Assembly: GCF_041886205.1 (NCBI RefSeq)
Contig: NZ_CP169029.1
DNA from: Escherichia coli
GTDB taxonomy: Bacteria; Pseudomonadota; Gammaproteobacteria; Enterobacterales; Enterobacteriaceae
Direction: 5' to 3' (one strand)
Length of the DNA stretch: 64,000 nucleotides
Within the stretch, counting starts at the first letter, position 1. Each line of letters begins with the position of its first letter. The notes below the pieces were generated by a model, which worked only from the letters and a program-made list of their open reading frames with translations, did not search any database and had not been told where the DNA came from. Shown here in pieces: positions 1 through 64,000 of the stretch. The translations under genes and the position numbers were made by a program.

Positions 1-1000
1 CGACAAAGGGTTCGCGCACGCCATTCCAGTCAAATGAACTGTTGAGGATCGCTTCGGCAGTGTCACCATTGGGATATTGATCGGTCCAGTGGCGTTGTCC
101 CTGGAAGCCCGCAGCGATGGCGTTGTAGCCAAGTGATTCTTCCACGCGACCAATATCGGCCAGTTTGCTGTTGCCTTGCATCATGTCGCGGATACACATC
201 GCCATCAGTAAACTTTCGCGCAGAACTGCGCGGCTTTGCTCGGCATTGCGTTGATACTGTTTGTTATTTTCATCTTCGCCGTAGCGGAAGTTTTTATCAG
301 CCCAGGCCAGCGCCATTTCCAGTTCGGCTTCGTCGTAAATCTTCTGATCGATACGGCGACGCAGTTCGGTCATATCCACCGCCTGGACTTTCATTCCCAG
401 CCAGGATTCAAAGAAGTTGTGATCAACGATGGAACCAGCGATACCCATCGAAACGCCGCCCAGCGACAGATAGCTTTTACCTTTCATGCTGGCGACTGCC
501 AAACCGGCGCGGGCAAAGCGCAGCAGTTTTTCTTCAACATCGGCTGGAATCGATGTGTCATCGGCATCCTGAACGTCATGACCGTAAATGGAGAATGCCG
601 GGATGCCTTTCTGGCTGTGAGCTGCCAGAGCCGCTGCCAGGTAAACAGCGCCGGGACGTTCAGTGCCGTTAAAGCCCCAAATGGCTTTCGGGCGGGTTGG
701 ATCCATGTCGATGGTTTCACTGCCATAGCACCAGCAAGGCGTTACCGTAATGGTGAGGCCTACATTCTGGCTGCTGAATTTTTCTTCGCAAGCAGCGGCT
801 TCAGCCATACCCGCGATACAGGTATCGGAAATGACACACTCGACGGCAGCTCCGCAGGCATGGCGCAGTTTCTCGGTCAGCAGTGTGGCCGTGGCTTTCG
901 CCATATTCATTGTTTGTTCTTCAAGCGACTCACGAACACCCATGCGACGACCGTCAATAACCGGGCGGATACCAATTTTCGGTAACGTATTAATTTTCAT
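1..1000 (-). CDS. fucI: L-fucose isomerase, 5' part only (gene continues beyond window start)
   Basis: Reverse-complement translation from ATG at 1000 gives [33 protein letters not shown]..., matching FucI; GAGG RBS upstream; no in-frame stop before window edge. Confidence 0.85.
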
Positions 1001-1082
1001 CAGGATTCCTCATCTCGCTTTATTGGCGCTCTGCTAAGGCGGAGAAAGGAAACCACCGAAGCAGTAGTATTGGTCATTATTT

Positions 1083-1098
1083 GCTAACTCGAGTTAGC
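1083..1098. promoter_or_regulatory. Perfect 16-bp palindrome GCTAACTCGAGTTAGC, candidate operator (copy 1)
   Basis: Self-complementary 16-mer in the fucI / ABC-transporter divergent intergenic region; identical copy at 1322-1337. Confidence 0.35.
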
Positions 1099-1321
1099 TT
1101 AGGTTTGTAGGCTTTTTATGCACAACTTTTTTGTTGTTGAAATGTGAGGGGCTTCACGAGAAGTGGTTAAAATACGATCTCTGTCAAATTATTATTTAGC
1201 GGGAGAAAAATAAATTTTACGTATAATCATATGGTTATTAGATTTTAATGGTTATGCATCACAGTTTTAACTCAAATGATTTGGCTAATTTGTATACCTA
1301 AAATAGCTTTAAAAGGCGATC

Positions 1322-1337
1322 GCTAACTCGAGTTAGC
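1322..1337. promoter_or_regulatory. Perfect 16-bp palindrome GCTAACTCGAGTTAGC, candidate operator (copy 2)
   Basis: Identical to 1083-1098; about 130 bp upstream of the ABC ATPase start. Confidence 0.35.
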
Positions 1338-1469
1338 AAAATGCGAAGAATAGATTGATGCGATGAATATTTATTCAAAGGTTATTCGTATCACAGTGGA
1401 GATGGCTTTAGTAGCGACGTTTATGCCGTACTTCACATTTTCAGTTTCTGATTATTGAGGAAAGCTGCA

Positions 1470-2969
1470 ATGTCCGAAACATTTTTGCAAATGAAGCATA
1501 TCACCAAACGCTTTCCTGGAGTGTTGGCGCTTAATGACGTGCAATTTTCCCTACGCCGGGGCGAGGTTCATGCATTATTAGGTGAAAATGGTGCAGGAAA
1601 ATCTACCTTAATGAAAATTTTGTCGGGGGTTTATCAACCTGATGAAGGCGAAATAATTTTTGAAGATAAACCAGTCTCATTTTCTGATCCGTTAAGTGCG
1701 CAAAACGTAGGTATTACTATTATTCACCAGGAATTTAATTTATTTCCCGAGCTTACAGTAGAAGAAAATATTTTTATCGGCAGGGAGTTTTGTAAAAAAA
1801 ATCGCTGGCGTCTGGATGAAAAACAGCAACGCCAGGCGACGATTGAAATTTTGCAAAAATTAAATTTGGCGATCAAACCAGATACTCTGGTTGCCGACCT
1901 TACGGTAGCTCAGCAGCAGATGGTAGAAATTGCCAAGGCCATTTCAGTTAACGCCAGGATTCTCATTATGGATGAACCTACTGCGGCGTTAACAGAAACT
2001 GAAATTGAAAGCTTATTTCGCGTCACCCGGTTATTGAAAGAGCAGGGGACCGGCATTGTTTATATCTCCCACCGTCTGGAAGAGTTGGCGCTAATTGCCG
2101 ACCGTGCGACTGTAATGCGTGATGGTCAGTACATCAGCACGGTGGATTATGAGTGCGTAAAAATCAGCGATCTGATTGCCATGATGGTTGGTCGCGATTT
2201 AGGGAATATCTATCCCCGCCGCGAGGCCTTGCAGCAGCGGATTCCGGTTCTGGAGGTAAACGGACTGACGCGCAAAGGCGTCCTGAACGATATTAATTTT
2301 ACGCTTTATCGTGGCGAGATCCTCGGCTTTGCCGGACTGATGGGCGCGGGGCGTACTGAACTTGCGCGTGCGATTTTTGGTGCGGATTCTATTGACAGCG
2401 GAACGCTAAAATTAAATGGTAAGGAAACCGTTATTAAAGATATTTCGGATGCTATTCAGCAGGGAATTAGTTACCTGACGGAAGACCGCAAAAAAGAAGG
2501 GCTGGCGCTGAATTTATCTGTTGAACGAAATATTATGTTAGGAAACTACCCTGAATATTCCGATCGTTTTGGGAATGTCGATTCGCGTCGTTGCCAACAA
2601 ACCAGTGAGGAACAGGTAAAAGCGTTAAGGATTAAAACGCCAAATCTTGAACAGGCGGCATTAAATCTAAGTGGAGGAAACCAGCAGAAAATTATAATTG
2701 CACGTTGGGTGTGTAAAGATACTGATATTTTAATCTTCGATGAACCCACTCGCGGCATTGATGTTGGCGCCAAACTGGAAATCTATGAGTTAATGAATCG
2801 CCTGGTGGCAAAAGGGAAATCAATCATCATGATCTCCTCTGAATTGCCTGAGGTGTTAGGAATGTGCGACCGTATTTTAGTGATGCGCAGTGGTCGAATT
2901 ACCGGCGAACTTAGCGCAAAAGAAGCGACACAAGAAAAAATTATGCAATACGCGACGTTAGAGGATTAA
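1470..2969 (+). CDS. Sugar ABC transporter ATP-binding protein, two fused ABC domains (RbsA/XylG-like)
   Basis: ORF with Walker A GENGAGKST and second ABC domain; ATG 1470 with GAGG RBS (ORF track starts at TTG 1455). Confidence 0.85.
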   Translation: MSETFLQMKHITKRFPGVLALNDVQFSLRRGEVHALLGENGAGKSTLMKILSGVYQPDEGEIIFEDKPVSFSDPLSAQNVGITIIHQEFNLFPELTVEENIFIGREFCKKNRWRLDEKQQRQATIEILQKLNLAIKPDTLVADLTVAQQQMVEIAKAISVNARILIMDEPTAALTETEIESLFRVTRLLKEQGTGIVYISHRLEELALIADRATVMRDGQYISTVDYECVKISDLIAMMVGRDLGNIYPRREALQQRIPVLEVNGLTRKGVLNDINFTLYRGEILGFAGLMGAGRTELARAIFGADSIDSGTLKLNGKETVIKDISDAIQQGISYLTEDRKKEGLALNLSVERNIMLGNYPEYSDRFGNVDSRRCQQTSEEQVKALRIKTPNLEQAALNLSGGNQQKIIIARWVCKDTDILIFDEPTRGIDVGAKLEIYELMNRLVAKGKSIIMISSELPEVLGMCDRILVMRSGRITGELSAKEATQEKIMQYATLED

Positions 2970-2972
2970 ATT

Positions 2973-3956
2973 ATGACTATCTCTGTAACCTCTCCAGACA
3001 GTAATAATAAGAAAATAAAGATAAATAAAGAACTTTTGATGCGTCTTGCGCCTCTTTTTAGCTTAATTATATTAGTGCTGTTTTTTAGTTTCAGCTCTCC
3101 CTTTTTCTTTAATACCGAAAATATCATGACGATTGCTCTGCAAACGTCGGTTATCGGCATTATGGCCATTGGGGTAACTTTCGTCATTATTACCGCGGGC
3201 ATCGATCTTTCATTGGGCTCCGTGGTGGCTTTTTCTGGTGTCGCCGTGGGGATTTGCGCCACACTGGGCCTGCCGCTGCCAGTGTGTATTATTGCCGGTG
3301 TTTTAGCCGGTGGAATGTGCGGCTATGTGAATGGTTTGTTGGTCACTAAAATGACCATTCCACCATTTATCGCTACCTTGGGCCTGATGATGTCCGTCAG
3401 AGGTATCAATATGGTGATGACCGACGGGCGCGCCATCTATTTTGCCGATTACCCGATGTTCAAAACGCTCGCTCAGGGACGCTTATTTGATGTGCTGCCT
3501 TATCCTGTTTTCTACCTTGTCATTGTAGCGCTTGTCGGCGCTTACATCCTGAAGAAAACCGTCATTGGTCGCTATGTCTATGCCGTAGGCAGTAATGAAG
3601 TTGCTGCTCATCTTTCTGGTATTAAAGTTCAGCGCGTGAAAATTTTCGTCTATGCCTTCTGTGGATTATTAACGGGGATTGCAGGTGTCATTCTGGCATC
3701 TCGTCTCAACTCCGGACAACCGACGGTAGGTGTGGGTTATGAACTGGAAGCTATTGCCGCGGTAGTGATTGGCGGAACCAGCTTAATGGGCGGTATTGGC
3801 ACTATTGGCGGCACAATCATTGGCGCTTTCATTATGAGTGTACTGAAAAATGGCCTCAATTTAATGGGCGTCTCCCAGTTCTGGCAAATGGTCGCGATGG
3901 GCGTCGTTGTGGTCGCTGCCGTTTACCTCGATACATTACGCAAAAAGATTCGTTGA
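2973..3956 (+). CDS. Sugar ABC transporter permease (RbsC-like)
   Basis: 327-aa hydrophobic multi-TM protein; ATG 4 nt after ATPase stop; GAGGA RBS. Confidence 0.85.
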   Translation: MTISVTSPDSNNKKIKINKELLMRLAPLFSLIILVLFFSFSSPFFFNTENIMTIALQTSVIGIMAIGVTFVIITAGIDLSLGSVVAFSGVAVGICATLGLPLPVCIIAGVLAGGMCGYVNGLLVTKMTIPPFIATLGLMMSVRGINMVMTDGRAIYFADYPMFKTLAQGRLFDVLPYPVFYLVIVALVGAYILKKTVIGRYVYAVGSNEVAAHLSGIKVQRVKIFVYAFCGLLTGIAGVILASRLNSGQPTVGVGYELEAIAAVVIGGTSLMGGIGTIGGTIIGAFIMSVLKNGLNLMGVSQFWQMVAMGVVVVAAVYLDTLRKKIR

Positions 3957-4029
3957 CTTAGGCTCCCTGTTTTATCGGGAAACAACTGCCCTGACGTTAA
4001 GGGTGATTCACTCAGAACGGAGTACAACA

Positions 4030-4980
4030 ATGAAAACCAGGCATTTTATCTATGCGTTATCTCTGCTGGCTTGCGTAAGTTCCAGCGCACTGGCGAAGGA
4101 TTTAAATCTTCCGGTTGTTAGTAAAGGTTTCCAACATGAATTCTGGCAAACCGTAAAAATGGGGACTGAAGCTGCGGCTAAAGAGTTGGGGGATAAAACC
4201 AGCTATGTTGGCCCGGCTGATGAAACGCAAATAGCCGAGCAAATTCAGTTAGTCGAAAATGCGATGGCGCAGAAACCGAATGGCTTGCTTCTGGCAGCCC
4301 TCGACGCGAATGCGCTCGCCCCACTGGTAGAAACGGCAAATTCACGCGGTATCAAAGTGGTGACCTTTGATTCAGGCATCAATTCAGACATTCCGGTGAG
4401 TTTTGTCGCCACCAATAACCGTAAAGCAGGTGCTCAGGCAGCTGATGCCTTAGCCTCGCAGGTAAATAATAAAGGGAAAGTTGGGATTATCGCGCACGTT
4501 GCAGGAACATCTTCCGCTATTGAACGCTCGGAAGGCTTCATGGAGCGTATGAAAGAAAAATATCCTGACATTAAAGTCTTACCCGTTCAGTACAGCGATG
4601 GTGACCCGCAAAAAGCGATGGATAAAACTATCGATATGATTCAGGCCAATCCCGATCTTGCTGGGATCTATGGCACCAATGAAGGTTCAACGCTCGGGGT
4701 GGCGAATGCCATTGATAGCCAGAATCTGAAAGGTAAGGTGAAGGTCATTGGTTTTGATAGTACGGAAGCGATTATTAACTTCCTGAAGAACGGCGTCATT
4801 CAGGGCTTTGTTGTTCAGGATGCATACCAGATTGGCTATCAAGGGATCAAAACGTTGAACGCGGCCCTTTCGGGGCAAGCCGTTGAAAAAGAGATCGATA
4901 TTCCCGTGAAATTTGTTAATGCCGAGAATATTAACACGCCAGAAATCGACAAACTCCTGCACCCATTCGGTAAGAAATAA
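4030..4980 (+). CDS. Periplasmic sugar-binding protein of ABC transporter (RbsB-like)
   Basis: Signal peptide MKTRHFIYALSLLACVSSSALA then PBP-like domain; ATG 4030 with GGAG RBS (ORF track start 3907 is an upstream extension). Confidence 0.8.
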   Translation: MKTRHFIYALSLLACVSSSALAKDLNLPVVSKGFQHEFWQTVKMGTEAAAKELGDKTSYVGPADETQIAEQIQLVENAMAQKPNGLLLAALDANALAPLVETANSRGIKVVTFDSGINSDIPVSFVATNNRKAGAQAADALASQVNNKGKVGIIAHVAGTSSAIERSEGFMERMKEKYPDIKVLPVQYSDGDPQKAMDKTIDMIQANPDLAGIYGTNEGSTLGVANAIDSQNLKGKVKVIGFDSTEAIINFLKNGVIQGFVVQDAYQIGYQGIKTLNAALSGQAVEKEIDIPVKFVNAENINTPEIDKLLHPFGKK

Positions 4981-5032
4981 AAAATTGGGGATGAATTTTC
5001 ATCCCCGTTATCTCCAGCGTCAGGGAGGCTTT

Positions 5033-6613
5033 ATGCACAACGGTTATTTTCTCGGTGTCGATGTCGGATCGGCCAGTGTCAGGGCAGGCGTTTACAGTGC
5101 CAGTGGCCACAGGCTGGCATTCGCTACTGCGCCCGTCTCCCAGTTTCGCCCTGGCGGCGAGCGTGTCGAACAGTCTTCGGCAGAGATCTGGCAACAAGTT
5201 TGTAAAACGGTGAAAGAGGCGACAGCTTTGGCAGGCATCCCCATTTCCGCAATTCGCTCACTGGGTTTTGACGCTACCTGCTCGCTGGTTGTTCTTGATG
5301 AACAAGGCCAGGGTTTAGCGGTTTCGTCCGGTGGATCTGCGAATCACGACATTATTATGTGGATGGATCATCGTGCAACTGTCGAGACGGCGCAGATTAA
5401 CGCAATGAAGGATCCCGCATTGCGCTACGTTGGCGGCGAAGTGAGCGTCGAGATGGAGTTACCAAAGTTACGTTGGTTGAAGACGCATCTACCGCAAACC
5501 TGGCAGGCCGCTCATCGCTTTTTCGATCTGGCGGATTTTCTGGTCTGGAAAGCAACAGGGCGAGACGTCGCGGGATTATGCACGCTAACGTGTAAATGGA
5601 ATTATCTAGCTCATGAGCAACGCTTTAGCCATAGCTTACTGGAATCGATAGACCTGACCGATATGCTTGAAAGAATTCCTGCCAACATTCTTCCGCCTGG
5701 CGCTGCCGTGGGAACGTTAACCGCCACAGCTGCTGAAGAGTTAGGATTAACGACTAATGTTATCGTGGCCAGTGGCTTGATTGATGCCCATGCCGGTGGC
5801 GTGGCGCTGGCTGGCGCTCACCCATCAGGAACGCTGGCATTGATAAGCGGAACGTCGAACTGCCATATGCTGTGTAGTGAAAAAGAGATATTCACCCCTG
5901 GCGTCTGGGGGCCATACTGGTCGGCCATGTTGCCAAATTACTGGCTAACCGAAGGCGGGCAAAGCGCCGCAGGGGCGCTGGTGGAGTGGACGCTTCAGGA
6001 GTCAGGGGCAAGCGCAAATCTTTTTCACAAGGCGCAGCAACGCGGATGTCATCCGATTCAACTGATTAATGAATGGGTAGCAGCCCTTGAAGCTAACGAG
6101 TCAGAACCCACACGAAATTTACATGTGCTTGCCGATCATCACGGCAACCGTTCGCCACGAGCGCGGCCCGATGCCAGAGGCAGTGTTTATGGCTTAACAC
6201 TGGAGCGTGGTGAAAATCAGCTCGCGCGACTTTATCTTGCGACTTTACAGGCAATAGCCTTTGGCACCAGACATATTATTGAAACTCTGCGGGAAAATGG
6301 GCATACCATTACCCGATTAACATTATGTGGTGGTGCAACGCACAACCCTTTATGGCTACGCGAATATGCAGACGTGACAGGTTGCGATATCCACCTGATG
6401 CAAGAAGAAGATGCCGTTACGTTGGGCGCAGCAATTAGCGGCGCTGTTGCCAGCGGAGCATGGGGGGATTTTACATCTGCGTGTAAAGCAATGGTTGAAG
6501 CCGGAGAGATTATTCAGGTAAATCCACAACGCCGTGAATTTTTAGAGCGTAAATACCGGGTTTACCTGACGCTTTGGGAGCAACAACAGGCGGTTAACCA
6601 ACTGATGCAATAA
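5033..6613 (+). CDS. FGGY-family carbohydrate kinase (pentulose/ribulokinase-like)
   Basis: N-terminal YFLGVDVGSASVRAGV glycine-rich kinase motif and C-terminal LCGGATHNPLW motif typical of FGGY kinases; ATG 5033 with GGGAGG RBS. Confidence 0.8.
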   Translation: MHNGYFLGVDVGSASVRAGVYSASGHRLAFATAPVSQFRPGGERVEQSSAEIWQQVCKTVKEATALAGIPISAIRSLGFDATCSLVVLDEQGQGLAVSSGGSANHDIIMWMDHRATVETAQINAMKDPALRYVGGEVSVEMELPKLRWLKTHLPQTWQAAHRFFDLADFLVWKATGRDVAGLCTLTCKWNYLAHEQRFSHSLLESIDLTDMLERIPANILPPGAAVGTLTATAAEELGLTTNVIVASGLIDAHAGGVALAGAHPSGTLALISGTSNCHMLCSEKEIFTPGVWGPYWSAMLPNYWLTEGGQSAAGALVEWTLQESGASANLFHKAQQRGCHPIQLINEWVAALEANESEPTRNLHVLADHHGNRSPRARPDARGSVYGLTLERGENQLARLYLATLQAIAFGTRHIIETLRENGHTITRLTLCGGATHNPLWLREYADVTGCDIHLMQEEDAVTLGAAISGAVASGAWGDFTSACKAMVEAGEIIQVNPQRREFLERKYRVYLTLWEQQQAVNQLMQ

Positions 6614-6677
6614 GACAAAAGTTGAAAATACTTTTATGATTGTGATTTGACGTCTGGATGTTAACTGGGAAATACCT

Positions 6678-7676
6678 ATGGCTAAAACAGTAGAGCAGAT
6701 AGCCAGCGACCTGAATTTATCGGTTACGACCGTGCGACTGGTGCTAAATGGAAAAGCGGAACAATATCGAATCAGCGTCAAAACCCAAACGCGTATCAAT
6801 GAATATGTTGAACGCTATGGTTATATCATTAATCATTCCGCTCGCAGCCTTAAGCTTAACAAAACTGATACATTAGGGTTGATTGTTCCCAACATATCCA
6901 ACGTCTTTTTTGCTACGCTGGCAGAAAAACTCGAACAACGCTGTCGACGTTCCGGATATCAACTTACAATCAGTTGCACTTATGATGATGTTGACTATGA
7001 AAATAAATTGACGAAAGCATTTATCGCACGAAATGTAGATGGTCTTTTTATTGTTCCTTCGACGCTGGAAAATCAGCAGCATCATTTACGCAAAATTCGT
7101 AAGCCCATGGTTTTACTCGATCGTGATTTTAAATATACCGATAACGCATTGGTAGAGAGTAATAATATTTCTGGCGGAGAAAAGCTGACGCAAAATATTC
7201 TTGAGGCCGGGCAGACTCCAGTATGGTTTTTGCTGGGAGATGCCGGTTTGCCGAGTATCAGCGATCGTCTGACAGGTTATTTGAATGCGTTGGCAAAAAA
7301 AGGGATTACCCATCGCGATTGGGTGCGGGAAGGTCCGGTAAATACTCCGGAAGGCGGCTATGTCATTATGGAAAAACTCATTGAAGAGCAGGGATGTCCG
7401 CAGGCATTTATCGCCTCGTCTTTGCCTGTGCTTGAAGGCGCTGTCCGCGCGATTCGCGACCGTCTTGGCGCTGTACCGCCAGAAATCAATATTGGCACTT
7501 TCGATGAACATCCTATGCTGGGATTTCTCGCCAACAATGTCTGGTCAATGCAGCAGGATGAAAATGCCTGGGCAGAAAAAGCGTTCGAAATGATGTTAAG
7601 CGCGATCGAAGAAAGACCAGTCAAAAAAACAGTTAAAGTAGAAATGAAATTAATTAAGCGCATAAGAAAAAAATAA
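6678..7676 (+). CDS. LacI-family transcriptional regulator
   Basis: N-terminal HTH (TVEQIASDLNLSVTTVRLVLNG) plus periplasmic-binding-like sugar domain; Lys-rich C-terminal tail. Confidence 0.85.
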   Translation: MAKTVEQIASDLNLSVTTVRLVLNGKAEQYRISVKTQTRINEYVERYGYIINHSARSLKLNKTDTLGLIVPNISNVFFATLAEKLEQRCRRSGYQLTISCTYDDVDYENKLTKAFIARNVDGLFIVPSTLENQQHHLRKIRKPMVLLDRDFKYTDNALVESNNISGGEKLTQNILEAGQTPVWFLLGDAGLPSISDRLTGYLNALAKKGITHRDWVREGPVNTPEGGYVIMEKLIEEQGCPQAFIASSLPVLEGAVRAIRDRLGAVPPEINIGTFDEHPMLGFLANNVWSMQQDENAWAEKAFEMMLSAIEERPVKKTVKVEMKLIKRIRKK

Positions 7677-7808
7677 TAATCGCCAAAAGATATCAGGCTA
7701 CTGAACAATGATATTCAGTGGCCTCCCCTTACTAAAAATAACCCCGTCTTCATTTGCGGTGCTGTTTTACGCAACAAGGCGAGCTGAAACTGTATCTGGA
7801 GAATAGAA

Positions 7809-8456
7809 ATGGAAAGAACACGTTTATCCCGTGAAATAATTGAAACCTGTCTGGAAATGACGCGCCTTGGGTTAAATCAGGGGACAGCGGGGAATGTCAG
7901 CACACGTTTTGAAAACGGCATGTTGATTACTCCCAGCGGTATTCCTTATGAAAGAATGACGGAGAATATGATTGTCTATGTTGATGGCAACGGCAAATAC
8001 GAAGAAGGTAAGATTCCTTCCAGCGAGTGGCGTTTCCATATGGCAGCCTATCAAAGCAGACCGGATGCCAACGCGGTTGTTCACAATCATGCCGTTCATT
8101 GCACGGCAGTTTCCATTCTTAACCGACCGATCCCCGCTATTCACTACATGATTGCGGCGGCGGGCGGTAATTCTATTCCTTGCGCGCCTTATGCGACCTT
8201 TGGAACACGTGAACTTTCTGAACATGTTGCGCTGGCTCTCAAAAATCGTAAGGCAACTTTGTTACAACATCATGGGCTTATCGCTTGTGAGGTGAATCTG
8301 GAAAAAGCGTTATGGCTGGCGCATGAAGTTGAAGTGCTGGCGCAACTTTACCTGACGACCCTGGCGATTACGGACCCGGTGCCAGTGCTGAGCGATGAAG
8401 AGATTGCCGTAGTGCTGGAGAAATTCAAAACCTATGGGTTACGGATTGAAGAGTAA
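7809..8456 (+). CDS. fucA: L-fuculose-1-phosphate aldolase, N-terminal third divergent from the K-12 form
   Basis: 215-aa class II aldolase; C-terminal two-thirds matches K-12 FucA as I recall it, first ~68 residues carry many substitutions. Confidence 0.9.
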   Translation: MERTRLSREIIETCLEMTRLGLNQGTAGNVSTRFENGMLITPSGIPYERMTENMIVYVDGNGKYEEGKIPSSEWRFHMAAYQSRPDANAVVHNHAVHCTAVSILNRPIPAIHYMIAAAGGNSIPCAPYATFGTRELSEHVALALKNRKATLLQHHGLIACEVNLEKALWLAHEVEVLAQLYLTTLAITDPVPVLSDEEIAVVLEKFKTYGLRIEE

Positions 8457-8483
8457 TTTCGTAAAGCAACAAGGAGAAGGATG

Positions 8484-9632
8484 ATGGCTAACAGAATGAT
8501 TCTGAACGAAACGGCATGGTTTGGTCGGGGTGCTGTTGGGGCTTTAACCGATGAGGTGAAACGCCGTGGTTATCAGAAGGCGCTGATCGTCACCGATAAA
8601 ACGCTGGTGCAATGCGGCGTGGTGGCGAAAGTGACCGATAAGATGGATGCGGCAGGGCTGGCATGGGCGATTTACGACGGCGTAGTGCCCAACCCAACAA
8701 TTACTGTCGTCAAAGAAGGGCTCGGTGTATTCCAGAATAGCGGCGCGGATTACCTGATTGCTATTGGTGGTGGTTCTCCACAGGATACTTGTAAAGCGAT
8801 TGGTATTATCAGCAACAACCCGGAATTTGCCGATGTGCGTAGCCTGGAAGGACTTTCCCCGACCAATAAACCCAGTGTACCGATTCTGGCAATTCCCACC
8901 ACAGCAGGCACTGCGGCAGAAGTGACCATTAACTACGTGATCACTGACGAAGAAAAACGGCGCAAGTTTGTTTGCGTTGATCCGCATGATATCCCGCAGG
9001 TGGCGTTTATTGACGCTGACATGATGGATGGTATGCCTCCAGCGCTGAAAGCTGCGACGGGTGTCGATGCGCTCACTCATGCTATTGAGGGGTATATTAC
9101 CCGTGGCGCGTGGGCGCTAACCGATGCGCTGCACATTAAAGCGATTGAAATCATTGCTGGGGCGCTGCGAGGATCGGTTGCTGGTGATAAGGATGCCGGA
9201 GAAGAAATGGCGCTCGGGCAGTATGTTGCGGGTATGGGCTTCTCGAATGTTGGCTTAGGGTTGGTGCATGGTATGGCGCATCCACTGGGCGCGTTTTACA
9301 ACACTCCACACGGTGTTGCGAACGCCATCCTGTTACCGCATGTCATGCGCTATAACGCTGACTTTACCGGTGAGAAGTACCGCGATATCGCGCGCGTTAT
9401 GGGCGTGAAAGTGGAAGGTATGAGCCTGGAAGAGGCGCGTAATGCCGCTGTTGAAGCGGTGTTTGCTCTCAACCGTGATGTCGGTATTCCGCCACATTTG
9501 CGTGATGTTGGGGTACGCAAGGAAGACATTCCGGCACTGGCGCAGGCGGCACTGGATGATGTTTGTACCGGTGGCAACCCGCGTGAAGCAACGCTTGAGG
9601 ATATTGTAGAGCTTTACCATACCGCCTGGTAA
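8484..9632 (+). CDS. fucO: Lactaldehyde reductase (L-1,2-propanediol oxidoreductase)
   Basis: MANRMILNETAWFGRGAVGAL... iron-containing alcohol dehydrogenase; second ATG chosen to give the 382-aa form. Confidence 0.93.
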   Translation: MANRMILNETAWFGRGAVGALTDEVKRRGYQKALIVTDKTLVQCGVVAKVTDKMDAAGLAWAIYDGVVPNPTITVVKEGLGVFQNSGADYLIAIGGGSPQDTCKAIGIISNNPEFADVRSLEGLSPTNKPSVPILAIPTTAGTAAEVTINYVITDEEKRRKFVCVDPHDIPQVAFIDADMMDGMPPALKAATGVDALTHAIEGYITRGAWALTDALHIKAIEIIAGALRGSVAGDKDAGEEMALGQYVAGMGFSNVGLGLVHGMAHPLGAFYNTPHGVANAILLPHVMRYNADFTGEKYRDIARVMGVKVEGMSLEEARNAAVEAVFALNRDVGIPPHLRDVGVRKEDIPALAQAALDDVCTGGNPREATLEDIVELYHTAW

Positions 9633-9644
9633 ATGCGCTGATGT

Positions 9645-9690
9645 GATAATGCCGGATACGACGCTAGCCGCGTCTTATCCGGCATATAAG
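9645..9690. repeat. REP-type palindromic element between convergent fucO and xni
   Basis: GCCGGATACGACGCTAGCCGCGTCTTATCCGGC, characteristic REP sequence. Confidence 0.6.
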
Positions 9691-9736
9691 TGCATTAAAT
9701 TCAATGTGTTGATAATCGTTTGCATACGGCACGTCG

Positions 9737-10603
<867 letters not shown>

Positions 10604-11971
10604 TTAATCGCAGGCAACGATCTTCATTGCCAGGCCGCCGCGAGAGGTTTCGCGGTACTTGGCGTTCATATCTTTACCTGTTTCGTACATGGTTTCGATA
10701 ACTTTATCGAGGCAGACGCGCGGCTCGCTGGTACGGCGCAGCGCCATACGTGCGGCGTTCACCGCTTTTACTGCCGCAATGGCGTTACGCTCGATGCATG
10801 GCACCTGGACCTGTCCGGCGACCGGGTCACACGTCAGACCGAGGTTGTGCTCCATGGCGATTTCCGCCGCGATGCACACCTGCGCCGGGCTTGCGCCTAA
10901 TAGTTCTGCCAGACCAGCCGCCGCCATTGAGCACGCCACGCCAACTTCACCCTGGCAACCCACTTCAGCACCAGAAATCGACGCGTTCATCTTATAAAGA
11001 GAACCAATGGCGCTGGCTACCAGCAGGTAACGAGCCAGTGAGTTAGCGTTCACTTCGCGGATAAACTTATCGTAGTACGCCAGCACAGCCGGGATAATCC
11101 CGCACGCACCGTTAGTCGGCGCAGTCACCACGCGACCGCCAGCGGCGTTCTCTTCGTTCACTGCCAGTGCAAACATGTTGATCCAGTCAACAACCGCCAT
11201 CGGGTCAGTGGTGGTTTTATCCTGGCTGACCAGCATCCGGCGTAGTGCCGCAGCACGGCGTGGAACGCGCAGTTTGCCAGGCAACACGCCTTCGGTGGAA
11301 ATACCGCGCTCAATACCGCCACGCATGACTTCCCAGACGTTCGCCAGGTGCTGTTCCAGCTCTTCTTTGCTGTGCAGCGCCAGCTCGTTTTTCATCATCA
11401 GGCCAGAGAGTGACAGCCCGGTTTCCTGACAATGTTTTTGCAGATCGGCTGCTGAACTGTACGGATAAGGAACTTCAACCGGTGCGCTATCCTGCTGGCC
11501 AAAATGCTCTTCATCAACGATAAAGCCACCGCCAATAGAGTAGTAAGTCTGGCTGTAAACGACTTTATCGCCCGCCAGCGCGGTAATGCGCATACCGTTT
11601 TCATGCAGAGAAAGGTTGTCTGCATGGAAGTTCATGCACTGATCAACCGGGAACTCCACTTCATGCTGACCGTTTGCCAGCATCAGGCGACCATGAGTAT
11701 TCACATCCTGAATAAAACCGGGGATGGAATCGATATCCACGGTATCCGGCAGGTTACCCGCCAGGCCCATAATAATGGCGATATCAGTGTGGTGGCCTTT
11801 ACCAGTCAGAGAGAGCGAGCCGTACACGTCAACCACCACGCGGGTCACGTCTTTAAGCAGGTTACGGGCAATCAGATCGTCGGTAAATTGTTTACCCGCT
11901 TTCATTGGTCCAACGGTATGAGAACTGGAAGGGCCAATGCCGATTTTGAAAATATCGAATACGCTAATCAT
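10604..11971 (-). CDS. sdaB: L-serine dehydratase 2
   Basis: 455 aa, MISVFDIFKIGIGPSSSHTVGPM...; Fe-S serine dehydratase. Confidence 0.95.
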   Translation of the reverse strand: MISVFDIFKIGIGPSSSHTVGPMKAGKQFTDDLIARNLLKDVTRVVVDVYGSLSLTGKGHHTDIAIIMGLAGNLPDTVDIDSIPGFIQDVNTHGRLMLANGQHEVEFPVDQCMNFHADNLSLHENGMRITALAGDKVVYSQTYYSIGGGFIVDEEHFGQQDSAPVEVPYPYSSAADLQKHCQETGLSLSGLMMKNELALHSKEELEQHLANVWEVMRGGIERGISTEGVLPGKLRVPRRAAALRRMLVSQDKTTTDPMAVVDWINMFALAVNEENAAGGRVVTAPTNGACGIIPAVLAYYDKFIREVNANSLARYLLVASAIGSLYKMNASISGAEVGCQGEVGVACSMAAAGLAELLGASPAQVCIAAEIAMEHNLGLTCDPVAGQVQVPCIERNAIAAVKAVNAARMALRRTSEPRVCLDKVIETMYETGKDMNAKYRETSRGGLAMKIVACD

Positions 11972-12028
11972 AGGAAATACATCGCGTTAAAACGGAGGAA
12001 GCGCCGCCCGAAAGCGGCGCGAAAGGAC

Positions 12029-13318
12029 TTAGCTGAACAGAGAGTAGAAGATTGCGGAGATTGCAATCAGACCCATCACGACAACGAATACGTTGCTGAT
12101 GTGACCGCTGTACTTACGCATTGCCGGTACTTTCTGAATTGCGTACATCGGCATCAGGAACAGGATCATCGCGATGATTGGGCCGCCCAGGGTTTCAATC
12201 ATACCCAGGATGCTCGGGTTCAGGGTGGCAACAATCCAGGTCGTTACCAGCATGAACAGCGCAGTGATACGGTTCAGCTTGTTGATTTCGATAGACTTAC
12301 CTTTACCACGCAGAGATTTAATCACCATACCGTTGAAGCCTTCACGTGCGCCCAGGTAGTGGCCGAGGAAGGATTTGGTGATAGCGATAATCGCGATAAT
12401 CGGAGCCATCCACGCGATAACCGGTGCGTTAAAGTGGTTAGCCAGGTAAGACAGAATCGAGATGTTCTGCTCTTTAGCCGCAGCCAGGTCCGCCGGAGTC
12501 AGGCTCAGTACGCAGCTGAAGACGAAGAACATTACGGTCAGCACCATCATGATGTGTGCGAATGCCAGGATCTTCGAGCATTTCTGTTCTGCCATATCGC
12601 CGTACTCTTCACGCTTCGCAACGGCGAAAGAAGAGATGATCGGAGAGTGGTTGAACGAGAACACCATTACCGGAATTGCCAGCCACAGGGTCATCCACAG
12701 ACCGTTTCCGGTTGCAGATGCAGTGTCCAGAGACAGCGTTTCCAGTGCTGCGCCGTTCCACTGCGGGATGAGGTACAGAGCCAGCAGCATCAGTACGCCA
12801 ACAAACGGGAATACCAGAATACTCATCGCTTTAACGATCATCTGCTCACCGAAGCGAACGATGGTCATCATACCCACGATCAGGATCAGCGACAGAATCG
12901 CACGCGGCGGTGGCGTCATACCCAGCTGGTGAGACATGAAGCTTTCAACGGTATTGGTGATTGCCACGCTATAAACCAGCAGGATCGGGTAGATAGCGAA
13001 GAAGTAGAGCAGGGTAATCAGTTTACCTGCGCCAATACCAAAGTGTTCTTCTACAACCTCGGTGATGTCTTCGCCCGGGTTTTTACCAGACAGTACGAAG
13101 CGAGTCAGGCCGCGGTGAGCAAAAAACGTCATCGGGAACGCAAGGATAGCCATGATGATCAGCGGGATCATACCGCCAACACCGGCGTTGATTGGCAGGA
13201 ACAGCACGCCCGCGCCGATTGCCGTGCCGTAAAGGCCCAGCATCCACATGGTGTCTGTCTTGCGCCAGGCACTACGAGAGTCTTTCGACGCAATCGTGCT
13301 GGTTTGAGTCGTTTCCAT
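12029..13318 (-). CDS. sdaC: Serine:H+ symporter
   Basis: 429-aa polytopic membrane protein upstream of sdaB. Confidence 0.95.
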
Positions 13319-13834
13319 CTATTTCTCCTGGAGGAATGCAAATAATTCAGCTTTTAGCCAGTTCAGCCCGGGAAGGTGCCTGACCGTAAAAATGAAATCT
13401 GTCTATCGGCGATGGCTTAATCATTTACCGCCGTAATAATTTGAGGGCGGAAAGATACACACAAGTTATGTATCTATCAGTGATCTTGATCCCAAATACA
13501 ATAATCTACTTGGAAGATAGATTATCCCAACGCTTTACTCTGTAAATCAAAAGTAAAAGAGAATTTAAGGGCAATATTTGCCCATTAAACGACATCTGAC
13601 TTCTTCCGGGGCGCGCAATATATGTAGGTTGAACTGAAAAAATCAATACTTTTAGTTAATCATGGCGATAATTTCTTTTTCATAGCGATAAAATACGGTT
13701 TATGAAAATAGGGAAACGTTTGCGTTGCAATATAAATTGTATGACATATTAACTATGATGATATTTGTCGCGTGAGGGTGGTAAGAAACATTTATATAAC
13801 AAATGAAATGAGTTGATGAGTAAGTGACCAAAAA

Positions 13835-13866
13835 CGAGAAAACCCGGCAACAAACGTCACCGGGGG
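13835..13866 (-). terminator. Probable intrinsic terminator downstream of ppnN
   Basis: CCCGG...CCGGG hairpin followed on the minus strand by a T-run. Confidence 0.4.
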
Positions 13867-13874
13867 AGGGGAGA

Positions 13875-15239
13875 TTACGTGCAGATTTCGTAGCAAGGGA
13901 TGTAGGCTGAGCCTGGCAACTTCATACGATGCTGGGCAACAAAACCCTGTAGCAGGTCGTCCATACGACGCATAATCTCTTTATCGCCGTTGATTTTGTA
14001 AGGACCAAACTCTTCAATGGCGCGAATACCGACTTCTTTTACGTTACCCGCCACAATACCGGAGAACGCACGGCGCAGGTCGGCAGCCAGCACTTCAACA
14101 GGTTGATCCGGGTAAAGCTTCAGATTAGCCATATTCTCGTGAGACGGCTCAAACGGCATTTGCAAATCTGGCGCAATGCGCATTGACCAGTTAAAGCTGT
14201 AGGCATCGCCTGTATCACGGCGATTTTCTTTCACCAGCGGCATCGATTTTTTCATCTGACGAGCGACTTCAGCGGCGTCATCAATGATGATGCGGTAATG
14301 GCGGCGCGCGTTTTCGCCCAGCGTATGTACGACAAACTCGTCCAGTACGCGGAAGTAGTCGGCGCTCTCTTTCGGGCCGGTGAGGATCAATGGTAAAACC
14401 TGATCTTTGTTGGCCGGGTTCATTAAAATTCCCAGCAAATACAGCAACTCTTCTGCCGTACCCACACCGCCAGGGAAGATAATGATGCCGTGAGCGATAC
14501 GGACAAACGCTTCCAGACGTTTTTCGATATCCGGCATGATGATCAATTCGTTGACCAGCGGGTTAGGCGGTTCAGCGGCGATAATCGACGGCTCTGTCAT
14601 ACCAATAAAACGACTGTCTTTGTAACGCTGCTGCGCGTGTCCGACCGCAGCACCTTTCATCGGCGCTTCCATCGCTCCCGGACCACAGCCGGTGCAGATA
14701 TTCAGCTCACGCAGGCCCAGCTGGTTTCCGACGCGACGGGCATACAAATACTCATTTTCGTTAATTGAGTGACCGCCCCAGCAGACCACCATATTTGGCG
14801 CTTCACCCACATGCAGCGCGCGAGCGTTACGCAAGATGGAAAAGACCAGGTTAGTGATGTGGACGGAGTTGTCGAGATTCAGGTTGGGAAAACGAACGGT
14901 ATTATGGATTTGCCCGTAAACGAAGAGAATGTCTCGCAGAACCGCGAACAAGTTGGCCTGCAAAGCGCGAATAATTCGCCCATCGACAAAAGCCTCTTCC
15001 GGGGGATTAATCAGTTCCAGCTTTACGCCGCGTTCACGGCGCAGGACGTTAATATCGAAATTTTCAAAACGAGACAGCAATTCTTTGCTGTTATCGGTCA
15101 AACTACCGGAGTTCAGTACGGCAAGTGAACAGTTGCGAAACAGTTGATAGAGGTCGCTGCTGGCGGTGCGTTTAAGCATATCCACTTCCAGCTGCGACAA
15201 CATATCCATGGAGCCAAGCGGGCTAATATGTGTAATCAA
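13875..15239 (-). CDS. ppnN: Nucleotide 5'-monophosphate nucleosidase (LOG family, YgdH)
   Basis: 454 aa, matches YgdH/PpnN as I recall it. Confidence 0.9.
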
Positions 15240-15350
15240 GAAAAACTCCTTATGGGACGAATATCGTCATTCCCTTTGATTACAATAGCCCTGCCTGATG
15301 ACCTTTCACAACCTTCTGCGTGAATCCAGCACGCAAAATTGAGAAAAAAT

Positions 15351-16199
15351 TTATTGCCGAACCAGTCTTGTGGTCGATGGGACAAAATCGCTATTACTGC
15401 GCCACGGGTTAATGTCCAGACCGCCACGACGGGTATAACGTGCGTAAACGCTTAATTTCTCTGGCTGGCAGAAGCGTAACAGGTCATTAAAGATGCGTTC
15501 CACGCACTGTTCGTGGAACTCGTTGTGATGACGGAATGAGACCAGGTAACGCAGCAGTTTTTCTCTGTCAATTTGGCGTCCACGATACTGAATTTGGATC
15601 GAACCCCAATCTGGTTGATGGGTGATCAGGCAGTTTGATTTCAGCAGGTGGCTGACAAGCGTCTCTTCCACTACTTTTTCACCGCTGGTGGCATTCTCCA
15701 GATAGTCAGTAGTGAATTCATAGTTATCGATAGTGATATCCTGGTCATCAATGCAGGTGCCATTGAAATGACCTATCGGCTGGCCTTCCAGTTCATCAAG
15801 ACGATATAACGCCACGCTAACCTTACCCTGGGCGCAAGTGCTTAAGTCGCGCTCCAGCGTCTGGCGCACCTCATCCCAGTTATTAAAACGCGTCTGGTTA
15901 AAACTGTTGAGATAGAGCTTAAAACTCTTCGACTCAATCAGATTTGCGCTGGTGTAATCAAGTTCAACGTGACCGACGGCAACCTGCGGCAAACCTTTCG
16001 CATTCAGCCAGGAAAGTTCATACAGCGTCCAGATATCCGTACCGTGAAAAGGCAGGTTACCCGCTTTCAGACCCAGCGGGTCGCGATTCAGGCTGCGTGG
16101 AACGCCTTGCAGTAGGCTGGCGTCATAGGTATCCCGGTAATCGGTTGATTTTCCAAGAGTCAGGCCCGCAAGTGCCTGATGGTTTGCATAAGAAGACAT
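15351..16199 (-). CDS. queF: NADPH-dependent 7-cyano-7-deazaguanine reductase
   Basis: 282 aa, [23 protein letters not shown]... Confidence 0.93.
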
Positions 16200-16266
16200 G
16201 TTTCACCGTCATAAACCAGATAAACTAAACGACAAGTGTATCTGGTTTAAGTGAAGAGAAAAATTA

Positions 16267-16812
16267 GTGGACGATTTGACCGCACAAGCCCTGAAAGATT
16301 TTACTGCACGCTACTGCGATGCGTGGCATGAAGAGCATAAAAGCTGGCCGTTAAGTGAGGAACTGTACGGTGTTCCTTCACCGTGCATTATTTCAACTAC
16401 CGAAGATGCCGTATACTGGCAACCCCAGCCGTTTACCGGGGAACAAAATGTAAACGCGGTTGAACGCGCTTTTGATATTGTGATACAACCCACAATTCAT
16501 ACCTTTTATACGACTCAGTTTGCCGGGGATATGCACGCGCAGTTTGGCGATATCAAACTGACATTGCTGCAAACCTGGAGTGAAGACGACTTCCGTCGGG
16601 TGCAGGAAAATCTGATTGGTCATCTGGTGACTCAGAAAAGGCTAAAACTGCCGCCCACGCTATTTATCGCGACGCTGGAAGAAGAGTTAGAGGTCATCTC
16701 GGTGTGTAATCTCTCCGGTGAAGTGTGCAAAGAGACGCTGGGAACACGTAAACGGACGCATTTAGCCTCAAATCTTGCGGAATTCCTTAATCAACTTAAG
16801 CCTCTTCTGTAA
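16267..16812 (+). CDS. syd: SecY-interacting protein Syd
   Basis: 181-aa ORF in conserved position upstream of csrB. Confidence 0.9.
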
Positions 16813-16831
16813 TCCAAATACCCCATCTGGT

Positions 16832-16849
16832 TGTGAGAGATCTCTTACA
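16832..16849. promoter_or_regulatory. UvrY (BarA/UvrY) binding palindrome upstream of csrB
   Basis: 18-bp inverted repeat TGTGAGAGATCTCTTACA about 175 bp upstream of the CsrB 5' end. Confidence 0.7.
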
Positions 16850-17022
16850 GACTCTGTAGGAGATCGCCAGGAAATAAGCGAATACTTAAAAAGATAAGAA
16901 TCGTTATTTTCATTTAAAATCAAAATGTTGATTGTTAATTCTTAACTTTCATATGAAATTTTCCTTAAGGCATTGTCTGTAAGCGCCTTGTAAGACTTCG
17001 CGAAAAAGACGATTCTATCTTC

Positions 17023-17388
17023 GTCGACAGGGAGTCAGACAACGAAGTGAACATCAGGATGATGACACTTCTGCAGGACACACCAGGATGGTGTTTCAGG
17101 GAAAGGCTTCTGGATGAAGCGAAGAGGATGACGCAGGACGCGTTAAAGGACACCTCCAGGATGGAGAATGAGAACCGGTCAGGATGATTCGGTGGGTCAG
17201 GAAGGCCAGGGACACTTCAGGATGAAGTATCACATCGGGGTGGTGTGAGCAGGAAGCAATAGTTCAGGATGAACGATTGGCCGCAAGGCCAGAGGAAAAG
17301 TTGTCAAGGATGAGCAGGGAGCAACAAAAGTAGCTGGAATGCTGCGAAACGAACCGGGAGCACTGTGAATACAGTGCTCCCTTTTTTT
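17023..17388 (+). ncRNA. csrB: CsrB small RNA (CsrA-sequestering)
   Basis: About 365 nt with many repeated CAGGAUG / AGGA motifs (CsrA binding sites), ending in a GC hairpin (17355-17380) plus T7 run. Confidence 0.93.
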
Positions 17389-17433
17389 ATTCCTGCTATC
17401 CTTCGCGGCAGTTTTTCTTATTGAGGTTGCTTT

Positions 17434-17763
17434 ATGACCACTCATGACCGCGTTCGTCTCCAGTTGCAGACGCTTGAAGCGTTACTGCGTGAACATCAGC
17501 ACTGGCGAAACGATGAACCCCAGCCGCATCAATTTAATAGTACCCAACCGTTCTTTATGGACACCATGGAACCACTGGAGTGGTTGCAGTGGGTGCTGAT
17601 CCCGCGAATGCACAATTTGTTAAATAACAACCAGCCGTTACCGGGTGCTTTTGCCGTTGCACCCTATTATGAAATGGCGCTGGCGACGGACCATCCGCAA
17701 CGCGCGCTTATTCTGGCTGAGCTGGAAAAACTGGATGCTCTTTTTGCGGATGATGCGAGCTAA
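17434..17763 (+). CDS. yqcC: DUF446-family protein YqcC
   Basis: 109-aa ORF, conserved position before truC. Confidence 0.88.
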   Translation: MTTHDRVRLQLQTLEALLREHQHWRNDEPQPHQFNSTQPFFMDTMEPLEWLQWVLIPRMHNLLNNNQPLPGAFAVAPYYEMALATDHPQRALILAELEKLDALFADDAS

Positions 17764-18545
17764 TGCTGGAAATACTCTATCAGGATGAATGGCTGGTTGC
17801 GGTAAATAAACCCTCCGGCTGGCTGGTTCACCGTAGCTGGCTGGATCGCGACGAGAAAGTAGTGGTCATGCAAACCGTGCGTGACCAGATAGGCCAGCAT
17901 GTTTTTACTGCTCATCGTCTGGACCGACCAACTTCTGGTGTGTTGTTGATGGGATTATCCAGCGAGGCCGGACGGCTGCTGGCACAACAGTTTGAACAGC
18001 ACCAAATCCAGAAACGTTACCATGCGATTGTGCGCGGCTGGTTGATGGAAGAAGCGGTGCTGGATTATCCACTGGTGGAAGAACTGGACAAAATCGCTGA
18101 TAAATTTGCCCGCGAAGATAAAGGCCCGCAGCCAGCAGTGACGCATTATCGCGGTCTGGCGACCGTAGAAATGCCGGTAGCGACCGGACGTTACCCGACC
18201 ACGCGCTACGGCCTGGTGGAACTGGAGCCGAAAACCGGACGCAAACATCAGCTTCGCCGACATCTTGCCCATCTGCGTCATCCGATTATTGGCGATAGCA
18301 AACATGGCGATTTACGCCAGAATCGCAGCGGTGCTGAGCATTTTGGCCTTCAGCGGTTAATGCTACATGCCAGTCAGTTGTCATTGACGCATCCTTTTAC
18401 TGGCGAGCCGCTGACTATTCATGCGGGTCTGGACGATATCTGGATGCAGGCGTTATCACAATTTGGCTGGCGCGGTCTGCTTCCTGAAAATGAAAGGGTT
18501 GAGTTCAGTACGCCATCGGGTCAGGATGGAGAGATAAGTTCCTAA
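17763..18545 (+). CDS. truC: tRNA pseudouridine(65) synthase
   Basis: 260 aa, RluA-family motif [12 protein letters not shown]. Confidence 0.92.
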
Positions 18546-18562
18546 TCCAGGGAGAAAACGGT

Positions 18563-19012
18563 ATGGCGGAAATTGGTATTTTTGTCGGCACCATGTACGG
18601 AAATTCGCTGTTAGTGGCGGAAGAAGCAGAAGCAATTCTGACCGCACAGGGCCACAAAGCAACGGTATTTGAAGATCCTGAATTAAGCGACTGGCTGCCC
18701 TATCAGGATAAGTATGTTCTGGTGGTTACGTCCACGACCGGGCAGGGCGACCTTCCTGATAGCATTGTGCCGCTCTTTCAGGGAATCAAAGATAGTCTGG
18801 GCTTCCAGCCGAATCTGCGTTATGGCGTGATTGCGCTCGGCGACAGCAGTTATGTAAATTTCTGCAATGGCGGCAAACAGTTCGATGCCTTGTTGCAGGA
18901 ACAGAGCGCTCAGCGGGTTGGCGAAATGCTGTTGATTGACGCCAGTGAGAACCCGGAACCGGAAACGGAATCAAATCCGTGGGTCGAACAGTGGGGCACG
19001 CTGTTGTCCTGA
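18563..19012 (+). CDS. yqcA: Flavodoxin-like protein
   Basis: 149 aa, [15 protein letters not shown]... flavodoxin fold. Confidence 0.9.
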
Positions 19013-19064
19013 TATGTTCAGCGAGCGGTAAATGCCGTTTTAGCGGTGCTGAATCGAATCTTTT

Positions 19065-19121
19065 CAGGCAAATGCCAGTAAAAACTGCTTCATAGCGCGG
19101 ATTTTTACTGGCGTTTGCCTG
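19065..19121. repeat. 20-bp inverted repeat (19/20 match) with 17-nt spacer between yqcA and gudP
   Basis: CAGGCAAATGCCAGTAAAAA ...17 nt... TTTTTACTGGCGTTTGCCTG. Confidence 0.6.
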
Positions 19122-19446
19122 GAGTCAAGCGATCCATTTCATACTCTTCTTTATTTCTTCGTTTTTACCCTTCCTTTCTTGTTCTTGTTTTCATTTCCGT
19201 GAAGTGGATTCCACCGTCCAGGGCTAATGCCAAAATCGGGCCTCATTGAACGCATTAATGTTGTGTTGTTGCACGGTGAGCCGCTATGGCGCGCTTTTTA
19301 TACTGCTATTGCCAGATATAAACACGCGCCGTATTCGGCGAACGACCTATAAAAACGGCAAAAAACACCCTACGTCACCTCTGATTTCCTGGCGATGTCG
19401 CAGTCCAGAGTGAGCGTGGCTAACGCGAATTTTCAGGAGTGCAACA

Positions 19447-20799
19447 ATGAGTTCTTTAAGTCAGGCTGCGAGCAGTGTGGAAAAACGCACGAATGCTCGT
19501 TACTGGATAGTGGTGATGTTGTTTATCGTCACATCCTTCAACTACGGCGACCGCGCTACGCTTTCTATTGCCGGTTCGGAAATGGCCAAAGATATCGGCC
19601 TTGATCCCGTGGGAATGGGCTATGTGTTCTCTGCCTTCTCATGGGCTTATGTTATCGGGCAGATCCCTGGTGGTTGGTTGCTGGATCGTTTTGGTTCAAA
19701 ACGCGTCTATTTCTGGTCGATCTTTATCTGGTCGATGTTTACCTTGCTGCAAGGCTTCGTCGATATCTTTAGTGGATTCGGCATTATCGTTGCCCTGTTT
19801 ACGCTGCGCTTCCTGGTCGGGCTTGCTGAAGCGCCATCTTTCCCCGGCAACAGTCGCATTGTTGCGGCCTGGTTTCCGGCGCAGGAAAGGGGAACGGCGG
19901 TGTCGATTTTTAACTCCGCTCAATACTTCGCAACGGTGATCTTCGCGCCGATTATGGGCTGGCTGACGCATGAAGTGGGCTGGTCACACGTCTTCTTCTT
20001 TATGGGCGGTCTGGGCATTGTCATCAGCTTTATCTGGTTGAAAGTCATCCACGAGCCAAATCAACATCCGGGGGTAAATCAGAAAGAGCTGGAGTATATC
20101 GCCGCGGGTGGCGCGCTGATCAATATGGATCAGCAAAACACCAAAGTTAAAGTGCCATTCAGCGTGAAGTGGGGACAGATCAAACAACTGCTCGGGTCAC
20201 GGATGATGATCGGCGTTTATATTGGTCAGTACTGTATCAACGCCCTGACTTACTTTTTCATTACCTGGTTCCCGGTTTATCTGGTGCAGGCGCGTGGGAT
20301 GTCGATTCTGAAAGCGGGCTTTGTGGCTTCCGTTCCGGCGGTTTGCGGTTTTATCGGCGGTGTCCTGGGTGGGATTATTTCCGACTGGCTGATGCGCCGC
20401 ACGGGATCGCTGAACATTGCGCGTAAAACACCGATCGTAATGGGCATGTTGCTGTCGATGGTGATGGTGTTCTGCAACTACGTCAACGTTGAGTGGATGA
20501 TCATCGGCTTTATGGCGCTGGCCTTCTTCGGTAAGGGCATCGGGGCGCTGGGTTGGGCAGTAATGGCAGATACCGCGCCAAAAGAGATCAGCGGTCTTTC
20601 CGGTGGCCTGTTCAACATGTTCGGTAACATTTCTGGCATCGTCACGCCAATCGCAATTGGTTATATCGTTGGCACGACTGGCTCCTTTAATGGGGCGCTG
20701 ATTTATGTTGGTGTTCATGCCTTAATCGCGGTACTGAGCTACCTGGTGCTGGTGGGCGATATCAAGCGTATCGAGCTGAAACCTGTCGCGGGGCAATAA
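19447..20799 (+). CDS. gudP: Glucarate/galactarate MFS transporter
   Basis: 450-aa MFS permease upstream of gudX/gudD. Confidence 0.92.
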
Positions 20800-20800
20800 G

Positions 20801-22141
20801 ATGACGACACAATCCAGTCCTGTTATTACTGATATGAAAGTCATTCCGGTCGCCGGACATGACAGCATGTTGCTCAATATTGGTGGTGCGCATAACGCAT
20901 ACTTCACCCGCAATATCGTGGTACTCACCGATAACGCCGGGCATACCGGCATTGGTGAAGCGCCAGGCGGAGAGGTGATTTATCAAACACTGGTCGATGC
21001 TATTCCGATGGTTCTGGGCCAGGAAGTTGCGCGACTGAATAAAGTGGTCCAGCAGGTGCATAAAGGTAATCAGGCGGCCGATTTTGATACCTTCGGTAAA
21101 GGGGCCTGGACTTTTGAATTGCGCGTTAATGCCGTGGCGGCGCTGGAAGCCGCCTTGCTTGACCTGCTAGGTAAGGCGTTGAATGTTCCGGTCTGCGAAC
21201 TGTTAGGGCCAGGCAAGCAACGCGATGCTATTACCGTCCTCGGTTATCTGTTTTATATCGGTGATCGGACCAAAACCGATCTTCCTTATCTGGACAATAC
21301 GCCGGGCAACCATGAGTGGTATCAGTTGCGGCATCAGAAAGCGATGAACAGCGAAGCCGTTGTGCGTCTGGCGGAAGCCTCACAGGATCGCTATGGCTTT
21401 AAAGATTTCAAACTTAAGGGCGGGGTGTTACCTGGCGAGCAAGAAATCGACACTGTTCGTGCATTGAAGAAAAGCTTCCCGGATGCGCGGATTACCGGTG
21501 ATCCCAATGGTGCCTGGCTGCTTGATGAAGCCATTTCTCTGTGCAAAGGGCTGAATGATGTTCTTACCTATGCCGAAGATCCATGCGGCGCAGAACAGGG
21601 CTTCTCCGGACGTGAAGTGATGGCGGAGTTTCGGCGGGCGACCGGCTTGCCCGTCGCGACTAACATGATCGCCACCAACTGGCGCGAAATGGGTCATGCG
21701 GTGATGCTCAATGCGGTAGATATTCCACTTGCCGATCCGCACTTCTGGACGCTTTCCGGTGCAGTCCGCGTGGCGCAGCTTTGCGACGACTGGGGGCTGA
21801 CCTGGGGCTGCCATTCTAATAACCATTTCGATATCTCTCTGGCGATGTTTACCCATGTGGGCGCGGCGGCACCGGGTAATCCTACCGCTATCGATACCCA
21901 CTGGATTTGGCAGGAGGGCGATTGTCGCCTGACCAAAAATCCGCTGGAGATTAAAAACGGAAAAATTGCCGTTCCTGATGCGCCCGGTCTGGGCGTGGAA
22001 CTGGACTGGGAACAGGTACAAAAGGCACATGAGGCCTATAAACGTCTGCCTGGCGGTGCGCGTAACGACGCAGGTCCGATGCAGTACCTGATCCCCGGCT
22101 GGACCTTTGACCGTAAACGTCCCGTTTTCGGCCGTCATTGA
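20801..22141 (+). CDS. gudX: Glucarate dehydratase-related protein (enolase superfamily)
   Basis: 446 aa, paralogous to the following gene. Confidence 0.92.
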
Positions 22142-22161
22142 TTCTGAAAAAGGACATAAAT

Positions 22162-23502
22162 ATGAGTTCTCAATTTACGACGCCTGTTGTTACTGAAATG
22201 CAGGTCATCCCGGTGGCGGGTCATGACAGTATGCTGATGAATCTGAGTGGTGCACACGCACCGTTCTTTACGCGTAATATTGTGATTATCAAAGATAATT
22301 CTGGTCACACTGGCGTAGGGGAAATTCCCGGCGGCGAGAAAATCCGTAAAACGCTGGAAGATGCGATTCCGCTGGTGGTAGGTAAAACGCTGGGTGAATA
22401 CAAAAACGTTCTGACGCTGGTGCGTAATACTTTTGCCGATCGTGATGCTGGTGGGCGCGGTTTGCAGACATTTGATTTGCGTACCACTATTCATGTAGTT
22501 ACCGGGATAGAAGCGGCAATGCTGGATCTGCTGGGGCAGCATCTGGGGGTAAACGTGGCATCCCTGCTGGGCGATGGTCAACAGCGTAGCGAAGTCGAAA
22601 TGCTCGGTTATCTGTTCTTCGTCGGTAATCGCAAAGCCACACCGCTGCCGTATCAAAGCCAGCCGGATGACTCATGCGACTGGTATCGCCTGCGTCATGA
22701 AGAAGCGATGACGCCGGATGCGGTGGTGCGCCTGGCGGAAGCGGCGTATGAAAAATATGGCTTCAACGATTTCAAACTGAAAGGCGGTGTACTGGCCGGG
22801 GAAGAAGAAGCCGAGTCTATTGTGGCACTGGCGAAACGTTTCCCGCAGGCGCGTATTACGCTCGATCCTAACGGTGCCTGGTCGCTGAACGAAGCGATTA
22901 AAATTGGTAAATACCTGAAAGGGTCGCTGGCTTATGCAGAAGATCCGTGTGGTGCGGAGCAAGGTTTCTCCGGGCGTGAAGTGATGGCAGAGTTCCGTCG
23001 CGCGACTGGCCTGCCGACTGCAACCAATATGATCGCCACCGACTGGCGGCAGATGGGCCATACACTCTCGTTACAATCCGTTGATATCCCGCTGGCGGAT
23101 CCGCATTTCTGGACGATGCAAGGTTCGGTACGTGTGGCGCAAATGTGCCATGAATTTGGCCTGACCTGGGGTTCACACTCAAACAACCACTTCGATATTT
23201 CCCTGGCGATGTTTACCCATGTTGCCGCCGCTGCACCGGGTAAAATTACTGCTATTGATACGCACTGGATCTGGCAGGAAGGTAATCAGCGCCTGACCAA
23301 AGAACCGTTTGAGATCAAAGGCGGGCTGGTACAGGTGCCAGAAAAACCGGGGCTGGGTGTAGAAATCGATATGGATCAAGTGATGAAAGCCCATGAGCTG
23401 TATCAGAAACACGGGCTTGGCGCGCGTGACGATGCGATGGGAATGCAGTATCTGATTCCTGGCTGGACGTTCGATAACAAGCGCCCGTGCATGGTGCGTT
23501 AA
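22162..23502 (+). CDS. gudD: Glucarate dehydratase
   Basis: 446 aa from [24 protein letters not shown]; ORF track start 22138 is 8 codons upstream. Confidence 0.92.
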
Positions 23503-23514
23503 GACAGAAAACCA

Positions 23515-23540
23515 AAACCGGCTCTGTCAGGAGCCGGTTT
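23515..23540 (+). terminator. Probable intrinsic terminator after gudD
   Basis: 10-bp stem AAACCGGCTC / GAGCCGGTTT with 6-nt loop, 13 nt after the stop. Confidence 0.5.
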
Positions 23541-23564
23541 GAGACTGATGCCAAACACAAAATT

Positions 23565-23660
23565 GCCTGATGCGCTACGCTTATCAGGCCTACATGCTTT
23601 TTAATTTATTGAATTTAATTGGTTTTGTAGGCCGGATAAGGCGTTAACGCCGCATCCGGC
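23565..23660. repeat. Pair of REP elements (BIME-like) between gudD and barA
   Basis: GCCTGATGCGCTACGCTTATCAGGCCTAC and GTAGGCCGGATAAGGCGTTAACGCCGCATCCGGC in inverted orientation. Confidence 0.6.
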
Positions 23661-23734
23661 ATAAACACAGGCACTTTGTCACCAATCTGAAACCAGCGTC
23701 ATAAAAAGCCGATTGCTACTCGACAAGACGTCCG

Positions 23735-26491
23735 TTACCCGAGAATTTTGCTGGCTTCGCGCGCGACATTATCCATCTCGTCCAACAGTTCCAGCAGCTC
23801 CGGCTCCAAATCTTCTTCTTTAGTACCGCTACGTAGCTGTTGTTCGATCAGTTGGCAGAGATTCTTCATACGCGGCACACCGCTATAGCCGCAACTGCCA
23901 TGCAGTTTATGAATCAAATCAACCAGGCCTTCTGGGTTTTCTCCAACCAGCTGTTCCTCAACTTTGTTGCGAACTTCAGGCAGGAAATCGAGTAACATTT
24001 GCAGCATATCGCGCGCTAAATCGGTTTTTCCTGCTGCCTGGCGTAGTGCCAGTTGCCAGTCGAGGGTCGCATTCGGGTTCACCACAATTTCGTTGACTTC
24101 GGGCGTCACGACGCGAGACGAAATACCGCTGCCAGGCTTGTAGCGCAACAACAAATTATGCAATCGCTCTTCTTCAATCGGTTTCGCCAGATAATCGCTC
24201 ATCCCTGCGCCAAGCAGCTTCTCTTTTTGCCCGGCCATTGCATGCGCCGTTACCGCGATAACCGGCGTTTGTTGCTGATGGGGGAGCTGGTGGATGAGCT
24301 CGCAGGCCCGAATGCCATCCATGTCAGGCATTTGAATATCCATTAAGATCAAATCGAACGGCATCTGTTTCGCCCGTTCAACCGCCTGATGCCCGCTATC
24401 GCAAAGTTCCACATGTTGCACCATATCTTCCAGCAATGCGCCGATAAGTTTCAGGTTAGCGGGGTTGTCATCAACTGCCATGACTGTCATTGCCAGCTTG
24501 CTTTCATCGGTTACAGGCAAAAGCGTGTTTTGTTTGTGATGACAAAATTCCGTCAGGGCAGGCAACAGGCGTGTAGGTGTTAATGGTTTCAGCAGACACG
24601 CGCCGATACCATCTTGCTTGAGTTTTTCAGCATTGACTTGTGCATGGCAAGGAAGTGCCAGCATCAGGAAATCGGTCATCGATACCGCTTTCGCTAATCG
24701 CTCATGTTGCATTGTTAGCGGCTCGCGGAAGGTCACCGCGATGCCTAACAACATCATGTCGTAATGCGCGGGAGGCAGCGCGGAGAACGTTGGGCTATAA
24801 ACCACTTCCAGCGGCGTTTCACTTAAAATATCCAGCGTGCATTGCGCTGCTGCGGAGTTTGGTTCGACATAGGCCAGGCGCTTACCTGCGAGGCACTGGG
24901 TGGATGGCCCTTCGATAATAATGTTCGGGTTCAGATCGAGATTAATGTGGAACCAGAAAGTTGAACCGCGATTCGGCTGGCTATGGAACGAAATATCGCC
25001 GCCCATTTCATTAACCAGTTTTTGTGTAATCACCAGCCCCAGCCCGGTGCCACCATGACGGCGGGAAATACTGGCATCAGCCTGTCGGAAGGCCTGGAAT
25101 AAGCGCGATTGATCGCGTTCAGGAATACCAATGCCGGTATCCCGAATCTGCACTTCAATCTGCACTTTGGTATTACTCAGCGCACGTTTTTCTACCAGAA
25201 TATCAATGTTGCCATTCTCGGTGAATTTAATTGCATTCCCCACCAGGTTAGTGATGATTTGCTGTAATCGCAGCGGGTCGCCGATCACGTTATCAGGCAC
25301 GTCGCTTTTAATATTGAGCGTCAGTTCCAACCCTTTATCGTGAGAAGAATGTGCCAGCAGAGTAACGACTTCATCCAGCGTGCTGCGTAGTGGGAATGGA
25401 ATACTTTCCAGAATCAGCTTACCTGCTTCCAGTTTCGAGAAGTCGAGAACATCATTAATAATTGCCAGCAAATTATTTGCCGAACGTTCAATCGTATTCA
25501 GGTGATCGCGCTGCGTTGGTGTTAATTCTGTTTTCAGCGTCAGGCGGGTAAAGCCAATAACACCATTCAGTGGTGTACGCAGCTCGTGTGACATATTTGC
25601 CAGAAACTCGGATTTAATACGCGCCGCTTCCTGGGCGCGCTTTTTCGCCAGATCCAACTCAACGTTCTGAATTTCCATCTGCTCCAGCGTTTCACGCAGA
25701 TCGGACGTCGCCTGGTCGATATTGTGCTGCATCTCTTCGTGATAAGCAGCCAGCGACATTGCCATCGAGTTGATACCGTTTTTCAGCATATCCAGCTCGC
25801 CGAGCATAAATCCTTCCACCCGGCTGTCGAGTTGCCCGCGACGGATGCGGTCGACGGTATTCACCATGTTGCGAATCGGACCGGTTACATCGCGCATTAA
25901 GCGCCAGCCAAAAATAAGCGCAATACCGATACAAAACAGCATCATCACGCTGGAAATAAAGATCTCTTTATATTGCTGCAAGCGAACCGATTTAAGATCC
26001 AGCTCAAGCGCAATATATCCCAACATATTTTGACTATTTTTGGCATCGCTACTGGGCGATTCGTCGGGGGAGTAACTCTCAGAAATAATCGGCGTGCGGA
26101 GGATCATAATATCGCCGTCACGAGTGACAGTGAGCTGGCGAGGAAAAGGCACGTTGCTGCCGAGCTGCATCGATGAGGGATCAAGATGAAAATTGGAGGT
26201 GACAAAGAGTCGGTTATTTTCATCATAAACCGAAATCGCGCGAACAATATCGGAATGGCGACGATGCAGTACGCTTATTAACTGACCGATAGATTCGCGA
26301 TTTTGCAGGCTCATGCCATATTCAGTAGAAACTGCAAGCGGCTCAATAATGCTGGCACCGGCATCTTCCAGTTGACGCTGCAAGTCGTTATAGCGATGCA
26401 CGACGAAAAAGATACTCAGCAATAAACCAATAAGGACGGTCGGTGCCAGGATCAGAATCATCATGCGTGCGCGCAGGCTGTAGTTGGTCAT
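23735..26491 (-). CDS. barA: Hybrid sensor histidine kinase BarA
   Basis: 918 aa with TM, HAMP, HisKA/HATPase, receiver and HPt regions. Confidence 0.95.
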
Positions 26492-26547
26492 GGAGTTCCG
26501 TTATGGGACAATTAAGGTCACACTGTTAAATTGAGAAAGTCTCGCCA

Positions 26548-27849
26548 ATGGCGCAATTCTACTCTGCAAAACGACGCACGACGACGCGTCAGATCATAAC
26601 CGTTTCAGTCAACGACCTCGACTCTTTTGGTCAGGGCGTGGCGCGACATAACGGCAAAACGCTATTTATCCCCGGATTATTGCCGCAGGAAAACGCGGAA
26701 GTTACTGTTACTGAAGATAAAAAACAGTATGCCCGCGCTAAAGTCGTACGCCGGTTAAGCGATAGCCCGGAACGCGAAACGCCACGCTGTCCTCATTTTG
26801 GCGTATGCGGCGGCTGTCAGCAACAACACGCCAGCGTGGATTTACAGCAGCGAAGCAAAAGTGCGGCACTCGCCCGATTAATGAAACACGAAGTCTCTGA
26901 AGTGATCGCCGATGTTCCCTGGGGCTATCGCCGTCGCGCGCGTTTAAGTCTGAACTACTTACCGAAAACACAGCAACTTCAGATGGGGTTTCGCAAAGCG
27001 GGCTCCAGTGACATTGTCGACGTTAAACAATGTCCCATTTTAGTGCCCCAACTTGAAGCATTGCTGCCCAAAGTCAGGGCATGCCTGGGCAGCTTACAAG
27101 CTATGCGCCATCTTGGTCATGTTGAACTGGTACAGGCAACCAGCGGCACGCTGATGATTTTGCGCCATACCGCACCGCTAAGTTCGGTAGATCGCGAAAA
27201 ACTGGAACGCTTTTCGCATTCTGAAGGCCTGGATCTGTATCTCGCCCCCGATAGTGAGATACTCGAAACCGTCTCTGGTGAGATGCCCTGGTATGACTCA
27301 AACGGGTTGCGCTTAACTTTTAGCCCGCGCGATTTTATTCAGGTCAATGCGGGTGTGAACCAAAAAATGGTAGCGCGTGCGTTGGAATGGCTGGATGTTC
27401 AACCTGAAGATCGCGTACTGGATCTGTTCTGCGGTATGGGCAACTTTACACTGCCATTGGCGACACAAGCTGCCAGTGTGGTCGGTGTAGAAGGTGTTCC
27501 GGCGCTGGTGGAAAAAGGCCAGCAGAATGCGCGTCTTAATGGCTTACAGAATGTGACGTTTTATCACGAAAATCTTGAAGAAGATGTCACAAAGCAGCCG
27601 TGGGCGAAAAACGGCTTCGATAAAGTGTTGCTGGACCCGGCGCGAGCAGGTGCCGCAGGTGTTATGCAGCAAATTATAAAACTGGAACCTATTCGTATAG
27701 TTTATGTATCCTGTAACCCTGCAACGCTGGCTCGGGATAGCGAAGCGTTATTAAAAGCAGGATATACCATTGCGCGACTGGCGATGCTGGATATGTTCCC
27801 ACACACGGGACATCTGGAATCGATGGTACTTTTCTCGCGCGTTAAATAG
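26548..27849 (+). CDS. rlmD: 23S rRNA (uracil1939-C5)-methyltransferase
   Basis: 433 aa, TRAM domain and Fe-S cysteine cluster [11 protein letters not shown]. Confidence 0.93.
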
Positions 27850-27896
27850 TTACGATTTGCCGATTTCGGCAGGTCTGGTCCCTAAAGGAGAGGACA

Positions 27897-30131
27897 ATGG
27901 TTGCGGTAAGAAGTGCACATATCAATAAGGCTGGTGAATTTGATCCGGAAAAATGGATCGCAAGTCTGGGTATTACCAGCCAGAAGTCGTGTGAGTGCTT
28001 AGCCGAAACCTGGGCGTATTGTCTGCAGCAGACGCAGGGGCATCCGGATGCCAGTCTGTTATTGTGGCGTGGTGTTGAGATGGTGGAGATCCTCTCGACA
28101 TTAAGTATGGACATTGACACGCTGCGGGCGGCGCTGCTGTTCCCTCTGGCCGATGCCAACGTAGTCAGCGAAGATGTGCTGCGTGAGAGCGTCGGTAAGT
28201 CTGTCGTTAACCTTATTCACGGCGTGCGTGATATGGCGGCGATCCGCCAGCTGAAAGCGACGCACACTGATTCTGTTTCCTCCGAACAGGTCGATAACGT
28301 TCGCCGGATGTTATTGGCGATGGTCGATGATTTTCGCTGCGTGGTCATCAAACTGGCGGAGCGTATTGCTCATCTGCGCGAAGTAAAAGATGCGCCGGAA
28401 GATGAACGCGTACTGGCGGCAAAAGAGTGCACCAATATCTACGCGCCGTTGGCGAACCGTCTTGGGATTGGGCAACTGAAATGGGAGCTGGAAGATTACT
28501 GCTTCCGTTATCTGCACCCGACCGAATACAAACGCATCGCAAAACTGCTGCATGAACGCCGTCTCGACCGCGAACACTATATCGAAGACTTTGTCGGTCA
28601 TCTGCGCGCTGAGATGAAAGCTGAAGGCGTTAAAGCTGAAGTGTATGGCCGTCCGAAACACATCTACAGCATCTGGCGCAAAATGCAGAAAAAGAACCTC
28701 GCCTTCGATGAGCTGTTTGATGTGCGTGCGGTACGTATTGTCGCCGAGCGTTTACAGGATTGTTATGCCGCACTGGGGATAGTGCACACTCACTATCGCC
28801 ACCTGCCGGATGAGTTTGACGATTATGTCGCTAACCCGAAACCAAACGGTTATCAGTCTATTCATACCGTGGTTCTGGGGCCAGGTGGCAAAACCGTTGA
28901 GATCCAAATCCGCACCAAACAGATGCATGAAGATGCAGAGTTGGGTGTTGCTGCGCACTGGAAATATAAAGAGGGCGCGGCAGCTGGCGGCGCACGTTCG
29001 GGACATGAAGACCGGATTGCCTGGCTGCGTAAACTGATTGCGTGGCAGGAAGAGATGGCTGATTCCGGCGAAATGCTCGACGAAGTACGCAGCCAGGTCT
29101 TTGACGACCGGGTGTATGTCTTTACGCCGAAAGGTGATGTCGTTGATTTACCTGCGGGATCAACGCCGCTGGACTTCGCTTACCACATCCACAGTGATGT
29201 CGGACACCGCTGCATCGGGGCAAAAATTGGCGGGCGCATTGTGCCGTTCACCTACCAGCTGCAGATGGGCGACCAGATTGAAATTATCACCCAGAAACAG
29301 CCGAACCCCAGCCGTGACTGGTTAAACCCAAACCTCGGTTACGTCACAACCAGCCGTGGGCGTTCGAAAATTCACGCCTGGTTCCGTAAACAGGACCGTG
29401 ACAAAAACATTCTGGCTGGGCGGCAAATCCTTGACGACGAGCTGGAACATCTGGGGATCAGCCTGAAAGAAGCAGAAAAACATCTGCTGCCGCGTTACAA
29501 CTTTAATGATGTCGACGAGTTGCTGGCGGCGATTGGTGGCGGGGATATCCGTCTCAATCAGATGGTGAACTTCCTGCAATCGCAATTTAATAAGCCGAGT
29601 GCCGAAGAGCAGGACGCCGCCGCGCTGAAGCAACTTCAGCAAAAAAGCTACACGCCGCAAAACCGCAGTAAAGATAACGGTCGCGTGGTAGTCGAAGGTG
29701 TTGGCAACCTGATGCACCACATCGCGCGCTGCTGCCAGCCGATTCCTGGAGATGAGATTGTCGGCTTCATTACCCAGGGGCGCGGTATTTCAGTACACCG
29801 CGCCGATTGCGAACAACTGGCGGAACTGCGCTCCCATGCGCCAGAACGCATTGTTGACGCGGTATGGGGTGAGAGCTACTCCGCCGGATATTCGCTGGTG
29901 GTCCGCGTGGTGGCTAATGATCGTAGTGGGTTGTTACGTGATATCACGACCATTCTCGCCAACGAGAAGGTGAACGTGCTTGGCGTTGCCAGCCGTAGCG
30001 ACACCAAACAGCAACTGGCGACCATCGACATGACCATTGAGATTTACAACCTGCAAGTGCTGGGGCGCGTGCTGGGTAAACTCAACCAGGTGCCGGATGT
30101 TATCGACGCGCGTCGGTTGCACGGGAGTTAG
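27897..30131 (+). CDS. relA: GTP pyrophosphokinase, (p)ppGpp synthetase I
   Basis: 744 aa, RelA/SpoT family. Confidence 0.96.
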   Translation: MVAVRSAHINKAGEFDPEKWIASLGITSQKSCECLAETWAYCLQQTQGHPDASLLLWRGVEMVEILSTLSMDIDTLRAALLFPLADANVVSEDVLRESVGKSVVNLIHGVRDMAAIRQLKATHTDSVSSEQVDNVRRMLLAMVDDFRCVVIKLAERIAHLREVKDAPEDERVLAAKECTNIYAPLANRLGIGQLKWELEDYCFRYLHPTEYKRIAKLLHERRLDREHYIEDFVGHLRAEMKAEGVKAEVYGRPKHIYSIWRKMQKKNLAFDELFDVRAVRIVAERLQDCYAALGIVHTHYRHLPDEFDDYVANPKPNGYQSIHTVVLGPGGKTVEIQIRTKQMHEDAELGVAAHWKYKEGAAAGGARSGHEDRIAWLRKLIAWQEEMADSGEMLDEVRSQVFDDRVYVFTPKGDVVDLPAGSTPLDFAYHIHSDVGHRCIGAKIGGRIVPFTYQLQMGDQIEIITQKQPNPSRDWLNPNLGYVTTSRGRSKIHAWFRKQDRDKNILAGRQILDDELEHLGISLKEAEKHLLPRYNFNDVDELLAAIGGGDIRLNQMVNFLQSQFNKPSAEEQDAAALKQLQQKSYTPQNRSKDNGRVVVEGVGNLMHHIARCCQPIPGDEIVGFITQGRGISVHRADCEQLAELRSHAPERIVDAVWGESYSAGYSLVVRVVANDRSGLLRDITTILANEKVNVLGVASRSDTKQQLATIDMTIEIYNLQVLGRVLGKLNQVPDVIDARRLHGS

Positions 30132-30145
30132 GCCGAAATTTGCTC

Positions 30146-30191
30146 GTATCTACAATGTAGATTGATATATACTGTATCTACATATGATAGC
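30146..30191. promoter_or_regulatory. mazEF promoter with alternating palindrome (MazE-MazF autoregulation site)
   Basis: ATCTACAATGTAGATTGATATATACTGTATCTACATATGATAGC directly upstream of mazE. Confidence 0.6.
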
Positions 30192-30208
30192 GGTTTGAGG
30201 AAAGGGTT

Positions 30209-30457
30209 ATGATCCACAGTAGCGTAAAGCGTTGGGGAAATTCACCGGCGGTGCGGATCCCGGCTACGTTAATGCAGGCGCTCAATCTGAATATTGATGA
30301 TGAAGTGAAGATTGACCTGGTGGATGGCAAATTAATTATTGAGCCAGTGCGTAAAGAGCCCGTATTTACGCTTGCTGAACTGGTCAACGACATCACGCCG
30401 GAAAACCTCCACGAGAATATCGACTGGGGAGAGCCGAAAGATAAGGAAGTCTGGTAA
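30209..30457 (+). CDS. mazE: Antitoxin MazE
   Basis: 82 aa, [27 protein letters not shown]...; stop overlaps mazF start (TAATG). Confidence 0.95.
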
Positions 30458-30792
30458 TGGTAAGCCGATACGTACCCGATATGGGCGATCTGATTTGGGT
30501 TGATTTTGACCCGACAAAAGGTAGCGAGCAAGCCGGACATCGTCCGGCTGTTGTCCTGAGTCCGTTCATGTACAACAACAAAACAGGTATGTGTCTGTGT
30601 GTTCCTTGTACAACGCAATCAAAAGGATATCCGTTCGAAGTTGTTTTATCCGGTCAGGAACGTGATGGCGTAGCGTTAGCTGATCAAGTAAAAAGTATCG
30701 CCTGGCGGGCAAGAGGAGCAACGAAGAAAGGAACGGTTGTCCCAGAGGAATTACAACTCATTAAAGCCAAAATTAACGTACTGATTGGGTAG
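30457..30792 (+). CDS. mazF: mRNA interferase toxin MazF
   Basis: 111 aa, [35 protein letters not shown]... Confidence 0.95.
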   Translation: MVSRYVPDMGDLIWVDFDPTKGSEQAGHRPAVVLSPFMYNNKTGMCLCVPCTTQSKGYPFEVVLSGQERDGVALADQVKSIAWRARGATKKGTVVPEELQLIKAKINVLIG

Positions 30793-30862
30793 TGTTACTA
30801 ACTCACTTCTATTCTGGTCACAGGTTTCCACCTGACAGACCCGCAATTTTCAGGACATTCTA

Positions 30863-31654
30863 ATGAATCAAATCGACCGTTTGCTCACTATTATGCAGCG
30901 CCTGCGCGATCCGGAAAACGGCTGCCCGTGGGATAAAGAGCAGACATTTGCCACCATTGCGCCTTACACCCTTGAAGAAACCTACGAAGTGCTGGACGCC
31001 ATCGCCCGTGAAGATTTTGACGATCTGCGCGGTGAACTGGGCGATCTGCTATTCCAGGTGGTGTTTTACGCGCAAATGGCTCAGGAAGAAGGGCGCTTTG
31101 ACTTTAATGATATTTGCGCTGCTATTAGCGATAAATTAGAGCGTCGCCATCCGCATGTTTTTGCTGATAGTTCTGCCGAAAACAGTAGTGAAGTGCTTGC
31201 CCGTTGGGAGCAAATCAAAACCGAAGAGCGCGCGCAGAAAGCGCAGCATTCGGCGCTGGACGATATTCCTCGTAGTTTACCGGCTTTAATGCGGGCGCAA
31301 AAAATCCAGAAACGTTGCGCCAACGTTGGCTTCGACTGGACGACGCTTGGCCCGGTGGTTGATAAAGTCTACGAAGAGATCGACGAGGTGATGTACGAGG
31401 CGCGGCAGGCTGTTGTCGACCAGGCTAAACTGGAGGAGGAAATGGGGGACCTGCTGTTTGCCACGGTTAATCTGGCTCGCCATTTAGGGACGAAAGCAGA
31501 AATCGCATTGCAAAAAGCGAACGAAAAATTCGAGCGTCGTTTTCGCGAAGTGGAGCGTATTGTTGCCGCGCGTGGACTGGAAATGACAGGTGTTGACCTC
31601 GAAACAATGGAAGAAGTCTGGCAACAGGTAAAACGGCAGGAAATTGATCTCTAA
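30863..31654 (+). CDS. mazG: Nucleoside triphosphate pyrophosphohydrolase MazG
   Basis: 263 aa, tandem MazG domains. Confidence 0.93.
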   Translation: MNQIDRLLTIMQRLRDPENGCPWDKEQTFATIAPYTLEETYEVLDAIAREDFDDLRGELGDLLFQVVFYAQMAQEEGRFDFNDICAAISDKLERRHPHVFADSSAENSSEVLARWEQIKTEERAQKAQHSALDDIPRSLPALMRAQKIQKRCANVGFDWTTLGPVVDKVYEEIDEVMYEARQAVVDQAKLEEEMGDLLFATVNLARHLGTKAEIALQKANEKFERRFREVERIVAARGLEMTGVDLETMEEVWQQVKRQEIDL

Positions 31655-31667
31655 GGGAATTACGCGG

Positions 31668-31709
31668 TCAAGCGCCATTTGTGTCATTTTTTAAATGACA
31701 AGCGCTTGA
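31668..31709 (+). terminator. Inverted repeat / probable terminator after mazG
   Basis: TCAAGCGC ... GCGCTTGA outer arms with inner TGTCATT / AATGACA arms, followed by TTTGCGTC. Confidence 0.4.
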
Positions 31710-31866
31710 TTTGCGTCAAAAACATTTACCCCAAAGGGGCTATTTTCTCACTCCTGATTTCAATAGTGCGCTGGCGAAGAGGAGGGATAATGAAAGTTTG
31801 TGGCACAGGTCATGTTCGGGTATACTGCTTTCCCGTCCTGGTTATTCCATCGTCTTTTCAACCTAA

Positions 31867-33519
<1,653 letters not shown>

Positions 33520-33538
33520 GTAAAAAAGTTAGAACGGC

Positions 33539-33566
33539 AACGCGTACCCTGGGTACGCGTTGTTTG
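33539..33566 (+). terminator. Hairpin / probable terminator between pyrG and eno
   Basis: Perfect palindrome AACGCGTACCC-T-GGGTACGCGTT followed by GTTTGTCTGG. Confidence 0.5.
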
Positions 33567-33591
33567 TCTGGAGTTTCAGTTTAACTAGTGA

Positions 33592-34905
<1,314 letters not shown>

Positions 34906-35282
34906 TCCTGTTCTTTAACTCTTAACGTAAAAACCGCTTCGGCGGCAATGCCGATCAGTTAAGGAGCGGTTGACTGATCCTTAAACTGCGGCACTATAAC
35001 GGCTTCCACTCCAGGGAGCCGTTTTCTTATGCCACTTCTCAATGATCTGTTCGCCGCATGAGCCTCAGCGCTGATGGCGAGGTCGGAGAAAAGGTCCTGT
35101 CGCGCAATGCCATTACTCAGGCCCGGCGACGGGTGGCACCGCGCCTCTGGAATGGCTCTTTCATCAGACGGCACAGATCCGGGGAGCAGAACATTACCCC
35201 AAAGATAGCTGGCGTGTATTACAGCCCTTTGTCGTGCACGGGGGACACCGGATAGCAGGAAGTCTGGGGTATATTGCTGGCC

Positions 35283-35370
35283 TACAATCTGATACGACGG
35301 AAAGCTACAAAGGCAGTAGAAAAGCATAAAAGAGTGCTGAAAGAAATCAGCTTCAAATTTGCCGTATCAG
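35283..35370. repeat. Direct repeat copy A flanking the PTS/porin module
   Basis: CTGATACGACGGAAAGCTACAAAGGCAGTAGAAAAGCATAAAAGAGTGCTGAAAGAAATCAGCTTCAAATTTGCCGTATCAG; similar copy at 41469-41554. Confidence 0.6.
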
Positions 35371-35566
35371 AAAGTAGATGAAATCAGACATTATCTAATA
35401 TTATATTTTGGTTAAAATAGATATCAGAATTTAGCTATCCAATCGGTTTAATAAAATGAACCCGATTAAGATTGCTATGTGCTGAATGTATTTCATTTAA
35501 ATATAAATTAAAAAGTCGCCAGCAAGCTTATTTAACAGAACCGATAAAATAAAAAATGATATAAAT

Positions 35567-36613
35567 TTAGAACCAAAATTCAAGACCGGCGCGGTAAAAA
35601 TAGTCATTACTTTCTGAATTATAGGCGTCAGTTCGACCAATACGGACATAAGGGAGAAAACCATTTTCCATATTCATCATTAACTGTAAAGACGTCACTT
35701 TATCGGCGGTGTCTTTCTGGGTGACATTGTCTATTTTATAATCATTATTTTTGGCATACCCTAGCTTAGCACCATAGATACCATGCCAGTATTCGCCAAT
35801 TAAACTATAGGCATCCTGGGTGCTTTTAACATGGGTAATAAGGTCGGTCGTTTGACCATTTTTATAGCCCGCGTAAAACCTCAGACCAAGATCTGTAATG
35901 GGTATCTCGAGGCCCAAAACATAACCAGAGGCATCCTCCAGATTGTCATTTAACGTGTCATCGGTCGGTTGAACTGATTTGTTGCGAGTTTCTTCATAAG
36001 CAACATGTACTTTCACTGTAGAGAACGGCGTCCAGGTTACCCGTGAGCTGTAAGTCGTCGATCCAGAAACCGTAGAATCATCGCGATTAACGCTGAGAAC
36101 CACATCAAATCCCCCATAGTCTTTTGTTGCAAGGCTACCGTCATAGCGCACCATATTCGACATGCGATTGCTTTGATGCCAATGAACGTCACCTCCCCAG
36201 TCAAAAACGCGACCGAGACCGGGGTTGGTATAAGGCCAGTCAATGATTTCGTATAACGCCCCCTTCATGCGGCCAAAGCGAAGTTTCCCATACTTACCTT
36301 CAAACCCCACAAAGGTATCAAACTTTCCCAGACCAGAGTCGTTGGCCTCATAACCAACATAACCACTTTCAATCTGGAATATAACATTTACACCTTCAGT
36401 TATTTCTTTGTTCCCGCGAAAACCAATATATGATTCGTTATCGAGAGTATAATCATAATTCCTTTCATTGGCCTGAGTGGTAAAAATGGACATGGCTAAT
36501 TTACCATAGATTTCCAGGTTAAAATCTTTTGGCCCTCCCACTTGCATTGCATTTACTATTGTAGGCATAGTCGTAAGCAAAGAAATGCAAATAATATTAC
36601 TTGTTTTATCCAT
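35567..36613 (-). CDS. Outer-membrane porin (OmpC/OmpF-type general porin family), PTS-associated
   Basis: 348 aa; signal peptide; N-terminal ...LEIYGKL... and C-terminal ...GLEFWF beta-barrel signature ending in Phe. Confidence 0.7.
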   Translation of the reverse strand: MDKTSNIICISLLTTMPTIVNAMQVGGPKDFNLEIYGKLAMSIFTTQANERNYDYTLDNESYIGFRGNKEITEGVNVIFQIESGYVGYEANDSGLGKFDTFVGFEGKYGKLRFGRMKGALYEIIDWPYTNPGLGRVFDWGGDVHWHQSNRMSNMVRYDGSLATKDYGGFDVVLSVNRDDSTVSGSTTYSSRVTWTPFSTVKVHVAYEETRNKSVQPTDDTLNDNLEDASGYVLGLEIPITDLGLRFYAGYKNGQTTDLITHVKSTQDAYSLIGEYWHGIYGAKLGYAKNNDYKIDNVTQKDTADKVTSLQLMMNMENGFLPYVRIGRTDAYNSESNDYFYRAGLEFWF

Positions 36614-36833
36614 AAGTTGCCCCAGTAATTTTATATCCGAAAAGAGTAAAACCCGCCTTCATGGAGGGCTGTATTCATTACGCCATGAAAGGGCGTATTA
36701 AAATCTTTAAAAAGAAGTCTTCTGCCAGTCCTGTGAGATTTAAATCCAAAGGCAATAAGACAGAGCCAAAACCAGTGGATGACCACGCCCATAGAACGTG
36801 GTTTTCAGTTGGCAATAAATATTGAAAATAGAA

Positions 36834-37691
36834 TTATTTAGTTCTATTGATAATGTCCAGTGAAGATATTATTTTCTCCACATTATCTCCCCGATTAATA
36901 AATAATAACGCATTGAATAAAACATCAACCATAAAACTTTGTGCAGCGGTAATCGTTGATGAATCTGACTGATAAGGATTTGACGTCCCACCCGTCAGTA
37001 AGACAACATCAGCGTACTGACTTAATGAGGAATGCTTTAGTTTACTAATAACAATAGTCATCGCCCCTTTCTCTTTCACTCTTCTTAACGCATCGACAAC
37101 ATCGCGCGTTTCACCAGAGTGTGAAATCGCAACCACCACATCCTTTTTCCCAACGTTGTTCGAATTTAAGGTCATGGTATGATTGTCGATCAGAGCATCG
37201 ACGTTTGCCATAATTCTCATGAATCGATATTTGGCATACAGGACGGATATGGCTGACATACCAATGCCGTAGAAATAAACCTGCCCCGCTTTGCTCAGAC
37301 CGTCAGCTGCACGCATTAGGGTCTGTTCCTCTTGCAGGGCAAGCGTTTCATTGATAACAACGTAATTATCATTAGCCAGCTGTTGTGCAATCCCTGTCAT
37401 GGAGTTCGTCTGCTCATCAAGAGAAATCACTTTTGATAACAATGTATCGTCTGTATCTGTTTCCAGGCGAAGAGTCGTCTTTAATTCTGAAAAGCCCTTG
37501 TATCCCAGCTTTTTACAAAACCGAATAATAGACGCCTCACCAACATTCATTGCATCCGCTAATTTTGCAATGCTCATATTGATGAATTGCATACGATTAT
37601 TTTTAATAAACTGGTAAATACGTATTTCAGTCTGGGTCAATTCATTAATTCTGGTGTTAATTAACGTGTTAAAGACGACTCGGGTTTTCAT
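36834..37691 (-). CDS. RpiR/MurR-family transcriptional regulator (HTH + SIS domain)
   Basis: 285 aa, N-terminal HTH (IAKLADAMNVGEASIIRFCKKLGYKGFSELK) and SIS sugar-phosphate binding domain. Confidence 0.8.
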   Translation of the reverse strand: MKTRVVFNTLINTRINELTQTEIRIYQFIKNNRMQFINMSIAKLADAMNVGEASIIRFCKKLGYKGFSELKTTLRLETDTDDTLLSKVISLDEQTNSMTGIAQQLANDNYVVINETLALQEEQTLMRAADGLSKAGQVYFYGIGMSAISVLYAKYRFMRIMANVDALIDNHTMTLNSNNVGKKDVVVAISHSGETRDVVDALRRVKEKGAMTIVISKLKHSSLSQYADVVLLTGGTSNPYQSDSSTITAAQSFMVDVLFNALLFINRGDNVEKIISSLDIINRTK

Positions 37692-37698
37692 TAAGTAC

Positions 37699-38004
37699 TC
37701 ACTCCATCTTTTTATAAACCTCTATCAATTCTGTCACAAGTTCACGGCAAAGCATACCTGTCATAAGGTGATCTTGGGCGTGAACCATCACCAGAGTGAT
37801 TTGCAGTTTACCTACCCCCTCATCCAGACCAATTAGCCGAGTCTGCACCTCGTGTGCCTGCCTGAAGGCATCGTCAGAAACCTTTAAAGAGGCTTCCGCT
37901 TCAGCAAAGCTCCCCGCTTTGGCGAACCTGAGCGCCTCCATGGCACAACTGCGACCTTCGCCAGCGGCGATAATCAGCGACATCACATCATTTTCATAGC
38001 TCAT
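37699..38004 (-). CDS. PTS lactose/cellobiose-family EIIA component
   Basis: 101-aa helical EIIA (ChbA/LacF-like). Confidence 0.8.
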   Translation of the reverse strand: MSYENDVMSLIIAAGEGRSCAMEALRFAKAGSFAEAEASLKVSDDAFRQAHEVQTRLIGLDEGVGKLQITLVMVHAQDHLMTGMLCRELVTELIEVYKKME

Positions 38005-38040
38005 TTAAATTATCTCGTGTTAGGTATCGGTGGATACGAT

Positions 38041-38352
38041 TCATTTTGATGAAATCAGATCAACGGCCTGTTGATACACTTTTTCACCATTCATAGCCCC
38101 ATACAGTAACGGGCTGATGGCCTCTGATTTCTTGCCATTCATTTCTGCCAGCTTTTGTATTTCCGTCAGCTTAAATCGAATCTGAGGCGCAACCAGTACG
38201 ACGTCATAATTCGCGATGACATCTTTCAGAACATCAACGCCGTGAGCTTCAATAACTGATTCATGGCCGACGGAATTGGCGTAATCTTTCATTCGCTTCA
38301 TTAACATTGAGGTAGACATTCCCGCAGCGCACACTAAAAGTATCTTATTCAT
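38041..38352 (-). CDS. PTS lactose/cellobiose-family EIIB component
   Basis: 103 aa, N-terminal MNKILLVCAAGMSTSMLM with active-site Cys. Confidence 0.85.
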   Translation of the reverse strand: MNKILLVCAAGMSTSMLMKRMKDYANSVGHESVIEAHGVDVLKDVIANYDVVLVAPQIRFKLTEIQKLAEMNGKKSEAISPLLYGAMNGEKVYQQAVDLISSK

Positions 38353-38376
38353 AGCAATTACCCGTCATTGATAAAA

Positions 38377-39921
38377 TTATGTCACAGTAATATGTAAACC
38401 ACTCATCCGCCGGAAAGGGGCGGAAATGGAAGTGATCGTAGGACTGCGGCCGTTAAAGCTATAGTGAATATTTTCCATCCAGGTCTTTTCGATTTCAGAC
38501 TTAATTTTATCGAACACCATCGTTTCCTTTTCTTCAAATGAGGAATAGCTCTGGCCAATTGAAGGTAAATATTCAAACTGAACAGGGAAGCGGACTTCGG
38601 TCTGGTAAGCCCAGTCCGATACCAGCCTTTCTTTTAAGAAACGTTCGATAGCGTCAGCATTATCGCCCATGGTCGAAAAGACAAGGTTCGCTATCCCCGT
38701 ACCTAACGAATTACACGTTGTGTTCCAGCCTGCGTAGCCCTTAATGGTATCGAGTGCGCCGGCTTTATCCAGCGCCCGAATAAGTTCAGTTTCACCGCCG
38801 TTTGACATCGCCACATCGATGACTACCACTGACACCTGCAAAGCTCTGCTGGCAATTTCTTTTGCATAGGTCACCAGGTCACGATGGGTGTAGTAAGTGA
38901 TATTTTTATACTTTGGCTTCCGCACACCGGTATGCAGGTTATAGCCATAGCTAATATCAAAAGCCTCCTGCATTATCTCACCGCACCCATTGATCGCTAA
39001 AACAGGCAGCGAGGCATCATTATCGACCAACGTTATACCCGACGCGGCTGCATACGAACGCAGTGAGTGTATAAAAGGACGATCTTCATAATTCGGGATA
39101 TAGGTTTTAAACAGTTCGTTTGAATAGAGTGTGGTGGCTATAAAATCCTTTTTCCTCATCGACAAATAGGCTTTGGTCAACAATGTGCATCCAGACTCAT
39201 CGGTGCCAGGATGAACAAACACCCGGTCCTGTACCCCAAGCAGGGATATCTTTTCGTAAATGCGTTCCTGATCCTGCATCGTAAAACCAAATTCCGCGGT
39301 ATCGTCCAGCGGGATTATCAGCTGATCGATAATCTTTTCATCAACGAGTTCTATCGCATTCTCAATGAGCTGCAGATTTTTACTTCTGCGCGACAGCCAG
39401 TCGTCAAAGGAAGCAGAATTAATAGCGGAACGATGTGCAAGCAGATGCGCTTTTTCGTCTTCGCTCAGCCCGACACGCTTCTCTTTGTCAGACAGATAAC
39501 CAACCTGAAAAATTGAATGCCCGATATGTGCATAGTAATCCGGTTCTTCTTCACTGGAATTATATTTTGGCGTACGTAGCACCAGTGAAGATGCATAAAT
39601 CTTAAGTGCCGGATAACTTTCTTTCAGTGTTTTAATTTTATTTAACCTTGCTATAAGCTCAGTTAATTCCATCTGATGAATACGCGCGGGAAAAAGTCCA
39701 CCGTAGAGATACATATCCAGGCTGATAATTAACGCATCGGAATCGGCACAGTGGCTGTTTATAAAGTCATCTACAGCCTGATGTGAAGCTGGTTGTTTTT
39801 TGTATCCTAAAATCTCTTTCGCTGGCATTTTTAACGAAATATTGCTGTCCATCGAGGCCAGAGAAATCAGGAAGTCATAGTTATAAGGTCGGATATCCAG
39901 AGGTATGCTAATTATATTCAT
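38377..39921 (-). CDS. Uncharacterised 514-aa protein inside the PTS operon (possibly DUF4127-like; family assignment tentative)
   Basis: Long ORF between IIC and IIB with 15-25 nt gaps; no signal peptide or TM segments evident; no glycoside hydrolase family 1 or 4 motifs recognised. Confidence 0.6.
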   Translation of the reverse strand: MNIISIPLDIRPYNYDFLISLASMDSNISLKMPAKEILGYKKQPASHQAVDDFINSHCADSDALIISLDMYLYGGLFPARIHQMELTELIARLNKIKTLKESYPALKIYASSLVLRTPKYNSSEEEPDYYAHIGHSIFQVGYLSDKEKRVGLSEDEKAHLLAHRSAINSASFDDWLSRRSKNLQLIENAIELVDEKIIDQLIIPLDDTAEFGFTMQDQERIYEKISLLGVQDRVFVHPGTDESGCTLLTKAYLSMRKKDFIATTLYSNELFKTYIPNYEDRPFIHSLRSYAAASGITLVDNDASLPVLAINGCGEIMQEAFDISYGYNLHTGVRKPKYKNITYYTHRDLVTYAKEIASRALQVSVVVIDVAMSNGGETELIRALDKAGALDTIKGYAGWNTTCNSLGTGIANLVFSTMGDNADAIERFLKERLVSDWAYQTEVRFPVQFEYLPSIGQSYSSFEEKETMVFDKIKSEIEKTWMENIHYSFNGRSPTITSISAPFRRMSGLHITVT

Positions 39922-39936
39922 GTGCTCTTTCTCTGA

Positions 39937-41259
39937 TTATTTCTGTTTATTCATGGCGAAAACAAATGGCAGATAAATGATAACCGACAAGCTGATTAAA
40001 AATACGGATAGCACCGCAGCTCTCCAGTCTCCTCCCGTAGCCAGGAAGGCGCTAATCACTGGTGGCGTTGTCCATGGCACAAGAACATATGTATGGTTAA
40101 TCAAATCCATTGCCGTCGCGGCATAAGCAATCACGATGCTGATAATCGGAGTGAATAAAAATGGTACAATTAGCACCGGGTTGAACATAATTGGCAAACC
40201 AAAAATGATGGGTTCATTTATGTTGAACAACATCCCAGGAGTTGCCAGACGAGTAATCGCACGATGCTCTGATTTTTTCGCTGCAATCCATAAAGCAATC
40301 AGTAAGCCGATTGTCTGGCCTCCGCCGCCCATAAATCCAAAGGCATCGATGAACGGTTTTGTGACGATATGTGGGATTTCAAGGCCAGCCTTAAACGCGG
40401 CAGTATTTTCCTGAATCGCCACCAGCAGGGTTGTCTCAGTAATAGGGTACATGATACTGGCACCATGGATCCCTGCCCACCATAATCCGTTTTGCGTCAA
40501 AAGTAGTCCTATTACTCCGCTCAGACCCTGTAAAATATTTTGCAGCGGAGCCTGAATCATCAGAGTAACGATTTCATGTATGTTTTTGTTGAAGAGACTG
40601 CTTAACGACCATGCAAAGAGACTCAGCAAGGTTAACACCAGGATCATCGGTATTAATACGTTAAAGCTCCTTGATACGGAGGGGGGAACTGAATCAGATA
40701 AAGTAATTTTCAATTTAGATGAGGCCGAAACTTTGCGAAAAAGTTCAGTGGAAATAAGCGCCACAAATATGCCTACAAACATACCAGACGCGCCACTTTC
40801 ATTGCCGCTGATTAGCCCCGAAACCTGAAAAACCTCGCCCGTCGGCGCTGTAACGGGAATGGTGACCGGGAACAAAACAAATAAACATGCCAGTGAGAAG
40901 ATGGCATACGTTATCCCATCCTCGCCATAGCTGTTGGCTAATCGATATGAAATCATCACCGTTGCCAGAAAGGCGAGAATATTCAGCGTTCCGTTATAGA
41001 CGCGGATGCCAATTTCCTGTAGGTGGCGAACCCATGCGCCTTCCAGCCCCAGAAAACCGACTAAACCGGATTCGCCGTTGAGCAATACATTATTTATTAA
41101 TATAAATAGAGACGCAGCAATAATTAAAGGCATGAGCGCGACAAATGATTCCCTCACTGCCGAAAGATGTCGCTGTCCTGAAAAATCGCCCGCCCAATTA
41201 GAGATCTTGTCAATGAAAACAAGACCACTCCCACTTTTAATTTTATTGATGAAATTCAT
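39937..41259 (-). CDS. PTS lactose/cellobiose-family EIIC permease
   Basis: 440-aa polytopic membrane protein, ChbC/CelB-like. Confidence 0.85.
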   Translation of the reverse strand: MNFINKIKSGSGLVFIDKISNWAGDFSGQRHLSAVRESFVALMPLIIAASLFILINNVLLNGESGLVGFLGLEGAWVRHLQEIGIRVYNGTLNILAFLATVMISYRLANSYGEDGITYAIFSLACLFVLFPVTIPVTAPTGEVFQVSGLISGNESGASGMFVGIFVALISTELFRKVSASSKLKITLSDSVPPSVSRSFNVLIPMILVLTLLSLFAWSLSSLFNKNIHEIVTLMIQAPLQNILQGLSGVIGLLLTQNGLWWAGIHGASIMYPITETTLLVAIQENTAAFKAGLEIPHIVTKPFIDAFGFMGGGGQTIGLLIALWIAAKKSEHRAITRLATPGMLFNINEPIIFGLPIMFNPVLIVPFLFTPIISIVIAYAATAMDLINHTYVLVPWTTPPVISAFLATGGDWRAAVLSVFLISLSVIIYLPFVFAMNKQK

Positions 41260-41468
41260 ATAAGAAAATCTCGCGCCCTAGATATTAGTTTCAGCGTATT
41301 TTATTTATCCCCTTTCGTAATACTGTTAGCTTTGTCACAAAACTCCAAAAATTCCAACTAAAATGATACTAAATGGAGTTTTTTTGGTTTTGTAATCTAC
41401 CGTTCTGGAGTCTGGTATTAACAATAAAAGCGGCTTTCGCAGGAGGATAAATCATCAGCATTTGTCCA

Positions 41469-41554
41469 GACAAGCTGATACGACGGGAAGCTATAAAGGT
41501 ACAGAAAAGCATAAAAGAGCGCCGTTAGAAATCAGCTTTAAATTTGCCTTTCAG
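41469..41554. repeat. Direct repeat copy B flanking the PTS/porin module
   Basis: CTGATACGACGGGAAGCTATAAAGGTACAGAAAAGCATAAAAGAGCGCCGTTAGAAATCAGCTTTAAATTTGCCTTTCAG; roughly 80-85% identical to copy A by eye. Confidence 0.6.
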
Positions 41555-41759
41555 TTTATACAACAGAAATGATAGTGCCGGGAAACACGTCGTCGCCGGG
41601 AATGCTCCCAAGAGACTGGAGTATCGGAGGGGAAACCTGGAAGCGCTGTTCATAACAAAACGCCCCGACCGTCAAGGCCGCGGGTGGTGAAGATATCAAA
41701 ACGTCCATGCTGTTCCGCTTAAGTGAACGGCATTGCGCTGCAGTGGGTTTTTTATGCCT

Positions 41760-42584
41760 TCAAAGTAGTAGCGGTAGGGTCGCACTCGCCGTTTGCTGGC
41801 TCACATCGTTGTACTTTTCATCCAGTCCAAACAGCGACGTGGTGAGCAGTTCCACCAACAGCATGACACCAACCTTGGCGTTTAGCGCGCCAGCACTCAA
41901 CGGACCTTCTGGTTTGGCTGCGACCAGTTGAATATCACTCAGCGAAGCCAGCGGACTATGCGGTGTATTACTCAGCGCCAGTATGCGTACACCTTGCTTA
42001 CGCGCCAGTTTAACCACATGCAGCAGATCGCGTGTGGAGCCTGAACTGGATATTGCCACTACCAGCGTGTCTTTGCTTAGCGTTGTAGCGTTCATAGCAG
42101 CACGGTGCATGTCGCTGAACAATTGCGCGGGTTTGCCGAGGCGCAGGAGTTTGTAATGTAAATACTCTCCCAGAATAGCGCTGGCCGCTACGCCATAAAT
42201 TTGTACCGACTGAGCCTGATGCAGCGCCAGAGCGGCTGCTTCCAGTAATGTTCTGTCGAGTAATTTTGCCGTGTCCTGCAGCGCTTGCACGGATTCATTG
42301 ACGACATTGTCAATCTCATCACCGCTGCGCTCTACCAGCTCTCCTTGCCGGAGATCGAGTGCCAGCGCCATCTTAAATTCGTTATAGCCCTTACACCCCA
42401 GCGTACGGCACAGACGTGTGACGCTCGCCTCGCTGGTGTCGCTTTCACGCGCCAGTTCGGTAATCGTCAGGTAGACCACTCTTGCCGGATCGCTAAGCAC
42501 AAACTCTCCCAGCTTCTGTTGAGTTCGACTATATCCATCAACGCTCTGGCGCAATCTCAGCAGTAGGTTTTCATTTTCTGACAT
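41760..42584 (-). CDS. RpiR/MurR-family transcriptional regulator (second copy)
   Basis: 274 aa, HTH + SIS domain; divergent from the EIICB gene. Confidence 0.8.
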   Translation of the reverse strand: MSENENLLLRLRQSVDGYSRTQQKLGEFVLSDPARVVYLTITELARESDTSEASVTRLCRTLGCKGYNEFKMALALDLRQGELVERSGDEIDNVVNESVQALQDTAKLLDRTLLEAAALALHQAQSVQIYGVAASAILGEYLHYKLLRLGKPAQLFSDMHRAAMNATTLSKDTLVVAISSSGSTRDLLHVVKLARKQGVRILALSNTPHSPLASLSDIQLVAAKPEGPLSAGALNAKVGVMLLVELLTTSLFGLDEKYNDVSQQTASATLPLLL

Positions 42585-42749
42585 GCAAAATCCTTAATGC
42601 GTTTCTCTGCCGATAGTGTGGCGGAAAGTAGGGGAGAGATGCTAGTCATTTTAAAAAAGTATGATCGGTGCCCTGGTTTTTGATGGTAATTTTCATTTTT
42701 ATAATTAGTTGTGGTAAAAATTTTCATCAAAGAGCGGGGAGATGAAAAA

Positions 42750-44306
42750 ATGATGCAAATATTTAGCGGCGCTTCGTCAGGCGCATGGTTTGAAAAAGCG
42801 CAGCGGTTCGGCAAATCGTTCATGCTGCCGATTGCGGTATTGCCCGCAGCGGGGTTGTTGTTGGGGATTGGTGGGGCTCTGTCGAATCCCAATACGCTGA
42901 CGGCCTACCCATTCTTGAATGTCGACTGGCTGCAGGCAATTTTCACGATCATGACCAGCGCAGGTTCTATCGTGTTTGCCAACCTGTCGGTGCTTTTTGC
43001 GGTTGGTGTTGCCGTGGGACTGGCGAAAACGGATAAAGGCACGGCGGGCCTTGCGGCATTGCTGGCTTTTCTGGTGATGAATGCCACCATCAATGCTTTG
43101 TTAACGCTCAACGGAACGTTGGCGCACGAAAATCCAGGTGCTGTGGGCCAAGGGATGACGCTGGGCATTCAGACGCTGGAAACGGGCGTTTTTGGCGGGG
43201 TCGTGATTGGTCTGGTCACCTGCGCACTGCATAACCGTTTCAATAAAGTCTCACTCCCTCAGTTTCTTGGCTTTTTCAGTGGTTCGCGTTTTGTACCGAT
43301 TATCAGTTCGCTTGCCGCGATTGTAGTGGGGGTGATCATGACGGTGGTATGGCCGCATTTCCAGAAGCTCATTTTTGGACTGGGCGGTCTGGTGGATGCG
43401 ACGGGCTATCTGGGGACGCTACTGTATGGTTTCATTCTGCGTATGCTTGGCCCACTGGGTTTACACCATATCTTTTATTTGCCGTTCTGGACAACAGCGC
43501 TGGGAGGGAGCGAAATCGTCAACGGTCAACTGGTCGAAGGCACCCAGCGTATTTTCTTTGCCCAACTTGCCGATCCGAATACGCAGCAGTTTTATGCCGG
43601 TACCTCGCGCTTTATGTCCGGGCGCTTTATCACCATGATGTTTGGCCTGCTTGGCGCATGCCTCGCGATGTACCACACGGCAAAACCGGAGAAGAGAAAG
43701 CTTGTCGCCGGACTGCTGTTGTCGGCGGCCCTGACTTCTTTCCTGACGGGCATCACTGAGCCTATTGAGTTCTCCTTCCTGTTTGTGGCTCCGGTGTTAT
43801 ATGTCATTCACGCCTTCTTCGATGGTCTGGCGTTTATGATGGCGCATATTTTACATATCACTATTGGGCAAACCTTTTCGGGTGGACTGATCGATTTCCT
43901 CCTCTTCGGCGTGCTACAGGGGGAAGCGAAAACCAACTGGATGTACGTCCCCTTGGTTGGGGTTCCGTGGTTCTTTCTTTACTACTTCACCTTCCGTTAT
44001 TTGATTAACCGTTTTAACTGGCTGACGCCCGGGCGCGAGAACACAGCCCAGGTGGAGTCCGGTCTGCCTCAGAGCGAACGCGCAGCGGCAGTCATCGCCG
44101 GACTGGGAGGCAAAGAGAATCTGGAAGAGGTGGACTGTTGCGCCACACGCTTACGCGTGACGGTGAAAGAGAGCAGCAAGGTAGATGAAGCTGCGCTGAA
44201 AGCGACCGGAGCGCGTGGCGTAATTATTCGCGGCAACGGTGTTCAGGTGATTTATGGCCCGCATGTCACCATAATTAAAAATGAAGTCGAAGAGATCTTA
44301 TCATGA
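42750..44306 (+). CDS. PTS glucose/N-acetylglucosamine-family EIICB component
   Basis: 518 aa; N-terminal polytopic EIIC, C-terminal EIIB with CATRLR phospho-Cys motif; ATG 42750 with GGGGAG RBS (ORF track starts at GTG 42711). Confidence 0.8.
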
Positions 44307-44995
44307 TGAAAACTGTACTGGATTCCCTGAAAGGTAAACTAATTGTCTCCTGCCAGGCGCTGGAAAATGAACCCCTGCACAGCCCGTTTATTATGTCGCG
44401 TATGGCGCTGGCGGCAGCGCAGGGCGGTGCGGCAGGTATCCGTGCTAACAGCGTGGTAGATATTCGCTCGATCAAAGAGAGCGTCTCCCTGCCGGTAATA
44501 GGGATTATCAAGCGTGATTATCCGGGCTGCGAGGTGTTTATTACGGCCACTTTGCAGGAAGTGGATGAGCTGATGACCGTTGAGCCGGAAATTATTGCTC
44601 TGGATGCGACAGCGCGCCCGCGCCCCGGTGGGCAAATGCTGGAAGAGCTGGTTATGCAAATCCGTGTCCGCTATCCGTCCGTACTGCTGATGGCGGATAT
44701 CGCCACCGTCGATGAGGCGGTAACAGCCGAGCGGCTGGGTTTTGACTGCGTGGGCACCACGCTCTATGGCTATACCGCGGACACTGCCGGGCATGTAATG
44801 GTGGATAACGACTGCGGTTTTTTACGTGAGGTGTTGGCGGCGGTCACAATACCGGTCGTGGCGGAAGGTAATATCGATACCCCGGAACGCGCCGCACGTT
44901 GCCTGGCATTAGGCGCGCATACCGTGGTGGTTGGAGGCGCTATCACGCGTCCGCAGCAGATAACGGCACGATTTGTCGCGGCGATCGCCTCGTAA
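44303..44995 (+). CDS. Putative N-acylmannosamine-6-phosphate 2-epimerase (NanE family)
   Basis: 230 aa, [14 protein letters not shown]... and ...GTTLYGYT... resemble NanE; start overlaps the EIICB stop. Confidence 0.65.
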
Positions 44996-45066
44996 AGCAT
45001 CGATGGGGCATGATACTTTGGCGGGGATCTGCGATAATTAACGTTTATCCCCATATTGAGAGCGCT

Positions 45067-45738
45067 ATGCAGTACCCGATTAACGAGATGTTCCAGACCC
45101 TGCAAGGTGAGGGTTACTTTACCGGCGTCCCCGCCATTTTTATTCGTTTACAGGGATGCCCGGTTGGCTGTGCCTGGTGCGACACCAAACACACCTGGGA
45201 AAAGCTTGAGGATCGGGAAGTCTCCCTTTTCAGCATTCTGGCGAAGACCAAAGAGAGTGATAAGTGGGGGGCGGCGAGCAGTGAAGACTTGCTGGCTGTC
45301 ATTGGTCGCCAGGGATACACCGCGCGGCATGTGGTGATTACGGGGGGGGAGCCTTGCATTCATGATTTGCTGCCACTGACTGACCTACTCGAAAAGAACG
45401 GTTTTAGCTGCCAGATCGAAACCAGTGGTACTCATGAAGTACGCTGCACACCGAATACCTGGGTTACCGTATCGCCAAAGCTGAACATGCGCGGCGGCTA
45501 TGAAGTGTTGTCACAGGCACTGGAGCGAGCCAACGAAATCAAGCATCCTGTGGGGCGCGTACGCGATATTGAAGCACTGGATGAACTACTGGCAACGCTG
45601 ACCGATGATAAACCGCGAGTCATTGCACTGCAGCCGATTAGCCAAAAGGATGATGCCACACGATTGTGCATTGAAACCTGTATTGCGCGTAATTGGCGTT
45701 TGTCGATGCAAACACATAAATATTTAAATATTGCCTAA
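45067..45738 (+). CDS. queE: 7-carboxy-7-deazaguanine synthase
   Basis: 223 aa from MQYPINEMFQTLQGEGYFTGVPAIFIRLQGCPVGCAWCDTKH (radical-SAM CxxxCxxC variant); ORF track start 44899 is an upstream extension. Confidence 0.9.
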   Translation: MQYPINEMFQTLQGEGYFTGVPAIFIRLQGCPVGCAWCDTKHTWEKLEDREVSLFSILAKTKESDKWGAASSEDLLAVIGRQGYTARHVVITGGEPCIHDLLPLTDLLEKNGFSCQIETSGTHEVRCTPNTWVTVSPKLNMRGGYEVLSQALERANEIKHPVGRVRDIEALDELLATLTDDKPRVIALQPISQKDDATRLCIETCIARNWRLSMQTHKYLNIA

Positions 45739-46077
45739 TTACACATTTATAAGCGTTATAAATGGGTGGAACTTGTAAAGAATTCCACTCATTTGTATTA
45801 TTTGTCGCCCCTGAAAACTCATCCATCTTGCCCATCCCGGACTAATCATTATCATTCTCTACAAATTCTGCGGCGTTAATTTTTCGCTGGAGTGAAAATT
45901 ATTGCGGCGAAGTTTGGTAGATTTTAGTTTGTATAGAGTTATTTTAAATATTTACCTTTTTAATCAAAAGATTAAGTGCTCTTTAACATAATGGATGTGT
46001 TGTTTGTGTGATACTGTAAAGTTGGTAGATTGTGACTGGCTTAAAAAATCATTAATTAATAATAGGTTATGTTTAGA
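45739..46077 (+). promoter_or_regulatory. AT-rich CRISPR leader region
   Basis: About 340 bp of AT-rich non-coding DNA directly upstream of the first repeat. Confidence 0.6.
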
Positions 46078-46350
46078 GAGTTCCCCGCGCCAGCGGGGAT
46101 AAACCGTTCGCTGGCAATCCACTCAGGAATTTCGGGAAGAGTTCCCCGCGCCAGCGGGGATAAACCGGGCAGTACCGACATGGACGGTCACCACGAGTTG
46201 AGTTCCCCGCGCCAGCGGGGATAAACCGTGTATAGCGCCAAAATTGACGAAAGACATGTTGAGTTCCCCGCGCCAGCGGGGATAAACCGGTTGTAGCTGA
46301 CAATGTAAATCATGGATTTACGAGTTCCCCGTGCCAGCGGGGATAACCAT
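46078..46350 (+). CRISPR. Type I-E CRISPR array: 5 repeats (last degenerate), 4 spacers of 32 nt
   Basis: 29-bp repeat GAGTTCCCCGCGCCAGCGGGGATAAACCG at 46078, 46139, 46200, 46261; degenerate GAGTTCCCCGTGCCAGCGGGGATAACCAT at 46322. Confidence 0.95.
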
Positions 46351-46360
46351 TCAGGTATGT

Positions 46361-46930
46361 TCAGGCCGGGCAGTTTCCCGCCCGGCCTTCCTCACTTACG
46401 CATTCGACCAGCTCTGGATCGAATCCGCATTCCCCATGCATCACTTCATACGATTTTTTCAGTATTACATCATTATGTTTGGTTAGGTCTTTGAAAATGC
46501 CTTTATTCATCGCGTCGTAGCGTTTGGCATTGCTCTCAATCGGTATAAAGATATCTTTCACGCGAACCATTTTGTCGACAGCCGTTGCGTAATCCGGGTA
46601 TAGTCCCAGACCTACCGCCGTATTAATCGCTGCCCCCAGACTTGCACAACCGTTAATGGCGTTACGTCGTGCCGGAAGGTTGAACATGTCGGCAAAAATC
46701 TGCATAAACAGATCGCTGTTCGAACCGCCGCCAGTAATGATCACATGCTTTGCAAAGTGATTCATTTCATTACGCATATTGTCGTAATTGTTCTTCAGCG
46801 TCAGAGCCACGCTTTCCAGTATCGAACGATATATCCATGCGTAACGCGCAAGCGCTGCCTGCAATACCGGCACCAATAATAATAATGTCGCAGTCATCTT
46901 CCGTGTCATACCCCAAATATCCAGACTCAA
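46361..46930 (-). pseudogene. ygcE: 3' remnant of an FGGY sugar kinase gene (ygcE-like), 5' part deleted
   Basis: C-terminal FGGY motifs (ARYAWIYRSILESVALTL..., IITGGGSNSDLFMQIFADMFNLPARR) in a 189-codon ORF; a full FGGY kinase is about 490 aa; N-terminal 30 residues look out of frame. Confidence 0.65.
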
Positions 46931-46980
46931 CTCCCTGACCGAGCCTTACTTAAGGGAAATTGACCGCCGACACACTCTTA

Positions 46981-47346
46981 TCATTCGCCGCGATAGATAC
47001 AACCTGCGGTGCAGGTTTCTTTTACCATCACCGCACTTAACAGCGGCACAACGGGTTTAACCTGATCCCAAATCCATTTTGCTAAAACTTCGCTGGTTGG
47101 GTTTTCCAGACCTGGAATATCATTGAGATAATGGTGATCGAGGCGCTCGTAGGTTGGCTTAAACGCCGCTTTCAGTTCAGCGAAATCGATAATCCAGCCC
47201 GTATGCGGATCGACTTCCCCGGTAATTTCCAGTCGCACCATAAAGGAATGCCCGTGCAGGCGACCACATTTATGCCCTTCCGGGACGTGTGGTAAGCGGT
47301 GAGCGGCTTCGAAGGTGAAATCTTTAAATAACGTGGTGGACATCAT
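46981..47346 (-). CDS. queD: 6-carboxy-5,6,7,8-tetrahydropterin synthase
   Basis: 121 aa from [34 protein letters not shown]; ORF track start 47430 is an upstream extension. Confidence 0.9.
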
Positions 47347-47661
47347 AATTTCTCTACAGGACGATAAAACCGCCGTAGAGTACCGGAAAGGCTGTTTTTT
47401 CGCATTATCTAAAACGACTTTGTTGCGCAAAATCGCTGATTTATCTTATTGATGGGCAATATTCATTTGTTTTTCATTAGGTTGGTTAATCTATTTTGTT
47501 GTTAAAGACTATTGCTAAAACAGGTTAGTCGATTTGGTTATTAGTTATCGCTATCCCGTCTTTAATCCACACCGTTCACCCCGTTAACCTTACCTTCTCT
47601 TCTGTTTTATGGGCGCTGACAGGGCGCAGAAACAGCTTTGCTTACTGGAACATAACGACGC

Positions 47662-49461
47662 ATGACGACACAGGTCCCACCTTCCGCGTTGCTTCCGTTG
47701 AACCCGGAGCAACTGGCACGCCTTCAGGCGGCCACGACCGATTTAACTCCCACCCAGCTTGCCTGGGTTTCTGGCTATTTCTGGGGCGTGCTCAACCAGC
47801 AGCCTGCTGCGCTTGCAGCGACGCCAGCGCCCGCCGCAGAAATGCCGGGTATAACTATTATCTCTGCTTCGCAAACCGGCAATGCGCGCCGGGTTGCTGA
47901 AGCATTACGCGATGATTTATTAGCAGCAAAACTGAACGTTAAGCTGGTGAACGCGGGCGACTATAAATTCAAACAAATCGCCAGCGAAAAACTGCTTATC
48001 GTGGTGACGTCAACGCAAGGGGAAGGGGAACCACCGGAAGAAGCCGTCGCGCTGCATAAGTTCCTGTTCTCCAAAAAAGCGCCGAAGCTGGAAAACACCG
48101 CGTTTGCCGTGTTTAGCCTCGGCGATAGTTCTTATGAATTTTTCTGCCAGTCCGGGAAAGATTTTGACAGCAAGCTGGCGGAACTGGGTGGTGAACGCCT
48201 GCTCGACCGTGTCGATGCCGATGTTGAATACCAGGCTGCTGCCAGCGAGTGGCGCGCCCGCGTGGTTGATGCGCTTAAATCGCGTGCGCCTGTCGCGGCA
48301 CCTTCGCAATCCGTCGCTACTGGCGCGGTAAATGAAATCCACACCAGCCCGTACAGCAAAGACGCGCCGCTGGTGGCTAGCCTCTCTGTTAACCAGAAAA
48401 TTACCGGGCGTAACTCTGAAAAAGACGTTCGCCATATCGAAATTGACTTAGGTGACTCGGGTCTGCGTTACCAGCCGGGTAACGCGCTGGGTGTCTGGTA
48501 TCAGAACGATCCGGCACTGGTGAAAGAACTTGTCGAACTGCTGTGGCTGAAAGGCGATGAACCTGTCACCGTCGAGGGCAAAACGTTGCCTCTGAACGAA
48601 GCGCTACAGTGGCACTTCGAACTGACCGTCAACACCGCCAACATTGTTGAGAATTACGCCACGCTTACCCGCAGTGAAACACTGCTGCCGCTGGTGGGCG
48701 ATAAAGCGAAGTTACAGCATTACGCCGCGACGACGCCGATTGTTGACATGGTGCGTTTCTCCCCGGCACAGCTTGATGCCGAAGCGCTAATTAATCTGCT
48801 GCGCCCGCTGACCCCGCGCCTGTATTCCATCGCCTCCTCGCAGGCTGAAGTCGAGAACGAAGTACACGTCACCGTTGGCGTGGTGCGTTACGACGTGGAA
48901 GGCCGCGCCCGTGCCGGTGGTGCCTCCAGCTTCCTCGCGGACCGCGTGGAAGAAGAGGGCGAAGTCCGCGTATTTATCGAACATAACGATAACTTCCGCC
49001 TGCCCGCTAACCCGGAAACCCCGGTGATTATGATTGGCCCAGGCACCGGCATCGCGCCGTTCCGCGCCTTTATGCAGCAACGTGCTGCCGACGAAGCACC
49101 GGGTAAAAACTGGCTGTTCTTTGGCAACCCGCACTTTACGGAAGATTTCCTCTACCAGGTGGAGTGGCAGCGCTACGTCAAAGAGGGTGTGCTAACGCGG
49201 ATCGATCTCGCCTGGTCGCGCGATCAAAAAGAAAAAGTTTACGTACAAGACAAACTGCGCGAACAGGGCGCGGAGCTGTGGCGCTGGATCAATGACGGTG
49301 CCCACATTTATGTCTGCGGCGACGCTAATCGCATGGCGAAAGACGTTGAGCAGGCACTTCTGGAAGTGATTGCCGAATTTGGTGGCATGGACACCGAAGC
49401 GGCTGATGAATTTTTAAGTGAGCTGCGCGTAGAGCGCCGTTATCAGCGAGATGTCTACTAA
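47662..49461 (+). CDS. cysJ: Sulfite reductase [NADPH] flavoprotein alpha subunit
   Basis: 599 aa, flavodoxin + FAD/NADPH reductase domains. Confidence 0.96.
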
Positions 49462-51173
49462 TGAGCGAAAAACATCCAGGGCCTTTAGTGGTCGAAGGAA
49501 AACTGACAGACGCCGAGCGCATGAAGCTTGAGAGCAACTACCTGCGCGGCACCATTGCGGAAGATTTAAACGACGGTCTGACCGGCGGCTTTAAGGGCGA
49601 CAACTTCCTGCTGATCCGCTTCCACGGCATGTATCAGCAGGATGACCGCGACATCCGCGCCGAACGTGCTGAACAGAAGCTGGAGCCGCGCCACGCGATG
49701 CTGCTTCGCTGTCGTCTGCCGGGTGGGGTGATTACCACCAAACAGTGGCAGGCGATCGACAAATTTGCCGGTGAAAACACCATCTATGGCAGCATTCGCC
49801 TGACCAACCGCCAGACGTTTCAGTTCCACGGCATTCTGAAAAAGAACGTCAAACCGGTGCACCAGATGCTGCACTCGGTTGGTCTTGATGCGCTGGCGAC
49901 CGCTAACGACATGAACCGTAACGTACTCTGCACCTCGAACCCTTACGAGTCGCAGCTACACGCGGAAGCGTATGAATGGGCGAAGAAAATCTCTGAACAT
50001 CTGCTGCCGCGTACCCGCGCGTATGCGGAGATCTGGCTCGATCAGGAAAAAGTCGCCACCACCGATGAAGAACCGATCCTCGGTCAGACTTATTTGCCGC
50101 GTAAATTCAAAACCACGGTAGTGATCCCGCCGCAGAACGATATCGATCTGCATGCCAACGACATGAACTTCGTGGCGATCGCCGAAAACGGCAAGCTGGT
50201 GGGCTTCAACTTGCTGGTGGGCGGTGGGCTTTCTATCGAACACGGCAACAAGAAAACCTACGCCCGCACCGCAAGCGAGTTTGGCTATCTGCCGCTGGAG
50301 CATACGCTGGCGGTGGCGGAAGCTGTCGTGACAACTCAGCGTGACTGGGGTAACCGAACCGATCGTAAAAATGCCAAAACCAAATACACGCTGGAACGCG
50401 TGGGGGTTGAGACGTTTAAAGCGGAAGTGGAGCGTCGCGCGGGGATCAAATTTGAACCGATCCGTCCGTATGAGTTCACCGGACGTGGCGATCGTATTGG
50501 CTGGGTTAAGGGCATTGATGATAACTGGCACCTGACGCTGTTTATCGAAAATGGTCGCATCCTTGATTATCCGGGGCGTCCGCTGAAAACCGGCCTGCTG
50601 GAGATCGCAAAGATCCACAAAGGTGATTTCCGCATTACGGCGAACCAGAATCTGATCATCGCCGGTGTGCCGGAAAGCGAGAAAGCGAAGATCGAGAAGA
50701 TCGCCAAAGAGAGCGGGTTAATGAATGCCGTCACGCCGCAGCGTGAAAACTCGATGGCCTGCGTGTCATTCCCGACTTGCCCGCTGGCGATGGCGGAAGC
50801 GGAGCGTTTCCTGCCGTCTTTTATCGACAACATCGATAATTTAATGGCGAAACATGGTGTCAGCGATGAGCATATCGTGATGCGTGTAACAGGCTGCCCG
50901 AACGGTTGTGGTCGCGCGATGCTGGCGGAAGTGGGCCTGGTGGGTAAAGCACCGGGTCGCTACAACCTGCATCTTGGCGGCAACCGCATTGGGACACGTA
51001 TCCCACGGATGTATAAAGAAAACATCACCGAGCCGGAAATCCTGGCGTCGCTTGATGAACTGATAGGGCGCTGGGCGAAAGAGCGCGAAGCGGGTGAAGG
51101 CTTCGGCGACTTTACGGTGCGTGCGGGCATCATTCGCCCGGTGCTCGATCCGGCGCGCGATTTGTGGGATTAA
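49461..51173 (+). CDS. cysI: Sulfite reductase [NADPH] hemoprotein beta subunit
   Basis: 570 aa; start overlaps cysJ stop. Confidence 0.96.
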
Positions 51174-51189
51174 CCATCAGCCCGGTCTT

Positions 51190-51225
51190 GTAGGCCTGAT
51201 AAGACGCGTGAGCGTCGCATCAGGC
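51190..51225. repeat. REP element between cysI and cysH
   Basis: GTAGGCCTGATAAGACGCGTGAGCGTCGCATCAGGC. Confidence 0.6.
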
Positions 51226-51246
51226 AAGGCAAACAGTGAGGAATCT

Positions 51247-51981
51247 ATGTCCAAACTCGATCTAAACGCCCTGAACGAACTGCCGAAGGTAGATCGCATT
51301 CTGGCGCTGGCAGAAACTAACGCCGAACTGGAAAAACTGGACGCTGAAGGCCGCGTCGCCTGGGCGCTGGAAAATCTGCCCGGTGAATATGTACTTTCCT
51401 CCAGCTTTGGCATTCAGGCGGCGGTGAGCCTGCATCTGGTGAATCAGATTCGCCCGGATATTCCGGTGATCCTCACCGATACGGGTTACTTGTTCCCGGA
51501 AACCTACCGCTTTATTGACGAGTTAACGGACAAACTCAAGCTCAACCTGAAAGTGTACCGCGCTACCGAAAGCGCCGCCTGGCAGGAAGCACGTTACGGA
51601 AAACTATGGGAGCAGGGCGTTGAAGGCATTGAAAAGTACAATGACATCAACAAAGTCGAACCGATGAACCGGGCGCTGAAAGAACTGAATGCGCAAACGT
51701 GGTTTGCTGGCCTGCGGCGTGAACAATCCGGCAGCCGTGCCAATTTACCGGTGTTGGCAATTCAGCGTGGCGTATTTAAAGTGCTGCCGATTATCGACTG
51801 GGATAACCGAACTATTTATCAGTACCTGCAAAAACATGGCCTGAAATATCACCCATTATGGGACGAAGGATATTTATCGGTGGGCGATACCCATACAACC
51901 CGTAAATGGGAACCTGGCATGGCGGAAGAAGAAACGCGTTTCTTTGGCTTAAAAAGGGAATGTGGGTTACACGAAGGGTAA
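51247..51981 (+). CDS. cysH: Phosphoadenosine phosphosulfate (PAPS) reductase
   Basis: 244 aa from [23 protein letters not shown]; ORF track start 51094 is an upstream extension. Confidence 0.95.
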
Positions 51982-52245
51982 ATATTGCCGGATAAATTAA
52001 ACGCCTCTGTCAGAAATGATGGGGGCGTTTTTATTTTGCGAGCAGCATTCCTGATTTTAAACGTGAAAATAGCAGAGGGAATCAGCAGGCATAGAATGGC
52101 GTCGGGTGCTTGAGGCTGTCTGGCGTTGAGCATTCGCGAGGTTCCAGATGGACAAAAGCCCCAGGCGATATTTCTATCAACCTGAGGCCAGCGTTCGAAC
52201 CTAAGCAATTCGGATGTTAGTCTCTTCTTTGCAGGGAGGCAAGAC

Positions 52246-52398
52246 ATGCTGACAAAATATGCCCTTGTGGCAATCATCGTACTGTGTTGTACAGTACTGG
52301 GATTCACGCTGATGGTAGGCGACTCGTTGTGTGAGTTGAGTATCAGAGAACGTGGTATGGAGTTTAAGGCAGTTCTCGCTTACGAATCGAAGAAGTAG
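52246..52398 (+). CDS. Hok/Gef-family type I toxin (hokX-like locus)
   Basis: 50-aa [53 protein letters not shown]: N-terminal TM helix plus conserved C-terminal LCE..IR....E.A..AYES pattern of Hok proteins. Confidence 0.7.
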
Positions 52399-52635
52399 CC
52401 ACCACGCGGGGGGTAAAATCCCGCGTACTGAATTGTGATGGTTTGGTCTCCTGCACCCTTTTTAATTTATATTGTTTATGTGAATATTATGCCTGTGTTT
52501 ATTATTTATATGTTTTATAGATGAAAACCATTGAATTATTCACAATGTAAATATTTTAATGAACGATATATATCACAGATAATTTTTAATATATGCGTAA
52601 ATATCCTTTAAGTTTTACGAAAGGATAAAAACATT

Positions 52636-54063
52636 GTGACTTTCTTTGATTTCTGGGGAAAAAACCGACGCGGCGAGAAAGAGGGCGGCGACGACTATCA
52701 TCTACTTTGCTGGCATTCGCTGGATGTAGCCGCGATGGGCTATTTAATGGTTAAAAGCAATTGCTTCGGGCTGGCTGACTATTTTCGTCAACTAGGTTTC
52801 GATGATACGGAGCAGGCAGCACAATTTTTCGCCTGGCTATTGTGCTGGCACGATATTGGAAAATTTGCCCGCTCTTTTCAGCAACTTTATCTGCATCCAC
52901 AACTCAAGGTTCCGGAAGGCGCAAGAAAAAATAACGAAAAGATCTCTCATTCAACGCTGGGTTACTGGTTGTGGAATCATTATTTAATTGAATGTGACGA
53001 GTTGCTTCCTTCCTCTTCACTCTCTCCCCGCAAACTTAAACGGGTAATAGCGATGTGGATGCCCATGAGCACGGGGCATCATGGTCGCCCACCTGACCGT
53101 ATTGATGAACTGGATAATTTTCTGCCTGAAGACAAAGTTGCCGCGCGAGATTTTCTCCTTGAAATCAAGTCACTGTTCCCGCTCATAGAGATCCCCACAT
53201 TCTGGGATGATGACGAGGACGTTGAACTTATAAAACAACTTTCCTGGTATATCTCTGCAACCGTCGTACTTGCAGACTGGACAGGATCGTCAACGAGATT
53301 TTTTCCACGCGTCGCACACCCAATGGATATTAAAGATTACTGGCAGAAGGCTTTAGTGCAGGCTCAAAACGCCTTAACCGTCTTTCCTCCAAAAGCAGAA
53401 ACCGCACCTTTCACCGGAATTAATACACTGTTTCCTTTTATTGAGAATCCGACACCGTTACAGCAAAAGGTGCTGGAACTGGATATCAGCCGGCCCGGGC
53501 CACAGTTATTTATTCTGGAGGATGTAACCGGCGCAGGTAAAACAGAAGCGGCGCTTATCCTGGCGCACAGGTTGATAGCTGCGGGGAAAGCTCAGGGGCT
53601 GTTTTTTGGTCTGCCAACAATGGCAACGGCCAATGCCATGTACGATCGGCTGGTCAAAACCTGGCTTGCTTTCTATTCGCCAGAATCCCGCCCCAGCCTG
53701 GTGCTGGCACACAGTGCCCGCACATTAATGGACCGCTTTAATGACTCACTCTGGTCCGGTGATTTAGTCGGGTCAGAAGAACCGGATGAACAAACGTTCA
53801 GTCAGGGATGTGCAGCCTGGTTTGCCGACAGTAACAAGAAGGCTTTACTGGCTGAAATTGGCGTCGGCACGCTGGATCAGGCGATGATGGCAGTGATGCC
53901 GTTTAAACATAATAATCTGCGGCTTCTGGGGTTGAGTAACAAAATCCTGCTGGCTGATGAGATCCACGCCTGTGACGCTTACATGTCGTGCATTCTTGAA
54001 GGGCTGATCGAGCGGCAGGCGCGTGGCGGAAACAGCGTTATTTTGCTTTCTGCTACGTTATCT
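52636..54063 (+). pseudogene. cas3: 5' fragment of type I-E cas3 (HD nuclease domain and helicase motifs I-III), truncated at a CRISPR repeat
   Basis: HD motif (CWHDIGKF), Walker A (TGAGKTEA), DExH (LLADEIHACD), SAT (LLSATLS); reading frame then runs directly into the repeat at 54064; about 476 codons, roughly half of a full cas3. Confidence 0.8.
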
Positions 54064-54214
54064 GTGTTCCCCGCGCCAGCGGGGATAAACCGCCATTCTT
54101 GTTGTCGTTCATCAAGCGCAGGGGGTGTTCCCCGCGCCAGCGGGGATAAACCGGGTAAATAACACAGCGTTTGAAACAGGCAAAAGTGTTCCCCGCGCCA
54201 GCGGGGATAAACCG
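54064..54214 (+). CRISPR. Type I-E CRISPR array remnant: 3 repeats, 2 spacers, no leader
   Basis: GTGTTCCCCGCGCCAGCGGGGATAAACCG at 54064, 54125, 54186 with 32-nt spacers; directly abuts the cas3 fragment. Confidence 0.92.
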
Positions 54215-54330
54215 GCGCAATACGGTGCGGTTTTCCCGGAAGTAAACCGGGCGCACTGGATGCGATGATGGGTATGACTTAGAATTCCCCGCCCCTGCGG
54301 TAGAACTCCCAGCTCCCATTTTCAAACTCC

Positions 54331-55368
54331 TCAAGACGCCTTCGCCAGCTCCTTCACCAGCGGTAGCATTATCCGCATAACATCACGGCAGCGACGTTCT
54401 ATTCTTCCAGGAAGTGCCTTATCAATATGTTGTTGATTATCCAGTCTTACGTCATGCCAGCTATTTCCCGCCGGGAAGGCAGGTGTTTTTGCGCGTTGCT
54501 GATAACCATCCTTATTCCCAAGATTCCAGTTAGTCGCTTCCACCGAAAGTACAGCAATGCCCGCTTTGTCGAATATTTCTGCGTCATTACAACACCCAGT
54601 GCCTTTCGGATAATTTTTATTCAAACCCGGATTGGTCGTTGCGGCTATTCCGTGACTGCGCGCAATTGCCAGCGCCCTGTCGCGCGTTAATTTCCTTACT
54701 GCTTCAGGGGTTTTTACACCGCTGTTGAAATACAATTTATCGCCAACAATTAAGTTATCGAGATCAATCACCAGCAGCGTATTTTTCTTTTCGGTGTCAC
54801 TCATCCGCTTGAGTAAATTCTCAGCGCCTAATTTCCCTTCCTCTTCGCCGCTGGTCGCCACAAATCGAATACCATACTCGGTAGGCGTATTTTTCAGGCG
54901 TTCTGCCAGTTCCAGCATGACACCTAAACCTGCGGCGTTATCATCCATTCCTTGTAACGTCAGCCCGCCGAGATTGGCATCGGCGTCAGCATCGCTCAGC
55001 GGGGCGTAAGTATCCAGATGCGCCATAATGATGATCTGCTGCGGCGCTTTGCCTTCATGAGCGGCAATCACCGTACTTCCTGTCACGTTATGCCAGTTCT
55101 TGCGATTATCGCGGGCGGTATAAATATACCGACTATTAAATGTCCGAATATCACTGCGATAACCCATTTGCTGAAACTGTTGGCGAATATAATCGGCAGA
55201 TAACATTTCTGCAGGAGTTCCGGTCATGCGTCCCGGAAAGAAAGTAGCAATATGTCGTGCCTGAGTATTAGCAAAATCGCCAGGTTTAGGTAACGAGGCG
55301 TGTACGGGGAGAATAAAGCATACGCCGAGCGCCAGGGCAGCGGTACGGTGGCGCAATGCGGAAAACAT
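54331..55368 (-). CDS. iap: Alkaline phosphatase isozyme conversion aminopeptidase
   Basis: 345 aa with signal peptide, M28 peptidase-like. Confidence 0.9.
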   Translation of the reverse strand: MFSALRHRTAALALGVCFILPVHASLPKPGDFANTQARHIATFFPGRMTGTPAEMLSADYIRQQFQQMGYRSDIRTFNSRYIYTARDNRKNWHNVTGSTVIAAHEGKAPQQIIIMAHLDTYAPLSDADADANLGGLTLQGMDDNAAGLGVMLELAERLKNTPTEYGIRFVATSGEEEGKLGAENLLKRMSDTEKKNTLLVIDLDNLIVGDKLYFNSGVKTPEAVRKLTRDRALAIARSHGIAATTNPGLNKNYPKGTGCCNDAEIFDKAGIAVLSVEATNWNLGNKDGYQQRAKTPAFPAGNSWHDVRLDNQQHIDKALPGRIERRCRDVMRIMLPLVKELAKAS

Positions 55369-55620
55369 AGTGAGTCCTTAAATACCATGCAAATTTTTTT
55401 ACCGCCATAGTATGAAACTGCCGCTGCGCTAAAACAATTTCAAATCTTCCTAAACGCCCGAAATCCGGTGGCTTAAGCACTTTTTGATATTAGCTTTGCC
55501 AAATCGTTATTCCGTTAAGGAACTACTCATTCTAATTGGTAATTTCATTCGTTCACTTACGCTCCCTATAGTCGAAACATCTGATGGCAAGAAAAATAGC
55601 GGTATTGCAAAGGAACGGTT

Positions 55621-56529
55621 ATGGATCAAAAACGACTCACTCACCTGCGGCAACTGGAGGCGGAAAGCATCCACATTATTCGCGAGGTGGCGGCAGAATT
55701 CTCAAATCCGGTGATGCTCTACTCTATCGGTAAAGATTCCAGCGTCATGCTGCATCTGGCGCGCAAGGCGTTTTATCCAGGTACGCTGCCTTTCCCGTTG
55801 CTGCATGTCGATACCGGCTGGAAATTCCGCGAGATGTATGAGTTCCGCGATCGTACGGCGAAAGCCTACGGCTGCGAGCTGCTGGTGCATAAAAACCCGG
55901 AAGGCGTGGCGATGGGGATTAATCCATTCGTACACGGCAGCGCGAAACATACCGATATTATGAAAACTGAAGGCCTGAAACAGGCGCTGAACAAATACGG
56001 TTTTGATGCCGCCTTCGGTGGTGCGCGCCGTGACGAAGAAAAATCCCGCGCTAAAGAGCGAATTTACTCTTTCCGTGACCGCTTCCATCGCTGGGACCCG
56101 AAAAATCAGCGCCCGGAGCTGTGGCACAACTACAACGGGCAAATTAACAAAGGCGAAAGCATCCGCGTCTTCCCACTCTCTAACTGGACCGAGCAGGACA
56201 TCTGGCAATACATCTGGCTGGAAAATATCGACATTGTTCCGCTGTATCTCGCTGCGGAACGTCCGGTTCTGGAACGCGACGGTATGTTGATGATGATTGA
56301 TGACAACCGTATCGACCTGCAACCGGGCGAAGTGATTAAAAAACGGATGGTGCGTTTCCGTACGCTGGGCTGCTGGCCGCTGACCGGTGCGGTGGAGTCA
56401 AATGCACAAACACTGTCGGAGATCATCGAAGAGATGCTGGTTTCCACCACCAGTGAACGTCAGGGTCGCGTGATTGACCGCGACCAGGCGGGATCCATGG
56501 AGCTGAAAAAACGTCAGGGGTATTTTTAA
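55621..56529 (+). CDS. cysD: Sulfate adenylyltransferase subunit 2
   Basis: 302 aa, PAPS-reductase-like fold. Confidence 0.96.
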
Positions 56530-56530
56530 G

Positions 56531-57958
56531 ATGAACACCGCACTTGCACAACAAATCGCCAATGAAGGCGGCGTCGAAGCCTGGATGATTGCGCAACAAC
56601 ATAAAAGCCTGCTGCGTTTTCTGACCTGTGGTAGCGTCGATGACGGCAAAAGTACCCTGATTGGTCGCCTGCTGCACGATACTCGCCAAATCTACGAAGA
56701 TCAGCTCTCATCGCTGCATAACGACAGTAAACGTCACGGCACCCAGGGCGAAAAGCTGGATCTGGCGCTGCTGGTGGACGGCCTGCAAGCTGAGCGCGAA
56801 CAGGGTATTACCATTGACGTGGCTTACCGTTATTTCTCTACCGAGAAGCGTAAATTTATTATCGCCGACACCCCAGGACACGAGCAGTACACCCGCAATA
56901 TGGCGACTGGCGCATCGACATGTGAACTGGCGATCTTACTGATCGATGCCCGTAAAGGCGTGCTCGATCAAACCCGTCGTCACAGTTTTATCTCCACACT
57001 GTTGGGGATCAAACATCTGGTCGTGGCGATCAACAAAATGGATCTGGTGGATTACAGTGAAGAGACGTTCACCCGTATTCGTGAAGATTATTTGACCTTT
57101 GCCGGGCAGCTGCCGGGTAATCTGGATATCCGCTTTGTGCCGCTCTCTGCACTGGAAGGCGACAATGTGGCTTCGCAAAGTGAAAGTATGCCGTGGTACA
57201 GCGGTCCGACACTGCTCGAAGTGCTGGAAACCGTGGAGATCCAGCGAGTGGTGGATGCCCAGCCAATGCGCTTCCCGGTGCAGTACGTTAACCGCCCAAA
57301 TCTCGATTTTCGTGGCTACGCCGGAACGCTGGCATCCGGTCGCGTGGAAGTCGGGCAACGTGTAAAAGTGCTGCCCTCTGGTGTGGAATCAAACGTCGCG
57401 CGGATCGTGACTTTTGATGGTGATCGCGAAGAAGCCTTTGCCGGAGAAGCGATCACCCTGGTGCTGACGGATGAGATCGACATCAGCCGTGGCGATCTGC
57501 TGCTGGCGGCAGACGAAGCGTTACCAGCTGTGCAGAGCGCGTCGGTGGATGTGGTATGGATGGCGGAACAGCCGCTTTCCCCGGGCCAGAGTTATGACAT
57601 CAAAATTGCCGGTAAGAAGACGCGTGCTCGTGTTGATGGCATTCGTTATCAGGTTGATATTAATAACCTTACCCAACGCGAAGTTGAAAACCTGCCGCTG
57701 AACGGCATCGGCCTGGTGGATCTCACTTTTGACGAGCCACTGGTGTTAGATCGTTATCAGCAAAACCCGGTTACCGGTGGGCTGATTTTTATCGATCGCC
57801 TGAGCAATGTGACCGTAGGTGCCGGTATGGTGCATGAGCCAGTTAGCCAGGCAACTGCTGCGCCATCTGAATTTAGTGCATTCGAACTGGAATTGAATGC
57901 CCTGGTTCGCCGCCACTTTCCGCACTGGGGCGCGCGCGATTTGCTGGGGGATAAATAA
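56531..57958 (+). CDS. cysN: Sulfate adenylyltransferase subunit 1 (GTPase)
   Basis: 475 aa, GTP-binding motifs GSVDDGKST and DTPGH. Confidence 0.96.
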
Positions 57959-58563
57959 TGGCGCTGCATGACGAAAACGTCGTCTGGCATAGCCATCCGG
58001 TCACTGTGCAACAACGCGAGCTACACCACGGTCATCGTGGTGTAGTGCTGTGGTTTACCGGCCTCTCCGGGTCCGGTAAATCAACGGTCGCCGGGGCGCT
58101 GGAGGAGGCGTTACATAAACTCGGCGTCAGTACGTATCTGCTGGATGGCGACAATGTTCGCCACGGATTATGCAGCGATCTCGGTTTTAGCGATGCCGAT
58201 CGTAAAGAGAATATCCGTCGCGTCGGTGAAGTGGCGAATTTGATGATTGAAGCCGGACTGGTGGTGCTGACCGCATTTATCTCGCCACACCGCGCCGAAC
58301 GCCAGATGGTTCGCGAACGCGTAGGAGAAGGGCGCTTTATCGAAGTGTTTGTCGATACGCCGCTGGCGATTTGCGAAGCCCGCGATCCAAAAGGCTTATA
58401 TAAGAAAGCGCGTGCCGGTGAACTGCGCAACTTTACGGGAATAGATTCCGTTTACGAAGCGCCTGAATCGGCAGAAATTCATCTCAATGGTGAACAATTA
58501 GTAACAAATTTGGTACAGCAATTATTAGATCTGTTGAGACAGAACGATATTATCAGATCCTGA
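57958..58563 (+). CDS. cysC: Adenylylsulfate (APS) kinase
   Basis: 201 aa, P-loop GLSGSGKST. Confidence 0.96.
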
Positions 58564-58612
58564 GACACCACCGGGTTTCCATGCCCGGTTCGTCAAAGTA
58601 ACAGGATCAAAT

Positions 58613-58936
58613 ATGCGTAATAGCCATAACATTACACTAACAAATAACGACAGCCTTACTGAGGATGAAGAAACCACATGGTCACTGCCTGGTGCCGTGG
58701 TCGGTTTTATCTCCTGGTTATTTGCGCTGGCGATGCCGATGTTGATTTATGGCTCTAACACGCTGTTCTTCTTTATCTACACCTGGCCTTTCTTTCTGGC
58801 GCTGATGCCCGTCGCAGTAGTGGTGGGGATTGCGCTGCATTCATTGATGGACGGAAAGCTACGCTACAGTATTGTTTTCACCCTGGTGACAGTAGGCATT
58901 ATGTTTGGCGCACTGTTTATGTGGCTACTGGGCTAA
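58613..58936 (+). CDS. ygbE: Small inner-membrane protein YgbE
   Basis: 107-aa hydrophobic ORF in conserved position. Confidence 0.8.
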   Translation: MRNSHNITLTNNDSLTEDEETTWSLPGAVVGFISWLFALAMPMLIYGSNTLFFFIYTWPFFLALMPVAVVVGIALHSLMDGKLRYSIVFTLVTVGIMFGALFMWLLG

Positions 58937-59129
58937 TTTGTACTTTCCCGTCTCTTCTGTTCATAATTCAAACCGTAACTAATAATGAGATTATGTTCTG
59001 CACGCCCTGGGTATACGTAACAATGGACAAATGTGGTACATTTGCCCGCGTTGTCGCGGTATCCCCAACAGAGGATGTAGAGTCGTCTTCGGATGCATGG
59101 GATGATGATGCCGTTTTTCAGGGGGCAGG

Positions 59130-59441
59130 ATGGGTAAACTAACGCTGCTGTTGCTGGCTATTCTGGTCTGGCTACAGTATTCGCTGTGGTTCGGTAAGAA
59201 CGGTATACATGACTATACCCGCGTCAATGATGATGTGGCGGCACAGCAAGCTACAAACGCGAAACTTAAAGCGCGAAACGATCAACTTTTTGCCGAAATT
59301 GACGATCTCAATGGCGGCCAGGAGGCGCTCGAAGAGCGTGCGCGTAATGAACTCAGCATGACCAGGCCGGGCGAAACTTTTTATCGTCTGGTGCCTGACG
59401 CGTCGAAGCGCGCACAGTCTGCGGGGCAAAACAATCGATAA
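59130..59441 (+). CDS. ftsB: Cell division protein FtsB
   Basis: 103 aa, N-terminal TM + coiled coil. Confidence 0.93.
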
Positions 59442-59459
59442 ATCAGCCCGGGAATTAAC

Positions 59460-60170
59460 ATGGCAACCACTCATTTGGATGTTTGCGCCGTGGTTCCGGC
59501 GGCCGGATTTGGCCGTCGAATGCAAACGGAATGTCCTAAGCAATATCTCTCAATCGGTAATCAAACCATTCTTGAACACTCGGTGCATGCGCTGCTGGCG
59601 CATCCCCAGGTGAAACGTGTCGTCATTGCCATAAGTCCTGGCGATAGCCGTTTTGCACAACTTCCTCTGGCGAATCATCCGCAAATCACCGTTGTAGATG
59701 GCGGTGATGAGCGTGCCGATTCCGTGCTGGCAGGTCTGAAAGCCGCTGGCGACGCGCAGTGGGTATTGGTGCATGACGCCGCTCGTCCTTGTCTGCATCA
59801 GGATGACCTCGCGCGATTGTTGGCGTTGAGCGAAACCAGCCGCACGGGGGGGATCCTCGCCGCACCAGTGCGCGATACTATGAAACGTGCCGAACCGGGC
59901 AAAAATGCCATTGCTCATACCGTTGATCGCAACGGCTTATGGCACGCGCTGACGCCGCAATTTTTCCCTCGTGAGCTGTTACATGACTGTTTGACGCGCG
60001 CTCTAAATGAAGGCGCGACTATTACCGACGAAGCCTCGGCGCTGGAATATTGCGGATTCCATCCTCAGTTGGTCGAAGGCCGTGCGGATAACATTAAAGT
60101 CACGCGCCCGGAGGATTTGGCACTGGCCGAGTTTTACCTCACCCGAACCATCCATCAGGAGAATACATAA
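59460..60170 (+). CDS. ispD: 2-C-methyl-D-erythritol 4-phosphate cytidylyltransferase
   Basis: 236-aa ORF. Confidence 0.95.
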
Positions 60171-60649
60171 TGCGAATTGGACACGGTTTTGACGTACACG
60201 CCTTTGGCGGTGAAGGCCCAATTATCATTGGTGGCGTACGCATTCCTTACGAAAAAGGATTGCTGGCGCATTCTGATGGCGACGTGGCGCTCCATGCGTT
60301 GACCGATGCATTGCTTGGCGCGGCGGCGCTGGGGGATATCGGCAAACTGTTCCCGGATACCGATCCGGCATTTAAAGGTGCCGATAGCCGCGAGCTGCTA
60401 CGCGAAGCCTGGCGTCGTATTCAGGCGAAGGGTTATACCCTTGGCAACGTCGATGTCACTATCATCGCTCAGGCACCGAAGATGTTGCCGCACATTCCAC
60501 AAATGCGCGTGTTTATTGCCGAAGATCTCGGCTGCCATATGGATGATGTTAACGTGAAAGCCACTACTACGGAAAAACTGGGATTTACCGGACGTGGGGA
60601 AGGGATTGCCTGTGAAGCGGTGGCGCTACTCATTAAGGCAACAAAATGA
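60170..60649 (+). CDS. ispF: 2-C-methyl-D-erythritol 2,4-cyclodiphosphate synthase
   Basis: 159 aa, [27 protein letters not shown]... Confidence 0.96.
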
Positions 60650-61675
60650 TTGAGTTTGATAATCTCACTTACCTCCACGGTAAACCGCAAGGCACCGGGC
60701 TGCTGAAAGCCAATCCGGAAGACTTTGTGGTGGTGGAAGATTTGGGCTTTGAGCCTGATGGTGAAGGTGAGCATATTCTGGTTAGAATCCTCAAAAACGG
60801 TTGCAATACCCGTTTTGTGGCGGATGCACTGGCGAAATTCCTGAAAATTCATTCCCGTGAAGTCAGCTTTGCTGGGCAAAAAGACAAACATGCTGTTACA
60901 GAACAGTGGTTATGCGCTCGCGTGCCGGGCAAGGAAATGCCCGATCTGAGCGCCTTTCAACTGGAAGGCTGCCAGGTGCTGGAGTATGCGCGGCACAAGC
61001 GCAAGCTGCGTTTAGGGGCGCTGAAAGGTAACGCCTTTACCCTGGTTCTGCGCGAAGTGAGCAATCGCGGTGACGTTGAACAACGTCTGATCGATATTTG
61101 CGTAAAAGGTGTACCGAACTACTTCGGTGCCCAACGTTTTGGGATTGGCGGTAGCAACTTGCAGGGCGCGCTGCGCTGGGCGCAAACCAATACTCCGGTG
61201 CGCGATCGCAATAAACGGAGTTTTTGGTTGTCGGCAGCCCGCAGTGCGTTGTTTAATCAGATTGTTGCTGAGCGCCTCAAAAAAGCAGACGTTAATCAAG
61301 TTGTTGACGGCGATGCGCTACAATTAGCCGGACGTGGTAGCTGGTTTGTTGCAACCACCGAAGAACTGGTGGAATTACAGCGTCGCGTCAACGATAAAGA
61401 GCTGATGATAACCGCCGCATTGCCGGGCAGTGGCGAATGGGGAACTCAGCGTGAAGCGCTGGCATTCGAACAGGCAGCTGTCGCCGCAGAAACTGAATTA
61501 CAAGCCTTACTGGTGCGCGAAAAAGTTGAAGCCGCGCGCAGAGCGATGCTGCTGTATCCGCAACAATTAAGCTGGAACTGGTGGGATGACGTCACCGTAG
61601 AGATCCGTTTCTGGCTTCCGGCGGGTAGTTTTGCAACCAGCGTTGTCAGGGAACTTATCAACACAACAGGTGATT

Positions 61676-61695
<20 letters not shown>
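60646..61695 (+). CDS. truD: tRNA pseudouridine(13) synthase
   Basis: 349-aa ORF overlapping ispF stop. Confidence 0.93.
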
Positions 61696-63057
<1,362 letters not shown>

Positions 63058-63196
63058 AACGTGAGGAAATACCTGGATTTTTCCTGGTTATTTTGCCGCA
63101 GGTCAGCGTATCGTGAACATCTTTTCCAGTGTTCAGTATGGTGCCTTGCACGGTAATTATGTCACTGGTTATTAACCAATTTTTCCTGGGGGATAA

Positions 63197-64000
63197 ATGA
63201 GCGCGGGAAGCCCAAAATTCACCGTTCGCCGCATTGCGGCTTTGTCACTGGTTTCGCTATGGCTGGCAGGCTGTTCTGACACTTCAAATCCACCGGCACC
63301 GGTCAGCTCCGTTAATGGCAATGCGCCTGCAAATACCAATTCTGGTATGTTGATTACGCCGCCGCCGAAAATGGGGACGACGTCTACAACCCAGCAACCG
63401 CAAATTCAGCCGGTACAGCAGCCACAAATTCAGGCTACTCAACAACCGCAAATCCAGCCAGTGCAGCCAGTAGCTCAGCAGCCGGTACAGATGGAAAACG
63501 GACGCATCGTCTACAACCGTCAGTATGGGAACATTCCGAAAGGCAGTTATAGCGGCAGTACCTATACCGTGAAAAAAGGCGACACACTTTTCTATATCGC
63601 CTGGATTACTGGCAACGATTTCCGTGACCTTGCTCAGCGCAACAATATTCAGGCACCATACGCGCTGAACGTAGGTCAGACCTTACAGGTGGGGAATGCT
63701 TCCGGTACGCCAATCACTGGCGGAAATGCCATTACCCAGGCCGACGCAGCAGAGCAAGGAGTTGTGATCAAGCCTGCACAAAATTCCACCGTTGCTGTTG
63801 CGTCGCAACCGACAATTACGTATTCTGAGTCTTCGGGTGAACAGAGTGCTAACAAAATGTTGCCTAACAACAAGCCAACTGCGACCACGGTCACAGCGCC
63901 TGTAACGGTACCAACAGCAAGCACAACCGAGCCGACTGTCAGCAGTACATCAACCAGTACGCCTATCTCCACCTGGCGCTGGCCGACTGAGGGCAAAGTG
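63197..64000 (+). CDS. nlpD: Lipoprotein NlpD, 5' part only (gene continues beyond window end)
   Basis: [27 protein letters not shown] lipoprotein signal with lipobox, QPQIQP repeats, LysM-like segment; no stop before window end. Confidence 0.9.

Follow-up and report, generated by a model that had tools for sequence, protein, structure and literature searches.

Loss of CRISPR-Cas systems is common in Escherichia coli and is explained mainly by recombination between insertion sequences (IS). During type I-E adaptation, Cas1-Cas2, acting with IHF, attaches the 3'-OH of a prespacer at the 5' end of the repeat next to the leader. Among 5,426 complete E. coli genomes, the closest intact relative of the locus analysed here is that of UTAK-6 (L001), in which the order is cysH, hok, cas3, casA, casB, cas7e, cas5e, cas6e, cas1e, cas2e, leader, array and iap. 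This gene order belongs to the "E1" variant of type I-E, as opposed to the K-12 type, and the loss of cas-E1 genes has been ascribed to IS186/ISu recombination (Almendros et al. 2014, PMC3903273). The window, a stretch of 64,000 nucleotides of E. coli DNA (contig NZ_CP169029.1), holds a shortened version of this locus.

A cas3 remnant abuts a leaderless CRISPR2.1 array

From left to right, the shortened locus and its flanks carry cysI and cysH, a hok-family toxin gene, an AT-rich stretch, one long ORF and the CRISPR repeats, after which iap lies on the opposite strand (54331-55368, minus strand, from the ORF list). The hok-family type I toxin gene (52246-52398, plus strand) matches the NCBIfam HokA/Hok family (E = 2.6 × 10−14); hok is the conserved left neighbour of E1-type cas3, a Hok/Gef family protein being annotated in strain 6EVA and in every related locus. 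Direct reading of the sequence shows that the AT-rich intergenic region upstream of cas3 (52399-52592, plus strand) has been kept, as the initial annotation had claimed. It includes a GGGG-N-CCCC hairpin at about 52405-52425, and the homologous hairpin is the insertion site of an IS421/IS186-type element in strains AR_0069, A20 and 100248.

Positions 52593-54063 (plus strand) hold a cas3 pseudogene remnant that, according to NCBIfam matches and alignment to intact alleles, comprises the 5' 54% of an E1-variant type I-E cas3 (nt 1-1470 of about 2,700). The 476 codons from 52636 to 54063 match the NCBIfam Cas3 profile PRK09694 over profile positions 6-480 of 878 (E = 3 × 10−77), with additional matches to the cas3_HD and cas3_core domains, and the translation contains HDIGKF (the HD motif) and helicase motifs I (GAGKT), II (DEIH) and III (SAT), in agreement with the original reading of this ORF as Cas3. 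The PRK09694 score (260 bits) lies below the full-length cut-off (569 bits), as expected for a fragment; a full-length Cas3 with HD nuclease, SF2 helicase and C-terminal domain is not encoded, the profile being covered over positions 6-480 only and the 5' end being frameshifted. Alignment and translation of intact alleles place the true cas3 start at the ATG at 52593, intact E1 Cas3 beginning MRKYPLSLLKDKNIVTFFDFWGK. An additional T at 52613-52616 shifts the frame by +1, a stop follows at 52626-52628, and the GTG at 52636 corresponds to Val15 (codon 15) of intact Cas3. From this GTG, the mechanically called ORF of 508 codons (52636-54162, plus strand, ORF list) crosses repeat 1, spacer 1 and repeat 2 before reaching a stop at 54160-54162 in spacer 2. 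The in-frame fusion of cas3 to the array noted in the initial annotation is correct in that the reading frame is unbroken, but it carries no biological meaning beyond read-through of a pseudogene, because the remnant has a +1 frameshift near its true start. PGAP annotation of the identical locus in 6EVA records a pseudogene, "frameshifted; incomplete; missing C-terminus", and in typing such a cas3 stub should not count as cas3-positive.

The interval from 54063 to iap (54331) holds the array alone. The core of this leaderless CRISPR2.1 array (54064-54214, plus strand), located by repeat search, consists of three perfect copies of the 29-nt repeat GTGTTCCCCGCGCCAGCGGGGATAAACCG (54064-54092, 54125-54153 and 54186-54214; chance expectation zero), with spacers at 54093-54124 and 54154-54185. 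A 32-nt spacer (54215-54246) comes next, followed directly by the last three nucleotides (CCG) of its repeat, as read from the sequence (54215-54249, plus strand); the truncated repeat after this spacer, GCGCAATACGG…GTAAA, corresponds to a 26-bp deletion at a TAAA microhomology that left CCG. Beside iap, the repeat search found the conserved oldest spacer (54250-54281) and a degenerate terminal repeat (54282-54310), together spanning 54250-54310 (plus strand); a homologous trailer is found in about 3,900 genomes. With its 29-nt repeats, 32-nt spacers, conserved oldest spacer and degenerate terminal repeat beside iap, the array is an E. coli CRISPR2.1 type I-E array. No Cascade genes (casA, casB, cas7, cas5, cas6e) and no cas1-cas2 are present between 54063 and iap or in the 6EVA annotation. 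Upstream of repeat 1 there is no leader with a promoter and an IHF site, the E1 leader (…GTATGCTTAGT) being replaced by abutting cas3 coding sequence.

Judged by its gene content, the CRISPR-Cas system at this E. coli locus is dead, and the locus is an ordinary relic of decay already flagged by automated annotation. Without a leader promoter, Cas6e, Cascade, Cas1-Cas2 and an intact Cas3, no immune function should be left, and nothing would remain by which the array could be transcribed from its own promoter, processed (no Cas6e), extended (no Cas1-Cas2 and no leader) or used. Transcription from the cas3 promoter, which has been kept, would give only unprocessed cas3'-repeat RNA.

Comparison with an intact E1 locus

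Aligned to UTAK-6, the window has its deletion junction at 54063-54064 (plus strand), between cas3 nt 1470 and CRISPR repeat nt 1. The junction reads …TTATCT/GTGTTCCCC (slashes mark breakpoints) and is exact to the nucleotide. At the breakpoint, UTAK-6 reads …CGTTATCT/CAACAGCAG; intact cas3 reads …CTGCTACGTTATCT/CAACAGCAGCGCGAC, compared with …CTGCTACGTTATCT/GTGTTCCCCGCGCC in the window. Missing from the window are L001 positions 12201-19402, a segment of 7,202 bp with its right end at repeat nt 1, which contains the 3' 46% of cas3, casA, casB, cas7, cas5, cas6e, cas1, cas2 and the entire leader. This comparison bears out most of what had been proposed from the window alone: the locus is a footprint of cas operon loss, in which a 5' fragment of cas3 abuts the array with no leader between them and the joint falls exactly on a repeat boundary, and alignment with intact cas3, suggested as the way to place the breakpoint, put it after nt 1470. 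The inventory of missing parts holds for everything from mid-cas3 through Cascade, cas1, cas2 and the leader; it does not extend to the proximal part of the array, for which no intact relative with the same spacers is available. The initial annotation had also suggested recombination between repeat-like sequences, and this is not supported, because direct comparison finds nothing repeat-like at the breakpoint in intact cas3, where the sequence after the break (CAACAGCAGCGCGAC) is unlike the repeat. The window breakpoint and the leader end have no more than one nucleotide (T) in common.

Loss through IS elements, by recombination between two copies or by excision of one copy along with flanking DNA, would agree with the published account of cas-E1 loss, with the IS421/IS186-type elements that are common at the E1 cas locus of other strains, and with the shortened K-12-type loci, most of which carry IS. 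However, neither the sequence nor the ORF list reveals an IS, a transposase ORF or an IS scar in 52400-54331, this interval has none of the IS421/IS186-type ends that occur in other strains, and cas3 lies directly against the repeat. The IS421/IS186-type element that occurs nearby in other strains targets GGGG-N-CCCC, not repeat boundaries. For the window junction, IS-mediated loss is largely refuted, and we regard it as highly improbable.

Genomes sharing the junction

Other cas-less E. coli had been proposed as a place to look for the same junction, and we found it, identical, in 11 of 5,426 complete genomes (6EVA, wlxctx60, AH02, AH04, CT01, CX08, CX12, VE-T9, LHM10-1, CP52E and XJ5.2), with 6EVA and wlxctx60 identical to the window. 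Recorded hosts of these carriers include humans, pig, cattle and Asian black bear, and recorded origins include Singapore, Canada, Viet Nam and China. All 11 carriers have the first spacer CCATTCTTG… in common, and all 11 have the truncated spacer-CCG unit (54215-54249), which occurs in no other genome. Their arrays vary only by internal spacer loss or duplication, as expected because no Cas1-Cas2 remains, and the junction seems to have arisen once, with spacers lost afterwards. Later change in the array would have been limited to repeat-repeat recombination and slippage, and the cas3 stub would have gained its frameshift; orphan arrays of this kind record post-deletion decay, in which spacers are lost, duplicated or altered by slippage and none are added. 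Among complete E. coli genomes, spacers 2-5 were not found outside the 11 junction carriers, so that the pre-deletion array cannot be reconstructed, and, with no intact relative carrying the window's spacers, the junction repeat cannot be identified as the former first repeat.

Recurrent breakpoints at the repeat boundary

We surveyed genomes in which cas3 and iap are abnormally close, and many independent deletions came to light. These were chosen by BLAST coverage and not by the shape of the junction, so that recurrence of a boundary among them is not an ascertainment effect. Ten distinct cas3 breakpoints, that of the window and nine others, abut repeat nt 1 exactly: nt 1196 (C11 and S6aCHROMc), nt 1470 (the window), nt 1486 (TCM3e1 and seven others), nt 1555 (MS20657 and N-series strains), nt 1569 (STEC379), nt 1671/2 (A20 and others), nt 1694 (RMDEC465), nt 2046/7 (JNE23-001, 88-3493 and WEC), nt 2167/8 (GF131) and nt 2458 (2020CK-00188), with a one-nucleotide ambiguity (a shared G) in three of the ten. 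The repeat 5' boundary is thus the end point in 10 of the 11 array-ending deletions found, the exception being EC596, in which casA runs into the final five repeat nucleotides at an ATA microhomology. Were all positions in the 61-bp repeat-spacer unit equally likely as breakpoints, the chance of 10 of 11 on one bond would be about 1 × 10−14. At the ten repeat-boundary junctions there is no IS, and no microhomology beyond chance, the final T being shared with the leader in four of ten, which is about the chance rate. At least 10 independent E. coli deletions at the same boundary suggest that the spacer-integration site may be a preferred breakpoint for loss of the cas operon. Among about 1,170 K-12-type (E2) genomes, no clean cas3-repeat joint was seen. 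The initial annotation, made from the window alone, had missed the recurrence of the exact boundary.

In two of the classes, the repeat at the junction can be placed. At least 11 intact strains have the first spacer of STEC379 (TTGTGCGAACC…) immediately behind the leader and repeat 1. The first spacer of JNE23-001 (GCAATTTG…) is leader-proximal in 94EC, where cas1 and cas2 lie directly upstream of that leader. Because these first spacers are leader-proximal in intact strains, the right breakpoint of both classes is the bond between the leader and repeat 1. The nt-2046/7 class has three different first spacers, and strain C5 carries all of them in a row, an order that fits a single origin of this class and subsequent losses anchored at the junction repeat.

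Deletions that end elsewhere in the operon look like the products of ordinary illegitimate events, such as replication slippage, alternative end-joining or gyrase-mediated exchange. Less than 80% of cas3 is present in about 360 of 2,785 genomes with cas3-E1 DNA, and the rows that we sampled suggest that many of these belong to a large clade with a fusion of cas3 (nt 1765) to cas7e, which has a 2-nt microhomology. A second fixed right end lies in cas2 (GGCTA/CTGGAAGTG, L001 about 19082), to which four left ends (cas3 nt 1557, cas3 nt 2037, casB and casA) are joined with TA or TAC microhomology, TA in the case of the cas3-cas2 and casB-cas2 fusions. Slippage or microhomology joining plausibly explains the cas3-cas7e, cas3-cas2, casB-cas2 and casA-cas2 deletions, and the ATA microhomology in EC596 is of the same kind. 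Extended to the window, this explanation would have the repeat boundary arise by chance or through local DNA structure, with no part for the integration machinery. It does not account for the use of the same phosphodiester in 10 of 11 array-ending deletions without microhomology, and the repeat stem begins 5 nt inside the boundary, so that hairpin-directed breakage does not predict the position of the junction; we consider an ordinary deletion improbable as the origin of the window junction. The cas2 site bears no resemblance to the repeat. As a possible source of this hot spot, the cas2-leader region was compared with the CRISPR2.3 locus; no homology was found, and the cas2 site has no homologue near CRISPR2.3.

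The recurring boundary points to one of two processes, an integrase-linked deletion or recombination between a spacer and its protospacer. In the latter, a directly oriented cas3-derived spacer beside the leader would recombine with its source and delete everything between them, leaving a scar in which cas3 continues up to the end of the protospacer and is followed by the old first repeat, from a homology of 32-33 bp. Recombination of this kind would predict the observed anatomy exactly, with variable cas3 positions joined to the 5' boundary of the leader-proximal repeat. The region upstream of an active array is, moreover, a hot spot of self-acquisition, and self-targeting selects for cas loss (reviewed in PMC6990116). 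Several observations stand against this process. An AWG PAM is found at the expected position in only 1 of 10 junctions, compared with a background of 3.5% per position, and in the window that position reads GAA (GGA for a 33-nt spacer). The precursor predicted for the window junction, a 32-mer from cas3 between two repeats, was not found, the best matches being only repeat pairs at 89% identity, and a whole-gene search gave a second cas3 match in at most seven of 5,426 genomes; these searches covered complete genomes and were limited in sensitivity by the 28-nt megablast word. Comparison of 114 spacers from the retrieved arrays to the E1 operon yielded only chance matches of 11-14 nt, and the cas2 hot spot is left unexplained. 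A homology of 32 bp is, in addition, a poor substrate for RecA. We regard spacer-protospacer recombination as rather unlikely to be the origin of the window junction.

Discussion

Our tentative preference, held at somewhat less than even confidence, is for a single non-homologous 7.2-kb deletion with its right end set by the phosphodiester between leader and first repeat that Cas1-Cas2 attacks. Under this integrase-linked reading, one deletion would have joined cas3 nt 1470 to repeat nt 1 by either of two routes: the integrase could have joined a chromosomal 3' end within cas3 to the leader/repeat-1 bond, or integration could have broken that bond, after which the break was joined in repair to an upstream end that had been resected. 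In both, the position of the left end within cas3 would be arbitrary. We infer a role for Cas1-Cas2 chemistry from the established reaction of the integrase, in which the repeat nearest the leader receives a prespacer 3'-OH at its 5' end, and an integration-site origin calls for a joint exactly at the repeat 5' nucleotide, which is where the window and the nine other independent junctions have it. We know of no experiment or precedent for Cas1-Cas2 joining a long chromosomal end. Other observations also run counter to the integrase-linked reading: it leaves unexplained the right end in cas2 (GGCTA/CTGGAAG) that four left ends share, the array-ending deletion of EC596 ends inside a repeat and has a microhomology, and no clean equivalent was seen among the K-12-type genomes. 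For the left ends, a model based on Chi sites was rejected: the plus strand has Chi sites at cas3 nt 2530 and in cas5 and cas6e, the breakpoints are not at Chi, and even the breakpoint nearest to the cas3 Chi (nt 2458) is about 70 nt upstream of it.

A broader form of the integrase-linked reading is that the exact cas3-repeat joints arose when the CRISPR integrase, or its break at leader/repeat-1, excised its own cas operon and leader in one step. We regard this as possible, although on the doubtful side; it would amount to a recurrent, self-inflicted loss of CRISPR-Cas, distinct from both IS recombination and spacer-mediated homologous recombination. The window locus and its relatives show a second, IS-free route of loss, with the right end fixed to one phosphodiester, which appears to be the site of spacer integration. 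Should the integrase or its lesions be the cause, adaptation would carry a built-in risk of deleting its own system, and this risk, if real, bears on the question of why many E. coli have silent or decayed type I-E systems. Descriptions of cas3 junctions at the repeat boundary were not found in the literature that we searched, which left out key older E. coli CRISPR surveys; what appears to be new here, although it may have been described before, is the recurrent, nucleotide-exact breakpoint at the spacer-integration site.

The window locus resembles the intact E1 locus of UTAK-6 in its chromosomal position, neighbours, hok gene, 29-nt repeat, oldest spacer and degenerate terminal repeat, and its cas3 5' half belongs to an alignment from cysI to the breakpoint with about 94% identity (99% over the last 200 nt of cas3 before the breakpoint). 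It differs in the absence of 7,202 bp and in the frameshift at the start of cas3. With the cas-less CRISPR2.1 arrangements attributed to IS (Almendros et al. 2014, PMC3903273) it shares the loss of the cas-E1 genes and the leader and a residual array beside iap, whereas it has no IS, keeps half of cas3 and ends at the nucleotide-exact repeat 5' boundary, a kind of junction that we did not find described in that study. The cas3-cas7e, cas3-cas2, casB-cas2 and casA-cas2 fusions are alike in having a left end in an early cas gene and an inactivated system; in contrast to the window, they end inside cas genes with microhomologies of 2-3 nt, and most keep the leader and often cas1-cas2. Compared with the product of half-site integration by Cas1-Cas2, the window junction has chromosomal DNA in place of a 33-bp prespacer, no new repeat copy and no PAM signature, whereas the two would agree in that a 3' end is placed on the 5' nucleotide of a repeat, which in the window may have been the leader-proximal one, the leader is displaced and no homology is needed.

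A second lesion in cas3 and the region upstream of it

The cas3 remnant (window 52593-54063) carries a second inactivating lesion in addition to its truncation, namely a +1 T insertion at window 52613-52616, close to the true start of the gene. The frame opened by the ATG at 52593 runs into a stop codon at 52626-52628, and the GTG at 52636 corresponds to codon 15 of intact Cas3. Further upstream, a GGGG-N-CCCC hairpin located 3' of hok (window ~52405-52425) is the site of IS421/IS186-type insertions in several strains (loci L007, L016, L022 and L027); in strain HSP425, the same IS421/IS186-type element is located within a spacer containing GGGGGTTTTTCCCC.

A second type I-E array, CRISPR2.3 with GAG-type repeats (window 46078-46350), lies only ~6 kb upstream of cas3 in the window, compared to ~19 kb otherwise. 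ygcE is truncated, being represented by a fragment at 46396-46843, and yqcE through ygcN are apparently absent between the array and queD (46981-47343). On the other side, queE is annotated as frameshifted in 6EVA, a junction-bearing strain with a locus identical to the window.

Spacers of the junction-bearing CRISPR2.1 array

The junction-proximal spacer, CCATTCTTGTTGTCGTTCATCAAGCGCAGGGG (54093-54124), is identical to an old CRISPR2.3 spacer of strain KE55 (L009 3455-3486), and the match, comprising the spacer and a repeat, was found again in many other strains. In KE55 and these other strains, the spacer is flanked by repeats of the GAG type rather than the GTG type, and its presence in both arrays may reflect either independent acquisition or inter-array transfer.

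In the unit at window 54215-54249, the repeat located 3' of the spacer GCGCAATACGG…GTAAA is reduced by 26 nt, such that CCG alone is left. This loss appears to have resulted from slippage between the TAAA at the end of the spacer and the TAAA within the repeat, and the shortened spacer-repeat unit is confined to the 11 junction-bearing genomes. The conserved oldest spacer (54250-54281) shows 3 differences (GGGTATGAC vs. GGATATCAC) in comparison with the fetched intact and other cas-deleted loci of the E1 variant, which suggests that the junction-bearing lineage is relatively divergent.

Comparison with other deletions in E1 cas operons

Less than 80% of cas3 is present in ~360 of the 2,785 genomes that contain cas3-E1 DNA. 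A single hot spot in cas2, GGCTA/CTGGAAGTG (~19082 in L001, the intact locus of UTAK-6), is the right end of 4 independent deletions (L007, L013, L023 and L025) with different left ends (cas3 nt 1557, cas3 nt 2037, casB and casA) and TA or TAC microhomology at the junctions. In WCHEC035123 (L020 8764) and related genomes, cas3 is fused at nt 1765 to cas7e, with the loss of casA and casB; the array and leader are retained, as are cas5, cas6, cas1 and cas2. The sampled rows suggest that this fusion is carried by a large clade. The sole array-ending deletion that does not stop at the repeat 5' boundary is that of EC596 (L024 ~2000), where casA is fused, at ATA microhomology, to the final 5 nt of repeat 2 in a C5-like array.
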